Origin: Ignavibacteriota bacterium
GTDB lineage: Bacteria > Bacteroidota > Ignavibacteria > UBA10030 > UBA6906
Reading direction: 5' to 3'
Assembly: GCA_003157485.1 (NCBI GenBank)
Contig: PMJQ01000099.1
Location: 5,660 to 69,659, forward strand
DNA: 64,000 nt
The first letter of the stretch is position 1, and each line of letters starts with the position of its first letter. The notes under the pieces were generated by a model. That model was not told where the DNA came from. It did not search any database and saw nothing but the letters and a program-made list of their open reading frames with translations. Below, one piece after another: positions 1-64,000 of this stretch. Made by a program: the position numbers and the translations under genes.

Positions 1-1376
1 GCGTACAGGGCGAACAGAACCGGCAGCTGCAGGAGCATGGGAAGGCAGCCCGCCGCGGGATTGACGCCGTACTCCTTGTACAGGTTCATGATCTGCTGAT
101 TCTGTTTGTTCGGGTCGTCCTTGTACTTCTCACGGATCTCGCTCATCAGCGGCGTGAGCTTCTGCATCCGCTTCATCGACTTCATGCTCGTGCGCGTCAG
201 CGGCTGCAGCGCGAGCTTGATGATTATCGAAAACACGATAATCACCCACCCGTAATTCGGTATGAACTTATGAAGAAACTGAAACAGCGGGATCATGATA
301 TATTCTGATATCGGCCTGATGATCCAGGCGGACCCCAGGCTCATGATCTGTTCGAGACCGCGCCCGTACCCCTTCACGATATCGAAATCAAGCGGTCCCA
401 GATAGACCGTCACCTTTGCGTGTTCCGCGCCGGTCATGAGCGGCATTTTCAGGGCAAGGGCGAAATTCTTTTTTACGCCATTGTCCGCGACGGTGGCCCG
501 CGATCCTTCAATGTATGCTCCCTGGCTCGTGCCGTGCTCGGGCATCAGCGCGAGAGCAAAATACTTGTTTCTCGTCGCAACCCAGTCCATGAGACCGTTG
601 ATATCGCGCTTCGTCGTTTCCCCGTTCTTCCCCGCGTCAACCTCCGTCAGCTCGCCTCCGGAGTACGCGTACGCCAGTGCGAAGTTTGACTCGTCCACGC
701 TGTTGTGTTCCGCATACCGTAATCCGTTCTCCCAGACGATCTGGTACTCAAAATTCGATATTGCATCTCCCATACCCGTGAATTCGAAATCGGTCTCGAA
801 CGCATACTTCCCGTTTGTGAACGTCATCCGCTTTGTCAGCTTCTTCCCGCCTGCAAGCGGAAGCGTGAGCTCGACAATTACGCTCTGATCCCCCGAAAGC
901 CGGTATGTCGTCCATGATTTTTCGCGTGCGTCAAAATAGAGATTCTTCGTGTTGATGAGTTTCCCATCCCCCGAGGTGAACAGGAGGCTGAGGTCACCCC
1001 CCCTGTCGAAATCCACGAGCTGGACGGGATAACCGTCCCACGTCTTGAATGCCGAAAGCTCCCATTTCCGTATGAGCCCCCCCTTTGTCGTGATCTCCGC
1101 GGTATAGAGATCCGTCGAAATGACGATGACCTTTTCTTCGCCCCTGGCGCGGACGGAGAAGTAGGATCCAAGAAGATCGTCCGGAGTGTGCGCGGTGGTG
1201 TCGTGAGTCGCTGCGGGACGTTCCACTCTGAGAGTATCCTTCAGAACCGGCATCGATGCGTGGAGACTGTCCGCCGAGACGGGACGCGCATGCGGCGGGG
1301 GAGGAGCCTGCACCCACATCCAGATGATGAGGACCAGTCCGATGAGGACGAATCCGATCGTAGTTTGCTTATCCAT
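1..1376 (-). CDS. yidC: Membrane protein insertase YidC, N-terminal ~458 aa; 3' end runs past the window start
   Basis: Hand translation of the reverse strand from the ATG at 1376 gives MDKQTTIGFVLIGLVLIIWMW... and ends with the YidC hallmarks NYGWVIIVFSIIIK and CLPMLLQLPVLFALY. It sits immediately downstream of yidD, rnpA and rpmH. The ORF track omits it because it is truncated at the window edge. Confidence 0.88.
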   Translation of the reverse strand, partial: MDKQTTIGFVLIGLVLIIWMWVQAPPPPHARPVSADSLHASMPVLKDTLRVERPAATHDTTAHTPDDLLGSYFSVRARGEEKVIVISTDLYTAEITTKGGLIRKWELSAFKTWDGYPVQLVDFDRGGDLSLLFTSGDGKLINTKNLYFDAREKSWTTYRLSGDQSVIVELTLPLAGGKKLTKRMTFTNGKYAFETDFEFTGMGDAISNFEYQIVWENGLRYAEHNSVDESNFALAYAYSGGELTEVDAGKNGETTKRDINGLMDWVATRNKYFALALMPEHGTSQGAYIEGSRATVADNGVKKNFALALKMPLMTGAEHAKVTVYLGPLDFDIVKGYGRGLEQIMSLGSAWIIRPISEYIMIPLFQFLHKFIPNYGWVIIVFSIIIKLALQPLTRTSMKSMKRMQKLTPLMSEIREKYKDDPNKQNQQIMNLYKEYGVNPAAGCLPMLLQLPVLFALY

Positions 1377-1408
1377 ATCGCATCAATTTACGTGGGAATA
1401 AAAGTCTC

Positions 1409-1618
1409 TCAGGCGGGATCGAACCCGCCGGGATGAAACGGATGACAGCGGCCGATGCGCTTCAGCGCGCGCCAGAGCCCGCGCCCCGCCCCGTATTTGG
1501 AAACCGCGTCCATTGCATACTGGGAACATGAAGGGGAGAATCTGCACGTGTTCGGGGGGAGAAGCGGGGAAACAAGCACCTGGTACGCCCGGAGGACAAG
1601 AAGCACGCCATGTTTCAT
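1409..1618 (-). CDS. yidD: Membrane protein insertion efficiency factor YidD
   Basis: 69 aa with a YidD-like sequence ([37 protein letters not shown]). It lies in the conserved position between rnpA and yidC. Confidence 0.9.
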
Positions 1619-2004
1619 GCGCGCCCTCTCACGGCCGCCGCGCAGACTTTTCTGCAGAGTGAATTCATGTCCATGCTGACGCGGTCGAATCTGAATGGTG
1701 CCTGCCGTGTGCCCTTTCCCCCGTTGTAGATGAAAAGCACGTTGAGGGAATCTCCGGCAGTCTCAGCAGCACCCGCCAGCATGTCCCTCTCCCTGTCATA
1801 GGCTGCGCGCATGAGTCTCTTTGCCCTGTTTCTTCTCACGGCATTGTATCTCCTGGCAGAGACGGAAAAGCCGGCACGCACCCGCGTCCCGGCTCCTGTT
1901 TCCCACCGGAAGAAACACCGCACCACTTCGCCATCGACTTTCCTCCCTGACCTGTACAACACCTGGAAGGAATCCCGACCCCGAAGCGTTTCCGCCTTCC
2001 TCAC
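1615..2004 (-). CDS. rnpA: Ribonuclease P protein component
   Basis: 129-aa basic protein directly downstream of rpmH, and its end overlaps yidD by 4 nt. Size, charge and position are typical of RnpA. Confidence 0.85.
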
Positions 2005-2151
2005 CTACCGTTCGTCGCTTACAGTAAGTTTCTTCCTGCCGCGAGCCCGCCGCCGGGCGAGCACTTTTCGCCCGGTTTTCGTTGCCATGCGGGCGCGGAA
2101 TCCGTGCGTGTTCTTACGCTTCCTGTTGTGTGGCTGAAAAGTGATGCTCAT
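2005..2151 (-). CDS. rpmH: 50S ribosomal protein L34
   Basis: Not in the ORF track because it is under 60 aa. Hand translation from the ATG (complement of 2149-2151) gives [48 protein letters not shown], a clear L34 signature. Its stop abuts the rnpA start. Confidence 0.85.
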
Positions 2152-2290
2152 CCCGAACTCCCGCACTTTGTGTCAGAATCCCAGCAATCACCGGACATTC
2201 GTACAGCCGGATATATCACGTGAAGGGATACAAGGTATAAAAATTATGCCATAGACACAAGGAAACCCCAGGGAAAAAGAAATATTGATC

Positions 2291-2319
2291 TTGCGTCGGC
2301 TTCCCCATTGTAGTATAAT
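2291..2319 (+). promoter_or_regulatory. Sigma70-like promoter candidate (TTGCGT-17 nt-TATAAT) facing dnaA
   Basis: The -35-like hexamer at 2291-2296 and a perfect -10 TATAAT at 2314-2319 are separated by a 17-nt spacer. The element lies ~290 nt upstream of the dnaA ATG, with the DnaA-box cluster between it and the gene. Confidence 0.4.
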
Positions 2320-2427
2320 CTGAGAGTGAAGCGTTGCGATCCCCGGGTGCACAATTTGTTAACAAGTCCCAGTTCGGTTTAAGCCCCACCGTGTCAACTG
2401 CTCTCTGGTTTCCGATCTGATTCCGGA

Positions 2428-2583
2428 TGTTGATAATCGACAAAACCACCAGCAAATGACCCGATTTTAGGATGGTTTTGTTTTCCACAAAGCTGTTGAT
2501 AAGTTATTGATACTTTTCTTCCCGCGTGTCACCGTGTGCACTGTTGATAGTTTTGTTGATAACCTCGCCCGCGGTGTGCATAA
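2428..2583 (+). promoter_or_regulatory. Cluster of DnaA-box-like 9-mers upstream of dnaA
   Basis: Exact TGTTGATAA appears three times (2428-2436, 2494-2502, 2554-2562). Also present are TGTTGATAG (2542-2550), TTTTCCACA (2481-2489, the reverse orientation of the box) and TGTGCATAA (2575-2583). All are within one mismatch or so of the canonical TGTGGATAA/TTATCCACA. Confidence 0.55.
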
Positions 2584-2606
2584 CCCTCTAATCTATTGGA
2601 CGACAA

Positions 2607-4079
2607 ATGGATTCCAGTCCCCAGCTCATTATCAACCCGTCCGACGAGGATCAGGCGCGCGCTGTCTGGAACGCGTGCCTGGACCATATCAGGGAGAGTG
2701 TAAACACACAGAGTTTCAAGACGTGGTTCGAGCCCATGATCCCGATTCACCTGCGGGGGGGCAAACTGACCGTTCAGGTGCCAAGTCAATTCTTCTATGA
2801 CTGGCTCGAAGAGCATTACTATACGGTCATCAGCCAGACGATCGAGACGGTTCTCGGAAAGGATGCGCATCTTGAATATTCCGTTCGGACGGATGAGCCT
2901 CAGATAGACCTGGATTATCAGATTACCCCGCCGCCTGTACAGCGGCCCGAGAGGAGGACATTTCCGCCTCAGCCGACATCATTCACCGTTCCTCCGCCTC
3001 CACCATTCGTCGCAGGGAGAAGCGAGGGGACGCCCGGATCCTTTCAGACGTTCCTTAATTCCCGCTATACATTCGAAAATTTCATCAAGGGGGACAGCAA
3101 CCAGCTGGCGCGCGCGGCGGCTTCCGCCGTAGCCAATAACCCCGGAGGCACGTCGTTCAACCCTCTCGTTATCTACGGGACCACGGGCCTGGGGAAGACC
3201 CACCTCATCCAGGCAATCGGGAACCATGCCATAGCTCACGGAAAGGCAAAACGGGTTATCTACGTTTCAAGCGAGAGATTTACCGTCGAGTTCGTCGAAG
3301 CGATACAGCGTGATACGACAAACGAATTTGCCGGATTTTACAGGAGCATGGACATCCTGATCGTCGACGATATACAGTTTTTCGCGGGGAAGGAACGAAC
3401 CCAGGATCATTTTTTCCATACGTTCAACGAATTACACCAGCTCGGAAAGCAGATCGTCCTCTCGTCGGACAGGCCGCCGAAAGAGCTGAAGGGGCTGGAT
3501 GACCGGCTCCTCTCAAGGTTTCAGTGGGGACTGACGTCGGATATCCAGCCTCCGGATCTCGAGACCCGCATTGCGATCCTCCTCAAGAAGAGTGAGAATG
3601 AGCGTATCAATCTTCCCCAGGACGTCGTTGAATGCATCGCATCCAACGTAACGTCAAACATACGGGAACTGGAAGGCTGTCTGATCAGCCTCATGGCAAA
3701 GGCTTCCCTGGAAGGAAGGGAGATTACCGTCGATCTGGCGCGGGAAGTGCTCAAGGTTGTTGTTGGAGACGTCAAATCGCCGTTGACGATCGAGACCATC
3801 CAGCGCACCGTGTGCGATTATTTCAGCATTCCCGAGGATCTCATCCGGGCAAAAACGCGAAAACAGGAAATCGTGAACGCCCGTCAGGTAGCGATGTACC
3901 TGGCAAAAGAACTCACAAACTGCTCTCTGAAAACGATCGGCCTTCACTTCGGCGGGAGGGACCATAGCACGGTGATTCACGCATATCAGTCGGTCGAAGA
4001 TCAGATGCGCATCGACCAGAAATATCAGGCAAACGTTCAGCAAATCAGACGGCGCCTCCAGATGCTGGGACATGTATAA
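2607..4079 (+). CDS. dnaA: Chromosomal replication initiator DnaA
   Basis: 490 aa with an AAA+ Walker A (GTTGLGKTHL), a sensor region and a C-terminal DnaA-box-binding domain (IVNARQVAMYLAKELTNCSLKTIGLHFGGRDHSTVIHA). A proline-rich linker follows the N-terminal domain. Confidence 0.97.
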   Translation: MDSSPQLIINPSDEDQARAVWNACLDHIRESVNTQSFKTWFEPMIPIHLRGGKLTVQVPSQFFYDWLEEHYYTVISQTIETVLGKDAHLEYSVRTDEPQIDLDYQITPPPVQRPERRTFPPQPTSFTVPPPPPFVAGRSEGTPGSFQTFLNSRYTFENFIKGDSNQLARAAASAVANNPGGTSFNPLVIYGTTGLGKTHLIQAIGNHAIAHGKAKRVIYVSSERFTVEFVEAIQRDTTNEFAGFYRSMDILIVDDIQFFAGKERTQDHFFHTFNELHQLGKQIVLSSDRPPKELKGLDDRLLSRFQWGLTSDIQPPDLETRIAILLKKSENERINLPQDVVECIASNVTSNIRELEGCLISLMAKASLEGREITVDLAREVLKVVVGDVKSPLTIETIQRTVCDYFSIPEDLIRAKTRKQEIVNARQVAMYLAKELTNCSLKTIGLHFGGRDHSTVIHAYQSVEDQMRIDQKYQANVQQIRRRLQMLGHV

Positions 4080-4467
4080 TTTCGATCAGTGTGTTTAATT
4101 ATGTTCACAACATTGTGAGGAGTGTGTGATCTGTCGTGTAACGACTGTGCATACTTCATTCCTTGTTCTGTTACTTGCTCTTCACACCAATCTTTGTGCA
4201 TGGAACATTCCTCTGTGCACACGCTGACATTTCAAGTTCTTTCTCACCTTACTCTGCATACCTGAGCAGCACTCACCGCTTCTTTTGACCGTCTGACACT
4301 TCTCCACATATAAACACAGCTTATAATAAGTATTACTCTTATATATAGACACGTAAGAAGAGATACCACGGTTTCATGGAAGGTTGTTTTTCCATGGCTT
4401 TTTGCATAAATTATAAGGGTTTTTCTTCTCATGTAAATGTTCATCTAGTCCACCTCAGGAGAATGCA
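4080..4467. promoter_or_regulatory. AT-rich dnaA-dnaN intergenic region; candidate DNA unwinding element / oriC segment
   Basis: This 388-bp spacer has visibly lower GC than the ~60% flanks. It contains runs such as ACATATAAACACAGCTTATAATAAGTATTACTCTTATATATAGACACG (about 4300-4350). A single DnaA-box-like TTCTCCACA sits at about 4299-4307. The dnaN RBS (AGGAGA) is at its 3' end. Confidence 0.45.
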
Positions 4468-5580
4468 ATGAAATTCACCGCCAACAGCATTGAACTCCAG
4501 CGCACGCTAAATAAGGTCGGTGGTGTAGTTCCCTCAAAATCCACCATGCCTATTCTCGAAAATATTTTGTGTGAATTGTTGGGAAATATGCTGACACTGA
4601 CGGCGACGGATCTCGCAATTTCGTTGACGGTATCTCTTCAGGTTCGCGGTTCGGAAGACGGCAGAATTGCCATTCCCGCGAAACGACTTATGGATACGAT
4701 GAAATCGCTCCCTGATACAAGCACGACGTTTTCCATCGATACCGGGGCAAATAAAATCAAAATTACGACGGAAAACGGAGAGTACGGACTGACGGGAGAA
4801 ACGGCAAAGGACTTTCCGCCCGTTCCGCCGTTTAAGGGTACATCAGAGTTTTCCATAGACAGTAACATTCTGCGCGGCCTTATTCACAGGACCACATTTG
4901 CCGTAAGCACAGATGAACTGAGACCTGCCATGATGGGGGTATTATTTCAGGCAAAGGATACGGACCTGCGCGCGGTATCGACGGACGGACACAGGCTGGT
5001 AAGGCTGACCTACAGGCAGCAAAAGCCGCTTACGATGAAAAAGGACATTGTTATTCCGGCCAAGGCACTTCTCATCCTCGGCAAGTCCATAGACGAAGGA
5101 GATACGGCAATAAGCGTCAGCGATACGCATGTGAAGTTTACGTTCGGTCCGTCGTTCCTTGTCTCCCGCCTCATCGACGAAACGTACCCGACGTATGAAG
5201 CGGTGATCCCCGCGGAGAACGACAAGCAGATGACTGTCAAACGGGACGACATGATTTCCTCTATTCGGCGTGTTGCGCTCTACGCCAGCGCGACAACGCA
5301 TCAGATTCGGTTTGACATTGTGAAATCCGCGCTCCAGATAACCGCCCAAGACCTCGATTTCGGCGGCGAGGCCAAGGAGACAATTCCGTGCACATTTACG
5401 TCGGATGCGCTCGAGATAGGATTCAATTCCGCATATCTGATCGACATCCTTTCGCACCTTGAAAGCGAACAAGTGACGTTCCGCTTCAGCACGCCGACGC
5501 GGGCCGGCATTGTTGCGCCAGTGGGAAGTGACAGCGACACCGTGCTCATGCTAGTAATGCCGGTGCGGTTGAATACATAA
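4468..5580 (+). CDS. dnaN: DNA polymerase III beta sliding clamp
   Basis: 370 aa starting MKFTANSIELQRTLNKV..., with an AGGAGA RBS upstream. It occupies the canonical position after dnaA. Confidence 0.95.
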   Translation: MKFTANSIELQRTLNKVGGVVPSKSTMPILENILCELLGNMLTLTATDLAISLTVSLQVRGSEDGRIAIPAKRLMDTMKSLPDTSTTFSIDTGANKIKITTENGEYGLTGETAKDFPPVPPFKGTSEFSIDSNILRGLIHRTTFAVSTDELRPAMMGVLFQAKDTDLRAVSTDGHRLVRLTYRQQKPLTMKKDIVIPAKALLILGKSIDEGDTAISVSDTHVKFTFGPSFLVSRLIDETYPTYEAVIPAENDKQMTVKRDDMISSIRRVALYASATTHQIRFDIVKSALQITAQDLDFGGEAKETIPCTFTSDALEIGFNSAYLIDILSHLESEQVTFRFSTPTRAGIVAPVGSDSDTVLMLVMPVRLNT

Positions 5581-6758
5581 GGGGTGTTGCCACATGCTTC
5601 CCCGACGCGGTCCCGCCTCCGGCGGGACCGCTGTATTGACGGGCACGCCACAGACCATGATCCTTTCCAGAATCAGACTCGGCAACTTCCGGAACCATGC
5701 TGCAACGGCCATCGAGTTGGGTGGGGGTATTAACGCCTTTCTCGGCGACAACGGTCAGGGAAAGACAAACATACTGGAAGCGGTCTCGTATCTCAGTCTT
5801 ACGAAGAGTTTCTATGCATCCGGCGACTCCGAAGCGATTGAGATCGGTACCGGGGGATTTGACGTTGAAGGGGTCCTTGTCTCTGACGCGGGGGTGCAGC
5901 ACCAGGTCAGCGTGACATGCGCGCGGCTGCCGCAGGCGAAACGGTTTCTCATCAACGGCTCGCCGCCGGAACGGCTTGCCGCAGTCATCGGACGGTTCCC
6001 CGTTGTCGTCCTTTCCCCGGAAAAAGGTCCCATAACGTTTGGCGGCCCGGGCGAGCGAAGAAAATTCATGGACCTTGCCCTCTCGCAAGTAAGCGGCGCG
6101 TATCTTGAGGAAATCCTCGAATACCGGAAAGCGCTCAGGCAACGGAACAGGATACTCACCAACAACCGCGCAAAGGGCTTTCTGCCGCCCGGAGTGATCG
6201 AGCCGTGGACGGAAAGCCTGGTGGCCTACGGGAGCAGAGTTGCGCACCGCCGTGCGATGTTTGTCACCGACCTACGCAGCCACATCGTAAGCGCATACCG
6301 TACGATAATGCCGGAGGCGGAGACTCCGGACATCGCCTACGTTTGCGGGTTCGCAGCGGGGGAAGGCGCTGACGCCCGGGCATATGCGGCGTCTTTGTCC
6401 GCGGATCTTGAAACGAGGAGTACCGAGGAGCGCCGGCGCGGCCTGACCCTTGCGGGTCCTCACCGGGACGATCTGCTTCTGACGATCAACGGAATGAACG
6501 TACAGCGGTTTGCCTCGCATGGGCAGCACAAGACACTCCTTGTGGCTATGAAGATTGCGGAATATTCCTATATGCAGGAGAGGCACAATGAAACACCGAT
6601 GCTCCTCCTGGACGATGTGTTCAGCGAGCTCGACAAGGGGCGCGTCCACCGTATCCTCTCCTTCGCCGCAGGGCTCGGGCAGGTGATGATCACGGCGACA
6701 GAGGGAACAGTGTTCGGCTCCTCGATCGCGTGGGGAAGACAGAACAGGAGATTTATCG

Positions 6759-9174
<2,416 letters not shown>

Positions 9175-9212
9175 ACGAGCAGCCACTCCGGAACAACACA
9201 CTCTGAAACGCC

Positions 9213-11951
9213 ATGGCAACTGTGAACGAAAAAATCATCCCGGTCGACATTGAAGATGAAATGAGGGGATCGTACATCGACTACTCGATGTCGGTCATTG
9301 TCGCGCGTGCCCTCCCTGACGTGCGTGACGGACTGAAGCCGGTGCACAGGCGGGTGCTCTTCGGGATGCAGGAACTCGGGCTGGCGGCAAACCGCGCCTA
9401 CAAAAAGTCGGCGCGCATCGTCGGCGAGGTGCTGGGGAAATATCATCCGCACGGCGATTCGGCGGTATACGATACCATGGTGCGCATGGCACAGGACTTC
9501 TCCATGCGCTATCCGCTCGTGGACGGCCAGGGGAATTTTGGGTCTGTTGACGGCGATTCGCCCGCGGCGATGCGGTACACCGAGGCGCGCCTGTCGCGCA
9601 TCGCGGAGGAGATGCTGAAAGACCTCCAGAAGAACACCGTGGATTTTGTCCCGAACTTCGACGACACGCTTACGGAACCCTCCGTCCTCCCCGCGGTAGT
9701 TCCGAACCTCCTCGTCAACGGCACGAGCGGCATCGCTGTCGGGATGGCGACAAACATCCCGCCGCACAATCTCGGAGAAGTTGTCGACGGATGTATCGCC
9801 CTTATCAGGGACGAGTCCCTGACCGACGAAAAGCTCATGAAGTTTGTGAAGGCGCCGGATTTCCCGACGGGAGGAATCATATACGGGTTCGAAGGTGTGA
9901 AGAGCGCGTACACGACCGGACGGGGAAGGATTGTCGTACGTGCGAAGGCGAGCATCGAGACAGGGAAGAACGACAGACAGAGCATCGTGGTGACGGAGAT
10001 TCCGTACCAGGTCAACAAAGCGAACCTCATCGAGAAGATCGCCGATCTCATCAATGAGAAGAAGCTCGAGGATATTGCGGATATCCGCGACGAGTCGGAC
10101 AGGGACGGGTTCCGGATCGTCATAGATCTGAAACGCGACTCGAACGCGGAAGTCATCCTGAATAACCTGTACAAGCACACGCAGATGCAGACGACGTTCG
10201 GGGTCATTATGCTTGCGCTCGTGGAGGGAAGGCCGAAAATCCTCACGCTGAAGGAGATGATCCGGCGGTTTATCGATCACCGGAATGAGGTTGTCGTCCG
10301 GCGCTCGAAGTTTGAGCTCGACGAGGCGGAGAAACGCGCGCACATCCTCGAGGGATACATCATCGCGCTCGACAACATTGACGCGATTGTAAGGCTCATC
10401 AAGGGATCGAAGGACGTCGAGACCGCCCGGACCGGGCTGATGAAGAAGTTCAAGCTGTCGGAGATCCAGGCGAAGGCGATCCTGGAGATGCGTCTCCAGC
10501 GTCTCACGGGACTCGAGCGGAAGAAGATCGAGGACGAGTACCGCGAAACGATAAAGCTCATCGAACGGCTCAGGGCTATCCTGAAGAGCAAGCAGCTCCA
10601 GATGGAGATTATCAAGGATGAACTCCTTGAGATCCGGAAGAACTACGCCGACGAGCGGCGTACGGAGATCGTGTACACCGCCGAAGAGTTCAGCATTGAA
10701 GACATGATCGCGGAAGAGCAGGTCATGATCACGATAAGCCACGGCGGGTTCATCAAACGATTTCCGGTAAGCGGGTACCGCCGCCAGACACGGGGAGGGA
10801 GGGGGAGTACCGGTGCAACGACGAGGGAAGATGACTTTATCGAGCACATGTTCGTGGCGAGCACACACGATTACATCATGCTCTTCACGAACGAAGGGAG
10901 ATGCTACTGGTTGAAGGTGTTCGAGATCCCGGAGGGGGGGAGGGCGTCACGCGGGAAATCGATTGCCAATCTTATCTCCAAGGAGCAGGCGGATTCCATT
11001 GCTTCGTATGTCTCTGTCAAGAACTTCGAGGACCCCCTATTCGTGCTCATGGTGACGGAGCAGGGAATGATAAAGAAGACCCCGTTGAGCGAGTTCAGCA
11101 ATCCGCGCAGGACAGGGATCGGCGCGATCGGGCTTGCAAAGGGGGACAGGCTCATCGAAGTCCGGATGACAGATGGGTCGCAGGACGTCGTAATAGGGAC
11201 GCACGACGGACTGGCGATCCGGTTTCACGAGCAGGAGGCCCGCCCCATGGGACGCTCGGCGGGAGGCGTGCGGGCCATACGGCTTGACAAGAAGGACAGG
11301 GTCATCGGTGCGGTGGTGCTCAGGAAGAGCGGGACGACGATTCTTGTGGCGACCGAGAAGGGTTTCGGCAAGAGGAGTGAGCCGGATGAGTACCGCGTCA
11401 GCCACCGGGGCGGGAAGGGAATATTCACCGTAAAGACTACGGATAAAACCGGCAGGATGGTTGCCATTCGGGAAGTTCTGGAGTCCGATGACATTGTCGT
11501 CGTCTCAAGCGGCGGGATCGTGATCCGGCAGCATGCTTCCGAGGTCCGGCTTGCCGGAAGGAATACGCAGGGCGTCCGCCTGATAAAACTCGGCGAAAGG
11601 GACACGGTGTCGGATGTTGCTTCCGTGATGGCGGAGGATCAGGATATCCCGGATACAAACGGAAAAAAAGGAGGGGACTCACCCGAAGGCGAAAAAAAAA
11701 CTCTGATCCGGAACAGAAGTAACGCAACAAAAGGGAAGGCGAAAGAGAACGGCGCCTCCAATATCCCAGCTTCAACCGCACGTGAGGCGGAAAGCGCAAA
11801 AACTTCCGTACCGCGGAAGACGGCACCCGGCAAGAGGCCGGCGGTCAAAACGATACCCCGGCATGCCGGGAAGCCGAAACGGGAACAGCGTTCGCCCGCG
11901 AAGGCACGCACTCTGATGCGCGGCCGGAATCAGAAGAAGAAACGAAAATAG
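9213..11951 (+). CDS. gyrA: DNA gyrase subunit A with a ~110-aa Lys/Arg-rich C-terminal tail
   Basis: 912 aa with the catalytic region ([10 protein letters not shown]) and the GyrA-box region (QTRGGRGS). A strongly basic low-complexity tail follows the beta-pinwheel domain (...[30 protein letters not shown]...RNQKKKRK). Confidence 0.95.
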
Positions 11952-11964
11952 ATCCCCGTGCCCC

Positions 11965-14133
11965 TCAGATCATGCCGCTTCGTTTGCGTATGATCCATTC
12001 AGCGGAAAACAGGGCGATCACGAGTGCGAGCAAGTACGGCCAGCGGTGAAGCTCGATTGCCTCCGTTTTCTGCTCTTCGCGTGCGGCAAGGGGTCCGAGT
12101 GTGCGGAGCTTTTCCCGCAAATTCCCGGCATCCCTGGAAGGGAGATACTCTCCGCCCGTCCTGTAGGCAATCTGGCGGAGAATCTCCGCATTCATCCTCG
12201 TGTCCAGGTATTCCAGGTTCAGGCCGCCGACAAGAAATGAGCCCGAGTCGTGTCCGGCATCATGTCCCCCCTTTGAAGCGGCGGCCCTGAAGGTAAAATC
12301 CCCAGCCGGAAGCCCCTCCACGGAACCGTCGTACCTTCCGCTTCCCAGCGGGTGCAGGTCGGTGTGAATGCTTGCGCCGCCGCCGGAAATCTCAACAGAG
12401 ACCTGTGCGTCGTCAACCGGCTGAGATTCCTCATTGTACACCTGCCCTGAAAAGGCGACCAGTTCTCCCCGGGAGAACTGGTCGCGGACCGGAACGACGC
12501 GGACGTTTCGCCCTTCGTCTCGCGACGTGAGCCAGCGGAGAGCCGAAGAGAGAAAAGAGGCAAACTGCGGCGCCGTATCTGGATTTCCCTGAGCCATAAG
12601 GCGCCACCGCCAGAGACCGTATCCCATAATGCTGAGCGACCGCGTGCCGGCGATGTCACGGACAGCCATAAACGGTTGGGGAAGGAGGACATTTCCTATC
12701 CGTGGGGACCCGAGTGCGACGGATCCTTCGCGGAGTCGATAAGCCGCCCGGGATGCAAAGACCGGCGGGAGATTGCTCCACACGTCGCGCCGGGTATCCG
12801 GCCCGAGCGCCAGAAGTGGGTTTTCAAGACGGAACGGATCGGGCACGAATTCAACTTCCCGCTCACCCGGAGTCGATTCCTCCTGAATCACCGGAAGCGA
12901 AGGCGCCATCGCGGGGAGTTTTGACTGATCAATCGATTTTCCCCCGACGAACAGGAGGGGCTTTTTTCCTTCGGTTATTGCCGATCGCAGAAGTTCCACC
13001 GCGCCTGCCGCCGTTGACGCATCGGGCATCCCAATGCACAGGATACAGTCTGCGCTGTCGACTGCCCGGGGTGTCAGCGCGCCTTCATAGTATCCCCCGC
13101 CGAGTTTCTGCGTCAGCGCCTGCACGGATATGTTGGGATTCTCCGCAAGAGTCGTCCGGATGACGCTCAGATCCGGGCTTGGACCCGATGCGAGAATGAG
13201 AACGCGCATCGTGCTCCTTAGGACCTTTACGACGAAGAACCGCCTGTTATTCGCGGTTGTCAGTTCACCGGGAAGAGGGGAGACATTTACGGAGTACCGG
13301 TGGGAACCCTCTCCCGCCGGGGCATACGAAAGCCTGGCGGGTGCCTCCGCCGTTCCGCCGGGAAGCAGAACCGTTGTCCGGTCGAGCGTCCTTGTCCCCT
13401 CGCTGAGCGTTACCTCAACTTTCTCCCCGCCGTAGCCCGAGCTCTTGATGACCGCGTCGACAGGCGCCATCGCGCCGGCATACACGATGTCGTTTGCCGT
13501 GACGCGGGAGACCAGAACATCCTTCTGCTCCGCCGTATCGCCGATGCCGATCGGAAAGATGGGGATGCCCAGGTCGCCCGCTCTGTACACGGGGTTATCT
13601 CCCTTCGTGAACATTCCGTCCGTCAGCATGACGACCGCCCGGATATTATGACTCTCCCGTTGGTGTACGAGCTCGCGAAGCGCGCCGGCGATATCGGTGA
13701 CTTCATCGCTGAGGGTGTCGGGCGGCTGCGCAAGAGGTCCCCGGAGCGATGCTCCGAACGAATAGAGAAGCGTTTGAACTCCCGGGGGGACGGTCCCGGG
13801 AACGACGTCAGCAAGCAGGGTTCTGATCTGTGCGGCCCGGTCCCCCGTCCCGTCCACGATTGTCATGCTGGCGCTTCTGTCGGCAAGGACTGCAATGACA
13901 GGCGGATGGCGGATCACGGTCGACGTACGGAGGACGGGTTCCAGGAGCAGGAGGAGGACAAGAGCGAGGGCCGTCCCGCGAAGAACGCTGAGGGTAATCC
14001 GTCGTGAGCGCGCCACCGGCGGAAGCGTGAAACGGTAAAAGAAATAGGAGAGGCCGGCCGCAAGGCCGATCAGGAGCGCGGCGAAGAGCAGGGACGAAGT
14101 AAACGAAAACTCGATTGACGGGAGGCCGAACAT
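11965..14133 (-). CDS. VWA-domain membrane protein with N-terminal double-transmembrane domain (BatA-like)
   Basis: Two N-terminal TM helices are followed by a VWA MIDAS motif (DRSASM, DxSxS) and an LTDG motif. A long C-terminal region resembles a class-I amidotransferase-like domain. The gene lies immediately downstream of the MoxR ATPase. Confidence 0.65.
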   Translation of the reverse strand: MFGLPSIEFSFTSSLLFAALLIGLAAGLSYFFYRFTLPPVARSRRITLSVLRGTALALVLLLLLEPVLRTSTVIRHPPVIAVLADRSASMTIVDGTGDRAAQIRTLLADVVPGTVPPGVQTLLYSFGASLRGPLAQPPDTLSDEVTDIAGALRELVHQRESHNIRAVVMLTDGMFTKGDNPVYRAGDLGIPIFPIGIGDTAEQKDVLVSRVTANDIVYAGAMAPVDAVIKSSGYGGEKVEVTLSEGTRTLDRTTVLLPGGTAEAPARLSYAPAGEGSHRYSVNVSPLPGELTTANNRRFFVVKVLRSTMRVLILASGPSPDLSVIRTTLAENPNISVQALTQKLGGGYYEGALTPRAVDSADCILCIGMPDASTAAGAVELLRSAITEGKKPLLFVGGKSIDQSKLPAMAPSLPVIQEESTPGEREVEFVPDPFRLENPLLALGPDTRRDVWSNLPPVFASRAAYRLREGSVALGSPRIGNVLLPQPFMAVRDIAGTRSLSIMGYGLWRWRLMAQGNPDTAPQFASFLSSALRWLTSRDEGRNVRVVPVRDQFSRGELVAFSGQVYNEESQPVDDAQVSVEISGGGASIHTDLHPLGSGRYDGSVEGLPAGDFTFRAAASKGGHDAGHDSGSFLVGGLNLEYLDTRMNAEILRQIAYRTGGEYLPSRDAGNLREKLRTLGPLAAREEQKTEAIELHRWPYLLALVIALFSAEWIIRKRSGMI

Positions 14134-14145
14134 CGGAGGCGGTCG

Positions 14146-15144
14146 TCAGCCCGCTTCCTGGAGCAATCGCTCAACGATTTCAATCGCGGTTACCCCGTCC
14201 GCTTCGGCGTTGAAATTCGGTACGATCCGGTGACGGAGCGTTGGGCCCGTGACCTTCCGCACGTCGGCGATGTCCGGCGAATGGCGGCCGTCGAGAAGCG
14301 CACGCGTTTTGGCACCGAGGATGAGGCTCTGAGATGCCCGCGGTCCCGCACCCCAGCTGAGCCATTCACGGATGAATTTGGGGGCGCTGTCCGATTTTGG
14401 CCGCGTCATCGTGGTGATGCGCACGGCATAGTCTATCACGTTATCCGCAACCGGAACTTTCCGAACGAGATCCTGATACGCGGCAATCTGTTTTCCCGTG
14501 AGGATCCGGCGCGGCGTGGGGCGCGCCATGCTCGTCGTCGCCTTCACGATGCGTATCTCCTCGTCGTGCGAGGGATAATCGACCCACAGGTTGAACATGA
14601 ATCGGTCAAGCTGGGCTTCCGGAAGCGGGTACGTGCCTTCCTGTTCGATGGGATTCTGTGTGGCAAGGACGAAAAATGGCTCCTGTAGCGTATAGGTCTG
14701 GCCGGCCGCGGTGACGCGGTGTTCCTGCATGGCCTCGAGAAGCGCCGCCTGCGTCTTCGGCGGGGTGCGGTTGATTTCGTCCGCCAGGACGACGTTTGCG
14801 AATACCGGTCCACGGACGAACTTGAACGACTTCGAGCCGGTGGTGACGTTTTCCTCGATGATCTCCGTCCCCGTGATGTCGCTCGGCATCAGATCCGGCG
14901 TGAACTGGATTCGGTTGAACGTGAGGTCAAGGACCTCAGCGAGAGTCTTGATGAGGAGAGTCTTCGCAAGCCCGGGCACGCCGACGAGAAGGCAGTGTCC
15001 CCTCGCAAGGAGCGCGATAAGAAGCTGCTCGACGACAGTCTCTTGGCCGATGATGACAGTTCCGATCTCGGCACGGAGCGCATCGTAGGACGCCTTCAGG
15101 TCCTTTGCGGCGGCGACATCCCCCGCACCTTCGCGTCCTGTCAT
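14146..15144 (-). CDS. MoxR-family AAA+ ATPase
   Basis: Classic MoxR Walker A and core (GHCLLVGVPGLAKTLLIKTLAEVLDLTFNRIQFTPDLMPSDITGTEI). The start was revised to the ATG at 15144-15142, which overlaps the stop of the upstream SurA-like gene as ATGA. The track start at 15300 would overlap SurA by 160 nt. Confidence 0.9.
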   Translation of the reverse strand: MTGREGAGDVAAAKDLKASYDALRAEIGTVIIGQETVVEQLLIALLARGHCLLVGVPGLAKTLLIKTLAEVLDLTFNRIQFTPDLMPSDITGTEIIEENVTTGSKSFKFVRGPVFANVVLADEINRTPPKTQAALLEAMQEHRVTAAGQTYTLQEPFFVLATQNPIEQEGTYPLPEAQLDRFMFNLWVDYPSHDEEIRIVKATTSMARPTPRRILTGKQIAAYQDLVRKVPVADNVIDYAVRITTMTRPKSDSAPKFIREWLSWGAGPRASQSLILGAKTRALLDGRHSPDIADVRKVTGPTLRHRIVPNFNAEADGVTAIEIVERLLQEAG

Positions 15145-16405
15145 TGGGTCAACCGCATCTGCCAGTAGAACTGGTTCTTCAGCTCCTCCATCCAGGTCTG
15201 GTAGTCCTTCGTCCTCTTGAAATTCAACGCGATCGCTTCCACCTTGTGATAGTCCTGATCGAGAGTCATCACGTGCGCGGGAGTTCGTTTCCGGAGCCAC
15301 ACTATGTAGTACCTGTATCCCGTGTTCTCGGGGACCTTGACCGGGGCGCTGATATCTCCCTCTTTGAGCGTGTCAATGGCGGGACGGAACGCCTGATTCA
15401 CCTGGTCAATTTCCGCGGTGCCGATATTTCCGCCGATCGTGTTGTCCCTCAGTTCGGAGTATTTCCTAGCCAGCTCGGCGAAGCTTTCCCCTCCAAGCGC
15501 GCGCGTGCGCAGTGAATCCAGAAGCCGGATTGTGGCGTCGTCCCCCTCTTTCGACCGTTCAATTCTCAGGAGAATATGGCGGGCGTGGACCGCGTCCCCC
15601 CGGCGCTCAACAAGCTGGATAATATGAAGCCCGTGCTCCGTTTCCACGATGTCGGAAATCTGGCCGTCGGACATCGCGAAGACCGCAGATTCAAACTCCT
15701 TGACGAACATCCCGCGCCGCACGAATCCGAGATCACCCCCCTGGGCGGCCGAACCGGGGTCCTGCGAATACCGTTTGGCCATCGCTGCAAAATCGGTCCC
15801 GGTTCTCACGCTGTCGAGGATCCCCTGCAGCTTTGCGCGTGTTGCCGCCTTCGCCCGTTCGTCCGGCTTCGGCGCAACGCCGATTTCCGAGAGCTCGCAT
15901 TCCTCGGGCACGCGGGGAAGACTGTCCTTATATGTGCGGTAGAAATCCTCCACCTCGAACCGCCCGACAGTCGTGTTCCCCAGATGTTGTTGCTGGAGTT
16001 TCTGGGCGAGGAGGTTTTTGCGAAGGTCGTCCCGAAATTCCCGTTTGATGCGGGCGAGCGGCATTCCGTACATCTCTTCAAGGCGGGATTCGGATCCGTA
16101 TTGCTGCACGCGCTGCTGGATGACAGCGTCCATCTGCTGCTGGACTTCATCGTCGGTGACGGTGACGCTGTCTTCAACGGCCTTTGCGATGACGAGCTTT
16201 TCGTTTATCATGGATTGCAGCACCTGTGCGCGCAAACCGGGCGTTGCGGGATCGACCTTGTTGTTCAGCGCGTAGAACTGCACCTGGGCGTTCAGCTCCG
16301 ATTCAAGGATCAGTTCGTTGTCGACTGTCGCCACAATCCGGTCGAGCGTCTGCGCCTGGACGCAGATCGGGTATAAAAGCGCAAACAGGAAAAAGATTCT
16401 CTTCA
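15141..16405 (-). CDS. SurA-like periplasmic chaperone / peptidyl-prolyl isomerase (two parvulin domains)
   Basis: The start was revised to MKRIFFLFALLYPICVQAQ (signal peptide) with GGAG about 10 nt upstream. It has a SurA N-domain plus parvulin motifs (GGDLGFVRRGMFVKEFESAVFAM...HGLHIIQL). The track's first Met at 16604 adds 66 aa of low-complexity sequence. Confidence 0.8.
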
Positions 16406-16455
16406 TAACATCTCTGCTCCGATTACGCCAGGGTTTTCCCCGCCGGGAGCGGGGG

Positions 16456-17349
16456 TCATTCGCCGGTCGCACCTGCGGTGTCCGCGACGGCGAGGTTGAC
16501 CTCGACCTTGTGGCGAGTCCGCAGATCCGACACGAGCTGTTCATAGCGGATGCGGCGGCGCTCGATAAGCAGGCGCTCCCGCACCTCGTCTTTGACGTAC
16601 TCAAACTCCGGCGTTTCTCCGACGTGTTTTATGGCGTGCACCGTGAGCACATAATATCCCGCGGCAGCCTTCACGACATAGGAGACTTCCTCCTTCGGAA
16701 GCGTCCGGGCGAGTTTCCAGAGCTCCTCGGGGAAGAGCGTCCCCTGTGAGAAATATTGATTCCGCGCGACTGCCCGCAGTGCACGGCTGTGCACGGAATC
16801 CCGCCGGCATGCCGCGAGAGCGTCCTCCCATGATGAGCCGCGGAGCACGGCAGCGCGAAACTGATTGGCCTCATCACGCTCGGAAAAGAGCGCGTAACTT
16901 ACGCGTGCCACCTCTTCGCGGAGTGTGAACGAGGAAACGCTCTTCTTGAAGGCCCCCGCCACATCTTCATCCGATACCTCTTCTGTTCCAGCGCCATACA
17001 CTTCCTTCTCGAGCAATGCCCCTATCGCGAGGCGTTTCCGGGTTGCCTCAAGCTGCTCACGGAGCTGGTCAGAATCCGCCAGCCCACGGCGCTGGGCTTC
17101 CTGGTACAGAAGCTCGTTGACAACCCATTCGTTGATGAATGCCATCGATTTCCCTCTTGCGCGCGCAAGGGAATCCGCGGGTCCGGCAAGATCGCCCTCC
17201 CTCAGCTCAACCGAGCCGACCCTTGCGACGTAGGGCCGTGACGGCCCCTCGCGGGAGCATCCCGCGCAGAGCATTATAAGGAGAAGGCACAGATGCGCTA
17301 CGCGGGACGGCCGGAACCGTGGGCCATCAGCGGACAGTGGCGAACGCAT
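16456..17349 (-). CDS. SurA-N-domain-like lipoprotein (PPIase-family chaperone with degenerate parvulin domain)
   Basis: Candidate lipoprotein signal ending ...LLLIMLCAGCS. The sequence is similar to SurA and PrsA N-terminal chaperone domains. The start is uncertain; candidates are the ATGs at 17376, 17349 (31-aa signal peptide, used here) or 17274, and the gene overlaps the end of the upstream gene. Confidence 0.5.
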   Translation of the reverse strand: MRSPLSADGPRFRPSRVAHLCLLLIMLCAGCSREGPSRPYVARVGSVELREGDLAGPADSLARARGKSMAFINEWVVNELLYQEAQRRGLADSDQLREQLEATRKRLAIGALLEKEVYGAGTEEVSDEDVAGAFKKSVSSFTLREEVARVSYALFSERDEANQFRAAVLRGSSWEDALAACRRDSVHSRALRAVARNQYFSQGTLFPEELWKLARTLPKEEVSYVVKAAAGYYVLTVHAIKHVGETPEFEYVKDEVRERLLIERRRIRYEQLVSDLRTRHKVEVNLAVADTAGATGE

Positions 17350-19684
17350 TTTTGAGAATCGGTTTGTACTCCACAACCGGATACTTCTGCCTCAGCTTGG
17401 TAAGCCACTCGCCTTCGAGCCGTTTCGACTCATAGTCCTGGTACGTGCTGGAAAGCTCCGGGCCTGCCTCCTCGTACGTCTTTCGGTGTGTGCCGTCCCT
17501 CGCGTTGAGTCTGACGATCGTGTAATACCCCTTGTAGAGGAAGGGGGAGCTCACGGCGCCGACCGCGAGCGAATCCGCGTGCTGGGTGCGCTCATCGGTT
17601 GCCGGGGGGAGGATCATTGTTTCCGGCATGACTGCCACAAGGGGGGTCCGGCCGGTGAGTTCTGTGCGGATGACGTCGGTTTCATCCCGCAGCTCGGTCG
17701 CGGCTCCCGGGGAGAGCGGGTATGTCACTGTTGTCACCCGCGCAGGGTTCACGGAAAGCTTCCTGACAAGGTACTGCCTGACTGCCTCAAGCCGCGCCGC
17801 CGCAAGTTTCAGGCTCTGCTCCTTCGCGCCGGTGGTGTCCGGGCGTGCGGTGATAGTGATGCGGAGGGCGGAATCGTGATGCATTTCGGCTGCCGCAGTG
17901 CCGAGCACGGTCAGTCCCTTCGCGGCGGGTTTCGCCGAGCCGCGCGCGAAGGGTATTCGCCCGCCGGTGGGTGCCGCCATCCGGAGGGAATCACGTTCCG
18001 CGATCGTCTCGATCGTCTCACCCGAGCGGAGCAAACCGGAAATCACATCTGTGAGCGAGTCGGATCCTCCTCTGATTGCAGTGAAGCTGATACGGTCGGG
18101 CCACGTAAAATTGTCCCTGTGGGCGTTGAAATACGGCTTGAGAACGGTATCGCCCATGACGATTCTGTTCCAGACGTGTTCCTGCTCGACCTGGTAGAGC
18201 AGGATTCCTTCGCGGTATTCTGCCAGAAGTGCGGCGAATTCCGGCACGCTCTTCGCGAGAAGATCCGCCTTTGCCGAAAAGACAAGGTGCTCGCCGATCT
18301 CATTCACGGCGGTGCTGAGGGGCAGTGCCCGCAGCGACGTTCCGCCCTGGTCGGGTCGCGCGTTTATAAGATGCACGGTGCTGTCAAGAGAGACCTGATG
18401 TCCCTGGAGGGAAAAAAGCGGCTGCGCACCGAGATCGGGCGTGACCCCCGACCACCACGCGCTGTCGTGCGTCGATTTTGACGAGTCCAAGGATGCCAGA
18501 AACCTCCGGAGCGTGGCATCGAACATCTCAAAACGCACTTCCTTCTTCAGCCCGGCGAGAAACTTCGCATAATCGTCCTGGTACCGGAGCTGCTGGTAGA
18601 TCGGCTGGAGCTCCTGCTTTGCCGCCTCGAATGTCTTTCGGGGACGGACGTCGAAGCACTTGATGAGGTGGTACCCGTACGGTGTGCGGACGATGCCGGA
18701 CACCTGGCCAGGCGTGAGGTTCATTGCCACTTCGTCGAAGGGTTGCACCCAGCGCCGCCGCGAAAAGTATCCGAGATCTCCGCCCCGGCCGGCGGAACCG
18801 GGATCCTCCGAGTGACTCTTTGCAAGCGACGCAAAGTCCTCTCCTGCTGCAAGGCTGTCCTTCAACGCTTTGATCTTCGCAAACGCCTGGGCGGTGTCCT
18901 GCGGCGACGGATTCTGGTTCTGGAACCTGATCATGATGTGGCTCGCGTGCACTTCCCCGGGCGAACGCTTGCGATCGACGATTTTGATTATGTGAAGTCC
19001 ATACTGCGTGCGGACGGGCACGGAGGATACTTCGCCGATCTTCATGCTGAAAGCCGCGTCCTCGAACGGCGTGACGAGTTGTCCTGCCGTGAAGTAATAG
19101 AGGTCGCCTCTGTTGAGCTTCACCGATGGGTCCTGGGAATTCTCCAGGGCAAGAGCCCCGAAATCGGCGCCCGACTTCACCGCGGCAATGATCTCGTATG
19201 CCTTCTTATATGCCGCTGCGGAATCCGCCGGAGTCGCAGTCGGGCTGAGCGTCAGGAGTATGTGGCTGGCGCGGATTTCCTCGTTCTGCCTGGCATAGAG
19301 CTGCCTGACCCCGGGGGCGATGATCTCCCTTTCCGTAAGGTAGGAGGACGCAAGGTTCCCTTTGTATGCCCCGATCTCATACACGACCCCGGGGAGCGAG
19401 TCGAGTCCCTCGCCGTATGCGCCCGCAAGCTTCAGCCGGTATTTGACGACCAGGTCGAGAAACTTCTCGCGGTCGTCCTGACTTGTTGCCGCGGCCGCTT
19501 CCCGGCTCCCCAGGCTCTTGACATACTGCTGTTCGTACTCCGAAAGCTTCAAGGGTTGGGTGCCAATTGTGGCAACGACTGCGTCCTGCTCCGCCGGGGC
19601 ACAACCGGCGTACATGATCGATCCGAGTATCATCGCGGCAAAACAGAATCGACTGTGAGTCTTGGCCTGTTGAGACATGCGCAT
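17327..19684 (-). CDS. PpiD/SurA-family peptidyl-prolyl isomerase, 785 aa
   Basis: N-terminal signal or lipobox (MYAGCAPAE), followed by a SurA N-like region and two parvulin-type rotamase domains (SHILL... and HASHIMIRF... segments). Confidence 0.7.
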   Translation of the reverse strand: MRMSQQAKTHSRFCFAAMILGSIMYAGCAPAEQDAVVATIGTQPLKLSEYEQQYVKSLGSREAAAATSQDDREKFLDLVVKYRLKLAGAYGEGLDSLPGVVYEIGAYKGNLASSYLTEREIIAPGVRQLYARQNEEIRASHILLTLSPTATPADSAAAYKKAYEIIAAVKSGADFGALALENSQDPSVKLNRGDLYYFTAGQLVTPFEDAAFSMKIGEVSSVPVRTQYGLHIIKIVDRKRSPGEVHASHIMIRFQNQNPSPQDTAQAFAKIKALKDSLAAGEDFASLAKSHSEDPGSAGRGGDLGYFSRRRWVQPFDEVAMNLTPGQVSGIVRTPYGYHLIKCFDVRPRKTFEAAKQELQPIYQQLRYQDDYAKFLAGLKKEVRFEMFDATLRRFLASLDSSKSTHDSAWWSGVTPDLGAQPLFSLQGHQVSLDSTVHLINARPDQGGTSLRALPLSTAVNEIGEHLVFSAKADLLAKSVPEFAALLAEYREGILLYQVEQEHVWNRIVMGDTVLKPYFNAHRDNFTWPDRISFTAIRGGSDSLTDVISGLLRSGETIETIAERDSLRMAAPTGGRIPFARGSAKPAAKGLTVLGTAAAEMHHDSALRITITARPDTTGAKEQSLKLAAARLEAVRQYLVRKLSVNPARVTTVTYPLSPGAATELRDETDVIRTELTGRTPLVAVMPETMILPPATDERTQHADSLAVGAVSSPFLYKGYYTIVRLNARDGTHRKTYEEAGPELSSTYQDYESKRLEGEWLTKLRQKYPVVEYKPILKNAFATVR

Positions 19685-19785
19685 CCTCGAGCTTTGGAAT
19701 AGTGAACGACGTTAACGTAATAAGGAGAATTCGTAGATCTGTATACTAAAGAAAACAGGAGTGAGAATCAAGAAATCGCGGGGCC

Positions 19786-21036
19786 TCAGCCTGCGACGGA
19801 AAGCGCCTGGTCAAAATCGGCCTCGATATCCTGAATTCCTTCGATTCCTACCGAAATCCTTATCATCCCCGGGGTGACCCCGTGACGAGCAAGTTCGGCG
19901 GCGCTCATATTCACGTGGGACGAATACAGGGGGATGCTCACAAGCGTTTCAACTCCCCCCAACGACATCGCATTGACTGCGACACGTAGCGCGTCGCACA
20001 CGCCTGCCGCGCCGCGAGCACCGCCCGGCACCTCGATTGTTACCATGCCGCCGAATCCGTCCCCTCCCGCGCCGGTCATCTGCCTCCTGGCAATCTGATG
20101 CCCCGGATGCGAAACGAGACCGGGATACAGAACGCGCTTCACCCGGGGATGTGCTTCAAGAAAACCTGAGAGTGCCATCGCATTGCGATTCTGGCACCGG
20201 ACCCTGAGATCAAATGTCTTCAGGCTGCGCAGGAGAAGATACGCGGCAAAGGGGTCCGCGCATCCGCCGTAGTACTTGAGCTGGGTGTGGGCGCCAGATA
20301 TGAACGACGCGGTCCCGGCGACGACGCCGGCCATGACATCGGTATGCCCGCCCAGATACTTGGTCGCGCTCTCCAGGAGCACGTCAGCACCGAGTGCCAG
20401 CGGATTCTGATTGCGGACGGTGGCGAATGTGTTGTCGGCAAATGTCAGAATCCTGTGGTGCACCTTCTTCGCGGCCTGGCGTGTCCGAAACACAAGCTCA
20501 GCGATGTCCACGATTCCCAATGTCGGGTTTGTGGGCGTTTCACAGTAGATGATCTTTGTCCTTTTGGTTGCCATCGAGACGATGGATCCGAGCGCGTCCG
20601 GCCGGATGTAGCGCACCGTGATCCCGTGACGCGGCAGGATATCCCGAAAGAAACGGTAGGTTCCCCCGTACAGCGCCGGCGTGCTGAGAATTTCGTCCCC
20701 TTTCTTCACGACGGAGAGTATTGCCGAGGTGATTGCCGCCATCCCCGACGAGAACAGAAGTGCCTTTTCCGTTCCCGCCATAAGCGCGAGGTGCTCCTCC
20801 GCTTCCGTCACCGTAGGGTTGTGGTAGCGGGTGTACACGTACACATCGGGGTCCCCCTGCGCGTAGCGGATCGCATCGCCCGAGTCAGCGAATCTGTATG
20901 TGGAGGTCTGGACGATCGGGGGGGCGACGGGTCCCCGGAACGCGTACAGCTTCTTCCCGTGTATTGCCCGGGTGGCGAGCGACTGTTGTTCGGGGAGAGG
21001 AGCGGGGGACTTCACTCGTGTGTGTCCTGTTTTCAT
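19786..21036 (-). CDS. PLP-dependent Cys/Met-metabolism enzyme (cystathionine gamma-synthase / beta-lyase / methionine gamma-lyase family)
   Basis: Contains the PLP-lysine motif SATKYLGGHTDV and has the length and overall pattern of the family. Confidence 0.85.
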   Translation of the reverse strand: MKTGHTRVKSPAPLPEQQSLATRAIHGKKLYAFRGPVAPPIVQTSTYRFADSGDAIRYAQGDPDVYVYTRYHNPTVTEAEEHLALMAGTEKALLFSSGMAAITSAILSVVKKGDEILSTPALYGGTYRFFRDILPRHGITVRYIRPDALGSIVSMATKRTKIIYCETPTNPTLGIVDIAELVFRTRQAAKKVHHRILTFADNTFATVRNQNPLALGADVLLESATKYLGGHTDVMAGVVAGTASFISGAHTQLKYYGGCADPFAAYLLLRSLKTFDLRVRCQNRNAMALSGFLEAHPRVKRVLYPGLVSHPGHQIARRQMTGAGGDGFGGMVTIEVPGGARGAAGVCDALRVAVNAMSLGGVETLVSIPLYSSHVNMSAAELARHGVTPGMIRISVGIEGIQDIEADFDQALSVAG

Positions 21037-21647
21037 CGGGTGCTTTCGCTGTTATGTAGGTGATAGGGAAGGAGTGCCGCATACACCCAGAGTGTCGCGA
21101 CGATGTCATCGGGGACCTCGGCGGTGATCCCCTCGTGCGTACAGACGTCGCGAATCTGTTCCGCGCGGCGGCGCTCGTCTGACGGGGCGCCCTCAAACGG
21201 CCCGAACACGATCCTGGAAGGTCCAGAAGCAACGGTGATTTCGCCTGGGCGCGTGATCGTGGAATAGATATACGCAACCCCGCCGAAAACCACGCACTCG
21301 GGCAGCGCGCGATTGAGCGTTGCTTCATTGGCGACGCCGGTTTGAAGACTGATGATGACCGTCGAAGGACCCAGAAGGGGTAAGAGCGCGAGAATGGCCC
21401 GCTCGGTGGGGTGCGATTTGACGCAGAAGAAGACCGTGTCCACGGGTCCGATCTGGGCGGGGGATCCGACACACCGTTCCGGGGGAACCCGCAATGACCG
21501 TCCTGGGGACGTCATACGCAACCATTCCCTGCGAATCGCGTCCAAGTGGGACCCGCGTGCCGTGAACATGACATCATTCCCCGCCGCTGCCAGCATCGCG
21601 CCGAAGAACGCGCCGACGCCCCCTGCACCGATCACGGCAAATCGCAT
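21033..21647 (-). CDS. 2-dehydropantoate 2-reductase (PanE/ApbA) N-terminal Rossmann domain protein, apparently C-terminally truncated
   Basis: Begins with the PanE N-terminus MRFAVIGAGGVGAFFGAMLAAAGNDVMFTARG. It stops after ...DIVATLWVYAAL, where the ApbA_C domain should begin, and its stop overlaps the start of the downstream gene by 4 nt. Confidence 0.55.
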   Translation of the reverse strand: MRFAVIGAGGVGAFFGAMLAAAGNDVMFTARGSHLDAIRREWLRMTSPGRSLRVPPERCVGSPAQIGPVDTVFFCVKSHPTERAILALLPLLGPSTVIISLQTGVANEATLNRALPECVVFGGVAYIYSTITRPGEITVASGPSRIVFGPFEGAPSDERRRAEQIRDVCTHEGITAEVPDDIVATLWVYAALLPYHLHNSESTR

Positions 21648-21680
21648 ATCATTCCACCGGGGCTGTGAATGGAATCCCGT

Positions 21681-23333
21681 TCATTCTCCCTGTTTCGCAG
21701 GGAGTGCGGGGCGGGCAAAGAGCACTTTCTCCCGCTCGATCGTGACTGTTCCGGCGGGCGCTCCCCGGGGCTTCCGGACGAAACGCTTCTCAGTCATGGC
21801 CACCGCGACGGTTCCCGAGTTTTTCAGCTTGCTGTAAAACGCCGCGATGGCGGCAGCCTGTTCGCACGCCTTCTTTCCCGGTTCTCCTTTTCCCGAATGC
21901 ACCTTCAGCACCACATGAGAACCGCTTCCCCCGCGCGCGTGGAACCACAGATCGTCGGGCTTCGCATACCGGAGAGTGAGAAGATCGTTGTTTGCGCCGT
22001 TCTTTCCGGCCCAGACTTCGAAGCCCCCGTCCACAGTGAAGACCCTGAACGGCAGCCGTTCTTTTTCCCGGCTTCTGGCCCCGAGCCCGACGCTTTCCAA
22101 CTCTTCCGCATGTTCGCTCACAAACTTCTCTCCCCGGTCTCCCGGTGCCAGATCCTCCGCCCCGGCGAGAAGTTTCTCAAGGCGCTCGATCCGGGCGGAA
22201 ATCTCAATCATTCTGCGGACCGATTCTTCACCGGCGGACTTTGAGCGCTTGGCCTTTTCGAAATAGCGCTGGGCATTCTGAACGGGCGAAAGGGCGGGCT
22301 CGAGAGGTATGGAGACGGGTTCCCCTTCGATCGTGCCGTCGAATGCTCTCGATCCCCTTTGCAGGTCCGGGAGCGCCGCCATCAGGGCGTTACCGAACTG
22401 CTCATAGGTCCCGGCCCTCTCAGCTTCGTGCGCATCCGTTTGAATCGCCCTAAGCGCCCGCTTTTCTTTTTCGATACGCAGCCGGAGCGGTGTAAGGAGA
22501 GACTCCCTCTCTCCATCGAGAAACGATTTGGATGCCCTCCGGGCAAGGAAGAACCTGATGCCCCTGTTGATGTCGGGGAACAGTTCTTCCTTCATGCCGC
22601 CGGCAAGCGTGAGGGGGATAAGCGAAAAAAACGCCGGGACGTCCTCACCCGAAATGTACACTCTTGGAAGCGGCCTTTCAAGGTCTGTCTGGACAGAACG
22701 AATCCCGCGTTCGAGCGCCGCAAGTGCCCCGGAATCAATCCCACCGGTCTTAAGAGACGCATCCACCCCGGCGCGCGTGACGGATTCGAGTGCGAGTGTA
22801 CCGCCCATGGCCGGGAAAGTCCTTTTGATGGCGGAGATAACAGTCCGCGTTTCTGGTGAAGCGCAGGCGGCGCGGAACGCCTGAATGTCCCCGGTGGGAA
22901 CCTCGGGTGCGAAATGAAATGAAGTGCCTGCGAGTTTTTTCGGGTTCTTGAACGAATCGACGATCTTTCCCGAATCCCCCAGGAGGAGCACATTGGACCT
23001 CGGTCCATAGAGAACAGCTGCGAGCGTCGTTCCGTTGTCGAGGCTGATTTCCACCACACGGTCGGATGGGCGCAGAATCACGGTGTTCACATGCGTATCC
23101 ACGATGTCGCCGAGGAGGTCAACGGAATTCCGGCGGGCCCTGGTTCTCCCCTCGTGGATGTAGACTGAGCTGACATCCGGCCTGCAGAGGAAGACGAGCT
23201 CCCCCGGATGATCATGAAAAGCTATTGCAAGCTCGTCCGCGTGCTGCGAATAGGCCCCACGGATCCGTTTTCCCAGAATACTGGAATTGAACGTGGAAAC
23301 GAGGAAGAGAAAAGTGTAGTAATTGCTGATCAC
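21681..23333 (-). CDS. NFACT-family RNA-binding protein (FbpA/RqcH-like, ribosome quality control)
   Basis: 550 aa with N-terminal NFACT-N-like sequence and a central coiled-coil. The C-terminal DUF814/NFACT-R region is recognisable (WFHARGGSGSHVVLKV...). Confidence 0.78.
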   Translation of the reverse strand: MISNYYTFLFLVSTFNSSILGKRIRGAYSQHADELAIAFHDHPGELVFLCRPDVSSVYIHEGRTRARRNSVDLLGDIVDTHVNTVILRPSDRVVEISLDNGTTLAAVLYGPRSNVLLLGDSGKIVDSFKNPKKLAGTSFHFAPEVPTGDIQAFRAACASPETRTVISAIKRTFPAMGGTLALESVTRAGVDASLKTGGIDSGALAALERGIRSVQTDLERPLPRVYISGEDVPAFFSLIPLTLAGGMKEELFPDINRGIRFFLARRASKSFLDGERESLLTPLRLRIEKEKRALRAIQTDAHEAERAGTYEQFGNALMAALPDLQRGSRAFDGTIEGEPVSIPLEPALSPVQNAQRYFEKAKRSKSAGEESVRRMIEISARIERLEKLLAGAEDLAPGDRGEKFVSEHAEELESVGLGARSREKERLPFRVFTVDGGFEVWAGKNGANNDLLTLRYAKPDDLWFHARGGSGSHVVLKVHSGKGEPGKKACEQAAAIAAFYSKLKNSGTVAVAMTEKRFVRKPRGAPAGTVTIEREKVLFARPALPAKQGE

Positions 23334-23390
23334 AGTTTTATCAACAATATATTGAAAAATGGCGATTTTCCCAACAGATTCGCGGATCTA

Positions 23391-23399
23391 TGTGGATAA
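23391..23399 (+). promoter_or_regulatory. Isolated perfect consensus DnaA box TGTGGATAA
   Basis: Exact 9-mer located in the divergent intergenic region between the RqcH-like gene and yicC. Confidence 0.3.
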
Positions 23400-23497
23400 C
23401 TTGTGAATGGCGGTGAAAAATGTGTCTGCAAGTTTCCATTGCGACTACTGCGGGTTTTTAGTATTATACCTTGCTTAGGCACAAGCCATGAGGATGA

Positions 23498-24376
23498 ATG
23501 ATCGCCAGCATGACCGGGTTTGGTAGGGGGGAATCGACGGGAGAAGGCGTAACGGTCACCGTTGAGCTCCGGACGGTGAACAACAGATTTCTGGAGGTCA
23601 CGACGCGCCTGCCGCGATCGCTCAGCCTCCGAGAAAATGACGTCAAAGAGTTGATACGGCGGAAGATATCACGCGGCAAAGTGAACGTGATTGTCAATGT
23701 CGAGCGGGAAGGAATCGGGTCTGCCGGGCTGGAAATCAATACAGCCGCGGCAAAAGCATATTATTCGCTTCTCGTCCAGCTGAGAAAGACGCTTCGGCTG
23801 AAGGAAGCCGTGAAGCTGCAGCATATGCTGCAGTTCTCTGAGATATTCGAACAGAAAGAGTCCGGCGGGACCGACGAGAAGGAGTGGGCGGTCCTTCAGG
23901 AATCGCTGGAGACCGCCCTCGGGGCGCTGGCGGAGATGCGTCGGGCTGAGGGAGGAGAACTTGATAGGGATTTCCGGGCCCGGATTGCGTTTCTTGACGA
24001 GAAGCTGGGGCAGATCGAACGGCTCTCGGCGGAACAGGTCCCCGTTGAACGCGTTCGGCTTCGTGAACGGGTGACTCAGCTCGTCGAGAAAACCCCCGTC
24101 GATGAAGGCCGGCTTGAAATGGAACTGGCGCTGCTGGCGGACAGGCTCGATGTGACGGAAGAGTGCGTCCGTTTCAGGAGCCACAACAAGTTCTTTCTGG
24201 AAGCCCTAGCCCTTCCCGAGCCCGCAGGAAGAAAACTCAATTTTCTCATCCAGGAGATGAACCGGGAGGCGAACACGATCGGCTCGAAATCCAATGCTAC
24301 GGAGATCGCGCACATCGTTGTGAACATGAAAGAGGAACTGGAGAAGATCAGGGAACAGCTGCAAAACATCGAATAA
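23498..24376 (+). CDS. yicC: YicC-family protein (YicC_N + DUF1732)
   Basis: Begins MIASMTGFGRGE, the canonical YicC start. It is 292 aa and followed by gmk as in many bacteria. Confidence 0.85.
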   Translation: MIASMTGFGRGESTGEGVTVTVELRTVNNRFLEVTTRLPRSLSLRENDVKELIRRKISRGKVNVIVNVEREGIGSAGLEINTAAAKAYYSLLVQLRKTLRLKEAVKLQHMLQFSEIFEQKESGGTDEKEWAVLQESLETALGALAEMRRAEGGELDRDFRARIAFLDEKLGQIERLSAEQVPVERVRLRERVTQLVEKTPVDEGRLEMELALLADRLDVTEECVRFRSHNKFFLEALALPEPAGRKLNFLIQEMNREANTIGSKSNATEIAHIVVNMKEELEKIREQLQNIE

Positions 24377-24381
24377 CGTCC

Positions 24382-24948
24382 ATGGCACGGGGGAAACTTG
24401 TTGTGATCTCGGCCCCCAGCGGCGCCGGCAAGACGACGATTGCCCGGGCGATACTCGATGCCCATCCCACGCTTCGGTTTTCCGTCTCCGCGACGACGCG
24501 CCCCGTTCGTGACGGAGAAATAGACGGGAGAGATTACTTCTTTCTCACGAGGGAAGAGTTCCTGCGGAGGATCGGGGCGGGGGAGTTCGTGGAATGGGAA
24601 GAGATCTACGGCAATCTGTACGGCACGCTCCACCGGGAAGTGGACCGGGCGCTGGACGAGGGACGGCACATCCTCTTTGATATCGACGTGAAGGGGGGCA
24701 TTTCCGTGCGGAAGGCGTACCCGGAATCGCTCCTGATCTTCATACGTCCCCCCAGCCTTCAGACACTGAACGAAAGACTTCGCAACAGGAAAACCGAAAG
24801 CGACGCCGCGGTGTCTCAGCGCATGGCACGGGCACCGCTGGAGCTGGAGCTCGGGGCGCAATTCGATCACCAGGTTGTCAACGACGACCTCCCGCGCGCG
24901 GTGGCGGAGGTCAACACGATTGTCAGCAGATACCTACAGATCAACTAG
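24382..24948 (+). CDS. gmk: Guanylate kinase
   Basis: The start was revised to MARGKLVVISAPSGAGKTT (P-loop). The track ORF at 24163 carries a 73-aa N-terminal extension that overlaps yicC in another frame. Confidence 0.93.
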   Translation: MARGKLVVISAPSGAGKTTIARAILDAHPTLRFSVSATTRPVRDGEIDGRDYFFLTREEFLRRIGAGEFVEWEEIYGNLYGTLHREVDRALDEGRHILFDIDVKGGISVRKAYPESLLIFIRPPSLQTLNERLRNRKTESDAAVSQRMARAPLELELGAQFDHQVVNDDLPRAVAEVNTIVSRYLQIN

Positions 24949-24965
24949 AAGAGGGAGCACGGCGT

Positions 24966-25313
24966 ATGGGCATCAAACCGATCGACCTTGAATTCTTCAA
25001 CCAGGAAGGGAAAAACGTCCACGAATCCATTGTCGCCGCCTCAAAACGGGCACGGCAGATCAACGAAGACATCAAGATCGAGTTCAACCAGCGCGTCGAG
25101 ATGTTCGCCACGAAAACCGAATCAGAGACCGAGGAAAACGACATCAACCCCGATCAACTGAAGGTGAGCCTCGAATTCGAAAAGCGTCCGAAGCCGACGG
25201 ACACCGCCCTTGACGAGCTTATGTCGACAAAACTCGGATGGCATTACGAGGTGAAGGAAGTGCCGCCGCCCAAAGAGGATGCGGTGGAGGAGCCTGCGGA
25301 GGACGAAGAGTAA
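24966..25313 (+). CDS. rpoZ: DNA-directed RNA polymerase subunit omega
   Basis: 115 aa with the omega core (ESIVAASKRARQINEDIKIEF) and an acidic C-terminal tail. The gmk-rpoZ linkage is conserved. Confidence 0.8.
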   Translation: MGIKPIDLEFFNQEGKNVHESIVAASKRARQINEDIKIEFNQRVEMFATKTESETEENDINPDQLKVSLEFEKRPKPTDTALDELMSTKLGWHYEVKEVPPPKEDAVEEPAEDEE

Positions 25314-25327
25314 CCGACAATCGGGCC

Positions 25328-26545
25328 ATGCTGACCGGCAAGCGGATACTCCTGGGGGTAACCGGGGGGATTGCTGCATACAAAACCGCATTTTTGGTGC
25401 GGGAGTTCGTCCGTGCCGGCGCAGAAGTGCAGGTTGTCATGACACGTGCCGCCACGCAGTTCATCACGCCGTTGACGATGACGACTCTGTCAAAACGTGA
25501 AGTCATCATCGATATGTTCCCCCCCTCGCCAGATCAGCCGCCACATCAGCCAATCCGGCACATTAACCTGGCCCTCTGGGGCGACGTCATGCTGATCGCC
25601 CCGGCTACCGCCAACACCATTGCGAAGATCGCTCACGGCGAGGCCGACAATTTTCTGACGACGCTTGTGCTCGCCCTCCGCTGCCCGCTCATTATCGCAC
25701 CCGCAATGGACGTCGACATGTACCTTAACGAAACGACGCGGAAGAATATCGCCCTCCTTCGGGAAACGGGGTGTACCGTGCTGGAAGCTGACTCGGGTGA
25801 GCTTGCGAGCGGGCTCTCCGGTTCCGGGCGTATGCCGGAGGCGGTACGGCTGTTCGACGAAGTCGTGAAATCCCTCAACAACTCCCGACGCGATCTGGCG
25901 GGGAAGAATGTGCTCGTGACCGCGGGGCCGACACATGAGCCGATCGATCCGGTCCGGTTCATCGGCAATCGCTCAAGCGGCAAAATGGGGTTTGCCATTG
26001 CGGCGGCGGCGGCGTGGCGCGGTGCGAACGTGACGCTTATCAGCGGGCCGGTGAGCCTGAGCACTCCCCGGAATGTCAGGCGCCTTGACGTGTCGACGGC
26101 ACGGGAAATGAACGCGGCGGTAATGGCGGAGTTCCCCGCCACGGATCTGCTCATTATGACTGCGGCGGTTGCGGACTTCGCGCCGGCCCGTTCGTCGCAG
26201 CAAAAAATCAAACGGGAACAGAAACCGGGGGGAAAATTCGTACTCGAGCTTCTCGAAAACCCGGACATTCTGGAAGCCGCCGGAGCGAAAAAGACCGGCC
26301 AGATGATCATTGGATTCGCGCTTGAGACGGAGAACGGTGTCGAAAACGCCAGGAAAAAGCTTGCCTCAAAGAACCTTGACATCGTCGTTCTCAACAATCC
26401 ACTTGTAGAGGGTGCAGGGTTCAGTACAGACACAAATGTAGTCACCGTGATCACGGCGTCGGGAAAGGTCGAAGAATTTCCCCTCATGTCGAAAATCGAC
26501 GTTGCCAACGCGCTCCTCTCGCGGGCCCTTAAGGGGCTTCGATGA
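25328..26545 (+). CDS. coaBC: Bifunctional phosphopantothenoylcysteine decarboxylase / phosphopantothenate-cysteine ligase
   Basis: The start was revised to MLTGKRILLGVTGGIAAYKT (flavoprotein domain). The CoaB half is also recognisable (KNVLVTAGPTHEPIDPVRFIGNRSSGKMG). Confidence 0.93.
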   Translation: MLTGKRILLGVTGGIAAYKTAFLVREFVRAGAEVQVVMTRAATQFITPLTMTTLSKREVIIDMFPPSPDQPPHQPIRHINLALWGDVMLIAPATANTIAKIAHGEADNFLTTLVLALRCPLIIAPAMDVDMYLNETTRKNIALLRETGCTVLEADSGELASGLSGSGRMPEAVRLFDEVVKSLNNSRRDLAGKNVLVTAGPTHEPIDPVRFIGNRSSGKMGFAIAAAAAWRGANVTLISGPVSLSTPRNVRRLDVSTAREMNAAVMAEFPATDLLIMTAAVADFAPARSSQQKIKREQKPGGKFVLELLENPDILEAAGAKKTGQMIIGFALETENGVENARKKLASKNLDIVVLNNPLVEGAGFSTDTNVVTVITASGKVEEFPLMSKIDVANALLSRALKGLR

Positions 26546-27336
26546 ACCCGGTGCGGCCTTCAACGGCGGATCTCCTCGGGGATATTCGCGGGTTTCTTGA
26601 AGGGGAACAGGAACTCTTTGGAGACGCGCTTTTCATTGACCCTGCTCCCCCGGGAAAGACGACAATGACACGATCAAAGCCAGAACAAAAGCAGCCCCCG
26701 GACGAACCGGCGCTCTTTGAAACGCCTCTCCCCGGTCCAGATGCGATTACGGACGAATCGTGGGGGAACGCGGAGACACTCCGGGGGCTTCACGACGCCA
26801 TCTGTTCATGCGTGAAATGCCCCCTCGGGCACACCCGCGCGAACTTCGTCTTCGGGACGGGAAACCCCGCGGCGACACTGATGGTCATCGGCGAGGCGCC
26901 GGGCGCGGATGAGGATGCACAGGGAGAACCGTTCGTCGGGAGGGCTGGCCAGCTTCTGAACAAAATCCTTGAAGCGATCAAGTTCAAGCGGGAAGAGGTC
27001 TACATCTGCAATATCCTGAAGTGCCGTCCACCCGGCAACAGGAAGCCCCTCGCGGAGGAGGTTGATCTCTGCATCCCGTACCTCCGGAAGCAGATCGCAC
27101 TCGTCCGCCCGAAAGTGATTCTGGCTCTCGGCCTCACGGCGGCGGAAAACCTTCTCGGGACGACCGAAAGCCTGGGACGGCTGCGGGGGAGAGTACTCCG
27201 GTATGAAGGAACCCCCCTTATGGTGACATACCATCCGGCGGCGCTGCTGCGGAATCCGAACTGGAAACGTCCGACCTGGGAGGATGTCCAAGCTGTACGG
27301 AAGCTTCACGACGAGCTCGTTGCACAGGAACGATAG
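26542..27336 (+). CDS. Uracil-DNA glycosylase, family 4 (4Fe-4S type) with N-terminal extension
   Basis: Contains the family-4 motifs CxxCxL...GEAPGADED...FVGRAG...CRPPGNRKP. Its start overlaps the coaBC stop by 4 nt. Confidence 0.85.
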
Positions 27337-27348
27337 GGAACGGAGCGT

Positions 27349-28782
27349 ATGGCAGACGGGATGATTCGACGGACGGACATGCCTGCGGAGAGGGTGGTGT
27401 CCGAGGGACGCGTGCCCCCGCAGGCCGTGGAGATCGAGGAACAGGTGCTCGGGGCGATGCTCCTTGAGAAAGAGGCGGTCTCAAAGGTGATCGAAGTTCT
27501 CGACGAGGAGGCCTTTCACGCCGAGCGCAACCGACGGATATTCAGGGCGATCGTCGTTCTGTTTGAACGAAGCGAACCGGCCGACGTGATTACGGTCGCG
27601 GAAGAGCTCCGACGGCAGGGACAGCTTGATACTGCCGGGGGCGAGGCGTACCTGGTCGAGCTGACAATGAAGGTCACCTCTGCCGCAAACGTGGAGTACC
27701 ACGCCCGCATCGTTCTCGAGAAAGCGCTTATGCGGCGGCTGATTGCGGAGACGAGCGGGATCGCAGGACGGGCGTACAGCCAGTCCGAGGACGCCTTCGA
27801 CCTGCTGGACCAGGCGGAGCAGGCGATATTCAAAATTTCGGAATGGCGGTTGAAGCGGAATTTCGTGTCGATGGACCGTGCGGTTCATGACACGCTGGAG
27901 ATGCTGGAGAGCATCCACGGCAAGCACGAAGGAGTGACGGGAGTGCCGACAGGGTTCCGGGACCTCGACAACCTGACCGGCGGGTGGCAGAAGTCCGATC
28001 TGATTATCATTGCCGGCAGGCCGAGTGCGGGGAAGACCGCATTCGCGCTTTCCCTGGCGGCGAACGCCACGACACACCGGAGTAAACCCACAACGATCGG
28101 CATATTCTCCCTGGAGATGTCGACGAGACAGCTTGTCATGCGGCTCCTTTGCGCCGAAGCACGCGTGGATGCCCACGCAGTCCGGACGGGGCGGCTTCCT
28201 GAAGATGACTGGAAGAGGTTGAGCATGGGAGCCGGACGTCTTGCCAAGGCCAGCATATTCATCGATGACACTGCCGGACTCGGGATACTCGAGCTCCGTG
28301 CAAAAGCCCGGCGGCTGAAGGCCGAACACAATGTGGGGCTTATTATCATTGACTATCTCCAGCTCATGCAGGGACCGAAGAACGCGGAAAACAGGGAAAA
28401 GGAGATCTCCGGAATCTCCCGGTCGCTGAAGGGCCTCGCGAAAGAGCTCGATATTCCGGTGATCGCACTTTCCCAGCTTAGCCGCGCTGTGGAGGGACGG
28501 ACCGACAAGCGTCCCATCCTCTCGGATCTCCGTGAATCGGGAGCAATCGAACAGGACGCAGACGTCGTGGCGTTCGTGCATCGTCCCGAAATGTACACGG
28601 ATCCGAAATCCGACAAGATGGAAGAATTCCAGGGGAAAGCGGAAATCATCATCGGCAAACAACGGAACGGTCCCGTCGATGACGTGTCCCTGGCCTTTGT
28701 CCGGCGCTACGCCCGGTTTGAGAATCTGGCGCTTCCGAGCTTCGAAGACGTCCAGGTCAGCCCTGAGGAACAGCCATTCTGA
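27349..28782 (+). CDS. dnaB: Replicative DNA helicase DnaB
   Basis: 477 aa with an N-terminal domain and a RecA-like core carrying Walker A (GRPSAGKTAFALS), plus downstream DnaB motifs. Confidence 0.95.
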   Translation: MADGMIRRTDMPAERVVSEGRVPPQAVEIEEQVLGAMLLEKEAVSKVIEVLDEEAFHAERNRRIFRAIVVLFERSEPADVITVAEELRRQGQLDTAGGEAYLVELTMKVTSAANVEYHARIVLEKALMRRLIAETSGIAGRAYSQSEDAFDLLDQAEQAIFKISEWRLKRNFVSMDRAVHDTLEMLESIHGKHEGVTGVPTGFRDLDNLTGGWQKSDLIIIAGRPSAGKTAFALSLAANATTHRSKPTTIGIFSLEMSTRQLVMRLLCAEARVDAHAVRTGRLPEDDWKRLSMGAGRLAKASIFIDDTAGLGILELRAKARRLKAEHNVGLIIIDYLQLMQGPKNAENREKEISGISRSLKGLAKELDIPVIALSQLSRAVEGRTDKRPILSDLRESGAIEQDADVVAFVHRPEMYTDPKSDKMEEFQGKAEIIIGKQRNGPVDDVSLAFVRRYARFENLALPSFEDVQVSPEEQPF

Positions 28783-28789
28783 TCCCACG

Positions 28790-29686
28790 GTGAACCGCTC
28801 CGAGGTTTCACGGAGATTGTTCCTTCGGAGGGCGGCGTTGCTTGCCGCCGCATTCCCATTCATTCTCCGGCGGGGGGGGGCACGTTCCCTGACGCAGGAG
28901 AAACTCCTCCCCGCGGACGAAGCAATAATACTCGAGCGGCTCGGGACGAAAAGAGACCTCTCCCAACTTCCTGAAGGGGAGCTCGTCGCGGAGATGGGAA
29001 GGAGTTTTCTGGGGCGACCCTACGGAGCGAACACGCTGGAGGAAGAGGGGGAGGAACATCTCGTTGTCGATTTGCGGGAATTCGATTGCGTCACGCTGTG
29101 TGAGTCCAGCCTGGCCCTGGCGCGTGCCATCAAGCTCAACATCCGCTCGACAGAGGGATACTGCGCCCAGCTTCAGCTCATCCGGTACAGATCCGGGATC
29201 ATCCGGGGGTATCCGAGCCGCCTGCACTATTTCAGTGAATGGATCGCCGATAACGAGCAGAAGAAGGTTCTGAAAAACGTGACCGTGGAGCTCGGAGGGC
29301 ACAGGGACACGCGGCGGCTGAATTTCATGTCTGCGCACAGGGAAGCATATCCCCGTCTCGCTTCCCGGGATGCCTTCGATGGAATCGCCGCCATAGAGAA
29401 AAGACTGGCGGCGGTTCCGCGTTACTTCGTGCCGAAGGAGAATGTAGCGGGAATAGAGGGGAAGATACGGAGCGGCGACATCATTGCTGTGACAACGTCC
29501 GTGGCCGGTCTCGATGTTTCCCACACCGCCATAGCGGTGCGGGAGGGGGGAACAACGCGGCTGCTGCACGCGCCGAATGTGGGGGAACGGGTGCAATACA
29601 CGTCAAGGTCGATTGCCGGGTACCTGCACCGCCACGAGCAACAGACCGGCATTATTGTCGCCCGCCCTCTCGATCCTGGAACCTGA
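28790..29686 (+). CDS. DUF1460-family (amidase/transglutaminase-like fold) protein with a twin-arginine signal
   Basis: The probable GTG start gives VNRSEVSRRLFLRRAALLAAA, a Tat motif (SRRLFL). The track ORF begins at a GTG at 28532 inside dnaB and is an upstream extension. Coordinates are ±1 because hand indexing near 28740 disagreed with the track by 1 nt. Confidence 0.6.
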   Translation: MNRSEVSRRLFLRRAALLAAAFPFILRRGGARSLTQEKLLPADEAIILERLGTKRDLSQLPEGELVAEMGRSFLGRPYGANTLEEEGEEHLVVDLREFDCVTLCESSLALARAIKLNIRSTEGYCAQLQLIRYRSGIIRGYPSRLHYFSEWIADNEQKKVLKNVTVELGGHRDTRRLNFMSAHREAYPRLASRDAFDGIAAIEKRLAAVPRYFVPKENVAGIEGKIRSGDIIAVTTSVAGLDVSHTAIAVREGGTTRLLHAPNVGERVQYTSRSIAGYLHRHEQQTGIIVARPLDPGT

Positions 29687-29712
29687 ACCGCCCCTCTACG
29701 TGCGCCACCCGA

Positions 29713-30546
29713 TCATGCCGGAGTCCGGTGCTGCTCCAGCCCCACCAGACACCGCGTGTTCCGGGTTCTCTTTATCATTTCGAACCTATCCCAGCAGGCG
29801 TCCGACACCTTCGTACGGGGGTGCCAGACATGGTACTGGATGGCGAGATTCCTTAGCGATTTTCCGGATACGCCGTTGAGTGAAAGCCGGAACTGAATGT
29901 CGGAATCCTCACCGCATCCGGGTCCGTCGTACAGCTCGTCAAACCCGTTAATCGCTACAAGTTCCTCCCGCGCAACCGAGAAATTACTCCCGAGCATTCC
30001 CCTGACGTTCCGCAGCAGAAGTCGCCGGAGAAACAGGCCCGGCATTCGTATCCCATCCTCCACGCGGAGCGACCGGCCGGTGAATCCGTCATAGATCTCG
30101 CGGAGACCGAGATGTTCAAACTCCCCCGTTTCCACCTGCCGGAGCGTCAGCTCCCGGGACCAGCGCTCGCTTGTTTCGACGCGCCTTCCGAGAAGCACGC
30201 GGCGGTCTTCGCGTTCATTCCAGTGATCATGAAGAAAGTGGCGGGACGGGATGCAGTCCCCGTCGATGAAGACAAGATGGCGGCCCCGCGAAGCGTGTAT
30301 CGCGTTGTTGAGGACGACGTTTTTCCGCCAACCCCTGTCTTCATGCCAGAGATGGAGAATGGGCTGAGGAGAACTCCGGAGCGCACCGGCAACGACGTCG
30401 CGGATCGCTGTGCCGGAGCCGTCGTCTGCGATGATGATCTCAAAATTGGGGAAAGACTGGCGTGCGCAAGCGGCAAGAACAAGCCGGAGGACCTCCGGCT
30501 TGTTGTACACAGAAATAACAAGTGTGATATTCGGAATCAGCCCCAC
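29713..30546 (-). CDS. Family-2 glycosyltransferase
   Basis: Has GT-A motifs (VISVYNKPEVLRLVLAACARQSF..., DDGS, DGDC). Confidence 0.75.
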   Translation of the reverse strand: MGLIPNITLVISVYNKPEVLRLVLAACARQSFPNFEIIIADDGSGTAIRDVVAGALRSSPQPILHLWHEDRGWRKNVVLNNAIHASRGRHLVFIDGDCIPSRHFLHDHWNEREDRRVLLGRRVETSERWSRELTLRQVETGEFEHLGLREIYDGFTGRSLRVEDGIRMPGLFLRRLLLRNVRGMLGSNFSVAREELVAINGFDELYDGPGCGEDSDIQFRLSLNGVSGKSLRNLAIQYHVWHPRTKVSDACWDRFEMIKRTRNTRCLVGLEQHRTPA

Positions 30547-30583
30547 GTCCCAATATACGGAAAACGGGACGGGAATCTATAAT

Positions 30584-32293
30584 CTAATTCGGCTGCTTGA
30601 ACTTGAAGGGGATCGTAAGCCACGCCGCGACCGGCCCCTGCCCCATCCGGGCTGGCGCAAATTGCGATTTCATCACCGCATCGATCACGGATTGTTCAAA
30701 TATGGGATTTGTGCTCTTCAGTATCTGGGAGTCGAGGGGCTTCCCGTTTATGTCGATAAGCACGCGCACGACAACCTGTCCCTCGATACCCATCTTCCAC
30801 ACGAACGACGGGAATTCGGGTTTTTCGAGCTTCACGATCTGGGGGTCCTTCTCCACCGGGACGAATGCCGGCGTCGATGGACGGGGCGGCTCCGTCGGAT
30901 GCGCCACGGGCTGTGGCGGCGGAATAATTTCGGCTGCGGGAGCTGGAATTGTCACGGGTTCGCTCACGGCGGCATTTGCCTGAAGCGGGGCCGTTGATCC
31001 TGCCGTTTTCACCGGGGGCGGATCGGTGTTTTCCTTCTGTTCGATCGGGGCCGGCTCGCTCTTCAGCGCGGGAGCGGCCGCGACGTGCGCAGGGTCCTCT
31101 TTCGCTGTGACGGGCTGTTCCAGCATCCTGCTCTGCGGCGCACCGATCGTGGCCTGGACGGCTGAAGGAGTAGGATTCTGAGACTGCTCCTGGATGCGCG
31201 CCTGCGTCTGGCCCGCTCTGGCCATCACATCGTTCCGGGAGGGGTTCTTCGTAGAGAAAATAGCGACCGCAGCCCCTGCGAGAAGGGGCGTGAGTATCAC
31301 AGTCGCAAGAAGGAGGAAGACCTTTGATTTCTTCTTCCCCGGTTTTTCATATGCCTCCTCGTCGTCCGGGGAAGCCGAAAGGGAAACCGCAAGACTGTCC
31401 CCGTAAGCGACGGTCTGCCGGGAACTCGGAGGAGTCGGCCGGTAGCGGGGAAGAGGAGCGGGAGTTTTCGGTGCAACAAATTCATTGTCCCATGCCGTCG
31501 ACCGTTCAGCGTGCACATGGCGATTCTCATCCTGTTGCGGTTCAGGCTCCTCGGGCGTTTCGCCCTGAATCGACCGAGGGTTCTGCCCGACGGCGTCCGC
31601 GGGGGGTACGGGCTCCGCGGCGAGGGCCCGTGCATGCTGAATCAGGTGCTCGACGCGGGATGCGTACTCTTTTGCTATCGTGTTCTCGGGATCGACGACG
31701 AACACCCGGCGCACCTCCGCGAGTGCCTGCTCATATTCCCCTTTCATGACGAACTTGCTCGCTCTCTGGAAATACAGAAGCTTCAACGCCTCAAGTTCTT
31801 TCTGCACGTCCCCGGGGTCCGCACTCTGTTCCGGCGTGTTCTCCGTTGTGTGAGCGGCCGCCGCGGCGTCCGTCGCTTCCTCGGCGGGCCGGGCAGGGGA
31901 GAAACCTGTGGTTCCCGTTCGCCGCTGCCGGTGTGCGTCGCGTATTGCACAGTCGATTATTCCCGGCATCGGCTCCATCAGATCATGACGCTGGTCTTCG
32001 CCGAGTGCGTCTGCCTGTGAGAGGGAAAGAAGCGCGTCGAGCTGACGCTTGAGGGCGGAGATGTATATATTCTCGGGATCGGCAGACCGGGCCAGCTCAA
32101 GTGCATCGAGTGCCTCGGCGTATTCGCGGGAATCTGTTTTTTCAAAGACTTCCCTCAGGCGGTCCTCGAAAGAGACTTCATTTAATGGTGAATTCATATC
32201 ATCCCCCTCCGCAAGCTGCCGTGTGTCATGATGAACAAGATGGGCGCTACAGTGAGATTTTCTCTGACCAACGTCCTTAGAGCCGCACGCCAA
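30584..32293 (-). CDS. TonB-family protein with long N-terminal cytoplasmic (TPR-like) region
   Basis: A single TM helix (VFLLLATVILTPLLAGAAVAIF) is followed by a Pro-rich linker and a TonB C-terminal domain (WKMGIEGQVVVRVLIDINGKP...). About 300 aa precede the TM. The start may be the ATG at 32197 (MNSPLNEV...). Confidence 0.7.
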   Translation of the reverse strand: MACGSKDVGQRKSHCSAHLVHHDTRQLAEGDDMNSPLNEVSFEDRLREVFEKTDSREYAEALDALELARSADPENIYISALKRQLDALLSLSQADALGEDQRHDLMEPMPGIIDCAIRDAHRQRRTGTTGFSPARPAEEATDAAAAAHTTENTPEQSADPGDVQKELEALKLLYFQRASKFVMKGEYEQALAEVRRVFVVDPENTIAKEYASRVEHLIQHARALAAEPVPPADAVGQNPRSIQGETPEEPEPQQDENRHVHAERSTAWDNEFVAPKTPAPLPRYRPTPPSSRQTVAYGDSLAVSLSASPDDEEAYEKPGKKKSKVFLLLATVILTPLLAGAAVAIFSTKNPSRNDVMARAGQTQARIQEQSQNPTPSAVQATIGAPQSRMLEQPVTAKEDPAHVAAAPALKSEPAPIEQKENTDPPPVKTAGSTAPLQANAAVSEPVTIPAPAAEIIPPPQPVAHPTEPPRPSTPAFVPVEKDPQIVKLEKPEFPSFVWKMGIEGQVVVRVLIDINGKPLDSQILKSTNPIFEQSVIDAVMKSQFAPARMGQGPVAAWLTIPFKFKQPN

Positions 32294-32342
32294 AGTTATG
32301 AATAATCACGAAAACATGTCAATAACTACGACGCCTTTTTAG

Positions 32343-32375
32343 AAAAAAAGATCCCTCCGGACAATCGACGTCCGG
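32343..32375 (-). terminator. Candidate intrinsic terminator downstream of the radical-SAM gene
   Basis: On the minus strand a 6-bp stem with 7-nt loop (CCGGAC-GUCGAUU-GUCCGG) is followed 7 nt later by CUUUUUUUCU. Confidence 0.4.
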
Positions 32376-32525
32376 ATGAATAGATATACCTCAACACACA
32401 TGTGTTGCACAAATGACGCGCCAGGTCGGTAAGTCACTGATCCAGGCCGATTTGAGGGGGTTGGCGCTGAAAGGAGGTAAAATCGGCATGGAGAATGTAA
32501 GAATTACACCCGAAAACAGCCCATT

Positions 32526-33650
32526 CTACACCCAGATTCCCGGGATATTGCTCTGGCACCGGGGGCATGAGCTGTCCTGTAAAGCATTCCGGAGTATTGA
32601 ATACCCGGAGCGTTCTATAAGAAGCTCATCGCAGGAAGGGCAATAGGTGTTCTCGTACCGGCCCACTCTCCCCGGCAAATTCCCGGCATAGACAAAGTGC
32701 AGGCCCGCTTTTCTTCCGATTTCAGCGGTGCGCACGAGTGCTCGGGCAGGTGTGGGGTCACGATCAGACATCCTGTAATCCTGATGGAATGCTGTAACAT
32801 GCCACGGTATGTCGCGGGACACCGAAGCAATAAAGCCGGCAATGTCGGTGAGTTCTTCCTCCGAGTCATTGAACCCCGGAACCACGAGCGTGACAATCTC
32901 GACCCATATGCCCATCGTGTGAAGCGCCTCGATTGTCCTGAGCACCCCGTCCAGTCTTCCGCCGAGCTGCTGGTAATTCTTTTGACGGAAACTCTTCAGG
33001 TCGACTTTGTACAGGTCAATATAAGGACGGAGGAATTCGAGCGCCTCCGGGGTCCCGTTACCGTTGGACACGAACGAGCAGCGGATGCCGTGCGGATGGG
33101 CCAGAGAAAATATTTCTGCGGCCCACTCACATGTGATCAGAGGTTCGTTGTACGTGCTCGTGAGGATTGGAATGCGGCGCCGGAGGGCGAGAGAGACGAT
33201 ATCACCTGCACTTATAATCTCGACAGGGGCGACGGCGTTGGGATCGCGCAGGGCCTGTGATGTTATCCAGTTCTGACAATAGCCGCACCTGTAGTCGCAA
33301 CCGAGCATCCCGAAGCTCAGCGCAGGTGAACCGGGGAGGGCGTGAAAAAACGGCTTCTTTTCAACAGGATCGATCGCCAGACCCCCGACGTAGCCGAAGG
33401 GGACTTTCAGAATGCCCTCCTCGTTGAACCTCACCCTGCAGATCCCATTCCTTCCCGGCGGAATCCTGCACCGGTGGCCGCACGCGAAGCAGGTTACCCA
33501 GCCGCCGGAGCCCTTTTCGTACAGCGTTCCCTCCCGCACGTGTCCGGCAAGAAGCACAGCCAGGGGGGACTCACCGCCATTCTCCATATTGCCTCCGGTT
33601 GAACGCGCCGCGCGAGATTCTGAAGAGCGCGCGGGCCTGTTGAACGACAA
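32526..33650 (-). CDS. AmmeMemoRadiSam-system-type radical SAM enzyme (pyruvate-formate-lyase-activase-like)
   Basis: Contains an N-terminal Cys cluster (CFACGHRCRIPPGRNGICRVR) and the radical-SAM triad CDYRCGYCQNW (CxxxCxxC). The track start is likely too early; MENGGESPLAVLLAGH... at about 33587 is more plausible. Confidence 0.8.
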   Translation of the reverse strand: MSFNRPARSSESRAARSTGGNMENGGESPLAVLLAGHVREGTLYEKGSGGWVTCFACGHRCRIPPGRNGICRVRFNEEGILKVPFGYVGGLAIDPVEKKPFFHALPGSPALSFGMLGCDYRCGYCQNWITSQALRDPNAVAPVEIISAGDIVSLALRRRIPILTSTYNEPLITCEWAAEIFSLAHPHGIRCSFVSNGNGTPEALEFLRPYIDLYKVDLKSFRQKNYQQLGGRLDGVLRTIEALHTMGIWVEIVTLVVPGFNDSEEELTDIAGFIASVSRDIPWHVTAFHQDYRMSDRDPTPARALVRTAEIGRKAGLHFVYAGNLPGRVGRYENTYCPSCDELLIERSGYSILRNALQDSSCPRCQSNIPGIWV

Positions 33651-33720
33651 TCACACTGTAAGTAAGGATACCGGCGAAGGAAAAGCAAGGGATGCGGGCT
33701 CATCAGGCTCAGCCGCGACT

Positions 33721-35040
33721 TCACCTCCGCGCCGCCTGCCACGCAATGGGGGCACTCGCGAGGGATCCAAGGGCGAAGAGAAAGGCGGGAGTGTGAACAC
33801 CCTGTCCCGACGCGACCGCCGCTATCCCGGCAAGAAAGCAGAAAAGGGGGAACGACGTCATTGCCGCAAGGCCCGCCCGGGAAAGGGGGATTCGGAATGG
33901 CCGATCCAACGCCGGCTTGCTCCGCCGGAGTCCGATGAGCGCAAAGAACTCCAGAAAGAGGGCGCAACCGTACAGCACAATATCGATGATCAGAAGATCT
34001 TCGAAATGCCAGAGGACGAGGCCGCTCACGGCGATCGCGCATGCGATGATCGAGACCGGGGGAGTTCCCCGTCTGGCGTCGACATTCCGGAGAACCGAAG
34101 GGAGATATCCGTCGTCCGACATGGCCTTCGGAAGGCGCGACACGGAAAGAAGGTTGGAGACGAAGAGGCCGAGCGCGCTTGCCATTCCTCCGGCTGCGAG
34201 GAGCCCCGCAAGGGCTCCACCGCCGATCTGAAAGCCGAGCGAAGGAAATCCATCCCGCTCAAGCGTCGCGGGATCGAGGTCACTCTGCACGGCCGCCAGG
34301 ATCGACAACGTGTAAGTGACAAGGATCAGCACGAACGCCCAGGCGATGGAAACAAGGTACGAACGGACGGGGCGGTCAACCTCTTCCGCAAACGTCGATG
34401 CGTTGTCCCATCCGAGGTAATTCCACATAACGGTAAGAAGCCCCAGGCCGGCGGCTGGGATTGACGTGGAAGAACCCGCCGCCGTCGCTGCGGGATGCAG
34501 GGAGATGCCGTTGCGGAACGCGGCTGCGAAGAGGACGATGAAAGGGACCATAACGGCCGAGCCCAATGCGACGGAACTCCGGCCGACCGGGAGGATGCCG
34601 AGAAGATTGAGGCCGGTGCAGCTCCAGATAATGGCGAGGCAGAGGGGATACCGGAATCCTGCAATTGCCGGAAAGAAATACGCGGTGTACTCGACAAAAA
34701 GGACCGGGTAGATCGCGAGATCGACAAACATATACAGCCACGTCCACCACCCCTCAAAGAACCCCCACATCGGCCCCAGCCCGCTTTTCACCCACTGATA
34801 GTATCCTCCGTTCCGGGGCATCATGCTGTTGAGCTCCAGAACCATCAGGATAACGGGGACAGCCCACAGGATCGGGGCGAAGACCACAAGGAGGAGCGCG
34901 TTCCGTCCGCCCACCTGGTTTACGACGGGCTCCAGCCCGTACGGGCCTCCGGAAACGCTGAAAAAAATGACGGCCGTCAGTGCCGCAGGGCGGAGATACC
35001 GGCGGCCGTTTCTCCCTGTCGCGCTGATGCTTGGGGGCAC
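33721..35040 (-). CDS. APC-superfamily amino-acid/polyamine permease
   Basis: About 12 predicted TM segments with the APC-like start (VIFFSVSGGPYGLEPVV). Confidence 0.8.
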   Translation of the reverse strand: MPPSISATGRNGRRYLRPAALTAVIFFSVSGGPYGLEPVVNQVGGRNALLLVVFAPILWAVPVILMVLELNSMMPRNGGYYQWVKSGLGPMWGFFEGWWTWLYMFVDLAIYPVLFVEYTAYFFPAIAGFRYPLCLAIIWSCTGLNLLGILPVGRSSVALGSAVMVPFIVLFAAAFRNGISLHPAATAAGSSTSIPAAGLGLLTVMWNYLGWDNASTFAEEVDRPVRSYLVSIAWAFVLILVTYTLSILAAVQSDLDPATLERDGFPSLGFQIGGGALAGLLAAGGMASALGLFVSNLLSVSRLPKAMSDDGYLPSVLRNVDARRGTPPVSIIACAIAVSGLVLWHFEDLLIIDIVLYGCALFLEFFALIGLRRSKPALDRPFRIPLSRAGLAAMTSFPLFCFLAGIAAVASGQGVHTPAFLFALGSLASAPIAWQAARR

Positions 35041-35057
35041 GCCGTCGCTCCTGCGGA

Positions 35058-35486
35058 CTACGGTCGTTTGACGGATCGGGGCCGGGCGAGTTTCTTCAGG
35101 TCTGCCGGCATGGGGAAGAGTCGGGCCAGAGAGGTGAGTTTTGTCCTTCCGTCGACGGTCGTCAGTATGATTTCCATCGCAGGGTTAAACTCCGAGAGGA
35201 CCTGCCTGCAGGCCCCGCAGGGGGGAAGAAACGCCCGATCATCGGAAGCGATTGCGATTGCACGGAGACTGGTCTTTCCTTTTGCCGTGGCCTGGAAGAC
35301 GGCGTTTCGTTCCGCGCAGATCGTCAGCGAATAGGAGCTGTTCTCGACGTTGCATCCTTCGATAATCGTCCCGTCATCCGCAAGAACCGCAGCGCCGACA
35401 CGGAACCGTGAGTACGGTGCGTACGCGCGAGTCTTCGCCTGTACTGCGCGGGTGACGAGTGCTTTGCGTTGTGATGCAGTGGACAC
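35058..35486 (-). CDS. cdd: Cytidine deaminase
   Basis: Zinc-ligand motifs CAERNAV and PCGACRQVL; 142 aa. Confidence 0.9.
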   Translation of the reverse strand: MSTASQRKALVTRAVQAKTRAYAPYSRFRVGAAVLADDGTIIEGCNVENSSYSLTICAERNAVFQATAKGKTSLRAIAIASDDRAFLPPCGACRQVLSEFNPAMEIILTTVDGRTKLTSLARLFPMPADLKKLARPRSVKRP

Positions 35487-35553
35487 GGAACGAATCCTCC
35501 CGGGATGAATCTACCGAGACGGGGGATGACTTGCAAGCAGGAAGCCCATGCCG

Positions 35554-36285
35554 CTACAGGAGCCCCTTCAGCTTTTCATATCCGGAACGGCTTACCGGCA
35601 GTTTCGTTCCGTCTGTCAGAATGACGATCCGGCTGTCTTTCGCGTATGTTTCGAGACGGACGAGGCGTTCAATATTGACGAGGTGTGACCGGTGGATCCG
35701 GACAAACCTGCGGTTGTCCAGCGAGGTCTCCAGGTCGGAGAGACGCTCGAGCTTGAGATACTTCTTCCCCGCGGCATAAATCGTCACATAGTCATCCTGC
35801 GCTTCAATGTGGTCCACCGATTCGGCGGGGATGACGTGCACCCTGGTCCCGTCCCGGACCAGGATACGCTCGACGGGCGCGGCCGGTAAACGGTTGCTGC
35901 GAATCAGTGTGTCGATGTCGTCGTGCGCTGCGGCCGCGTCTGTTCCCGTCACGCGCATGAGCGCCTGGCCGAAGCGCTCCCGGCTGAACGGCTTCAGGAG
36001 ATAGTCGACGGCATTGACCTCGAAGGCCTTGATCGCATACGAATCGTACGCCGTGACAAATATGATCTTCGGCCTGACATCGAGGAGCGAAAGGACTTCA
36101 AACCCGTTGAGCTTCGGCATCTGAACATCCAGAAAGAGGAGGTCGGGCTGCAGTTCGGATATAGCCTGGACGGCGTCGAAGCCGTTGGAGGATTCTCCGA
36201 CGATCTCGAAACCGGGATAGGATGCCAGGTACTCCCGGACGATGTCGCGCGCCAGGTCCTCGTCGTCGACGATCATAACGCGCAT
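35554..36285 (-). CDS. LytTR-family response regulator
   Basis: Receiver domain (MRVMIVDDEDLARDI...LFLDVQMP) plus a C-terminal LytTR DNA-binding domain. Confidence 0.9.
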   Translation of the reverse strand: MRVMIVDDEDLARDIVREYLASYPGFEIVGESSNGFDAVQAISELQPDLLFLDVQMPKLNGFEVLSLLDVRPKIIFVTAYDSYAIKAFEVNAVDYLLKPFSRERFGQALMRVTGTDAAAAHDDIDTLIRSNRLPAAPVERILVRDGTRVHVIPAESVDHIEAQDDYVTIYAAGKKYLKLERLSDLETSLDNRRFVRIHRSHLVNIERLVRLETYAKDSRIVILTDGTKLPVSRSGYEKLKGLL

Positions 36286-36344
36286 CAGAAGATCTCCTCC
36301 TTGTCATTGTTCATTTTGCCCCGGCCGTCAGTGTGGGCCGGGGA

Positions 36345-37400
36345 TCAGGTGTGATGCGGGATCGTGATCGTGGCGAGAAACTCCCCGGCCGATTCCTGAA
36401 CGTCGAGCCTGCCTTCCCCTCCATACATTCGCTCCAGCCTCTGACGGACGATGTGAAGACCGATCCCTCCCGCGCGCGGCCTCACTCGATCGGGATCCGC
36501 TGGATTCCTGACGGTGAGCCGAAGAGACGCGCCGTCATTCTCGGCGAACACATGAACCAGGCCGCCGCCCGGAATCTGGGCGATTCCGTGGTTGACGGCG
36601 TTCTCGACAAGGGGCTGCAGCAGCAGGGGGGGAACCCGCACCTGCTGCGTCCCCTCATCCAGATCGAACCTGACGGTGAGGCGGTTCCCGAAGCGGACCC
36701 GCTCGATTTCAAGAAAATGCCGGACCATGGCCATCTCCTGCTCGAGACTGATCATCTCCAGGGCTCCGTAGTTCATCCCCATCCGGAGAAAATCGGCGAG
36801 CATCAGCGTCATCGTGCGCGCCGCGGGAGGGTCCGAGCTCGTCAGCGCGCTGATGGAATTCAGGCTGTTGAAGAGGAAGTGGGGGTCGATCTGGGCCCGC
36901 AGCGCCTTCAGTTCGGCGTCCCGCGCAAGAACCTGGAGCTCAAGAGCGTTCCTCTCTATGCGCCTGGCCGCCTCCTGTGATGCAATGAGATAATGGACGG
37001 CTGCGGCGATGAGGAAGAGTCCGACGCCGAATGACGCGAGAAGGGGAACAGCATCCGCGTATCTCTCCCCCGGCGCAAGTCCGGGCTCCATCCGCTGGAG
37101 TCCCGAAGCCCAGCCATAGCACGCCGCAAGCCAGAGCCCGCTCGAGAGGACGGCGGCAATGAGAACAGAGAGGAGCGTCTTGGCGATGTCAGTGCCGGGG
37201 AGCGGAAACGCGCGGCAGACATACCACGCGGAAAGAGACATGAAGGCATAGACGATCGTCACGGGGAGTGAAAAGAAGAGCGCCCCGCTCCAGGGCGCCT
37301 TCACCGTCGTTACGAGGAGAACTGCGAGTGTGAGGCCCGGACCGAGCCACGCGAGAAGATAGAGTGCGAGTGCACGGCGGTCCTTAAGTATGGGATGCAT
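36345..37400 (-). CDS. LytS-type sensor histidine kinase
   Basis: Multi-TM N-terminal region, a His_kinase internal motif (HFLFNSLNSISAL) and an HATPase_c domain. Confidence 0.85.
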   Translation of the reverse strand: MHPILKDRRALALYLLAWLGPGLTLAVLLVTTVKAPWSGALFFSLPVTIVYAFMSLSAWYVCRAFPLPGTDIAKTLLSVLIAAVLSSGLWLAACYGWASGLQRMEPGLAPGERYADAVPLLASFGVGLFLIAAAVHYLIASQEAARRIERNALELQVLARDAELKALRAQIDPHFLFNSLNSISALTSSDPPAARTMTLMLADFLRMGMNYGALEMISLEQEMAMVRHFLEIERVRFGNRLTVRFDLDEGTQQVRVPPLLLQPLVENAVNHGIAQIPGGGLVHVFAENDGASLRLTVRNPADPDRVRPRAGGIGLHIVRQRLERMYGGEGRLDVQESAGEFLATITIPHHT

Positions 37401-37460
37401 GACCCTGCCGCGATACGCCGGGTGTGAGACGTGCCTGGGGAACTCCGCGCGTCACCCGCA

Positions 37461-38165
37461 CTAGTTCGTCACCTCCACACCCCCCATGATTGCGGTCCCC
37501 CGCACGACAAGGCGTTTGGCTGCCGGGTCGGAGGGCTTCGCGGATTTGTCGTCGAATCCCCCGAGGAAAGGAACGCCCTGAACGATGACATTCCACGCGG
37601 TCGGGACTTTTATCTTGATCCCGCCCCACATGGCAAACGTACTGATGACGGCTTCTTCCCCGGCGATGGAGGCCTGCCGGAGGTCGATCTCGCACCCCCC
37701 CATAATGGCGCTCGATTCACCTCCGCGGAAATCCTGCGAGTTGTTCGATTGCTGGACACCGCCGAGGACAGCGAAGGCATTAACAAACAAACGCGAATTC
37801 AAGGATGCCCCGGCATCTCCCTGAATCTTCCCCCGTATGGACCCCCCCATCAGCATGCTGAGGCCGAGCACCACAAGTATCAGCGGCCAGAGTTCCTGAA
37901 AGCCGATGTACGTGAATCCGAGCTCGCGTATGAGAAGCACCCCCCCGACAAGAATGAGGACGAGTCCCACGAAGCGGCCTCCGCGGTGGCCGGAGTTTGC
38001 GATCCTGACTGCGCCGATGGCAACGAGGATCAGGGGCCAGAACCGGAGATAGAGTCGTGCGTCGAGAACGTCGAGGTTGTCAAGAAGGAGGAATATTCCG
38101 ATAAGGACGGCCGCGCCTCCCATAACGGCCTGACCGCTGAGAGAGAACCTCCGGTTACGCTCCAT
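37461..38165 (-). CDS. LiaF-like membrane protein (DUF5668 TM region + DUF2154 beta-rich domain)
   Basis: Repeated WPLILV TM motif and a C-terminal domain resembling the cell-wall-active-antibiotic response protein family. It lies upstream of the HK/RR pair. Confidence 0.6.
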   Translation of the reverse strand: MERNRRFSLSGQAVMGGAAVLIGIFLLLDNLDVLDARLYLRFWPLILVAIGAVRIANSGHRGGRFVGLVLILVGGVLLIRELGFTYIGFQELWPLILVVLGLSMLMGGSIRGKIQGDAGASLNSRLFVNAFAVLGGVQQSNNSQDFRGGESSAIMGGCEIDLRQASIAGEEAVISTFAMWGGIKIKVPTAWNVIVQGVPFLGGFDDKSAKPSDPAAKRLVVRGTAIMGGVEVTN

Positions 38166-38526
38166 GGGCGTGCTCCTTTTCCTGATGCAGTGTCGGGAAT
38201 CCGGGGAGGCTCTTCCAGATCATTGAGGCTCCGAGCGCGATAAGTATTGCCGGCCAGGTATCGCCGAACGTCAACCCCCCGATTTGAAAGATCGAAACCA
38301 TGAACCAGAGGCCGAGAAGGAGCAGCCAGACCCCCGCTCCCTGCTCGCGGCGGGACGCCGCATCACTTATTTTGGCTATTCCCAGTCCGATAAGGATGAG
38401 GGGCCAGAACCTCCACAGCGGTCCGATGTCGATCAGGCCGAAGTTTTCAAGAAGCAGTGACCCGCCGGCAAGAAGAAGAAATGATCCGATAACGATGTGT
38501 GCGCTGAACGTTTTCCGGGCATCCAT
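38155..38526 (-). CDS. Small DUF5668/LiaF-N-like membrane protein
   Basis: Trimmed to MDARKTFSAHIVIGSFLLLAGG...LWRFWPLILIGLGI. The upstream 137 codons of the track ORF are low-complexity and lie antisense to a well-supported small gene. Confidence 0.5.
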   Translation of the reverse strand: MDARKTFSAHIVIGSFLLLAGGSLLLENFGLIDIGPLWRFWPLILIGLGIAKISDAASRREQGAGVWLLLLGLWFMVSIFQIGGLTFGDTWPAILIALGASMIWKSLPGFPTLHQEKEHAHGA

Positions 38527-38736
38527 GAGCGATCCTCCGTAGTGTGTGACTCCCGGATAAACATACGTGGTTTCCCGTTCCGATGTGACACCCGGTTCGG
38601 TGAATGGCGGCAAACACTCGGTGGAAAACAGGAGCCGATGGCCTGGGGAGCGACGGAGGGGGAGATTCCCCGAGAATTCCGCGGGCATGCGCAACCTGCG
38701 GGCAGTTCCGTCGTACACAATTGGTGGAGGCCCACA

Positions 38737-38943
38737 ATGACGAAATTTCTCCTCTGGATGATTCTTCTGCTCTTCTGCTGGCCCCTGGCTCTCATTGCGC
38801 TCGTCCTGTATCCGGTCGTCTGGCTTCTCTCGATTCCCTTCAGACTTCTGGGGATAACGATGGACGCGGTATTTGAACTCTTCAGGGTTCTGATAACGCT
38901 TCCGGCGAGAATCCTCGGCGGCGTGCGGGCCCCGCACGCCTGA
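38737..38943 (+). CDS. Small (68-aa) two-TM membrane protein, hypothetical
   Basis: ATG preceded by GGAGG at -7 (GGTGGAGGCCCACAATG). The sequence is highly hydrophobic (MTKFLLWMILLLFCWPLALIALVLYPVVWLLSIPFRLLGI...). Confidence 0.45.
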   Translation: MTKFLLWMILLLFCWPLALIALVLYPVVWLLSIPFRLLGITMDAVFELFRVLITLPARILGGVRAPHA

Positions 38944-38958
38944 ACGGGATCGCCCGGT

Positions 38959-41397
38959 CTACTTCTTCTCCCCGGCGCTCTTCCGTAGCTTCTCGACGCT
39001 TGTCTTTGCCTGCGGTGACGACCTGTCGGCGGTGTCTGCGGCTATTTTTTCCAGGAGCGGTATTGCCTCCGGGTCGCCGAAATCGCCTAGGAGCCGGATT
39101 GCGTAGCCTCGCACGAACGACTCCTTCTCGAGCGCAATCGATTCCAGAAGATGAACGGCATCCTTCCTTCCTTTTCCGTATCGGGAGAGGATTCCGAGGG
39201 AGGCGAACCGCAATTCCTGCGGCTGGCCGTTCCTCCCTCTTGCAAGAGCGAGCGTCACGCCCCGGAGAGAGTCAACAGAGCCGAGAGCACGGAGTGCCGA
39301 CGCGGCGATGATATTCCGGTGCGACGGGACGTCAACAAACGGAAGAAGCAGCCGGCCTGCATTCGCGGAATCGGCCTTTGCGATCGATCCGAGCGTCGCT
39401 GCGACGACCCGGTAGCTCGAATCCTTGAGGGCGTCATGCAGCGCGGCGATCACACGATCCTCCTGGTAGTCCCTGAGTTGTGTCACTGCGGCAAGGCGAA
39501 CGGCCGCGTGTCTATCCCCGGCCGCAGCCACCAGGGCGGTCGCGATCTGACGCTTCCCGTCGGTGCCGGCGGAGTCGATCTTGTCAAGGGCAAGCACGGC
39601 CTCCCGGCGAACCGCCCAGAAAGGATCTTCCCGGGTGATCCGGGCGACGGTGGGAATGTATGATGCGTTGTTCTTCATCTCCGACAGTTCCTGAACGGCA
39701 CGCAGTCTGTCCACGATCCCCGGGGCGTGTTCCGCCTGATACGTCCACTCCTCGGCGGACTTGGTCCATTTCAACTCTTTCAGAATCCAGTTCCCCCTGT
39801 CGAAAATCACAAGACGGGGTTTTGACGGCGCCGGGACCGCAAGCGTGGTATCAAGGCTGAAGATATTGAACCTTTGTGTTGTCCCCCCTTCGGGCGTTGT
39901 CACCTCGACGTCAACCGGGGTGCGGAAAACGCCGGTCAGGCTGTCCGTCTTCTGTGTCTGTCGGACGTGAAGGAGCACCGTATGCGCGGAATCGCTCCAG
40001 TCGTACGAGAGGTCGAAGACCGGGTACCCGGCCCTGTAGACCCACTCGTCAAAAAACCAGTACAGGTTCTGTCCCGTCGCCTCTTCGATGGCGGTTTTCA
40101 GATCGTTCGTCTCGACGGGCGTGTGCTGGTATTTCACGATGTAATGATGAAGGGCCTTCCAGAAGAGCCTGTCGCCCAGCACGAATCGGAGCATGTGAAG
40201 CACGGAAGCCCCCCGCGGGTAAATGTTCGCGCCGAAAGACCCGACGCTCACGATGGGCTTGCGCCCGGTGTGCCTGTCGGAGTGGATCCCCCCCTGTTGC
40301 GCATTGAACATCATGTAATCGAACTCGTCCCGCCCCAGCGCATGCTCGTGCCACAGCGGATCGAAATAGCTCGCAAAGCTCTCGTTCAGCCAGAGATGGC
40401 GCCAGTCCCTGCACGTCACAACGTCTCCCCACCACTGGTGAGCAAGTTCATGCGCGATAAGGCTTGTCGGCGGCTCATCCACCCGTGCCCGTGCGTCGTA
40501 GACTGCGGCATAGTCCGCCAGCGACGTGGCGCTGACATTCTCCATCCCCCCCTCCACAAAATCACTGATCAGGACTTGGGCATATTTCGCCCAGGGGTAT
40601 TTATAGCCGATCTTTTCGCCGAACCACTTCACCATGTCGGGTGTGCTCGCAAAACAGGCCCTTGCGTCGGCCGTCTGTTCCGGGTAGACGTAATACTCAA
40701 GGGGGATGCCGCCCGCCGAGTCCTTCAGGATGGCATAAGCGCCGGCGGCGAGGCTGATGAGATACGAAGCATGAGGAATGTCCTGCCGCCAGTGGAAGGT
40801 CTTCGTCTTCTTTCCCCTGTCCTCTTTCACCTCCACGAGCCGGCCGTTCGAGAGGGCAACATACGGGCTACGGACAGTCGCGATCATTTCGCTGGTTGCC
40901 ATGTCGTTCGGGAAATCATAGCACGGGAACCAGAAATGATTGTCCATGTCCTCCCCCTGTGACCAGATCTGCCACGGCTTGTCCGGGTAGCTGGAATCGG
41001 GCTGAATGAAGTACAGTCCGCGGTTCGGCGTGCAGGTGTACGTCACGGAAACCGTCAGCGTGTCCCCCGGATCGTGGGGTCTGTCGAGGGTGATCGCAAG
41101 CTTCTTCGGAAGAACGGTAAAGCGAAGGGGTGTTTTCCCGAGCGTCACGCTGAGGACGATGAGCTTTTCGGCATCGAGTTCGATCGTGGTAAGCCCGGGG
41201 AGAAACGGGGTGAGTGTCGTTGTGGTCGTGCCGCTCACGGACTTCGCGGCCTCGTCGAACGAGACCTCGATTCTGTAATGAATGACATGATAATCGCGGC
41301 TGGGTTCCTCCCCTTCATTGCGCACCGGGAAGACCGACTGGGAGAATCCGAAACACGGCAGGCACACAAGCAGCACAAAGAGAATCCGTGACTTCAT
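38959..41397 (-). CDS. pepN: M1-family aminopeptidase N with C-terminal HEAT-like repeats, secreted
   Basis: Signal peptide, GxMEN motif (VEGGMENVS), and the zinc motif HELAHQWWGD...LWLNESFASY. Confidence 0.9.
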   Translation of the reverse strand: MKSRILFVLLVCLPCFGFSQSVFPVRNEGEEPSRDYHVIHYRIEVSFDEAAKSVSGTTTTTLTPFLPGLTTIELDAEKLIVLSVTLGKTPLRFTVLPKKLAITLDRPHDPGDTLTVSVTYTCTPNRGLYFIQPDSSYPDKPWQIWSQGEDMDNHFWFPCYDFPNDMATSEMIATVRSPYVALSNGRLVEVKEDRGKKTKTFHWRQDIPHASYLISLAAGAYAILKDSAGGIPLEYYVYPEQTADARACFASTPDMVKWFGEKIGYKYPWAKYAQVLISDFVEGGMENVSATSLADYAAVYDARARVDEPPTSLIAHELAHQWWGDVVTCRDWRHLWLNESFASYFDPLWHEHALGRDEFDYMMFNAQQGGIHSDRHTGRKPIVSVGSFGANIYPRGASVLHMLRFVLGDRLFWKALHHYIVKYQHTPVETNDLKTAIEEATGQNLYWFFDEWVYRAGYPVFDLSYDWSDSAHTVLLHVRQTQKTDSLTGVFRTPVDVEVTTPEGGTTQRFNIFSLDTTLAVPAPSKPRLVIFDRGNWILKELKWTKSAEEWTYQAEHAPGIVDRLRAVQELSEMKNNASYIPTVARITREDPFWAVRREAVLALDKIDSAGTDGKRQIATALVAAAGDRHAAVRLAAVTQLRDYQEDRVIAALHDALKDSSYRVVAATLGSIAKADSANAGRLLLPFVDVPSHRNIIAASALRALGSVDSLRGVTLALARGRNGQPQELRFASLGILSRYGKGRKDAVHLLESIALEKESFVRGYAIRLLGDFGDPEAIPLLEKIAADTADRSSPQAKTSVEKLRKSAGEKK

Positions 41398-41464
41398 GAT
41401 CCGATCCTGGAAAAGTGAATAGTTGCCTGCGTATCGCCATCAGGAGAGCGCGGGGGGCGGGATC

Positions 41465-42331
41465 CTATCCCTCGTCGTGGACAAGGGAACGGAGCGTGTT
41501 CATGTTTTCAATGTCTTCATGCATGTCCTCGCTCTTCTCCGTCTCGAGAATTTTGGGCACCTGTGCAAGGCGGGGATCATTCATGAGCATGCGGAATCCC
41601 GTGAGCCCGATCGTTCCTTTCCCGATATGATCATGCCGGTCTACCCGTGAGCCCAGCTCCTTCCGGGAATCGTTGACGTGGACTCCGGCAAGGCGGCCGA
41701 GGCCGATGACCTCGTCAAGCATTTTCATTGTCTCCTCCCACCCCCGTTCCGTCCCGATGTCGTACCCCGCTGCGTAAAGATGGCATGTGTCTGCGCAGAC
41801 AGCCATCCGTTCACGTTCCTCCACCCGGTCAATGATGCCCCTGAGGTGCTCGAACCGGTAGCCCACGGCCGTCCCCTGTCCCGCTGTCGTCTCCAGTATT
41901 GTGAGCGTGCGGTATCCCTGCGTGTCCGCATGCACCGTGTTCAGCGAATCTGCGATCCGTCTGATCCCTTCCTCTTCGCCCGCCCCCATGTGTGAGCCGG
42001 GATGGACGATCAGCCCGAGTATCCCGAGCGATTCACAACGGCTCAGTTCGTCGCGTATCGCAGTCCGCGATTTCCTCAGAACCTCCCCGTCGGGGGCACA
42101 GAGGTTGATAAGATATGCCGCATGAGCGAGAACGGGGGCGACGGATGAGCCGGCAGCGGCATGCCTGTACCGTTCAATATCTTCTGCAGAATACGGCGGG
42201 CCTTCCCACCGGTTGTTGTTCTTCGTAAAAACCTGCATTGTCGAACAACCTGAGAGGGCAGCGCGCTCGAATGCGCGGTACATTCCGCCGCCGATCGACA
42301 TATGAGAGCCGAGAAGAGGTTTGTGTGCCAT
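41465..42331 (-). CDS. nfo: Endonuclease IV (AP endonuclease family 2)
   Basis: 288-aa TIM-barrel AP endonuclease pattern (MAHKPLLGSHMSIGGG... HxxYLINL... metal ligands). Confidence 0.9.
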   Translation of the reverse strand: MAHKPLLGSHMSIGGGMYRAFERAALSGCSTMQVFTKNNNRWEGPPYSAEDIERYRHAAAGSSVAPVLAHAAYLINLCAPDGEVLRKSRTAIRDELSRCESLGILGLIVHPGSHMGAGEEEGIRRIADSLNTVHADTQGYRTLTILETTAGQGTAVGYRFEHLRGIIDRVEERERMAVCADTCHLYAAGYDIGTERGWEETMKMLDEVIGLGRLAGVHVNDSRKELGSRVDRHDHIGKGTIGLTGFRMLMNDPRLAQVPKILETEKSEDMHEDIENMNTLRSLVHDEG

Positions 42332-42375
42332 GCGATCCGGACGACAGGCGGTTTTCGTAAGAGGGAAGACAGAGA

Positions 42376-42397
42376 GGGGCCGGACTGGGCCGGCCCC
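42376..42397 (-). terminator. GC-rich hairpin downstream of the T9SS-substrate gene (possible terminator)
   Basis: 8-bp stem GGGGCCGG/CCGGCCCC with a 6-nt loop, followed on the minus strand by a pyrimidine-rich tract (UCUCUGUCUUCCCUCUU) rather than a clean U-run. Confidence 0.3.
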
Positions 42398-42454
42398 GAT
42401 TGGAATGAAAGTAGGCCAAAGATATCAGAGATTCAACCGAAGATCCGCCGGTAG

Positions 42455-44080
42455 TTATCGGAGGAGGAGGAGCGTGCGGGATTGTACAAACCCTGCTGCG
42501 CTGAGCCGGTACACATAAACCCCGCTTGCCAGCCCCCGAGCGTCGAACCGGACCTCGTGCACACCGACATCCTGGAATGCGTCCACAAGGAGCACGACTT
42601 CCTGCCCGAGCGTATTGAAGACGGACAGCCTGGTCACTGATGCCCGAGGAAGAGAGTAGCTGATCATCGTCGAAGGATTAAATGGATTCGGGTAGTTTTG
42701 TTCCAGCGAGTACGCCGTCACTCGTTGTCCCGCTCCTGACACCCCGGTCACCCCCGGGGGATCCACAAGAACTGTGTCGGGTTCCGAAAGATAGACATTC
42801 AGGTTCTTCGTGTGGGCCGCCACCATAAGAATGTTCTTCGTCCCGGGAACCGTGTAATCAACATACGCAGTGATCACCGTGCTATACTCCCCGAATCCCG
42901 CGGCGGGGACGGTCTGGATGAAATCCCAGAGGGGACTGATGAGCGCGGCCGAGGGGGCAACATCGGCGGGTGGATGTGAACCCGACGAAGCGGTTCCACT
43001 CCCCGGGACCAGGCGCCAGATGCTGTACTGCGTAACCTGGTCGGAGCTCCCGGAAGAGTCAAGGACGCTCCGGAACCAGGTCATCCGGATCTGGTAGTAC
43101 GTGCGGGGAATGACGTATGCCGTGTCTATGACCGGCCTCAACGCCTGCACATTCCCGAGAGAAAGATATGCAACGCCGGTCGACCACGTATCTCCGGCGG
43201 TTCCACAATACCAGAACTTGAACCTGTTTTCGGCCCAGAGGAGGGAGCCTCCCCCTATCTGGGATGCATCCCAACCGTATCCCGAAGGAGCATAAATCGG
43301 GTTTCCGGAGTACTTCTGCCATTGTACCCCGTTTGACGATGTCGCAAGGCAATACGAGGACAATCCGGCTAAATTTGTGGCACGGTAAATCAGATAAAAT
43401 GTGCCGTCCCTGTACGCGATCCCCGCGGCACCGAGGTACCTTCCATCCAGGGATGAGGGATCCCCGTGGACCAGCAGCGGATTCGCAGGACATCTGACCC
43501 ACGTCAGGCCGTCAGCCGAGGTTGCGAGCCCTGCGTCCTGGTATGTCCCGTTAGAACCACTATACATCATATAGAATGTCCCGTTAGCGACAGTCACCCG
43601 CGCACCGGTGACCTTGGGATATTCCCACGTCGCAACACCTCCGGGTCTCAGAACCGGAGAATTCTGGTGTTTCTTCCAATGGACTCCGTCGATTGCCGTC
43701 GCAAGTCCGATCGTCGAAGAATCCGAAGGTCCGTATGCGGTATAATACATGAAATACAGCCCCTGGCTTTTCACGACGGACACCGACGTTATAAGTTGAT
43801 CATAAGATCCTGCGGAGCCTGAAAGCAACGCCGGAGTGTCCGCAACGGTCCATGCGAAGCCGTCGCTCGAACTCCCCTCACGAACAGCGCCCGCCGGCGT
43901 GACGAACCACAGGGAATACTTCTGTGCCACGCTATCGAAGATTACTGATGGGTCAAGTGTGCCCCCCGTGAGGAGGGGATTTCCGGCATACGGAGTCCAG
44001 GATGTCTGGGTCCACACCGTTTGCGTTGAAAAGAAGATCAGAAGTCCTGTTATGATCCGGGAAAGTCGAGCTGGCGTCAT
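42455..44080 (-). CDS. Secreted beta-propeller glycoside-hydrolase-like protein (GH43/GH32/GH130 superfamily-like) with T9SS C-terminal sorting domain
   Basis: Signal peptide plus repeated propeller-like blades (FYMMYSG, TSADGLTW). The last ~80 aa match Por_Secre_tail (NYPNPFNPSTMISYSL...GQEV...SGVYVYRL...LLLLR). Confidence 0.6.
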   Translation of the reverse strand: MTPARLSRIITGLLIFFSTQTVWTQTSWTPYAGNPLLTGGTLDPSVIFDSVAQKYSLWFVTPAGAVREGSSSDGFAWTVADTPALLSGSAGSYDQLITSVSVVKSQGLYFMYYTAYGPSDSSTIGLATAIDGVHWKKHQNSPVLRPGGVATWEYPKVTGARVTVANGTFYMMYSGSNGTYQDAGLATSADGLTWVRCPANPLLVHGDPSSLDGRYLGAAGIAYRDGTFYLIYRATNLAGLSSYCLATSSNGVQWQKYSGNPIYAPSGYGWDASQIGGGSLLWAENRFKFWYCGTAGDTWSTGVAYLSLGNVQALRPVIDTAYVIPRTYYQIRMTWFRSVLDSSGSSDQVTQYSIWRLVPGSGTASSGSHPPADVAPSAALISPLWDFIQTVPAAGFGEYSTVITAYVDYTVPGTKNILMVAAHTKNLNVYLSEPDTVLVDPPGVTGVSGAGQRVTAYSLEQNYPNPFNPSTMISYSLPRASVTRLSVFNTLGQEVVLLVDAFQDVGVHEVRFDARGLASGVYVYRLSAAGFVQSRTLLLLR

Positions 44081-44331
44081 AGTGCCCTCCGATGCGTGAG
44101 TGATTCAGCGGGCATCCGCTTCTGGGCCGGTCAAATTGGAGATACAGATGCGCGGAGAGAATGAACAAAAAAGGGTGAACGCGGGGGGGGCCTCAGCGGG
44201 GCGCGTACAACCTTAATACACCATTGTACAATCAATCGGCATCAAGCGCAATTGCCGATGACTTCCATCACACGGTCCCTGTCATCGCACAGGCACCGTT
44301 TTATTCGAATCATACTCCTGGAAAGGACGAT

Positions 44332-45318
44332 TCACGCATTTCCGACAACGGCGTTGATCGCGGCGACATTCACAATATCGCTCACGCTGCACCCTCTGGA
44401 AAGATCGAATGCGGGCTTGCGGAGGCCCTGGACGACCGGCCCTATTGCTTCTGCCCCCCCGAGGCGCTGTGCAAGCTTGTACCCGATATTCCCCGCGTTC
44501 AGATCGGGGAAGATAAGAACATTCGCCTTCCCCGCGATGGGGCTTCCGGGCGCCTTTGAAGCGCCCACCTTCGGGACGATGGCCGCGTCAAGCTGGAGCT
44601 CTCCGTCCATCTGGATATCGGGTCTTTTCTTCCGGAATATCTCCGCAGCATGCTGGACTTTTTCGACGAGGGGATGGCTGGCGCTCCCTTTTGTGGAGAA
44701 CGAGAGGAGGGCAACGCGCGGCTGTTCGCCCGTGAGCCTCTTGTGATTTTCCGCGGTCGAAATCCCGATGTCCGCAAGTTGTTCGGCCGTAGGATCGGGG
44801 ACGACCGCGCAGTCCGCAAACGAGAAAACCTGGTGTGGAAATACCATAAGGAAGAAGCTCGAAACAATCGTGATACCTGGGGCAAGTCCGATCACCTGTA
44901 TGCCTGCCCTTAGTACATCCCCGGTGGTAGAAAGCGATCCCGCGACGCTGCCGTCCGCCATCCCCTCCCTGACCATCATGGCGCCAAAAAAGAGGGGGTT
45001 CGTCATCGTCTTCTGTGCCTCTGTAAACTGAATTCCCTTCGCCTTCCGAAGATTGAAGAAGATATGAGAAAAATCGCTCAACTTATCCGACAACTCGGGG
45101 TCGATGACTCTAATCCCTCCCAGGGCGGTTCCGTTCTTTTTTGCCTGATCCTGAATAGCGCCGGTTTTGCCTATCAGGAGGGGTTGGACGATCCCCTGGT
45201 CAGCGAGAATCCGGGCCGCCTGTATGGCCCTTTCATCCGTTGCATCAGGGAGAACAACGGTTCTTTTGAGGCTTTTGGCCTTGGCCACTATGCTGCTCAT
45301 AAGTTCTGTTGGTAGCAT
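44332..45318 (-). CDS. pta: Phosphate acetyl/butyryl-transferase
   Basis: The start was revised to [15 protein letters not shown], which aligns to the N-terminus of short-form Pta. Conserved FSTKGS and DxxLxxIGxS-like segments are present. Confidence 0.85.
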
Positions 45319-45541
45319 GGTATTCCGTCCAGTTTCAGGTGAGAAGGAGGGGTTGATTTGCCCTGTCAAGATAGTGAACCACGTACACAAATCAAACAAA
45401 AACCACTGGATGTCGCCGAATCGACCTTGCCAATTTGACAGATTATTGCGAAAATTAAGAAGAATTAACCAAAATATGCCATTTTACGATTGATTTTCTG
45501 TCAGATAGTGGTAGATTAGGTTCCTGAGAACCCTCTTAATT

Positions 45542-46903
45542 ATGTCAACTTCCAGACAGACCCGCCAGGTCTATATAGAGACGTACGGATGCCAGATGAA
45601 TGTTGCCGACTCAGAAGTTGTCGGGGGCATTCTCAAGACTTCCGGCTACTCGCTAACAGAGGACCTCGCCGGGGCGGATGTTGTGCTTGTCAACACCTGC
45701 GCCATCAGAGAGAACGCCGAGCAGAGAATCTACGGCCGCATCGGACTCTTTGGCACGTACAAACGACGGAACCCCGGCATGCTCATAGGAGTGCTTGGAT
45801 GCATGGCGGAGCGGCTCCGGTTAAGCCTCCTCGAAGATGACCTGGTGGATCTGGTTGTAGGACCGGACGAATACAGGAAACTGCCGGGTTTGATGGAAAG
45901 AGCCCTTGAGGGAGAGCAGGGAATCGCCGTGCGTCTCTCCCGTGTGGAGAACTACGACGACATTACACCGCTCCGGACTGATGGTGTATGCGCATGGCTC
46001 TCCGTCATGCGCGGCTGTGACAAGTTCTGCACGTTCTGTGTCGTCCCCTTCACGCGTGGGAGGGAGCGAAGCCGGTCTGTGGAAAGCATCGTCCGCGAGG
46101 TCGTTGATCTTTCAAGCCAGGGTTTAAAGGAAGTCACATTGCTCGGCCAGAACGTGAACTCCTTCAGGGACGGAGAGCGCGACTTCGCCGATCTTATGCA
46201 GGAAGTTGCCGCGGTTGACCGCACGATGAGGATTCGCTTCACGACGTCGCATCCGCAGGACATGTCCGGCCGCCTGATCGATGTGATCGCCGGAGAGGAG
46301 AACATCTGCAACTACGTTCACCTCCCCGTGCAATCCGGCTCGGACAGGATCCTCGGTCTCATGAACCGGACGTACACCGTCGATCACTACCGGCGCCTGA
46401 TCGGAAGGATCCGGGAGACGATCCCCGGAGTGGCGGTCAGCACAGACATTATTTCCGGTTTTCCCACAGAAACTGAGGACGATCACCGCATGACGGTTGA
46501 CCTTCTCACCGAGATCCGTTTTGACGGTGCGTTTACCTTCAAGTACTCGGCGCGCGAGCGCACGAAAGCCTGGGAGATGGAGGACAACATACCGGAAGAG
46601 GAAAAGGGGAAGCGCGTCTGGGAAATCACGGAATTGCAGCACGCCATCGCTCTTGAACAGAACAGGAATCTCATCGGGACCGCGGTGCGTGTTCTCGTGG
46701 AAGGGCCGAGCAGAAAGTCCCCGTATGAGTACACCGGACGGACGGAAACGAGCAGGACCGTCGTGTTCCCCCACGCCGACGAACAGCCCGGTGAATACGC
46801 CGAAATACGGATTGATCGCGCAAATTCGGCAACACTGTTCGGCCGGCGGACGGGCGACGTAAGCGGCGCCGCGCCGCAATCTCTCCGGGAGAGTGCAGCA
46901 TGA
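45542..46903 (+). CDS. miaB: tRNA methylthiotransferase MiaB family (radical SAM + TRAM)
   Basis: N-terminal UPF0004 Cys triad (YIETYGCQMN), radical-SAM CDKFCTFC, and a C-terminal TRAM domain. Confidence 0.88.
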   Translation: MSTSRQTRQVYIETYGCQMNVADSEVVGGILKTSGYSLTEDLAGADVVLVNTCAIRENAEQRIYGRIGLFGTYKRRNPGMLIGVLGCMAERLRLSLLEDDLVDLVVGPDEYRKLPGLMERALEGEQGIAVRLSRVENYDDITPLRTDGVCAWLSVMRGCDKFCTFCVVPFTRGRERSRSVESIVREVVDLSSQGLKEVTLLGQNVNSFRDGERDFADLMQEVAAVDRTMRIRFTTSHPQDMSGRLIDVIAGEENICNYVHLPVQSGSDRILGLMNRTYTVDHYRRLIGRIRETIPGVAVSTDIISGFPTETEDDHRMTVDLLTEIRFDGAFTFKYSARERTKAWEMEDNIPEEEKGKRVWEITELQHAIALEQNRNLIGTAVRVLVEGPSRKSPYEYTGRTETSRTVVFPHADEQPGEYAEIRIDRANSATLFGRRTGDVSGAAPQSLRESAA

Positions 46904-47604
46904 AACATCCGGTTGTTGTCCTCCTTCTCGTCCTGGCGGCCCCGCTCCTGCGGGCTCAGAACGCTGACGCGGATGTGACAAAATATCTGGCAATGATTCA
47001 GGATGGCCAGATCGAGCAGGTGAAGGCGGAAATCCCCTCGCTTCTCACGCGGTATCCGAACAATCCCGGTGTCCTCTACCTGCAGGCCCAGACGACGAGT
47101 GAAGGGGCCGAGGCGGTCCGCATTTATCAGAGCATTGTCGACAATTTTCCTTCAAGCGGTTGGGCGCCCGAGGCGCTGTTCAGGGTCTACCAGTTCTATT
47201 ACGCTCTCGGCCTGTACCGGACGGCCGAATTGAAAATGGCGCAGCTGAAAAAGAATTATCCCGTGTCGAAACGGGCGACGGGGACGGGAGAAGTTGACAC
47301 CGGTTCGCTTCCCGAAGACTTGTCGCGGTCTCCCGCCGCCGGAACTCCCGCGGGCACGCACGACTCTGCGTCCGCACATTTCACCCTGCAGGTCGGCGCG
47401 TACACAACCCAGGCAAATGCGGAAAAACAGAAATCGTTTTTCGAGGGACTCGGCTACGCGGTGGAATTGATAAGTCGCGTAAAGGAGAACAGGTCGCTGT
47501 ATCTTGTCCTCGTCGGCAACTACGCAAGCGCGGAGGAGGCCAAAGCGCGGGGAGCGGAGATCAAGGAAAAATTTCGTATCGATTCGATCGTCACGTCGAA
47601 CTGA
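46900..47604 (+). CDS. TPR + SPOR-domain (peptidoglycan-binding) protein
   Basis: Signal peptide, and a C-terminal SPOR domain (FTLQVGAYTTQANAEKQKSFFEGLGYAVELI...YLVLVGNYASAEEAKA). Confidence 0.75.
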   Translation: MKHPVVVLLLVLAAPLLRAQNADADVTKYLAMIQDGQIEQVKAEIPSLLTRYPNNPGVLYLQAQTTSEGAEAVRIYQSIVDNFPSSGWAPEALFRVYQFYYALGLYRTAELKMAQLKKNYPVSKRATGTGEVDTGSLPEDLSRSPAAGTPAGTHDSASAHFTLQVGAYTTQANAEKQKSFFEGLGYAVELISRVKENRSLYLVLVGNYASAEEAKARGAEIKEKFRIDSIVTSN

Positions 47605-48758
47605 TGCAGGGCGCAACGGTTAAATCGGAACGGCAGGACATTACCTCCCCGGTCGGCATCATCGGCGAATCCGCCCAGATGAAGAAGATTGCGGAGATCG
47701 TCGAACAGGTCGCCCCGACCGATATCACTGTCCTTATCACGGGTGAAAGCGGCGTGGGCAAGGAGATCATCGCGAAAGCGATCCACCTCGCGAGCAAGAG
47801 AAGCAGCCGGCCGATGATCACGGTGAACAGCGGGGCGATACCGGAGGGAATCATCGAAAGTGAGCTGTTCGGCCACGAACGCGGCTCGTTCACCGGGGCG
47901 TCCGACCAGCGGAAGGGATATTTCGAGCTTGCGGACGGCGGGACGCTCTTCCTCGATGAAATCGGGGAGCTTCCGCTTTCGTCCCAGGTCAAATTTCTCA
48001 GGGTCCTGGAGAACGGGGAATTCCAGCGCGTGGGATCCTCCGTCCCGCGCCATGTCAACGTCCGAGTAATCGCGGCGACAAACAGGGATCTCGAATCCGC
48101 GATGCGGCAGGGTCTGTTCCGTCCCGATCTTTTTTACCGGTTGCGCTCGTTCACAATCCTTGTCCCCCCGCTTCGTGAGCGGCCCGAGGACATCCCGGTT
48201 CTCTTCCGGCTTTTCGCGGAGGAAGTTGCACGGAAAAACGGGATCTCCTACAAGGGAATTTCCGACGGCGCGATGGATCTCCTGCGTGAATACGGTTGGC
48301 CGGGCAATGTGCGCGAGCTGCGGAATGCCGCCGAAAGCATGATCGTCCTCGAGAAGGGAAAGTATCTTGAACCCGATGACGTCAGGAAATATCTGAAAAC
48401 GAACACAATCCCGCCGGCCGGGGAACGGAATCTTCCCGTCCATCTGTCGAAGAGCGTGGAGCAGGCCGAACGCGAGCTGATTCTCCGTGCGCTCCTTGAG
48501 CTCAAAGGCAACATCATGGAATTGAAGTCGATGCTCGAGGAGCAACGTCAGTCGCAGGACGCGACGAAGCACGGCGGACACGGGTCCCTCGCCGTCGGAT
48601 CGCAGGACGACGCCGGCATTTCCATCGAAGAGATGGAACACCGGCTTATCGCCGAAGCCCTCGGGCGGTCGAAAGGAAACAGGCGGATGGCGGCGCGCGC
48701 GCTGAACATCAGCGAGAGAACGTTGTACAGGAAAATAAAGGAATACGGACTGGAATGA
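47604..48758 (+). CDS. Sigma-54-dependent transcriptional activator (AAA+ EBP + Fis-type HTH, no receiver domain)
   Basis: Walker A GESGVGKE, the sigma54-contact motif GAFTGA-like (GSFTGA) and a C-terminal HTH (RRMAARALNISERTLYRKIKEYGL). It is only 384 aa and has no N-terminal sensory domain. Confidence 0.88.
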   Translation: MQGATVKSERQDITSPVGIIGESAQMKKIAEIVEQVAPTDITVLITGESGVGKEIIAKAIHLASKRSSRPMITVNSGAIPEGIIESELFGHERGSFTGASDQRKGYFELADGGTLFLDEIGELPLSSQVKFLRVLENGEFQRVGSSVPRHVNVRVIAATNRDLESAMRQGLFRPDLFYRLRSFTILVPPLRERPEDIPVLFRLFAEEVARKNGISYKGISDGAMDLLREYGWPGNVRELRNAAESMIVLEKGKYLEPDDVRKYLKTNTIPPAGERNLPVHLSKSVEQAERELILRALLELKGNIMELKSMLEEQRQSQDATKHGGHGSLAVGSQDDAGISIEEMEHRLIAEALGRSKGNRRMAARALNISERTLYRKIKEYGLE

Positions 48759-49273
48759 GGAATCCCGCCCGGCAATACTGCGGTGCCCTCATTGCGGCAT
48801 CTCTCCTGTCGTTCGCGGCCGCGGGTTGCCTCTATTCGTTTACGGGAGCGTCGGTCCCTGCCCACCTGAAAACGGTCGCAATTCCGCTCGTGGACGACCA
48901 GTCCGGGTTCGGGGAGCCGGGGCTCCGCGAAAAATTCACCGCGGAGATTGTGCAGCAGTTCACGTCCGACAACAGCCTCGAGGTGAGCGACCGGAATACG
49001 TCGGATTCCATACTCGAGGGAGCCATTCTTTCGATATCGGATGCTCCGGCTGTCGTGTCGCAGGGGGAGCAGGTCACGCGGCGCAGGCTGACGCTTACCG
49101 CGCGGTTCGCGTTTCAGGACAAAAAGCTGCGGAAAAAAGTCTGGGAAAAAACCTTCTCCAACTGGGGGGAGTATGATTCCGGCGGGGGTCTCTCACAGCG
49201 TCAGGTAGGATTGCAGGACGCGATGAAGAAAATCGCTGAAGATGTGTTGCTGGAAACAGTGTCCGGCTGGTGA
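48755..49273 (+). CDS. LptE-like lipoprotein (putative LPS-assembly lipoprotein)
   Basis: Lipobox (LLSFAAAGCLYS), about 170 aa, with pattern similarity to the LptE family (HLKTVAIPLVDDQSGFGEPGL...). Confidence 0.45.
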   Translation: MRNPARQYCGALIAASLLSFAAAGCLYSFTGASVPAHLKTVAIPLVDDQSGFGEPGLREKFTAEIVQQFTSDNSLEVSDRNTSDSILEGAILSISDAPAVVSQGEQVTRRRLTLTARFAFQDKKLRKKVWEKTFSNWGEYDSGGGLSQRQVGLQDAMKKIAEDVLLETVSGW

Positions 49274-49333
49274 ATACGCGGGCAGACGAGTAGTACATTC
49301 CATCACAAAGTGAGGTAAAGGCACGACGTCATC

Positions 49334-50803
49334 ATGGAAGAGATCATCCTTATTACCTATATGCTTTCGCTCACCGTGCTCTTCGTCTTCGGATCGCACG
49401 GGTTTATCATGATTTACTACTACCTCAAATTTCGGTCGAAAAAGCTTCCCCCCTCCGACGACATCGTAAGCTATCCCATTGTCTCGGTGCAGCTTCCGGT
49501 GTTCAACGAAATGTACGTCGTCGGCCGGCTTATCGATGCGGCCTGCGCGATGGTCTATCCGAAGGACAAGTTGGAAATCCAGGTTCTCGATGATTCCACC
49601 GATCAGACCGTTGAAGTCGTCGCCGGATACGTCGAGCGGTACCGGAAGCAGGGATTTGACATAAAGCAGGTCAGGCGGAAAGACCGGGTCGGGTTCAAGG
49701 CGGGCGCCCTCAGGGAGGGGTTGACGACTGCACGCGGCGAATTCGTCGCGATCTTCGACGCGGATTTCGTCCCGCGGCAGGACTTCCTCCTTAAGACGAT
49801 TCCCCACTTCGTCTCGGACGCCGGGATCGGCATGGTGCAGACCCGCTGGGAGCATCTCAATTCGGAATACTCGCTTCTCACCCGCACGCAGGCAATGGCG
49901 CTTGACGGGCATTTCGTCATCGAACAGTCGGTCAGGAACAAGGTCGGGTTTTTCATTAACTTCAACGGAACTGCGGGGGTGTGGAGGAAAACGTGCATCG
50001 AGGATGCCGGGAACTGGCAATCCGACACGCTGACGGAAGACCTTGACCTCAGCTATAGGGCACAGCTCAGAGGGTGGAGGTTCAAGTACCTCAACAACGT
50101 GACGTCGCCGGCGGAGCTCCCCTCGGAGATCAATGCCCTCAAGTCGCAGCAGTTCCGCTGGACAAAAGGGGCGATCGAGACCGCCCGGAAAATTCTTCCT
50201 CATGTCTGGAGATCGAAGCTCCCGCTGAAGATCAAAATTCACGCGACCTTCCATCTGACGAACAACCTGGTCTTCCCGTTCATCGTCCTGGCCGGCATTC
50301 TGAATGTGCCGCTCGTTTTTCTGAAACACTCGGGGCTGTACGACTCGTATTTCACGATGATGTCGGTCGGCGTGTTCGCGTTCATCGGGTCATTTTTGTT
50401 CTATCTGTTCTCGCAGAAGGATGTCTACGGCGACTGGCGAAGGCGGCTGTTCCTGTTCCCCGTCTTTATGGCGGGGAGCATGGGTTTTGCCGTCAACAAC
50501 AGCCGGGCGGTGATCGAAGGTCTCTTCAGGAAAAAGAGCGAATTCGTCCGCACCCCGAAATACAGCATTCGTGAAAAGTCGGACTCGTGGTCGGACAAGA
50601 AGTATGCGCCGGTCAAGATAAGCCCGACTGTGGTCGTCGAAGTCGTCCTGGCCGTATACTGCCTCTTCGGGGTGGTGTCCTCGATTTACTTCCTTGAAAT
50701 TGCCGCCGTTCCATTCCAGCTTTTGTTCTTTCTCGGATTCGCATTCGTTTCGGTCATGTCGCTGAAGCATGCCTGGCTAGGGCGCCAGGTCAAACCCCGG
50801 TAA
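49334..50803 (+). CDS. Processive family-2 membrane glycosyltransferase (QxxRW type)
   Basis: N-terminal TM, GT-A motifs (DDSTD, DADF) and the QxxRW motif (KSQQFRWTKG), followed by C-terminal TM helices. Confidence 0.8.
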   Translation: MEEIILITYMLSLTVLFVFGSHGFIMIYYYLKFRSKKLPPSDDIVSYPIVSVQLPVFNEMYVVGRLIDAACAMVYPKDKLEIQVLDDSTDQTVEVVAGYVERYRKQGFDIKQVRRKDRVGFKAGALREGLTTARGEFVAIFDADFVPRQDFLLKTIPHFVSDAGIGMVQTRWEHLNSEYSLLTRTQAMALDGHFVIEQSVRNKVGFFINFNGTAGVWRKTCIEDAGNWQSDTLTEDLDLSYRAQLRGWRFKYLNNVTSPAELPSEINALKSQQFRWTKGAIETARKILPHVWRSKLPLKIKIHATFHLTNNLVFPFIVLAGILNVPLVFLKHSGLYDSYFTMMSVGVFAFIGSFLFYLFSQKDVYGDWRRRLFLFPVFMAGSMGFAVNNSRAVIEGLFRKKSEFVRTPKYSIREKSDSWSDKKYAPVKISPTVVVEVVLAVYCLFGVVSSIYFLEIAAVPFQLLFFLGFAFVSVMSLKHAWLGRQVKPR

Positions 50804-50819
50804 GGATCAACAGAATCCC

Positions 50820-51512
50820 ATGGCGAATGCAGATACATCCCTGCGCGGAGGGGCGGCGACCCCTGCAAGCCCCTGGTTTGCACGGATCGCGGCCGACCTC
50901 CTGGACTCGGGGGATATCAAAGAAGCGCTCCGGATCTGCCAGGAGGGAACGCGCGTGTTTCCGCGGTACACGACCGGCCGCCTGGTGCTCGGGAGATGCT
51001 ATGAGGCTCTGGGGAGCCACGTCGAGGCGATGCTGGAATACAGGCGGGTGCTCGAGGTCTTTCCGGACAATACTCTTGTCCGGGATTTCCTGAAACGCGC
51101 TGATCAGCGGGAGCAGCAGGGGTTCGACGCATTTGCCGCGCAATGGCAGGCGAGGTTGCAGGGGAGGAAGGACCGGCTGACCTTCGAGGAATATGTGGGG
51201 GCTCCGAACCCTCCTGTCGGTCAGTCCATGGAGGAGATCATACAGAAGCTTGAAAGCGCTCCCCGGCGAATCCCGGTTCCTGACTCCCCGGCACCCGTGC
51301 CGGAGGGACCTCGCGAGGCGCCTGCGTCACCGTCGAGATTTGTGACGGCGACGCTGGCCGAGATCTACGCAAGCCAGGGGGAATACGATGAGGCGATCGA
51401 AGCGTACAGGACCCTTGCCGCGCAGCGCCCGGGAAGCGCAGAGCGGTACCAGAAACGGCTTGAGGAGCTTGAAGAGTTAAAGAGATTGCAGCAGGGATCT
51501 GCGGACGCCTGA
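50820..51512 (+). CDS. Tetratricopeptide-repeat protein
   Basis: TPR-like helical repeats (ALRICQEG...LGRCYEALGSH...; TLAEIYASQGEYDEAIEAYRTLAAQ). Confidence 0.55.
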   Translation: MANADTSLRGGAATPASPWFARIAADLLDSGDIKEALRICQEGTRVFPRYTTGRLVLGRCYEALGSHVEAMLEYRRVLEVFPDNTLVRDFLKRADQREQQGFDAFAAQWQARLQGRKDRLTFEEYVGAPNPPVGQSMEEIIQKLESAPRRIPVPDSPAPVPEGPREAPASPSRFVTATLAEIYASQGEYDEAIEAYRTLAAQRPGSAERYQKRLEELEELKRLQQGSADA

Positions 51513-51540
51513 CCGGAGTGACTCTTCCCGCCGGAAGGGA

Positions 51541-51819
51541 TCAGTGGGCCGGTGTGGGGGGAGCCTGCTCAAGGTGGCTGACGAGCGCCGTCAGCTTTGA
51601 CTTGAGATTTGCTGCCTTGTTCCGGTGGATGATGCCCTTGGAAGCAAGCTGATCGAGAAGCTTTACCGTCTTCTTCAAATCGGCCGCGGCCTTGGTCTTG
51701 TCGCGCGAATTCCGGATTCGCTTTATTTCCGTGCGCATCCGTGATTTCCATTCTGCATTGCGCTCCGCTTTCCGTTTTGATGTCCGGGCGCGTTTTTCTG
51801 CCGACTTGTGTTGTGCCAT
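51541..51819 (-). CDS. rpsT: 30S ribosomal protein S20
   Basis: MAQHKSAEKRARTSKRKAERN... basic 92-aa S20 signature. Confidence 0.9.
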   Translation of the reverse strand: MAQHKSAEKRARTSKRKAERNAEWKSRMRTEIKRIRNSRDKTKAAADLKKTVKLLDQLASKGIIHRNKAANLKSKLTALVSHLEQAPPTPAH

Positions 51820-52006
51820 GAAGCCTTCCTACAATGCTACAAGAGTTCGATCAAGGTCTGAAACCTCAAGATATCGAAAAGGGCGTAGAAAGTCAATAAA
51901 CCTTGCCTTTATTTCAACCCGGCCGTATATTTCAATTTCCGTCTGATATGGAGTTTCCCTCCCCCGTGCATGCGGGGAACGGACGGATCACGCTCCCGGA
52001 GGATCG

Positions 52007-52756
52007 ATGAAAGTCGTCGTCTGCATCAATCATGTGCCGGACACGGAAACGAAAATACGCGTGGCGCCTGATGGGATCACCATCGACAGGACCGGCGTGA
52101 ATTTCATGATGAGCCCGTACGATGAAATCGCCGTCGAGGAAGGGCTCCGTATCAGGGACCGATTCAAAGGGGACGTCACGGTCATCAGTCTCGGCCCTGA
52201 GGCCAACAGGGAAACGTTGCGAAAGGCGCTCGCGATGGGGGCAGACCGGGCAGTCCTCCTGCGGGACGACACGGCACGGGATTCATTTGCCACTGCCAGC
52301 GCCCTGGCAGCTGAGATCAAAGGTCTCGCCCCGGACGTTGTTCTTTTCGGCAGGCAATCCATTGATTACGACGACGCGCAGGTTGGGACACTCGTCGCCG
52401 GAATTCTTTCTCTCCCGTCCGTTGCCGTCGTTGTGAAAATGGAGATACGAGAAGGGGGAGAGGTTCTCTGCGAAAGGGAAATCGAAGGAGGGCACGAAGT
52501 CGTCCGCACAAAACTCCCTGCGGTATTTCTTGCTCAGAAGGGACTGAACGACCCGCGCTACCCGTCTCTCAAAGGGATCATGGCGGCGAAAAACAAGCCC
52601 ATCGAGGAAAAACCGGCGGCACCTGCGGAAATCCGCGTACACACCGTTGCCCTGCGCAAACCGCCGCCCAAAAACCCCGGCCGGATCGTCGGGACCGACG
52701 CCTCTGCGGTTCCCGAACTCGTTCGGCTTCTTCACGAAGAAGCAAAAGTCCTGTGA
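52007..52756 (+). CDS. etfB: Electron transfer flavoprotein beta subunit
   Basis: MKVVVCINHVPDTETKIRV... ETF-beta N-terminus; 249 aa. Confidence 0.9.
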   Translation: MKVVVCINHVPDTETKIRVAPDGITIDRTGVNFMMSPYDEIAVEEGLRIRDRFKGDVTVISLGPEANRETLRKALAMGADRAVLLRDDTARDSFATASALAAEIKGLAPDVVLFGRQSIDYDDAQVGTLVAGILSLPSVAVVVKMEIREGGEVLCEREIEGGHEVVRTKLPAVFLAQKGLNDPRYPSLKGIMAAKNKPIEEKPAAPAEIRVHTVALRKPPPKNPGRIVGTDASAVPELVRLLHEEAKVL

Positions 52757-52781
52757 TCCTCACCAACATCAGCCGGCTGAC

Positions 52782-53750
52782 ATGAACGTACTTGCATTTG
52801 CAGAGGAACGCGGCGGAAAGATCAAGAAATCATCGCTCGAGACCATTCGGGCCGGCCGACGGCTGGCGGAATCGCTCGGCGGGGAATTTGCCGCGGTCGT
52901 CATCGGCTCCGGCGTTGCCGCCGTCGCTCCCGGACTCGGCAGGTACGGTGCGGCGCGGGTTATCGCCGTCGACGATCCGAAACTGGCGCAGCATGCCAAT
53001 GCCGCGGTAGCGAAGGTCATTGCGGAAGTGGCGCTTGCTGAACACGCTTCTCTTGTCTTCCTTCCCGCGAGCCAGATGGGAAAGGACATCGCCCCCCGCG
53101 TCGCGCTCAGGCTGAACGCGGGACTCGCCCCCGATTGCATCGCCTTGCGCGCCGAGGGGGGCGAGATCATTGCGACGCGCCCCGTGTTCGCGGGAAAAGC
53201 CCTTCTCGACGTGCGGATCACAACTCCCGTGAAGGTCTTTACACTCCGGCCGAACACGTTTGACGCGGCGGAAGAATCCGGCGAGGCCCGGGTGGAGATG
53301 AGAACGGTTCCCCTGGAGCCTGCCGATCTTGTGACGACAGTGCAGGAGATGAAAATTGCCGCGGGGCGTCCCGACGTGACCGAAGCCGACATCATCGTTT
53401 CCGGAGGACGCGGGATGAAAGGGCCGGAGCACTTTGATCTCATTGAACGGCTTGCCGACGCGCTCGCTGCCGGAGTCGGAGCGTCACGCGCCGTCGTCGA
53501 TGCAGGATGGAGACCGCATGACGAGCAGGTCGGTCAGACCGGGAAGACCGTGTCGCCGTCGCTGTACATCGCGTGCGGAATTTCCGGCGCGGTCCAGCAC
53601 CTTGCGGGGATGTCGTCATCGCGGTACATCGTCGCCATCAACAGGGACAAGGATGCACCCATCTTTCAGATCGCCGACTACGGCATCGTCGGAGATGTGT
53701 TCGAGATCCTTCCGGCGCTCACCGAGGAACTGAAGAAGGCAGGAGCATGA
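52782..53750 (+). CDS. etfA: Electron transfer flavoprotein alpha subunit
   Basis: The start was revised to [20 protein letters not shown], and the C-terminal FAD-binding motifs are present. The track start at 52647 overlaps etfB. Confidence 0.9.
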
Positions 53751-53819
53751 GAGAGAGTTGCATATTAGCCCTGTTTTGCCGTACGTTACTCATGACGGCA
53801 GTCAGAGAGCGAAGCGGAG

Positions 53820-54413
53820 TTGCGCGTGGATAAAGTGCTGGTGGATATATTGGGGTTGTCGACGAACCCGGCGAGCGGGGGTGCCTATGCGCTGATTCTC
53901 CGCGAGGTCAACGGGAACCGCCGGCTGCCGATCATTATCGGCGCTTCGGAAGCCCAGTCGATCGCCCTTGAGATGGAGGGGATCAAACCGCCGCGTCCGC
54001 TGACGCACGATCTGATGAAGAACATTATCACTGCCTTCGGCGCCGAGCTTGCCGACATCATTATCGATGACCTGCGTGACGGAACCTTTTACGCGAAACT
54101 GAACATCGACAATCAGATGATCGACTCACGCCCGAGCGATGCAATTGCGCTGGCGGTGCGTTACGGCGTCCAGATCTACGTTGCGTCCTCCGTCATGGAC
54201 GAGGCTGCCTTCGTTCCCGAAGAAGAGGACGAGGAGCAGCATCAGGCCCCTCCCGCCGCCCAGGCAAGCCCCAAGCAGCACCACCAACCTCCGGGAAAGA
54301 TCACCCGCCTCGAGCAGCTCAACCAGCAGCTGAAAGAAGCAATAGAGAAAGAAAACTACGAAAAAGCTGCTGCCCTGCGGGACGAAATCCGCAAGCTCGA
54401 GCTCCGCGACTGA
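53820..54413 (+). CDS. Bifunctional nuclease (DUF151) with C-terminal UVR motif
   Basis: DUF151 core (LILREVNGNRRLPIIIGASEAQSIALEMEG) plus a C-terminal UvrB/C-type motif (QLKEAIEKENYEKAAALRDEIRKLE). Confidence 0.75.
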   Translation: MRVDKVLVDILGLSTNPASGGAYALILREVNGNRRLPIIIGASEAQSIALEMEGIKPPRPLTHDLMKNIITAFGAELADIIIDDLRDGTFYAKLNIDNQMIDSRPSDAIALAVRYGVQIYVASSVMDEAAFVPEEEDEEQHQAPPAAQASPKQHHQPPGKITRLEQLNQQLKEAIEKENYEKAAALRDEIRKLELRD

Positions 54414-54437
54414 ATTCCCGCCTTCCCTTAAGAGATC

Positions 54438-55148
54438 TTACCGGACGAGGGCCAGCATCTCCTTGACGGCCCGATCAAGACCCACAAACAGCGCGCGCAC
54501 GATCACCGCGTGTCCGATGCTCACCTCCTCGATGTCCGCGAGCGTTCGGAAAGGAATCAAGTTGAGATAATTCAGCCCGTGCCCCGCATTCACGCCGAGC
54601 CCGAGTCCGCGCGCCAGGCGTGACGATTCCCGCACGGTGTCCAGGCGCGTGCGATGTTCTTCCTCCGTGCGCGCATTGGCGAAGGCGCCAGTATGAATCT
54701 CGATCGTGTCAGCGCCGGCCTGCTTCGCGGCCTCAATCTGCTCCCGCAGGGGATCGATAAAGAGGCTCACCCGGATCCCGTGGTCCTTCAGACGCGAAAC
54801 GACGCCCCGCACGCGCTCCATGTTCCCCCGCACATCAAGCCCCCCCTCCGTTGTCAGTTCCTGCCGCCGCTCTGGAACGAGCGTTGCAAGCTCGGGTCGC
54901 GTCGCGATCGCGATGGCGACGATCTCGTCGGTCGCGGCCATCTCCAGGTCGAGCTTTGTTTTTACGGTCTCTTTCAGGAGGCGCAGATCCCTGTCGTTGA
55001 TATGCCTCCGGTCCTCCCGCAGGTGGCACACGATGCCGTCCGCGCCGGCAAGCTCGCACAGATGTGCCGCTGTTACCGGATCTGGCTCGTTTCCGCCCCG
55101 GGCCTGGCGCAGCGTGGCAACATGGTCGATGTTGATGGAAAGTTTCAT
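54438..55148 (-). CDS. pdxJ: Pyridoxine 5'-phosphate synthase
   Basis: MKLSINIDHVATLRQARGG... canonical PdxJ; 236 aa. Confidence 0.93.
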   Translation of the reverse strand: MKLSINIDHVATLRQARGGNEPDPVTAAHLCELAGADGIVCHLREDRRHINDRDLRLLKETVKTKLDLEMAATDEIVAIAIATRPELATLVPERRQELTTEGGLDVRGNMERVRGVVSRLKDHGIRVSLFIDPLREQIEAAKQAGADTIEIHTGAFANARTEEEHRTRLDTVRESSRLARGLGLGVNAGHGLNYLNLIPFRTLADIEEVSIGHAVIVRALFVGLDRAVKEMLALVR

Positions 55149-56068
55149 AGGCGTTTTCGGACGATATACTGAAGATGATCCGGTCGTTTTGTCACAAGCT
55201 GGACGCCGGCGGGACAGGCAACTTCCGCATCGATGGCGCCGGTGGAGTCGGCGGCAATCTCCGTATACGATGTTTCAACGCGAAAGTCCGTTGCGCTGAG
55301 TACAGACAGCTGCCGGATTCCCGCCCGCACCACGATTTCGATACGCGGCGGGATAAGGATCACTTCCCTGTTCGCAGGCACGGCGGACACCTGCACTGGA
55401 AGTCCCGGGATGATCTTTTCGGCGAAGGGTTCGACGGAGATGGCGATGCGCACGGCGGGAACCGAGAACGCTATCTCGAACGGGTCGGCGGATGCTAGCG
55501 GGACTTCAGCGTCAAGCGAACCCCTGATGTTCTCGAATACCCGGCGCTCCGTCTTCCAGCTGTCAAGGCCGCGCAGAACTGTTTCCGCGCCGGTCAGCGT
55601 CACGCTGTCCGGGGCCACGGAAGTTGGTCCGACCTGTCCGTACCCCTCCCGGAAGCTCGCTAGGCAGTCAAGAACCACGGGAACCCGTTTGCGTACGGAA
55701 GTACCCAGCTCGATCCGGAGCGAATCGGGCTTGACGTCGAGGAGTCTCACTCCCGGGGCGAGGGAGATATGATCTGCAAAATCATTGAATGTAAGGGGCC
55801 GGCGGCTTGAGGGGAGCGATGCCGCAGAGAGGGTGATGACGGGTGCGCGCCCGAGAAGCACGCCCGCAAGCCGCCAGCCTTCCCCGCGGAAACGGAGCTG
55901 CAACGTGTGCGGGAGTGGCGTCTGCACTGCCATACCGGGGGGGATCTCCTGGAGCACGAACGGCACGGCGACGGTGGTTTCGTAGTCCTCGCGCATGGTG
56001 ACGGAAACCCATGCCAGCACGCCGAAGAGGGTGGAGAAAATCACGATATAAAGGGAGCGTTGCTGCAT
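55145..56068 (-). CDS. YbbR-like domain protein (CdaR-like)
   Basis: N-terminal TM followed by repeated beta-rich YbbR-like modules. Its stop overlaps the pdxJ start by 4 nt. Confidence 0.6.
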   Translation of the reverse strand: MQQRSLYIVIFSTLFGVLAWVSVTMREDYETTVAVPFVLQEIPPGMAVQTPLPHTLQLRFRGEGWRLAGVLLGRAPVITLSAASLPSSRRPLTFNDFADHISLAPGVRLLDVKPDSLRIELGTSVRKRVPVVLDCLASFREGYGQVGPTSVAPDSVTLTGAETVLRGLDSWKTERRVFENIRGSLDAEVPLASADPFEIAFSVPAVRIAISVEPFAEKIIPGLPVQVSAVPANREVILIPPRIEIVVRAGIRQLSVLSATDFRVETSYTEIAADSTGAIDAEVACPAGVQLVTKRPDHLQYIVRKRL

Positions 56069-56073
56069 CGGCC

Positions 56074-56114
56074 GGGGAAAACAAAAAGACCCCGCCGGAG
56101 AAAACCTGCGGAGT
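56074..56114 (-). terminator. Intrinsic terminator after the BMC-H gene pair
   Basis: On the minus strand an 8-bp stem with one G-U pair (GACUCCGC / GCGGGGUC) and a 12-nt loop is followed directly by CUUUUUGUUUU. It starts about 20 nt after the stop of 56133..56663. Confidence 0.5.
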
Positions 56115-56132
56115 CGGTCGTCAGAAGCGGGT

Positions 56133-56663
56133 TCAGTTGCCGGCCCGCTTCTTCATGAGTTCGTGAATGAGGACGTCCTTGTTTGCCATCGAGATCTCCC
56201 GTCCCTGGATGGAGAGACCCTCGGTATTCCTCGCGAGACTCCTGAGCTGGTGGACCGTCATAGTGTCGAGCTGCGAGCGGAATTCCACGTCGTCATCACT
56301 TGCGACAAAATCAAATTTCTCCTCATCCCCATCCGGAATCTCAGAAGGGGTCTCGCCCGGAACCGTCCCGGGCTCCGCACCGCGGAGCGCCCGCCGGGAG
56401 AGAATATCTTCGAGATCATCCGATGGGCGCGGGATGACGTGCGTGGAGACAAGCTCACCCACCCTCCGGGCGGCGGCTGCGCCAGCATCGACGGCGGCCT
56501 TCACCGCCGCCACCTCGCCGATCACCTGGACAGTCACCAGTCCGTTGCGGATATACTCCGTCCCCAGCAGGGAGACGTTGGCGGTCTTCATCATGACGTC
56601 GGCGGCCTCGATCGATCCGACGAGGCCGCGTGTCTCAATCATTCCCAGGGCGTAGTCAAGCAT
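56133..56663 (-). CDS. BMC-H microcompartment shell protein with ~85-aa C-terminal extension (acidic linker + Rho_N/SAP-like helix-hairpin)
   Basis: Residues 1-90 form a canonical Pfam00936 BMC domain ([30 protein letters not shown]...VHVIPRP). The tail (...[18 protein letters not shown]...[42 protein letters not shown]) fits the Rho N-terminal/SAP-like L..L..LA...G.......K.DLI..L pattern. Confidence 0.85.
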
Positions 56664-56666
56664 GGG

Positions 56667-56963
56667 TCATTTTGCTGCGGGGCGCCGCGGGAGGATCATC
56701 TCCACATCGGCATGGGGACGGGGAATGACGTGAACGGACACGAGTTCGCCGACTCGCTGCGCGGCAGCAGCGCCCGCGTCCGTGGCCGCCTTCACCGCGC
56801 CGACGTCCCCCCGCACCATCACCGTCACATAACCTCCGCCGATGACTTCCTTGCCGATCAACTGCACCCGCGCCGCCTTCACCATGGCATCGGCGGCCTC
56901 GATCGATCCCACGAGACCTTTCGTCTCCACCATACCGAGTGCGTCTAATGAGATGTCCGCCAT
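56667..56963 (-). CDS. BMC-H microcompartment shell protein (PduA/EutM/CcmK-type)
   Basis: 98 aa nearly collinear with PduA ([30 protein letters not shown]...[43 protein letters not shown]). An AAGGAG RBS sits 3 nt upstream. Confidence 0.92.
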
Positions 56964-57015
56964 TGGCCATGTTCTCCTTGTTGAGTGGCGTGAGGCCCCG
57001 CGTCAGGGCACGGGG

Positions 57016-57044
57016 AATATACCCAAGGTGTTGCACATTGTCAA
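57016..57044 (-). promoter_or_regulatory. Near-consensus sigma70-like promoter (TTGACA-17 nt-TATATT) driving the BMC-H pair
   Basis: On the minus strand TTGACA (57044-57039) and TATATT (57021-57016) are separated by exactly 17 nt. The element is directly after the YfhO stop and about 45 nt upstream of the BMC-H RBS, and a short hairpin (CCCCG...CGGGG) lies in the leader. Confidence 0.45.
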
Positions 57045-57051
57045 CCGCGCA

Positions 57052-59595
57052 TCACGCGGTGGCGCTTCCCCCTGCCGGCCTGTCCGTACCGGAAGGAGAC
57101 GCACGTCGTTTCAGCGTCTGTCGCCGCCAGAACCCCGCCGCCGCGCAGATCAGAACAACGCCCCATGCAGCGTGCGTCAGCACCCAGCCGGCGCGGTACA
57201 TCGGCGGATCGAACGTAAAGACCAGCTCGTGCGTTCCTCCGGGGACGAGAACCGAGCGGAGGATATAGTCCGTCCGGAAAATCTCCGTCTCCGTTCCGTC
57301 GATGAACGCCTTCCAGCCGGAGGGGTAGTACACTTCGCTCAGCACAAGGAGAGCGGGTGCAGGAACGTCCGTGGCGATCCGGATTTCACGGGATTTGTAC
57401 GAGGTGATGCGGGGGGCGTGGGTGCTGTCTGCCGGAACGATCTCCCCGGGGAGTCGTTTATACAGAACGGCCGTGCGCGCCGGATCGAATCCCCGGGAAT
57501 TCAGGATGCGAAACACTTCGTCATCGTCCGCCGCCATCACCGACTCCGCTGCGTAAAATGCGCGGGGCAGTGCGGCGGGATTCCTGTACGTGAGAACCCG
57601 TTCGGCCTGGTCCACGTTCACGAGCTGGAACTGCGGCTCCGGGAGCCTTCCGTGGACGACAAGAAACTGCACGTTGAGCATATCCACGACATTCATGTTA
57701 ACGGGAAACGACGGATCGGTCCCCCTGTACATGCAGGAATCCAATAGCGTCTGGTAGATCTTGAGTTTTGCGGGGCTGTACCCCGTAATCGACTGAAGGC
57801 CGTGGTAGGCGAACGCATTGTCCATGTACAACGGATCGCGCGGATCGATCCCCGCAAAGAGACGGAACAGCCCCGGCTGGCTCTTGAGAAACGTCGTCGT
57901 GGGGTCGGGCCGGAATGCCTGCGCGAGTTCCTGGGAAGGCTTCGGGTCGATAAACCGCGACGCGACAAGGGACAGATCGATTGTTACGAGGACGAGGAGT
58001 GCCGCGGAAAACGTCAGCTCGCGAAGGCGGCCTTTCAGCCAGGCGCAGCAGAGCGCGCAGAGGGCGGCGGCGAGGAGTGAGAACTTCACGTAGTCCTTCC
58101 AGAAAATGTCAAAACGCGCCTGCCGGAGTTGTGCGATCACGCGGCCCGCGCGCGCGCCGTACTGCTGCTGGATCTGCTCGGCCTGATCCTGCTTCGTGAA
58201 CATCGATGCGGGAAGACTCTCGAGAAGACTATTCTGGAACAGAAGTGCGACAACGAGGAGCCCCGCGATGACCCCGCCCGCGGCAAGGAGGACGCGGTAG
58301 AGCTTCTGCGCATCGACGCCCGATTCCCGTTCGCGTGTAGCAAGAAGGGCGGAGAACCCCGTCGCGCCCAGAACGCCCGTGGCAAACGGGAGAAGGTGAA
58401 GAATCTGCTCCGGCGCGCGGAACTTGTTGAAAAAGGGAAGCCACGTGAACAGCAGTTGATACAGAAGCGAAAAATTGCTGCCGAAGGAAACCAGGATAAT
58501 CAGGATTGTAACAACGCCGAAAAACATGACGAAGCGCGTCCTGCGGTACACAAACGCAAGTGTCCCGAACAGGATCGGGAAGAGCCCCACATACACACTG
58601 GAATTCGTCCAGGGGATCATCGGCCCCCAGTAGAAATCCGATTTCATCCCGAAGAAGCCGGGGATCAGCAGCGTGATGAGTTCTCCCGGGTGCCATGACC
58701 AGTTTGTCGCGTAATCGTAGGCAAGCCCCCCCGGCGCTCCCGCCGTCCCCCCCCCGCGCATGGAGAACTGCGCATAGTCATACACCGACAGATAGATGTA
58801 GGAGGAAATGCAGAATCCCAGGAGAATTGCGCCGGCGAACAGCGCCACCTTGAAGGCGGCCTTCGGAATGTTCCCTTTGAAATCCGGCAGGATATGATAG
58901 ACAAGGTAGAGCCCGAGAAACATGAAGGCGTAATACACGATCTGCATGTGGTTCGTGAGCATCAGCGTCCCGATGGCCGCCGCCAAGAGTCCCAGGCTCA
59001 GCGCGTCGCGCCGTTCCAGAAGGGAGTGCGTGAGAAGAACGACGAGGGGAAAATAACTGAGTGCCATAAGCTTCGAACCGTGCCCTTCGCCGGCAAGTCC
59101 CACCATGTAAGGGCTGAGCATAAACGTCAGCGCGGCAAGCAGCGCTGCGGGACGGGAAAAATTCCAGACCCTCATAAGGAAGAACATGAACACGCCGCCC
59201 ATGAAACAGTAGACGACAAGCCAGGTCCATGTACCGTTCAGATAGAGAAGGTTGAGAACGGTCTGGAGAACGGTCTGCACATAGCTCACGTTGTGCGGGA
59301 GATAGGCGACATTGCCGAACGTCGGCATGCCGCTGAAAAAATACGGCATCCAGACAGCGTCAACCCCTTCCGCTTTCTCGATCTCGTTTCCGGCGTGTGT
59401 GTAACTGAAGGCCGCGGCAGTGTCGCCCTGGGAGGCAAACGCGGCGTTGTCGAAGATGATCCCGCGGAAGACAATCAGCGTCACCGCGTACAGCAGAGCG
59501 ACGCTGAGGAGGTCAAGCGTCAGCGGGGAAAGCGATGAAAACGGAGAGGCCGGTTTCTCCGAGGCCCTGCGGTGGTCTTTCCTGGCGTGTGCCAT
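57052..59595 (-). CDS. YfhO-family polytopic membrane glycosyltransferase-like protein
   Basis: 847 aa with about 13 N-terminal TM helices and a large C-terminal extracytoplasmic domain. The N-terminal third matches the YfhO pattern. Confidence 0.75.
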   Translation of the reverse strand: MAHARKDHRRASEKPASPFSSLSPLTLDLLSVALLYAVTLIVFRGIIFDNAAFASQGDTAAAFSYTHAGNEIEKAEGVDAVWMPYFFSGMPTFGNVAYLPHNVSYVQTVLQTVLNLLYLNGTWTWLVVYCFMGGVFMFFLMRVWNFSRPAALLAALTFMLSPYMVGLAGEGHGSKLMALSYFPLVVLLTHSLLERRDALSLGLLAAAIGTLMLTNHMQIVYYAFMFLGLYLVYHILPDFKGNIPKAAFKVALFAGAILLGFCISSYIYLSVYDYAQFSMRGGGTAGAPGGLAYDYATNWSWHPGELITLLIPGFFGMKSDFYWGPMIPWTNSSVYVGLFPILFGTLAFVYRRTRFVMFFGVVTILIILVSFGSNFSLLYQLLFTWLPFFNKFRAPEQILHLLPFATGVLGATGFSALLATRERESGVDAQKLYRVLLAAGGVIAGLLVVALLFQNSLLESLPASMFTKQDQAEQIQQQYGARAGRVIAQLRQARFDIFWKDYVKFSLLAAALCALCCAWLKGRLRELTFSAALLVLVTIDLSLVASRFIDPKPSQELAQAFRPDPTTTFLKSQPGLFRLFAGIDPRDPLYMDNAFAYHGLQSITGYSPAKLKIYQTLLDSCMYRGTDPSFPVNMNVVDMLNVQFLVVHGRLPEPQFQLVNVDQAERVLTYRNPAALPRAFYAAESVMAADDDEVFRILNSRGFDPARTAVLYKRLPGEIVPADSTHAPRITSYKSREIRIATDVPAPALLVLSEVYYPSGWKAFIDGTETEIFRTDYILRSVLVPGGTHELVFTFDPPMYRAGWVLTHAAWGVVLICAAAGFWRRQTLKRRASPSGTDRPAGGSATA

Positions 59596-59598
59596 GTG

Positions 59599-60735
59599 TT
59601 ACGATCCTTCCAGTTGGAGAAGTGCTGAACACTCACGGGCGCGGACGTCCCAGTCATTCTCTGCCGCAAACGCGGTCAGTGTGCGGATGAACGTGCTGTC
59701 CCCTCTCCTGCGTACTGCAGTGCGGATATGACCCGCGAATTCGCGATCCGTCCCGGCGATGAGAACAATGCCGCCGAATTCCCTGGTGTCGTCTGAAAAA
59801 TCGGTGGCCACCGTCGGCACTCCGGCGGCGCTGTACTCGTAGAGCTTGACGGGATTCACCCCTTCCGTCAGAAGCGTCCGTTTGAACGGGATCATCGCGG
59901 CGTCGAGATTCCTCATATACGCCGGCACGTCGGCGTAGGGCCTCTGCCCCAGAAACAGGAAATTCGGGTGCTTGGCGAGACGGGCCATCTCGTGTGTCAC
60001 GGCGGGATGGAGCGGTCCGACCATGACGAACCTGAAATCCGCCATCGCGCCGATCGTCGTGTCGAGAAGGTCGAAATCAATCCACGGATAGATCGAGCCC
60101 ACATACCCCACGACCGGCGGTCCCGCCGGGGGAAGGTCTGGCGGTCTGGCGGCTTCAGCCGCAAACCGCTCAAACTCCACGCCGTTGCGGACGACGTGAA
60201 CCTCCCGCACGCGGGCTTCCAGCACCCGCCTGCGAAGCGTCGGCGACGTCACGCTGACCGCGTCGGCACGGTCAAGCGCCCGGAGCCACTCATCGTGAAC
60301 GTGAGGAGGAAATGCAGTGAAGCCGAACGCATCATCAATGTAATCAAACAGCACCCGCTTCGTGCTGACGGCATCGGCGACGTGCATGAGTTGGAAGTTT
60401 TCGACGAGACAGACCGTCTCGCCTCCGGCCCGCCGGACCGCCCGGCGGACGAGTGCGCGTTGCAGCGCGGACACGAGGAACCGGAGCGCGCGCGAGCGGC
60501 TGAGAAACACTGCGGCACGACGGATCCGGACGTTGCGCGCATTGAGGGGGAATGCCGGGACCGTCATGCGGCGGAGGCGGGGCCCCACCGGCTTCGGCGA
60601 GAACATGACACGCCGTCCCAGTGTCACCGGCTCGACCCACAGGACGTCCATCGTTCGCGACATTCTCGTCGCAAGGTGCTGTGGGCGCTGGTAAAGGCTG
60701 TCCCACGCAATATCGGAAAAAAAAATCAGAGTCAC
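59599..60735 (-). CDS. GT4-family (GT-B) glycosyltransferase
   Basis: C-terminal EX7E-type motif (NPVKLYEYSAAGVPTVATD) and TuaH/WcaL-like architecture. Confidence 0.78.
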   Translation of the reverse strand: MTLIFFSDIAWDSLYQRPQHLATRMSRTMDVLWVEPVTLGRRVMFSPKPVGPRLRRMTVPAFPLNARNVRIRRAAVFLSRSRALRFLVSALQRALVRRAVRRAGGETVCLVENFQLMHVADAVSTKRVLFDYIDDAFGFTAFPPHVHDEWLRALDRADAVSVTSPTLRRRVLEARVREVHVVRNGVEFERFAAEAARPPDLPPAGPPVVGYVGSIYPWIDFDLLDTTIGAMADFRFVMVGPLHPAVTHEMARLAKHPNFLFLGQRPYADVPAYMRNLDAAMIPFKRTLLTEGVNPVKLYEYSAAGVPTVATDFSDDTREFGGIVLIAGTDREFAGHIRTAVRRRGDSTFIRTLTAFAAENDWDVRARECSALLQLEGS

Positions 60736-61916
60736 AGCGATCTTCTGACCTCTTCGACAATCGTACGAAGGTGCGGACTGATGGCGGCGGGCTCGAACAT
60801 ATGCCGCATCATCAGGATATTTCTGCGCTGGCGTGCGTAACGAGAGAGCGGGAATTCGTTCATCACGGAACGGATACAGTCACAGACATCCTGATAGGTA
60901 TCGCACAGGTAACCGATATCGCCCATCCTGGCAAAACACTCTTCAAGGTACGGATTGCGGAGATAAATTCCGGGTTTCACGCTTGAAATCGCGTCGAGGA
61001 AGCTTGTGCTCGCTCCGACGCGGTAGACATTCGGGTCGGTGAGGGAGACCGCATACGTCACCTCTTCTGCGCGCCGGGCGTACTCGGCCTGTGTGAGCGG
61101 GGCGACCGGGAAATCCTCCTGCATCCGAGCATAGCGCCTCCGGTCGGCCTCTGTGCTGAGGTGTCCGACCATCATGAACCGGGATTCAGGGAATTCTTCA
61201 CGGATCTGGGTGGCGAGCGCCACGAATCTGTCAAATCCCTTCCCTCTCCCCCCGCTGACCCCGAAATAGCCGAACCGCACCGGCGAAGGCGCCACCTGCG
61301 TTTCCGGCAGTTCGTGCACCGTCCAGGAAAACGGTATCTCGAATGCCACAGTGCTGTGCGCCGCCCCCGGCTGAAATTCTCTCAGGGAGCGGAGTATAGA
61401 CTCCCCCAGCGCGACATATCTGAGCCGGCGGGGCTGTGGGAGGCGAAACACAAGCCGCATTCCCCGAAGTGATGAAAACCGTTTCCGTGGCGCGCCGGGG
61501 ATGACGGTCGCCAGGACCCCATGCATCACTGCAAACACAGGCACGGGGTGCCTGCTCCCTGCAAGCTGGATCTTCAGTATGAAGAAACCGATCTCTGTTG
61601 CGGACGAAAACAGGACAAGAGATGCGTGCTCCTGCGAGGCAACACGAAGCGTTGACCGGACTGCCTTCCATTCGGCTCCGAACCTGCCGGGACCGGAAGA
61701 CTGGCGGGGAGGTATGGAGAGTTCCCGCCACTCCACGCGGCTGAAATCCTCCGGAGCCTGTTCTTCGAGAAGTTCCCGGACGCGTGCTGCATGTCCCGGT
61801 TCGCCGAGAAAAATCACCGACGATTCCCGGAAGGCGAGGAGCACGGTGTGCACAAGCGAAGCATTCACGCGGGAATGCTCGAAATCCCGGCACTGGGGCT
61901 CACTGATGATTATCAC
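60732..61916 (-). CDS. Hypothetical protein, possible divergent GT-B glycosyltransferase
   Basis: 394 aa. The second half resembles a GT-B C-terminal Rossmann start (VRFGYFGVSGGRGKGFDRFVALATQIREEFPESRFMMVGH), but no clear EX7E motif was seen. Confidence 0.4.
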   Translation of the reverse strand: MIIISEPQCRDFEHSRVNASLVHTVLLAFRESSVIFLGEPGHAARVRELLEEQAPEDFSRVEWRELSIPPRQSSGPGRFGAEWKAVRSTLRVASQEHASLVLFSSATEIGFFILKIQLAGSRHPVPVFAVMHGVLATVIPGAPRKRFSSLRGMRLVFRLPQPRRLRYVALGESILRSLREFQPGAAHSTVAFEIPFSWTVHELPETQVAPSPVRFGYFGVSGGRGKGFDRFVALATQIREEFPESRFMMVGHLSTEADRRRYARMQEDFPVAPLTQAEYARRAEEVTYAVSLTDPNVYRVGASTSFLDAISSVKPGIYLRNPYLEECFARMGDIGYLCDTYQDVCDCIRSVMNEFPLSRYARQRRNILMMRHMFEPAAISPHLRTIVEEVRRSL

Positions 61917-61934
61917 GGCAGGTCCCGGTTCATG

Positions 61935-63035
61935 TCACATGATGTCCGCGCTGCAATCCCGGAGGGCCTGCACAAACGCATCGGCGGCTCTTCCCCATGA
62001 AAAAGCGGCGGCACGAATCCTTCCCCGGGTACTAAGACGCTGCCGCAAATCGGCATTCTGTTCGACCCGCTGAAGCGCTTCAGCAAGGCCCTGATCGCTC
62101 CAGGGATCGACGTACAATGCTGCATCGCCGCACACCTCCGGAATCGAAGTCATTCGCGAAGTAATGACCGGGCATCCAATCGTCATCGCTTCGAGGGGAG
62201 GCATGCCGAATCCTTCATACTGCGATGGGTAGACAAGGGCAAGGGCACCCGCGTACAGGCGGGCGAGCGCGCGGTCATCCACGTATCCTGCAAGTTCGAC
62301 GCACCCCCGGTGCAGGCCTTCATCAAGCAGCGACAGGAGGGCGGGAGGTGCATGACGCCTGCTCCCGGTCACGACGAGTGTTGAAGTCAGCGCCCCGCCC
62401 GCTGTCAGGGCGTAAAACACGCGCAGGAGGCTGTCGACGGACTTCCGGGGATCCAGGCCACCCACGTAGAGAAAGTACTTTTTCCCGGCGGGTACGCCTG
62501 TCTCCGCGAAATCAGCGATCGACGTCGCGCACGGGATCACGACCGGCTCCCGTCGAACGCGGAGATGTCTCATGATCTCCTGCTTCGAAAACTCCGAGTC
62601 CGTGACGACGAGAGTACTCCGGTCAATATCTGATTGCCGCTGCCGCCTGTAATGCTCCTTCGCCTTGCCGCTGGCAAAATACCCGGAGATTGTCAGCGGC
62701 AGCACGTCGTGCAGCGTCGTGACAACGCGTACGCCGGGACGCAGCTTCGGCACGCCGCCGTTCCACGGGAAGTGGATGACGTCGTTCCCCGGGCGGTGCG
62801 CGGCGATCGGAACTGCCAGCCGCCGCCAGAGCCCCGGGGTCAGGTACCGCCCGATCCATTCATCCTTGACTCCGGCCGGCAGGGTTGAGGCCAGCTGTCG
62901 CCTGTGAATCCCGTGGAGGAGTATGTCGGGAAATCGTTCGGCGATGGCGCCGTACAGGCCCGACACAACCTTGGCGACTCCGGTGGCCGGAAGTTCCAGC
63001 ACGCTCAGGTCAATAGTGATTCTCACAATCCTCAC
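61935..63035 (-). CDS. GT4-family glycosyltransferase
   Basis: EGFGMPPLEAM motif and GT-B two-domain layout. Confidence 0.85.
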   Translation of the reverse strand: MRIVRITIDLSVLELPATGVAKVVSGLYGAIAERFPDILLHGIHRRQLASTLPAGVKDEWIGRYLTPGLWRRLAVPIAAHRPGNDVIHFPWNGGVPKLRPGVRVVTTLHDVLPLTISGYFASGKAKEHYRRQRQSDIDRSTLVVTDSEFSKQEIMRHLRVRREPVVIPCATSIADFAETGVPAGKKYFLYVGGLDPRKSVDSLLRVFYALTAGGALTSTLVVTGSRRHAPPALLSLLDEGLHRGCVELAGYVDDRALARLYAGALALVYPSQYEGFGMPPLEAMTIGCPVITSRMTSIPEVCGDAALYVDPWSDQGLAEALQRVEQNADLRQRLSTRGRIRAAAFSWGRAADAFVQALRDCSADIM

Positions 63036-63085
63036 TTCTGGTGGCCCGTTTGGGGTCCGGGGGAGGTCCCCGGAGCACCCGGGTG

Positions 63086-63904
63086 TTATGGGCGCTCACC
63101 TGCGATACGTTCGACGACAGGTTTGTGGACAAGCACAGTCGCGAGTCCCGACGCCCCCGCATTACGGTTGTCGTAGTACCCCGTTGCCGCGAGCCGGGAT
63201 GCCTCAACCTGCATCCAGCCGGCCGTCCGGTCATAACGGAAATAGTGTTCGTACACATGCGCGTACCCTCTGAACGGGTCGAGAAGACGATGCCATGCCG
63301 ACAGATCATAGTTCTTCATCCAGCCATGATTTTCGGATTTGCCGAACGGCACCGTGATCAGAAGAGTTCCATCGGCTGCAAGGACCCTGTACATCTCCCG
63401 CAGGGCACTCGCGTCAAGGTCTCCATCAAGAGTAAAGTTTCCGGTGTATCCGGTGTTGTCCATACCGACGTGCTCCAGAGTCGAAATACACCAGATTCTG
63501 TCGAACGAATCCGCTGCGAGTCCGGTATTCGTGATATCTGCGATTATCGATCGCTCGTAGTACGGGCTCACATCATACGTCGGTGCCGCAATATCAACGC
63601 CGGTAAAATGCTTCGGGGGGGTGAGGCTGTTCAGGAGAAGGCGGTGGCATTCCATGATATTGGAGTGCCCGACGTCAAGCACGCGGGCGCCGGGGACGTA
63701 CGTTGATCTGGCGAGAACAAGTTCAACGACGCGTTCCGGGAGTCCCACCCCGAACGCAGGAGGAAGATGAATTTCCCTCGGGAAGGCCGGTTGTTCCAGC
63801 CGGAAGCCCCTGGCCGCCTCCCGGAATATCATGCGTTGCAGCCGGTGTGCCGGATCGCCGAGAAGGAACGTTGACAGCGCGCGGACGAAGGGAATGCGGG
63901 CCAT
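63086..63904 (-). CDS. Class I SAM-dependent methyltransferase
   Basis: Rossmann motif I (RVLDVGHSN) plus downstream acidic and aromatic motifs; 272 aa. Confidence 0.7.
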   Translation of the reverse strand: MARIPFVRALSTFLLGDPAHRLQRMIFREAARGFRLEQPAFPREIHLPPAFGVGLPERVVELVLARSTYVPGARVLDVGHSNIMECHRLLLNSLTPPKHFTGVDIAAPTYDVSPYYERSIIADITNTGLAADSFDRIWCISTLEHVGMDNTGYTGNFTLDGDLDASALREMYRVLAADGTLLITVPFGKSENHGWMKNYDLSAWHRLLDPFRGYAHVYEHYFRYDRTAGWMQVEASRLAATGYYDNRNAGASGLATVLVHKPVVERIAGERP

Positions 63905-63908
63905 AGAC

Positions 63909-64000
63909 TCAGGGTTGGAATGTGTGAATACGTTTCATGATCAGTGACCCCGCGATCGACACGCCGATGATCTCATTCGCAATGAGCGCGAGTGCCGATG
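63909..64000 (-). CDS. 3' end of an unidentified minus-strand gene (hydrophobic C-terminus), truncated by the window end
   Basis: Hand translation gives ...SALALIANEIIGVSIAGSLIMKRIHTFQP with the stop at 63911-63909. It lies 5 nt upstream of the methyltransferase start. Confidence 0.3.
   Translation of the reverse strand, partial: SALALIANEIIGVSIAGSLIMKRIHTFQP

Follow-up and report, generated by a model that had tools for sequence, protein, structure and literature searches.

The stretch of Ignavibacteriota DNA that was analysed (64 kb, hereafter the window) carries, next to each other on its minus strand, two genes for BMC-H shell proteins of microcompartments (BMCs). The ORF at 56133..56663 of the ORF list (stop codon at 56133-56135) encodes a BMC-H paralogue of 176 residues, of which ~85 residues extend beyond the BMC domain as a tail. 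The protein consists of the BMC-H domain (residues 1-90; 56394..56663, minus strand), delimited by its Pfam match (residues 5-80) and by its PDB relatives, a variable linker rich in Pro, Glu and Gly (residues 91-114; 56322..56393, minus strand), an acidic/aromatic segment (residues 115-126; 56286..56321, minus strand), the conservation of which is limited to the close clade, and a C-terminal helical domain of 50 residues with a predicted SAP/Rho_N-like fold (residues 127-176; 56136..56285, minus strand). The partner gene (56667..56963, minus strand) ends 3 nt upstream of the tailed gene and encodes a plain BMC-H protein of 98 residues with a canonical V-I-G-G-G pore (PF00936, E 3.4e-29). On the upstream side, the neighbours of this pair are glycosyltransferase genes and a gene for a YfhO-like membrane protein; on the downstream side, these are the genes for a YbbR-like protein and PdxJ, beyond which the opposite strand carries a bifunctional nuclease gene and ETF genes, and there are no BMC enzymes among these neighbours. 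The exact 176-residue protein is recorded in 42 blocks of the assembly collection (metagenome contigs), and the gene order is identical at the six listed places that carry it. The window protein carries the JGI label "CcmL/EutN", which is a mislabel.

Upstream of the plain BMC-H gene, a site that matches the consensus of sigma-70-like promoters, TTGACA-17-TATATT (57016..57044, minus strand), is found; it is a consensus match only, with agreement at 11 of the 12 consensus positions, and one such site is present when 0.2 are expected. On the other side of the pair, 18 nt after the stop codon of the tailed gene, RNA folding predicts a GC-rich hairpin, the stem of which directly abuts the U-run UUUUUGUUUU (candidate intrinsic terminator, 56078..56115, minus strand). 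For the 72-nt region, the folding energy amounts to -23 kcal/mol and the z-score to only -1.6, and a simple terminator scan, which reports no terminator, misses this hairpin. The promoter-like site upstream and the terminator-like hairpin downstream suggest that the two genes form a candidate bicistronic unit of their own, of which the YbbR-like and pdxJ genes would not be part.

The BMC domain of the tailed protein is readily recognized. Residues 5-80 match the Pfam BMC family (PF00936) over profile positions 1-75, with an E-value of 2.4e-27 and a score of 95.1 bits (cutoff 24.5), and the nearest PDB sequences, as found by phmmer with residues 4-90 aligned, are BMC-H proteins, being the HO BMC-H tandem fusion, PduA and EutM. 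The domain is a single, non-permuted BMC domain, collinear with PduA and EutM in the phmmer comparison with the PDB sequences, and tblastn finds a single domain. An earlier note on this DNA had described a normal BMC domain of ~90 residues that is followed by an extension of ~85 residues; this description holds, and the two tail peptides quoted in it are found verbatim in the ORF, at residues 111-128 and 135-173. The residues that are important for tiling (PduA numbering), K26, R79 and P80, are all present in the window protein, and among the tailed orthologues these are conserved in 79/80, 76/80 and 80/80 sequences, respectively. The pore loop of the tailed paralogue, Y37-I-R-N-G41, is non-canonical and charged, and the corresponding pentads of other tailed orthologues (for example, RTDPA, YIKNG and IVRDG) are also divergent and charged. 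The plain partner proteins, which are 85% identical across 74 species, have x-[IV]-GGG pores; in the window, the plain and the tailed BMC-H proteins are 71% identical over the domain. Because the tailed paralogue preserves the tiling residues and has a charged pore, and the partner preserves the GGG pore, the two proteins resemble a major, canonical tile and a specialised minor one, by analogy with EutM/EutK or PduA-J/PduK.

The region that connects the BMC domain to the C-terminal domain is much less preserved. In the single-sequence model of the whole protein, the pLDDT is below 50 over much of the stretch of residues 91-120. Measured against the window protein, the 79 species-level orthologues have an identity of 0.65 in the BMC domain and of 0.57 in the tail (here taken as the last 50 residues), and of 0.14 in the linker and 0.18 in the acidic segment that lie between the two. 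Among the ten closest genomes, identity ranges from 8 to 42% in the linker, from 50 to 92% in the acidic segment and from 70 to 96% in the tail. This is also seen in three close relatives, the only ones found by a word-indexed protein search with the tail, in which the last ~50 residues and the acidic segment, FDFVAS.DD.E[FY], are conserved but the linker is not. In other clades, the acidic/aromatic segment is replaced by the motif [YF]-x-x-P-x-x-L-[ST]-acidic. In the family, linker length varies between 5 and 333 residues, and Glu, Lys, Pro and Ser are abundant in the linkers; of 185 family proteins, 123 have a net acidic linker and 171 a net positive C-terminal region. An additional amphipathic motif, T-I-x-R-L-R-x-E-A-L, resembling encapsulation peptides, is present in a subgroup with long linkers (28 of 240 proteins) and is absent from the window protein.

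The C-terminal domain belongs to a large family. When 1.84 billion cluster representatives are searched exhaustively by HMMER with a profile of the tail, 281 clusters (defined at 50% identity) are obtained with E<=1e-3, of which 16 have E<=1e-10 (best E 2.5e-17). The motif is nearly always at the C-terminus of these proteins, and a BMC domain is present in 106 of the 150 family proteins that were scanned, being 149 matches of the tail profile and the window protein. When the 97-sequence tail profile is used in the word-indexed protein search, only short unnamed fragments are found. The gap-free motif of the family is L-x2-[ML]-x-V-x2-L-R-x-[LYF]-A-R-x3-G-x2-I-x-G-R-[EQ]-I-S-x-A-N-[KR]-x2-L-[LI]. 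In the ~150 tails that were analysed, thirteen positions are at least 87% conserved: V137, L140, R141, A144, R145, G154, R155, I157, S158, A160 and L165 are conserved at 97-100%, N161 at 87%, and position 162 is a lysine or an arginine in ~100% of the sequences. The net charge of the 50-residue domain of the window protein is only ~+2, and the segment that precedes it is strongly acidic. A non-BMC protein of the family (P0006) also has the motif, preceded by a hydrophobic N-terminus and followed by a SPOR domain; the 64-kb window, its SPOR protein included, was searched for a second copy, and none is found. The tail is no chance extension of the ORF, because it is shared by 281 clusters, is conserved in the orthologues and is confidently folded when modelled with the family alignment.

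The distribution of the tailed gene was mapped with the pattern GREIS[KMR]ANK and a subset of 10 tail sequences, in a scan of the GTDB species genomes that confirms at least 173 loci. The closest of these (L007), in an Ignavibacteriota MAG, has 96% tail identity and the same synteny, and most of the other loci are in MAGs of Ignavibacteriota or Bacteroidota; the remaining loci include those of Bacillota (Candidatus Formimonas warabiya, Dehalobacterium, Desulfitispora and a Lachnospiraceae), Zixibacteria and Fidelibacterota. In the 80 loci kept of these 173, the motif ends an ORF of ~150-235 residues with a BMC domain, the sole exception being a truncated ORF at a contig end, and a plain BMC-H gene lies directly upstream of the tailed gene in ~76 of the 80. 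In Ignavibacteriota and Bacteroidota, the recurrent gene order is YfhO, BMC-H, tailed BMC-H, YbbR-like and PdxJ, and further shell genes are not found within +-10 kb. This YfhO/YbbR synteny is confined to these two phyla and is absent from the loci of Bacillota, Zixibacteria and Fidelibacterota. In Bacillota, the tailed gene is part of full metabolosome loci. In Formimonas warabiya, this is an EUT-like locus with genes for EutA, a BMC protein, EutJ-like, PduS-like and tandem-BMC proteins, EutQ, BMC-H, the tailed BMC-H, aldehyde dehydrogenase, PTAC and a permease; the family member of this organism is named just "BMC domain-containing protein" by NCBI and UniRef. In the Lachnospiraceae genome, the tailed BMC-H gene is located in a glycyl-radical-enzyme locus, immediately before the aldehyde dehydrogenase gene, and in a Zixibacteria MAG it is near genes for a sigma-54 activator, a PduS-like protein and a tandem-BMC protein.

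In the 64-kb window, other BMC-domain genes are not found by tblastn, and genes for BMC-P, BMC-T and aldehyde dehydrogenase are found neither in the window nor within +-10 kb in ~55 related genomes. According to passages of the BMC catalogue of Sutter et al. 2021 (PMC8217296), FRAG BMCs occur in Ignavibacteriae and related phyla, their shell genes are distributed over up to six sites that are remote from the enzymes, and the BMC-P triplet that defines FRAG is located elsewhere in the genome. In gene placement and taxon, the window pair fits the FRAG-type BMCs, of which it is a candidate member: its shell genes are far from enzymes and from other shell genes in the window, and the host belongs to the Ignavibacteriota.

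The relationship of the tail to known domains is visible at the level of the family. When scanned alone, the tail of the window protein has no match in Pfam, even at E<=10, and no match in NCBIfam. When 97 family tails are scanned individually at E<=1, Rho_N is matched by 57 of them (best E 2.3e-6), SAP by 24 (best E 4.1e-4) and FANC_SAP by 6, and 17 of the 150 full-length family proteins match Pfam Rho_N at E<=0.01. The gathering score of Rho_N, 24.9 bits, is not reached by the window tail or by the family members sampled; the best score in this sample, 23.3 bits, is that of the C-terminal match of a BMC protein (P0025), which covers profile positions 1-40 of 43. The sampled family sits at or just below the Pfam threshold for Rho_N, which would explain its lack of annotation. 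Profiles built from 4 and from 97 tail sequences find no Rho or SAP protein among the PDB sequences, only chance matches with E ~1. An hhalign comparison of the tail profile with the N-terminus of E. coli Rho aligns the two in the expected register, with an E-value of 0.17, which is not significant.

The AlphaFold2 model of the tail, calculated with the family alignment, has a mean pLDDT of 95.4; its four helices span tail residues 2-8, 11-20, 29-33 and 36-48. When the PDB is searched with this model using Foldseek, the N-terminal subdomain of E. coli Rho comes first (TMq ~0.70, rmsd 1.5-2.1 Å over 46-47 columns, with 19-24% identity and E ~1-2), and the Rho chains are followed by FAN1 and 3'hExo, which contain SAP domains, with E-values that are not significant. 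This is also in agreement with the fold search of BFVD, in which the top named matches are viral Rho_N/SAP proteins (TMq 0.72-0.79, probability up to 0.95, E ~0.5-1). All E-values of the fold searches are in the range of ~0.5-8, and none is significant alone, as expected for a query of 50 residues. Compared with Rho, the tail has five more residues in the loop that joins the helices, and this loop carries the family-specific sequence G-R-[EQ]-I-S. From the family matches and the predicted structure it is concluded that the tail probably belongs, as a divergent subfamily of its own with a longer G-R-[EQ]-I-S loop, to the helix-extension-helix fold class, which includes SAP and Rho_N; the domain architecture and this fold class are both considered very likely to be correct.

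The earlier note had assigned the tail to the Rho_N/SAP pattern, and this assignment is partly borne out for the family, in which 57 and 24 of the 97 tails match Rho_N and SAP, respectively, and which has the fold matches described above, but not for the tail of the window protein taken by itself, which has no Pfam match. Two observations had been named there as speaking against the proposal: a tail without a profile match is indeed what is found for this protein, but the tail is neither disordered nor unconserved, given its pLDDT of 95.4 and its orthologue identity of 0.57. The note had also suggested that such a tail, on the exterior of a shell hexamer, would be a new device for tethering or cargo recruitment. 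A search for literature on a link of Rho_N, PF07498 or SAP with the shell proteins of microcompartments finds none, and in the text passages and 18 supplementary files of the BMC catalogue (PMC8217296), no mention of a Rho_N/SAP-like tail is found. Clearly, the fusion is real, unannotated and abundant in public data, being present in hundreds of clusters and in at least 173 GTDB species genomes, so that it is not rare, although no published description of it was found.

It is proposed that the tailed protein is a specialised, probably minor, hexameric BMC-H subunit that would be coexpressed with the canonical BMC-H encoded 3 nt upstream. The preserved edge residues would allow its hexamers to be tiled into the facets of the shell, with a central pore that would be lined by the charged loop at Arg39-Asn40, and the flexible, mostly acidic linker would hold a compact 50-residue domain of the SAP/Rho_N type at the C-terminus. 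In solved recombinant shells, the concave face, which in non-permuted BMC-H proteins carries both termini, faces the cytosol, with some ambiguity remaining for native BMCs, as discussed in passages of PMC6109187 (citing Sutter et al. 2017). By analogy with these published shell structures, the tail would be located on the exterior, such that each hexamer would display six tail domains on the outside of the organelle, since the termini are on the concave, cytosol-facing side.

The near-invariant residues Arg141, Arg145, Arg155, Ser158, Asn161 and Lys/Arg162 of the tail form a conserved polar, basic surface. This surface could bind a generic polyanion, most likely nucleic acid, either the DNA of the nucleoid or RNA, by which the microcompartment would be anchored or positioned, and the tail would then be a functional analogue of the nucleic-acid-binding tail of EutK. 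A polyanion is suggested as the ligand because of the conserved Arg/Lys/Ser/Asn surface and the SAP-like fold, and a generic ligand, not specific for one pathway, is suggested because the same tail accompanies unrelated cargo, being FRAG-like, EUT-like or related to glycyl-radical enzymes. SAP domains are reportedly DNA-binding modules; in Rho, RNA is bound mainly by the OB fold next to the N-terminal helical subdomain, and not by this subdomain. As a whole, the proposal of a minor shell subunit that shows a polyanion-binding domain on the outside, with a tethering role, is considered the best explanation of the data, with a probability of roughly 0.5. That the tail binds nucleic acid specifically is suggested more tentatively, at somewhat less than even odds, and in view of the modest charge of the domain and the acidic segment in front of it, binding of a basic protein partner or autoinhibition are equally conceivable. 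It is also rather speculative, and on balance doubtful, that the tail is a nucleic-acid anchor common to unrelated metabolosomes (FRAG, EUT-like and GRM-like), by which the exterior of the shell is tethered to the nucleoid or to RNA, providing ParA-independent positioning and inheritance.

Other functions of the tail need to be considered. A domain of this fold class can also mediate protein contacts, as exemplified by the LEM domain, which binds BAF, and it is possible, if questionable, that the tail is a protein-protein adaptor that docks the exterior of the shell to a ParA/McdA-like ATPase, to a cytoskeletal or membrane protein or to another shell, or that cross-links BMCs. The modest net charge of the window domain, the occurrence of the motif in P0006, with its hydrophobic N-terminus and SPOR domain, which suggests that the motif works in envelope-associated contexts, and the synteny of the Ignavibacteriota pair with the genes of the YfhO and YbbR-like membrane proteins would agree with such a role. 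However, this synteny is missing in the loci of Bacillota, Zixibacteria and Fidelibacterota, no conserved candidate partner gene follows the tail across the phyla, and the window has only one copy of the motif. The tail could also face the lumen, where the acidic linker and the helical domain would function as an internal scaffold or encapsulation device; this is judged to be unlikely. Its appeal lies in the motif resembling encapsulation peptides that is present in 28 of the 240 proteins, all with long linkers, but the window protein does not have this motif, and a tail that accompanies such unrelated cargo sets as EUT-like, GRM-like and FRAG cannot recognise one specific enzyme. Passages of PMC6109187 speak to both sides, reporting that some data on native Pdu BMCs suggested contacts of lumen enzymes with the concave face, but also that this face and both termini are outside in the solved shells.

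Two further readings dispense with the closed organelle or with the function of the tail altogether. BMC-H proteins alone form sheets and tubes, and the orphan pair of the Ignavibacteriota might do so in a context related to the envelope, together with the products of the YfhO, glycosyltransferase and YbbR-like genes. Although the strongly conserved synteny with the YfhO and YbbR-like genes and the absence of BMC-P, BMC-T, aldehyde dehydrogenase and other BMC genes nearby (in the 64-kb window and, for ~55 genomes, within +-10 kb) are as would be expected for such assemblies, this reading is quite improbable. The promoter-like site and the terminator-like hairpin suggest that the pair is its own transcription unit, the tailed paralogue is found inside complete metabolosome loci in other phyla, and dispersal of the shell genes over up to six sites, with the BMC-P triplet elsewhere, is described for the FRAG BMCs of Ignavibacteriae in passages of PMC8217296. 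The missing match of the window tail with any curated profile might point to an annotation artefact or to a disordered extension that has no function, but this has a negligible probability: the motif is shared by 281 clusters, thirteen positions are conserved at 87% or more, the tail is far better preserved than the linker (0.57 versus 0.14 identity) and the pLDDT is 95.4, such that conservation and fold prediction together exclude a disordered or junk tail.

The proposal of an exterior, polyanion-binding tail on a minor shell subunit bears on a wider question. To our knowledge, the positioning and inheritance of metabolosomes other than carboxysomes, and their connection to the cell, are poorly understood, and we know of no explanation so far for the role of the nucleic-acid-binding tail of EutK. 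The present family shows that a folded, strongly conserved tail recurs on a specialised BMC-H paralogue in at least four phyla and in several BMC types, and its domain of 50 residues with three near-invariant arginines is a concrete and easily testable handle. If the tail is indeed an anchor, it would become clear why shell proteins such as EutK carry tails that bind nucleic acid. For the engineering of shell exteriors, the tail is also a natural display module, and in Ignavibacteriota and Bacteroidota it can serve to mark, at the sequence level, the shell gene pairs of FRAG type.

When compared with known domains, the tail is closest to Rho_N (PF07498), which is the best Pfam family for the tails and the best fold match in the PDB, and with which it appears to share a small helical bundle and the pattern L..(M/L).V.ELR.LA...G......K..LI. 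Unlike in Rho, the tail is the end of the protein, being preceded only by the BMC domain, without an OB-fold RNA-binding domain or a RecA-type ATPase. SAP (PF02037) and FANC_SAP (PF18081) are eukaryotic DNA-binding helix-extension-helix motifs; the tail appears to resemble these in having two amphipathic helices, the invariant glycine between them (G154) and the V.ELR and K..LI signature, but the SAP matches, of which the best has an E of 4.1e-4, are weak, none is obtained for the window tail and the loop between the helices is longer in the BMC tails. Among shell proteins, PduK is also a minor shell component in which a BMC-H domain is followed by a C-terminal extension of ~70 residues. The tail of PduK binds an Fe-S cluster through cysteines, and a tail of this type is rejected for the window protein, which has no cysteine in residues 91-176. 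EutK reportedly carries a nucleic-acid-binding tail, and this tail is a domain of the helix-turn-helix type. A tail of the EutK type is also rejected, since the match of the window protein with the NCBIfam model NF012010 (77.7 bits, cutoff 218) spans model positions 4-90 of 166, the C-terminal domain of EutK being at positions ~100-166; in agreement with this, the fold search with the tail of the window family finds Rho and SAP-containing proteins, not EutK. The likeness to EutK is one of architecture: both are minor shell paralogues encoded beside a canonical BMC-H, and in both a single BMC-H domain is connected by a linker to a small, positively charged, helical C-terminal domain.

The pore loop of the tailed BMC-H shell paralogue (56133-56663, minus strand), located at about residues 36-40 (56544-56558, minus strand), is charged and non-canonical, having the sequence Y37-I-R-N-G41, and its orthologues have RTDPA, YIKNG and IVRDG at this site. 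The x-[IV]-GGG pore is retained in the plain BMC-H partner encoded directly upstream (56667-56963, minus strand), which is conserved with 85% identity over 74 species, and therefore the altered pore accompanies the tail. In JGI/IMG the tailed protein and its relatives are labeled 'microcompartment protein CcmL/EutN', but this identity, which refers to the pentamer family PF03319, is wrong, as the protein carries the PF00936 domain of a BMC-H.

The order YfhO-like, BMC-H, tailed BMC-H, YbbR-like membrane protein and PdxJ is kept in many Ignavibacteriota and Bacteroidota species, as seen in the GTDB loci L007-L061, and in this conserved order PdxJ is followed by a nuclease and ETFab on the opposite strand. 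In the window, the YbbR-like, PdxJ and YfhO-like neighbors are found at 55145-56068, 54438-55148 and 57052-59595, respectively, all on the minus strand. A promoter-like TTGACA-17-TATATT site (57016-57044, minus strand), identified by consensus match only, is found upstream of the plain BMC-H gene, and a GC hairpin with a U-run (56078-56115, minus strand), which is not picked up by a simple terminator scanner, is found just 3' of the tailed gene. Jointly, these two sequence features suggest that the BMC-H pair is a separate bicistronic unit. Also on the minus strand, a 394-residue ORF (60732-61916), flanked on either side by a glycosyltransferase gene, matches no Pfam family at E<=1e-3, and it is also without a family assignment on metagenome contigs.

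The tail motif is also present in the metagenome protein P0006 (205 residues), with 64% identity to the window tail. In P0006, a hydrophobic N-terminus is followed by the tail motif and then by a SPOR peptidoglycan-binding domain, and therefore the motif occurs beyond BMC proteins. The tail motif is not found in the window's own SPOR protein (46900-47604, plus strand).

The acidic/aromatic segment preceding the tail motif (residues 115-126; 56286-56321, minus strand) is conserved only within the close clade. In other Ignavibacteriota clades it is replaced by [YF]-x-x-P-x-x-L-[ST]-acidic, immediately preceding the first helix in the tail domain. The segment ahead of this helix may either cap the domain at its N-terminus or represent a short linear motif. 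In a long-linker subgroup (28 of the 240 proteins of the tail-motif family, with P0022, P0038, P0040, P0046, P0054, P0055, P0057 and P0060 among the 28), the linker contains a further conserved motif of amphipathic character, [TS]-[IV]-x-R-L-R-x-E-A-L; this second motif resembles an encapsulation peptide and is absent from the window protein.
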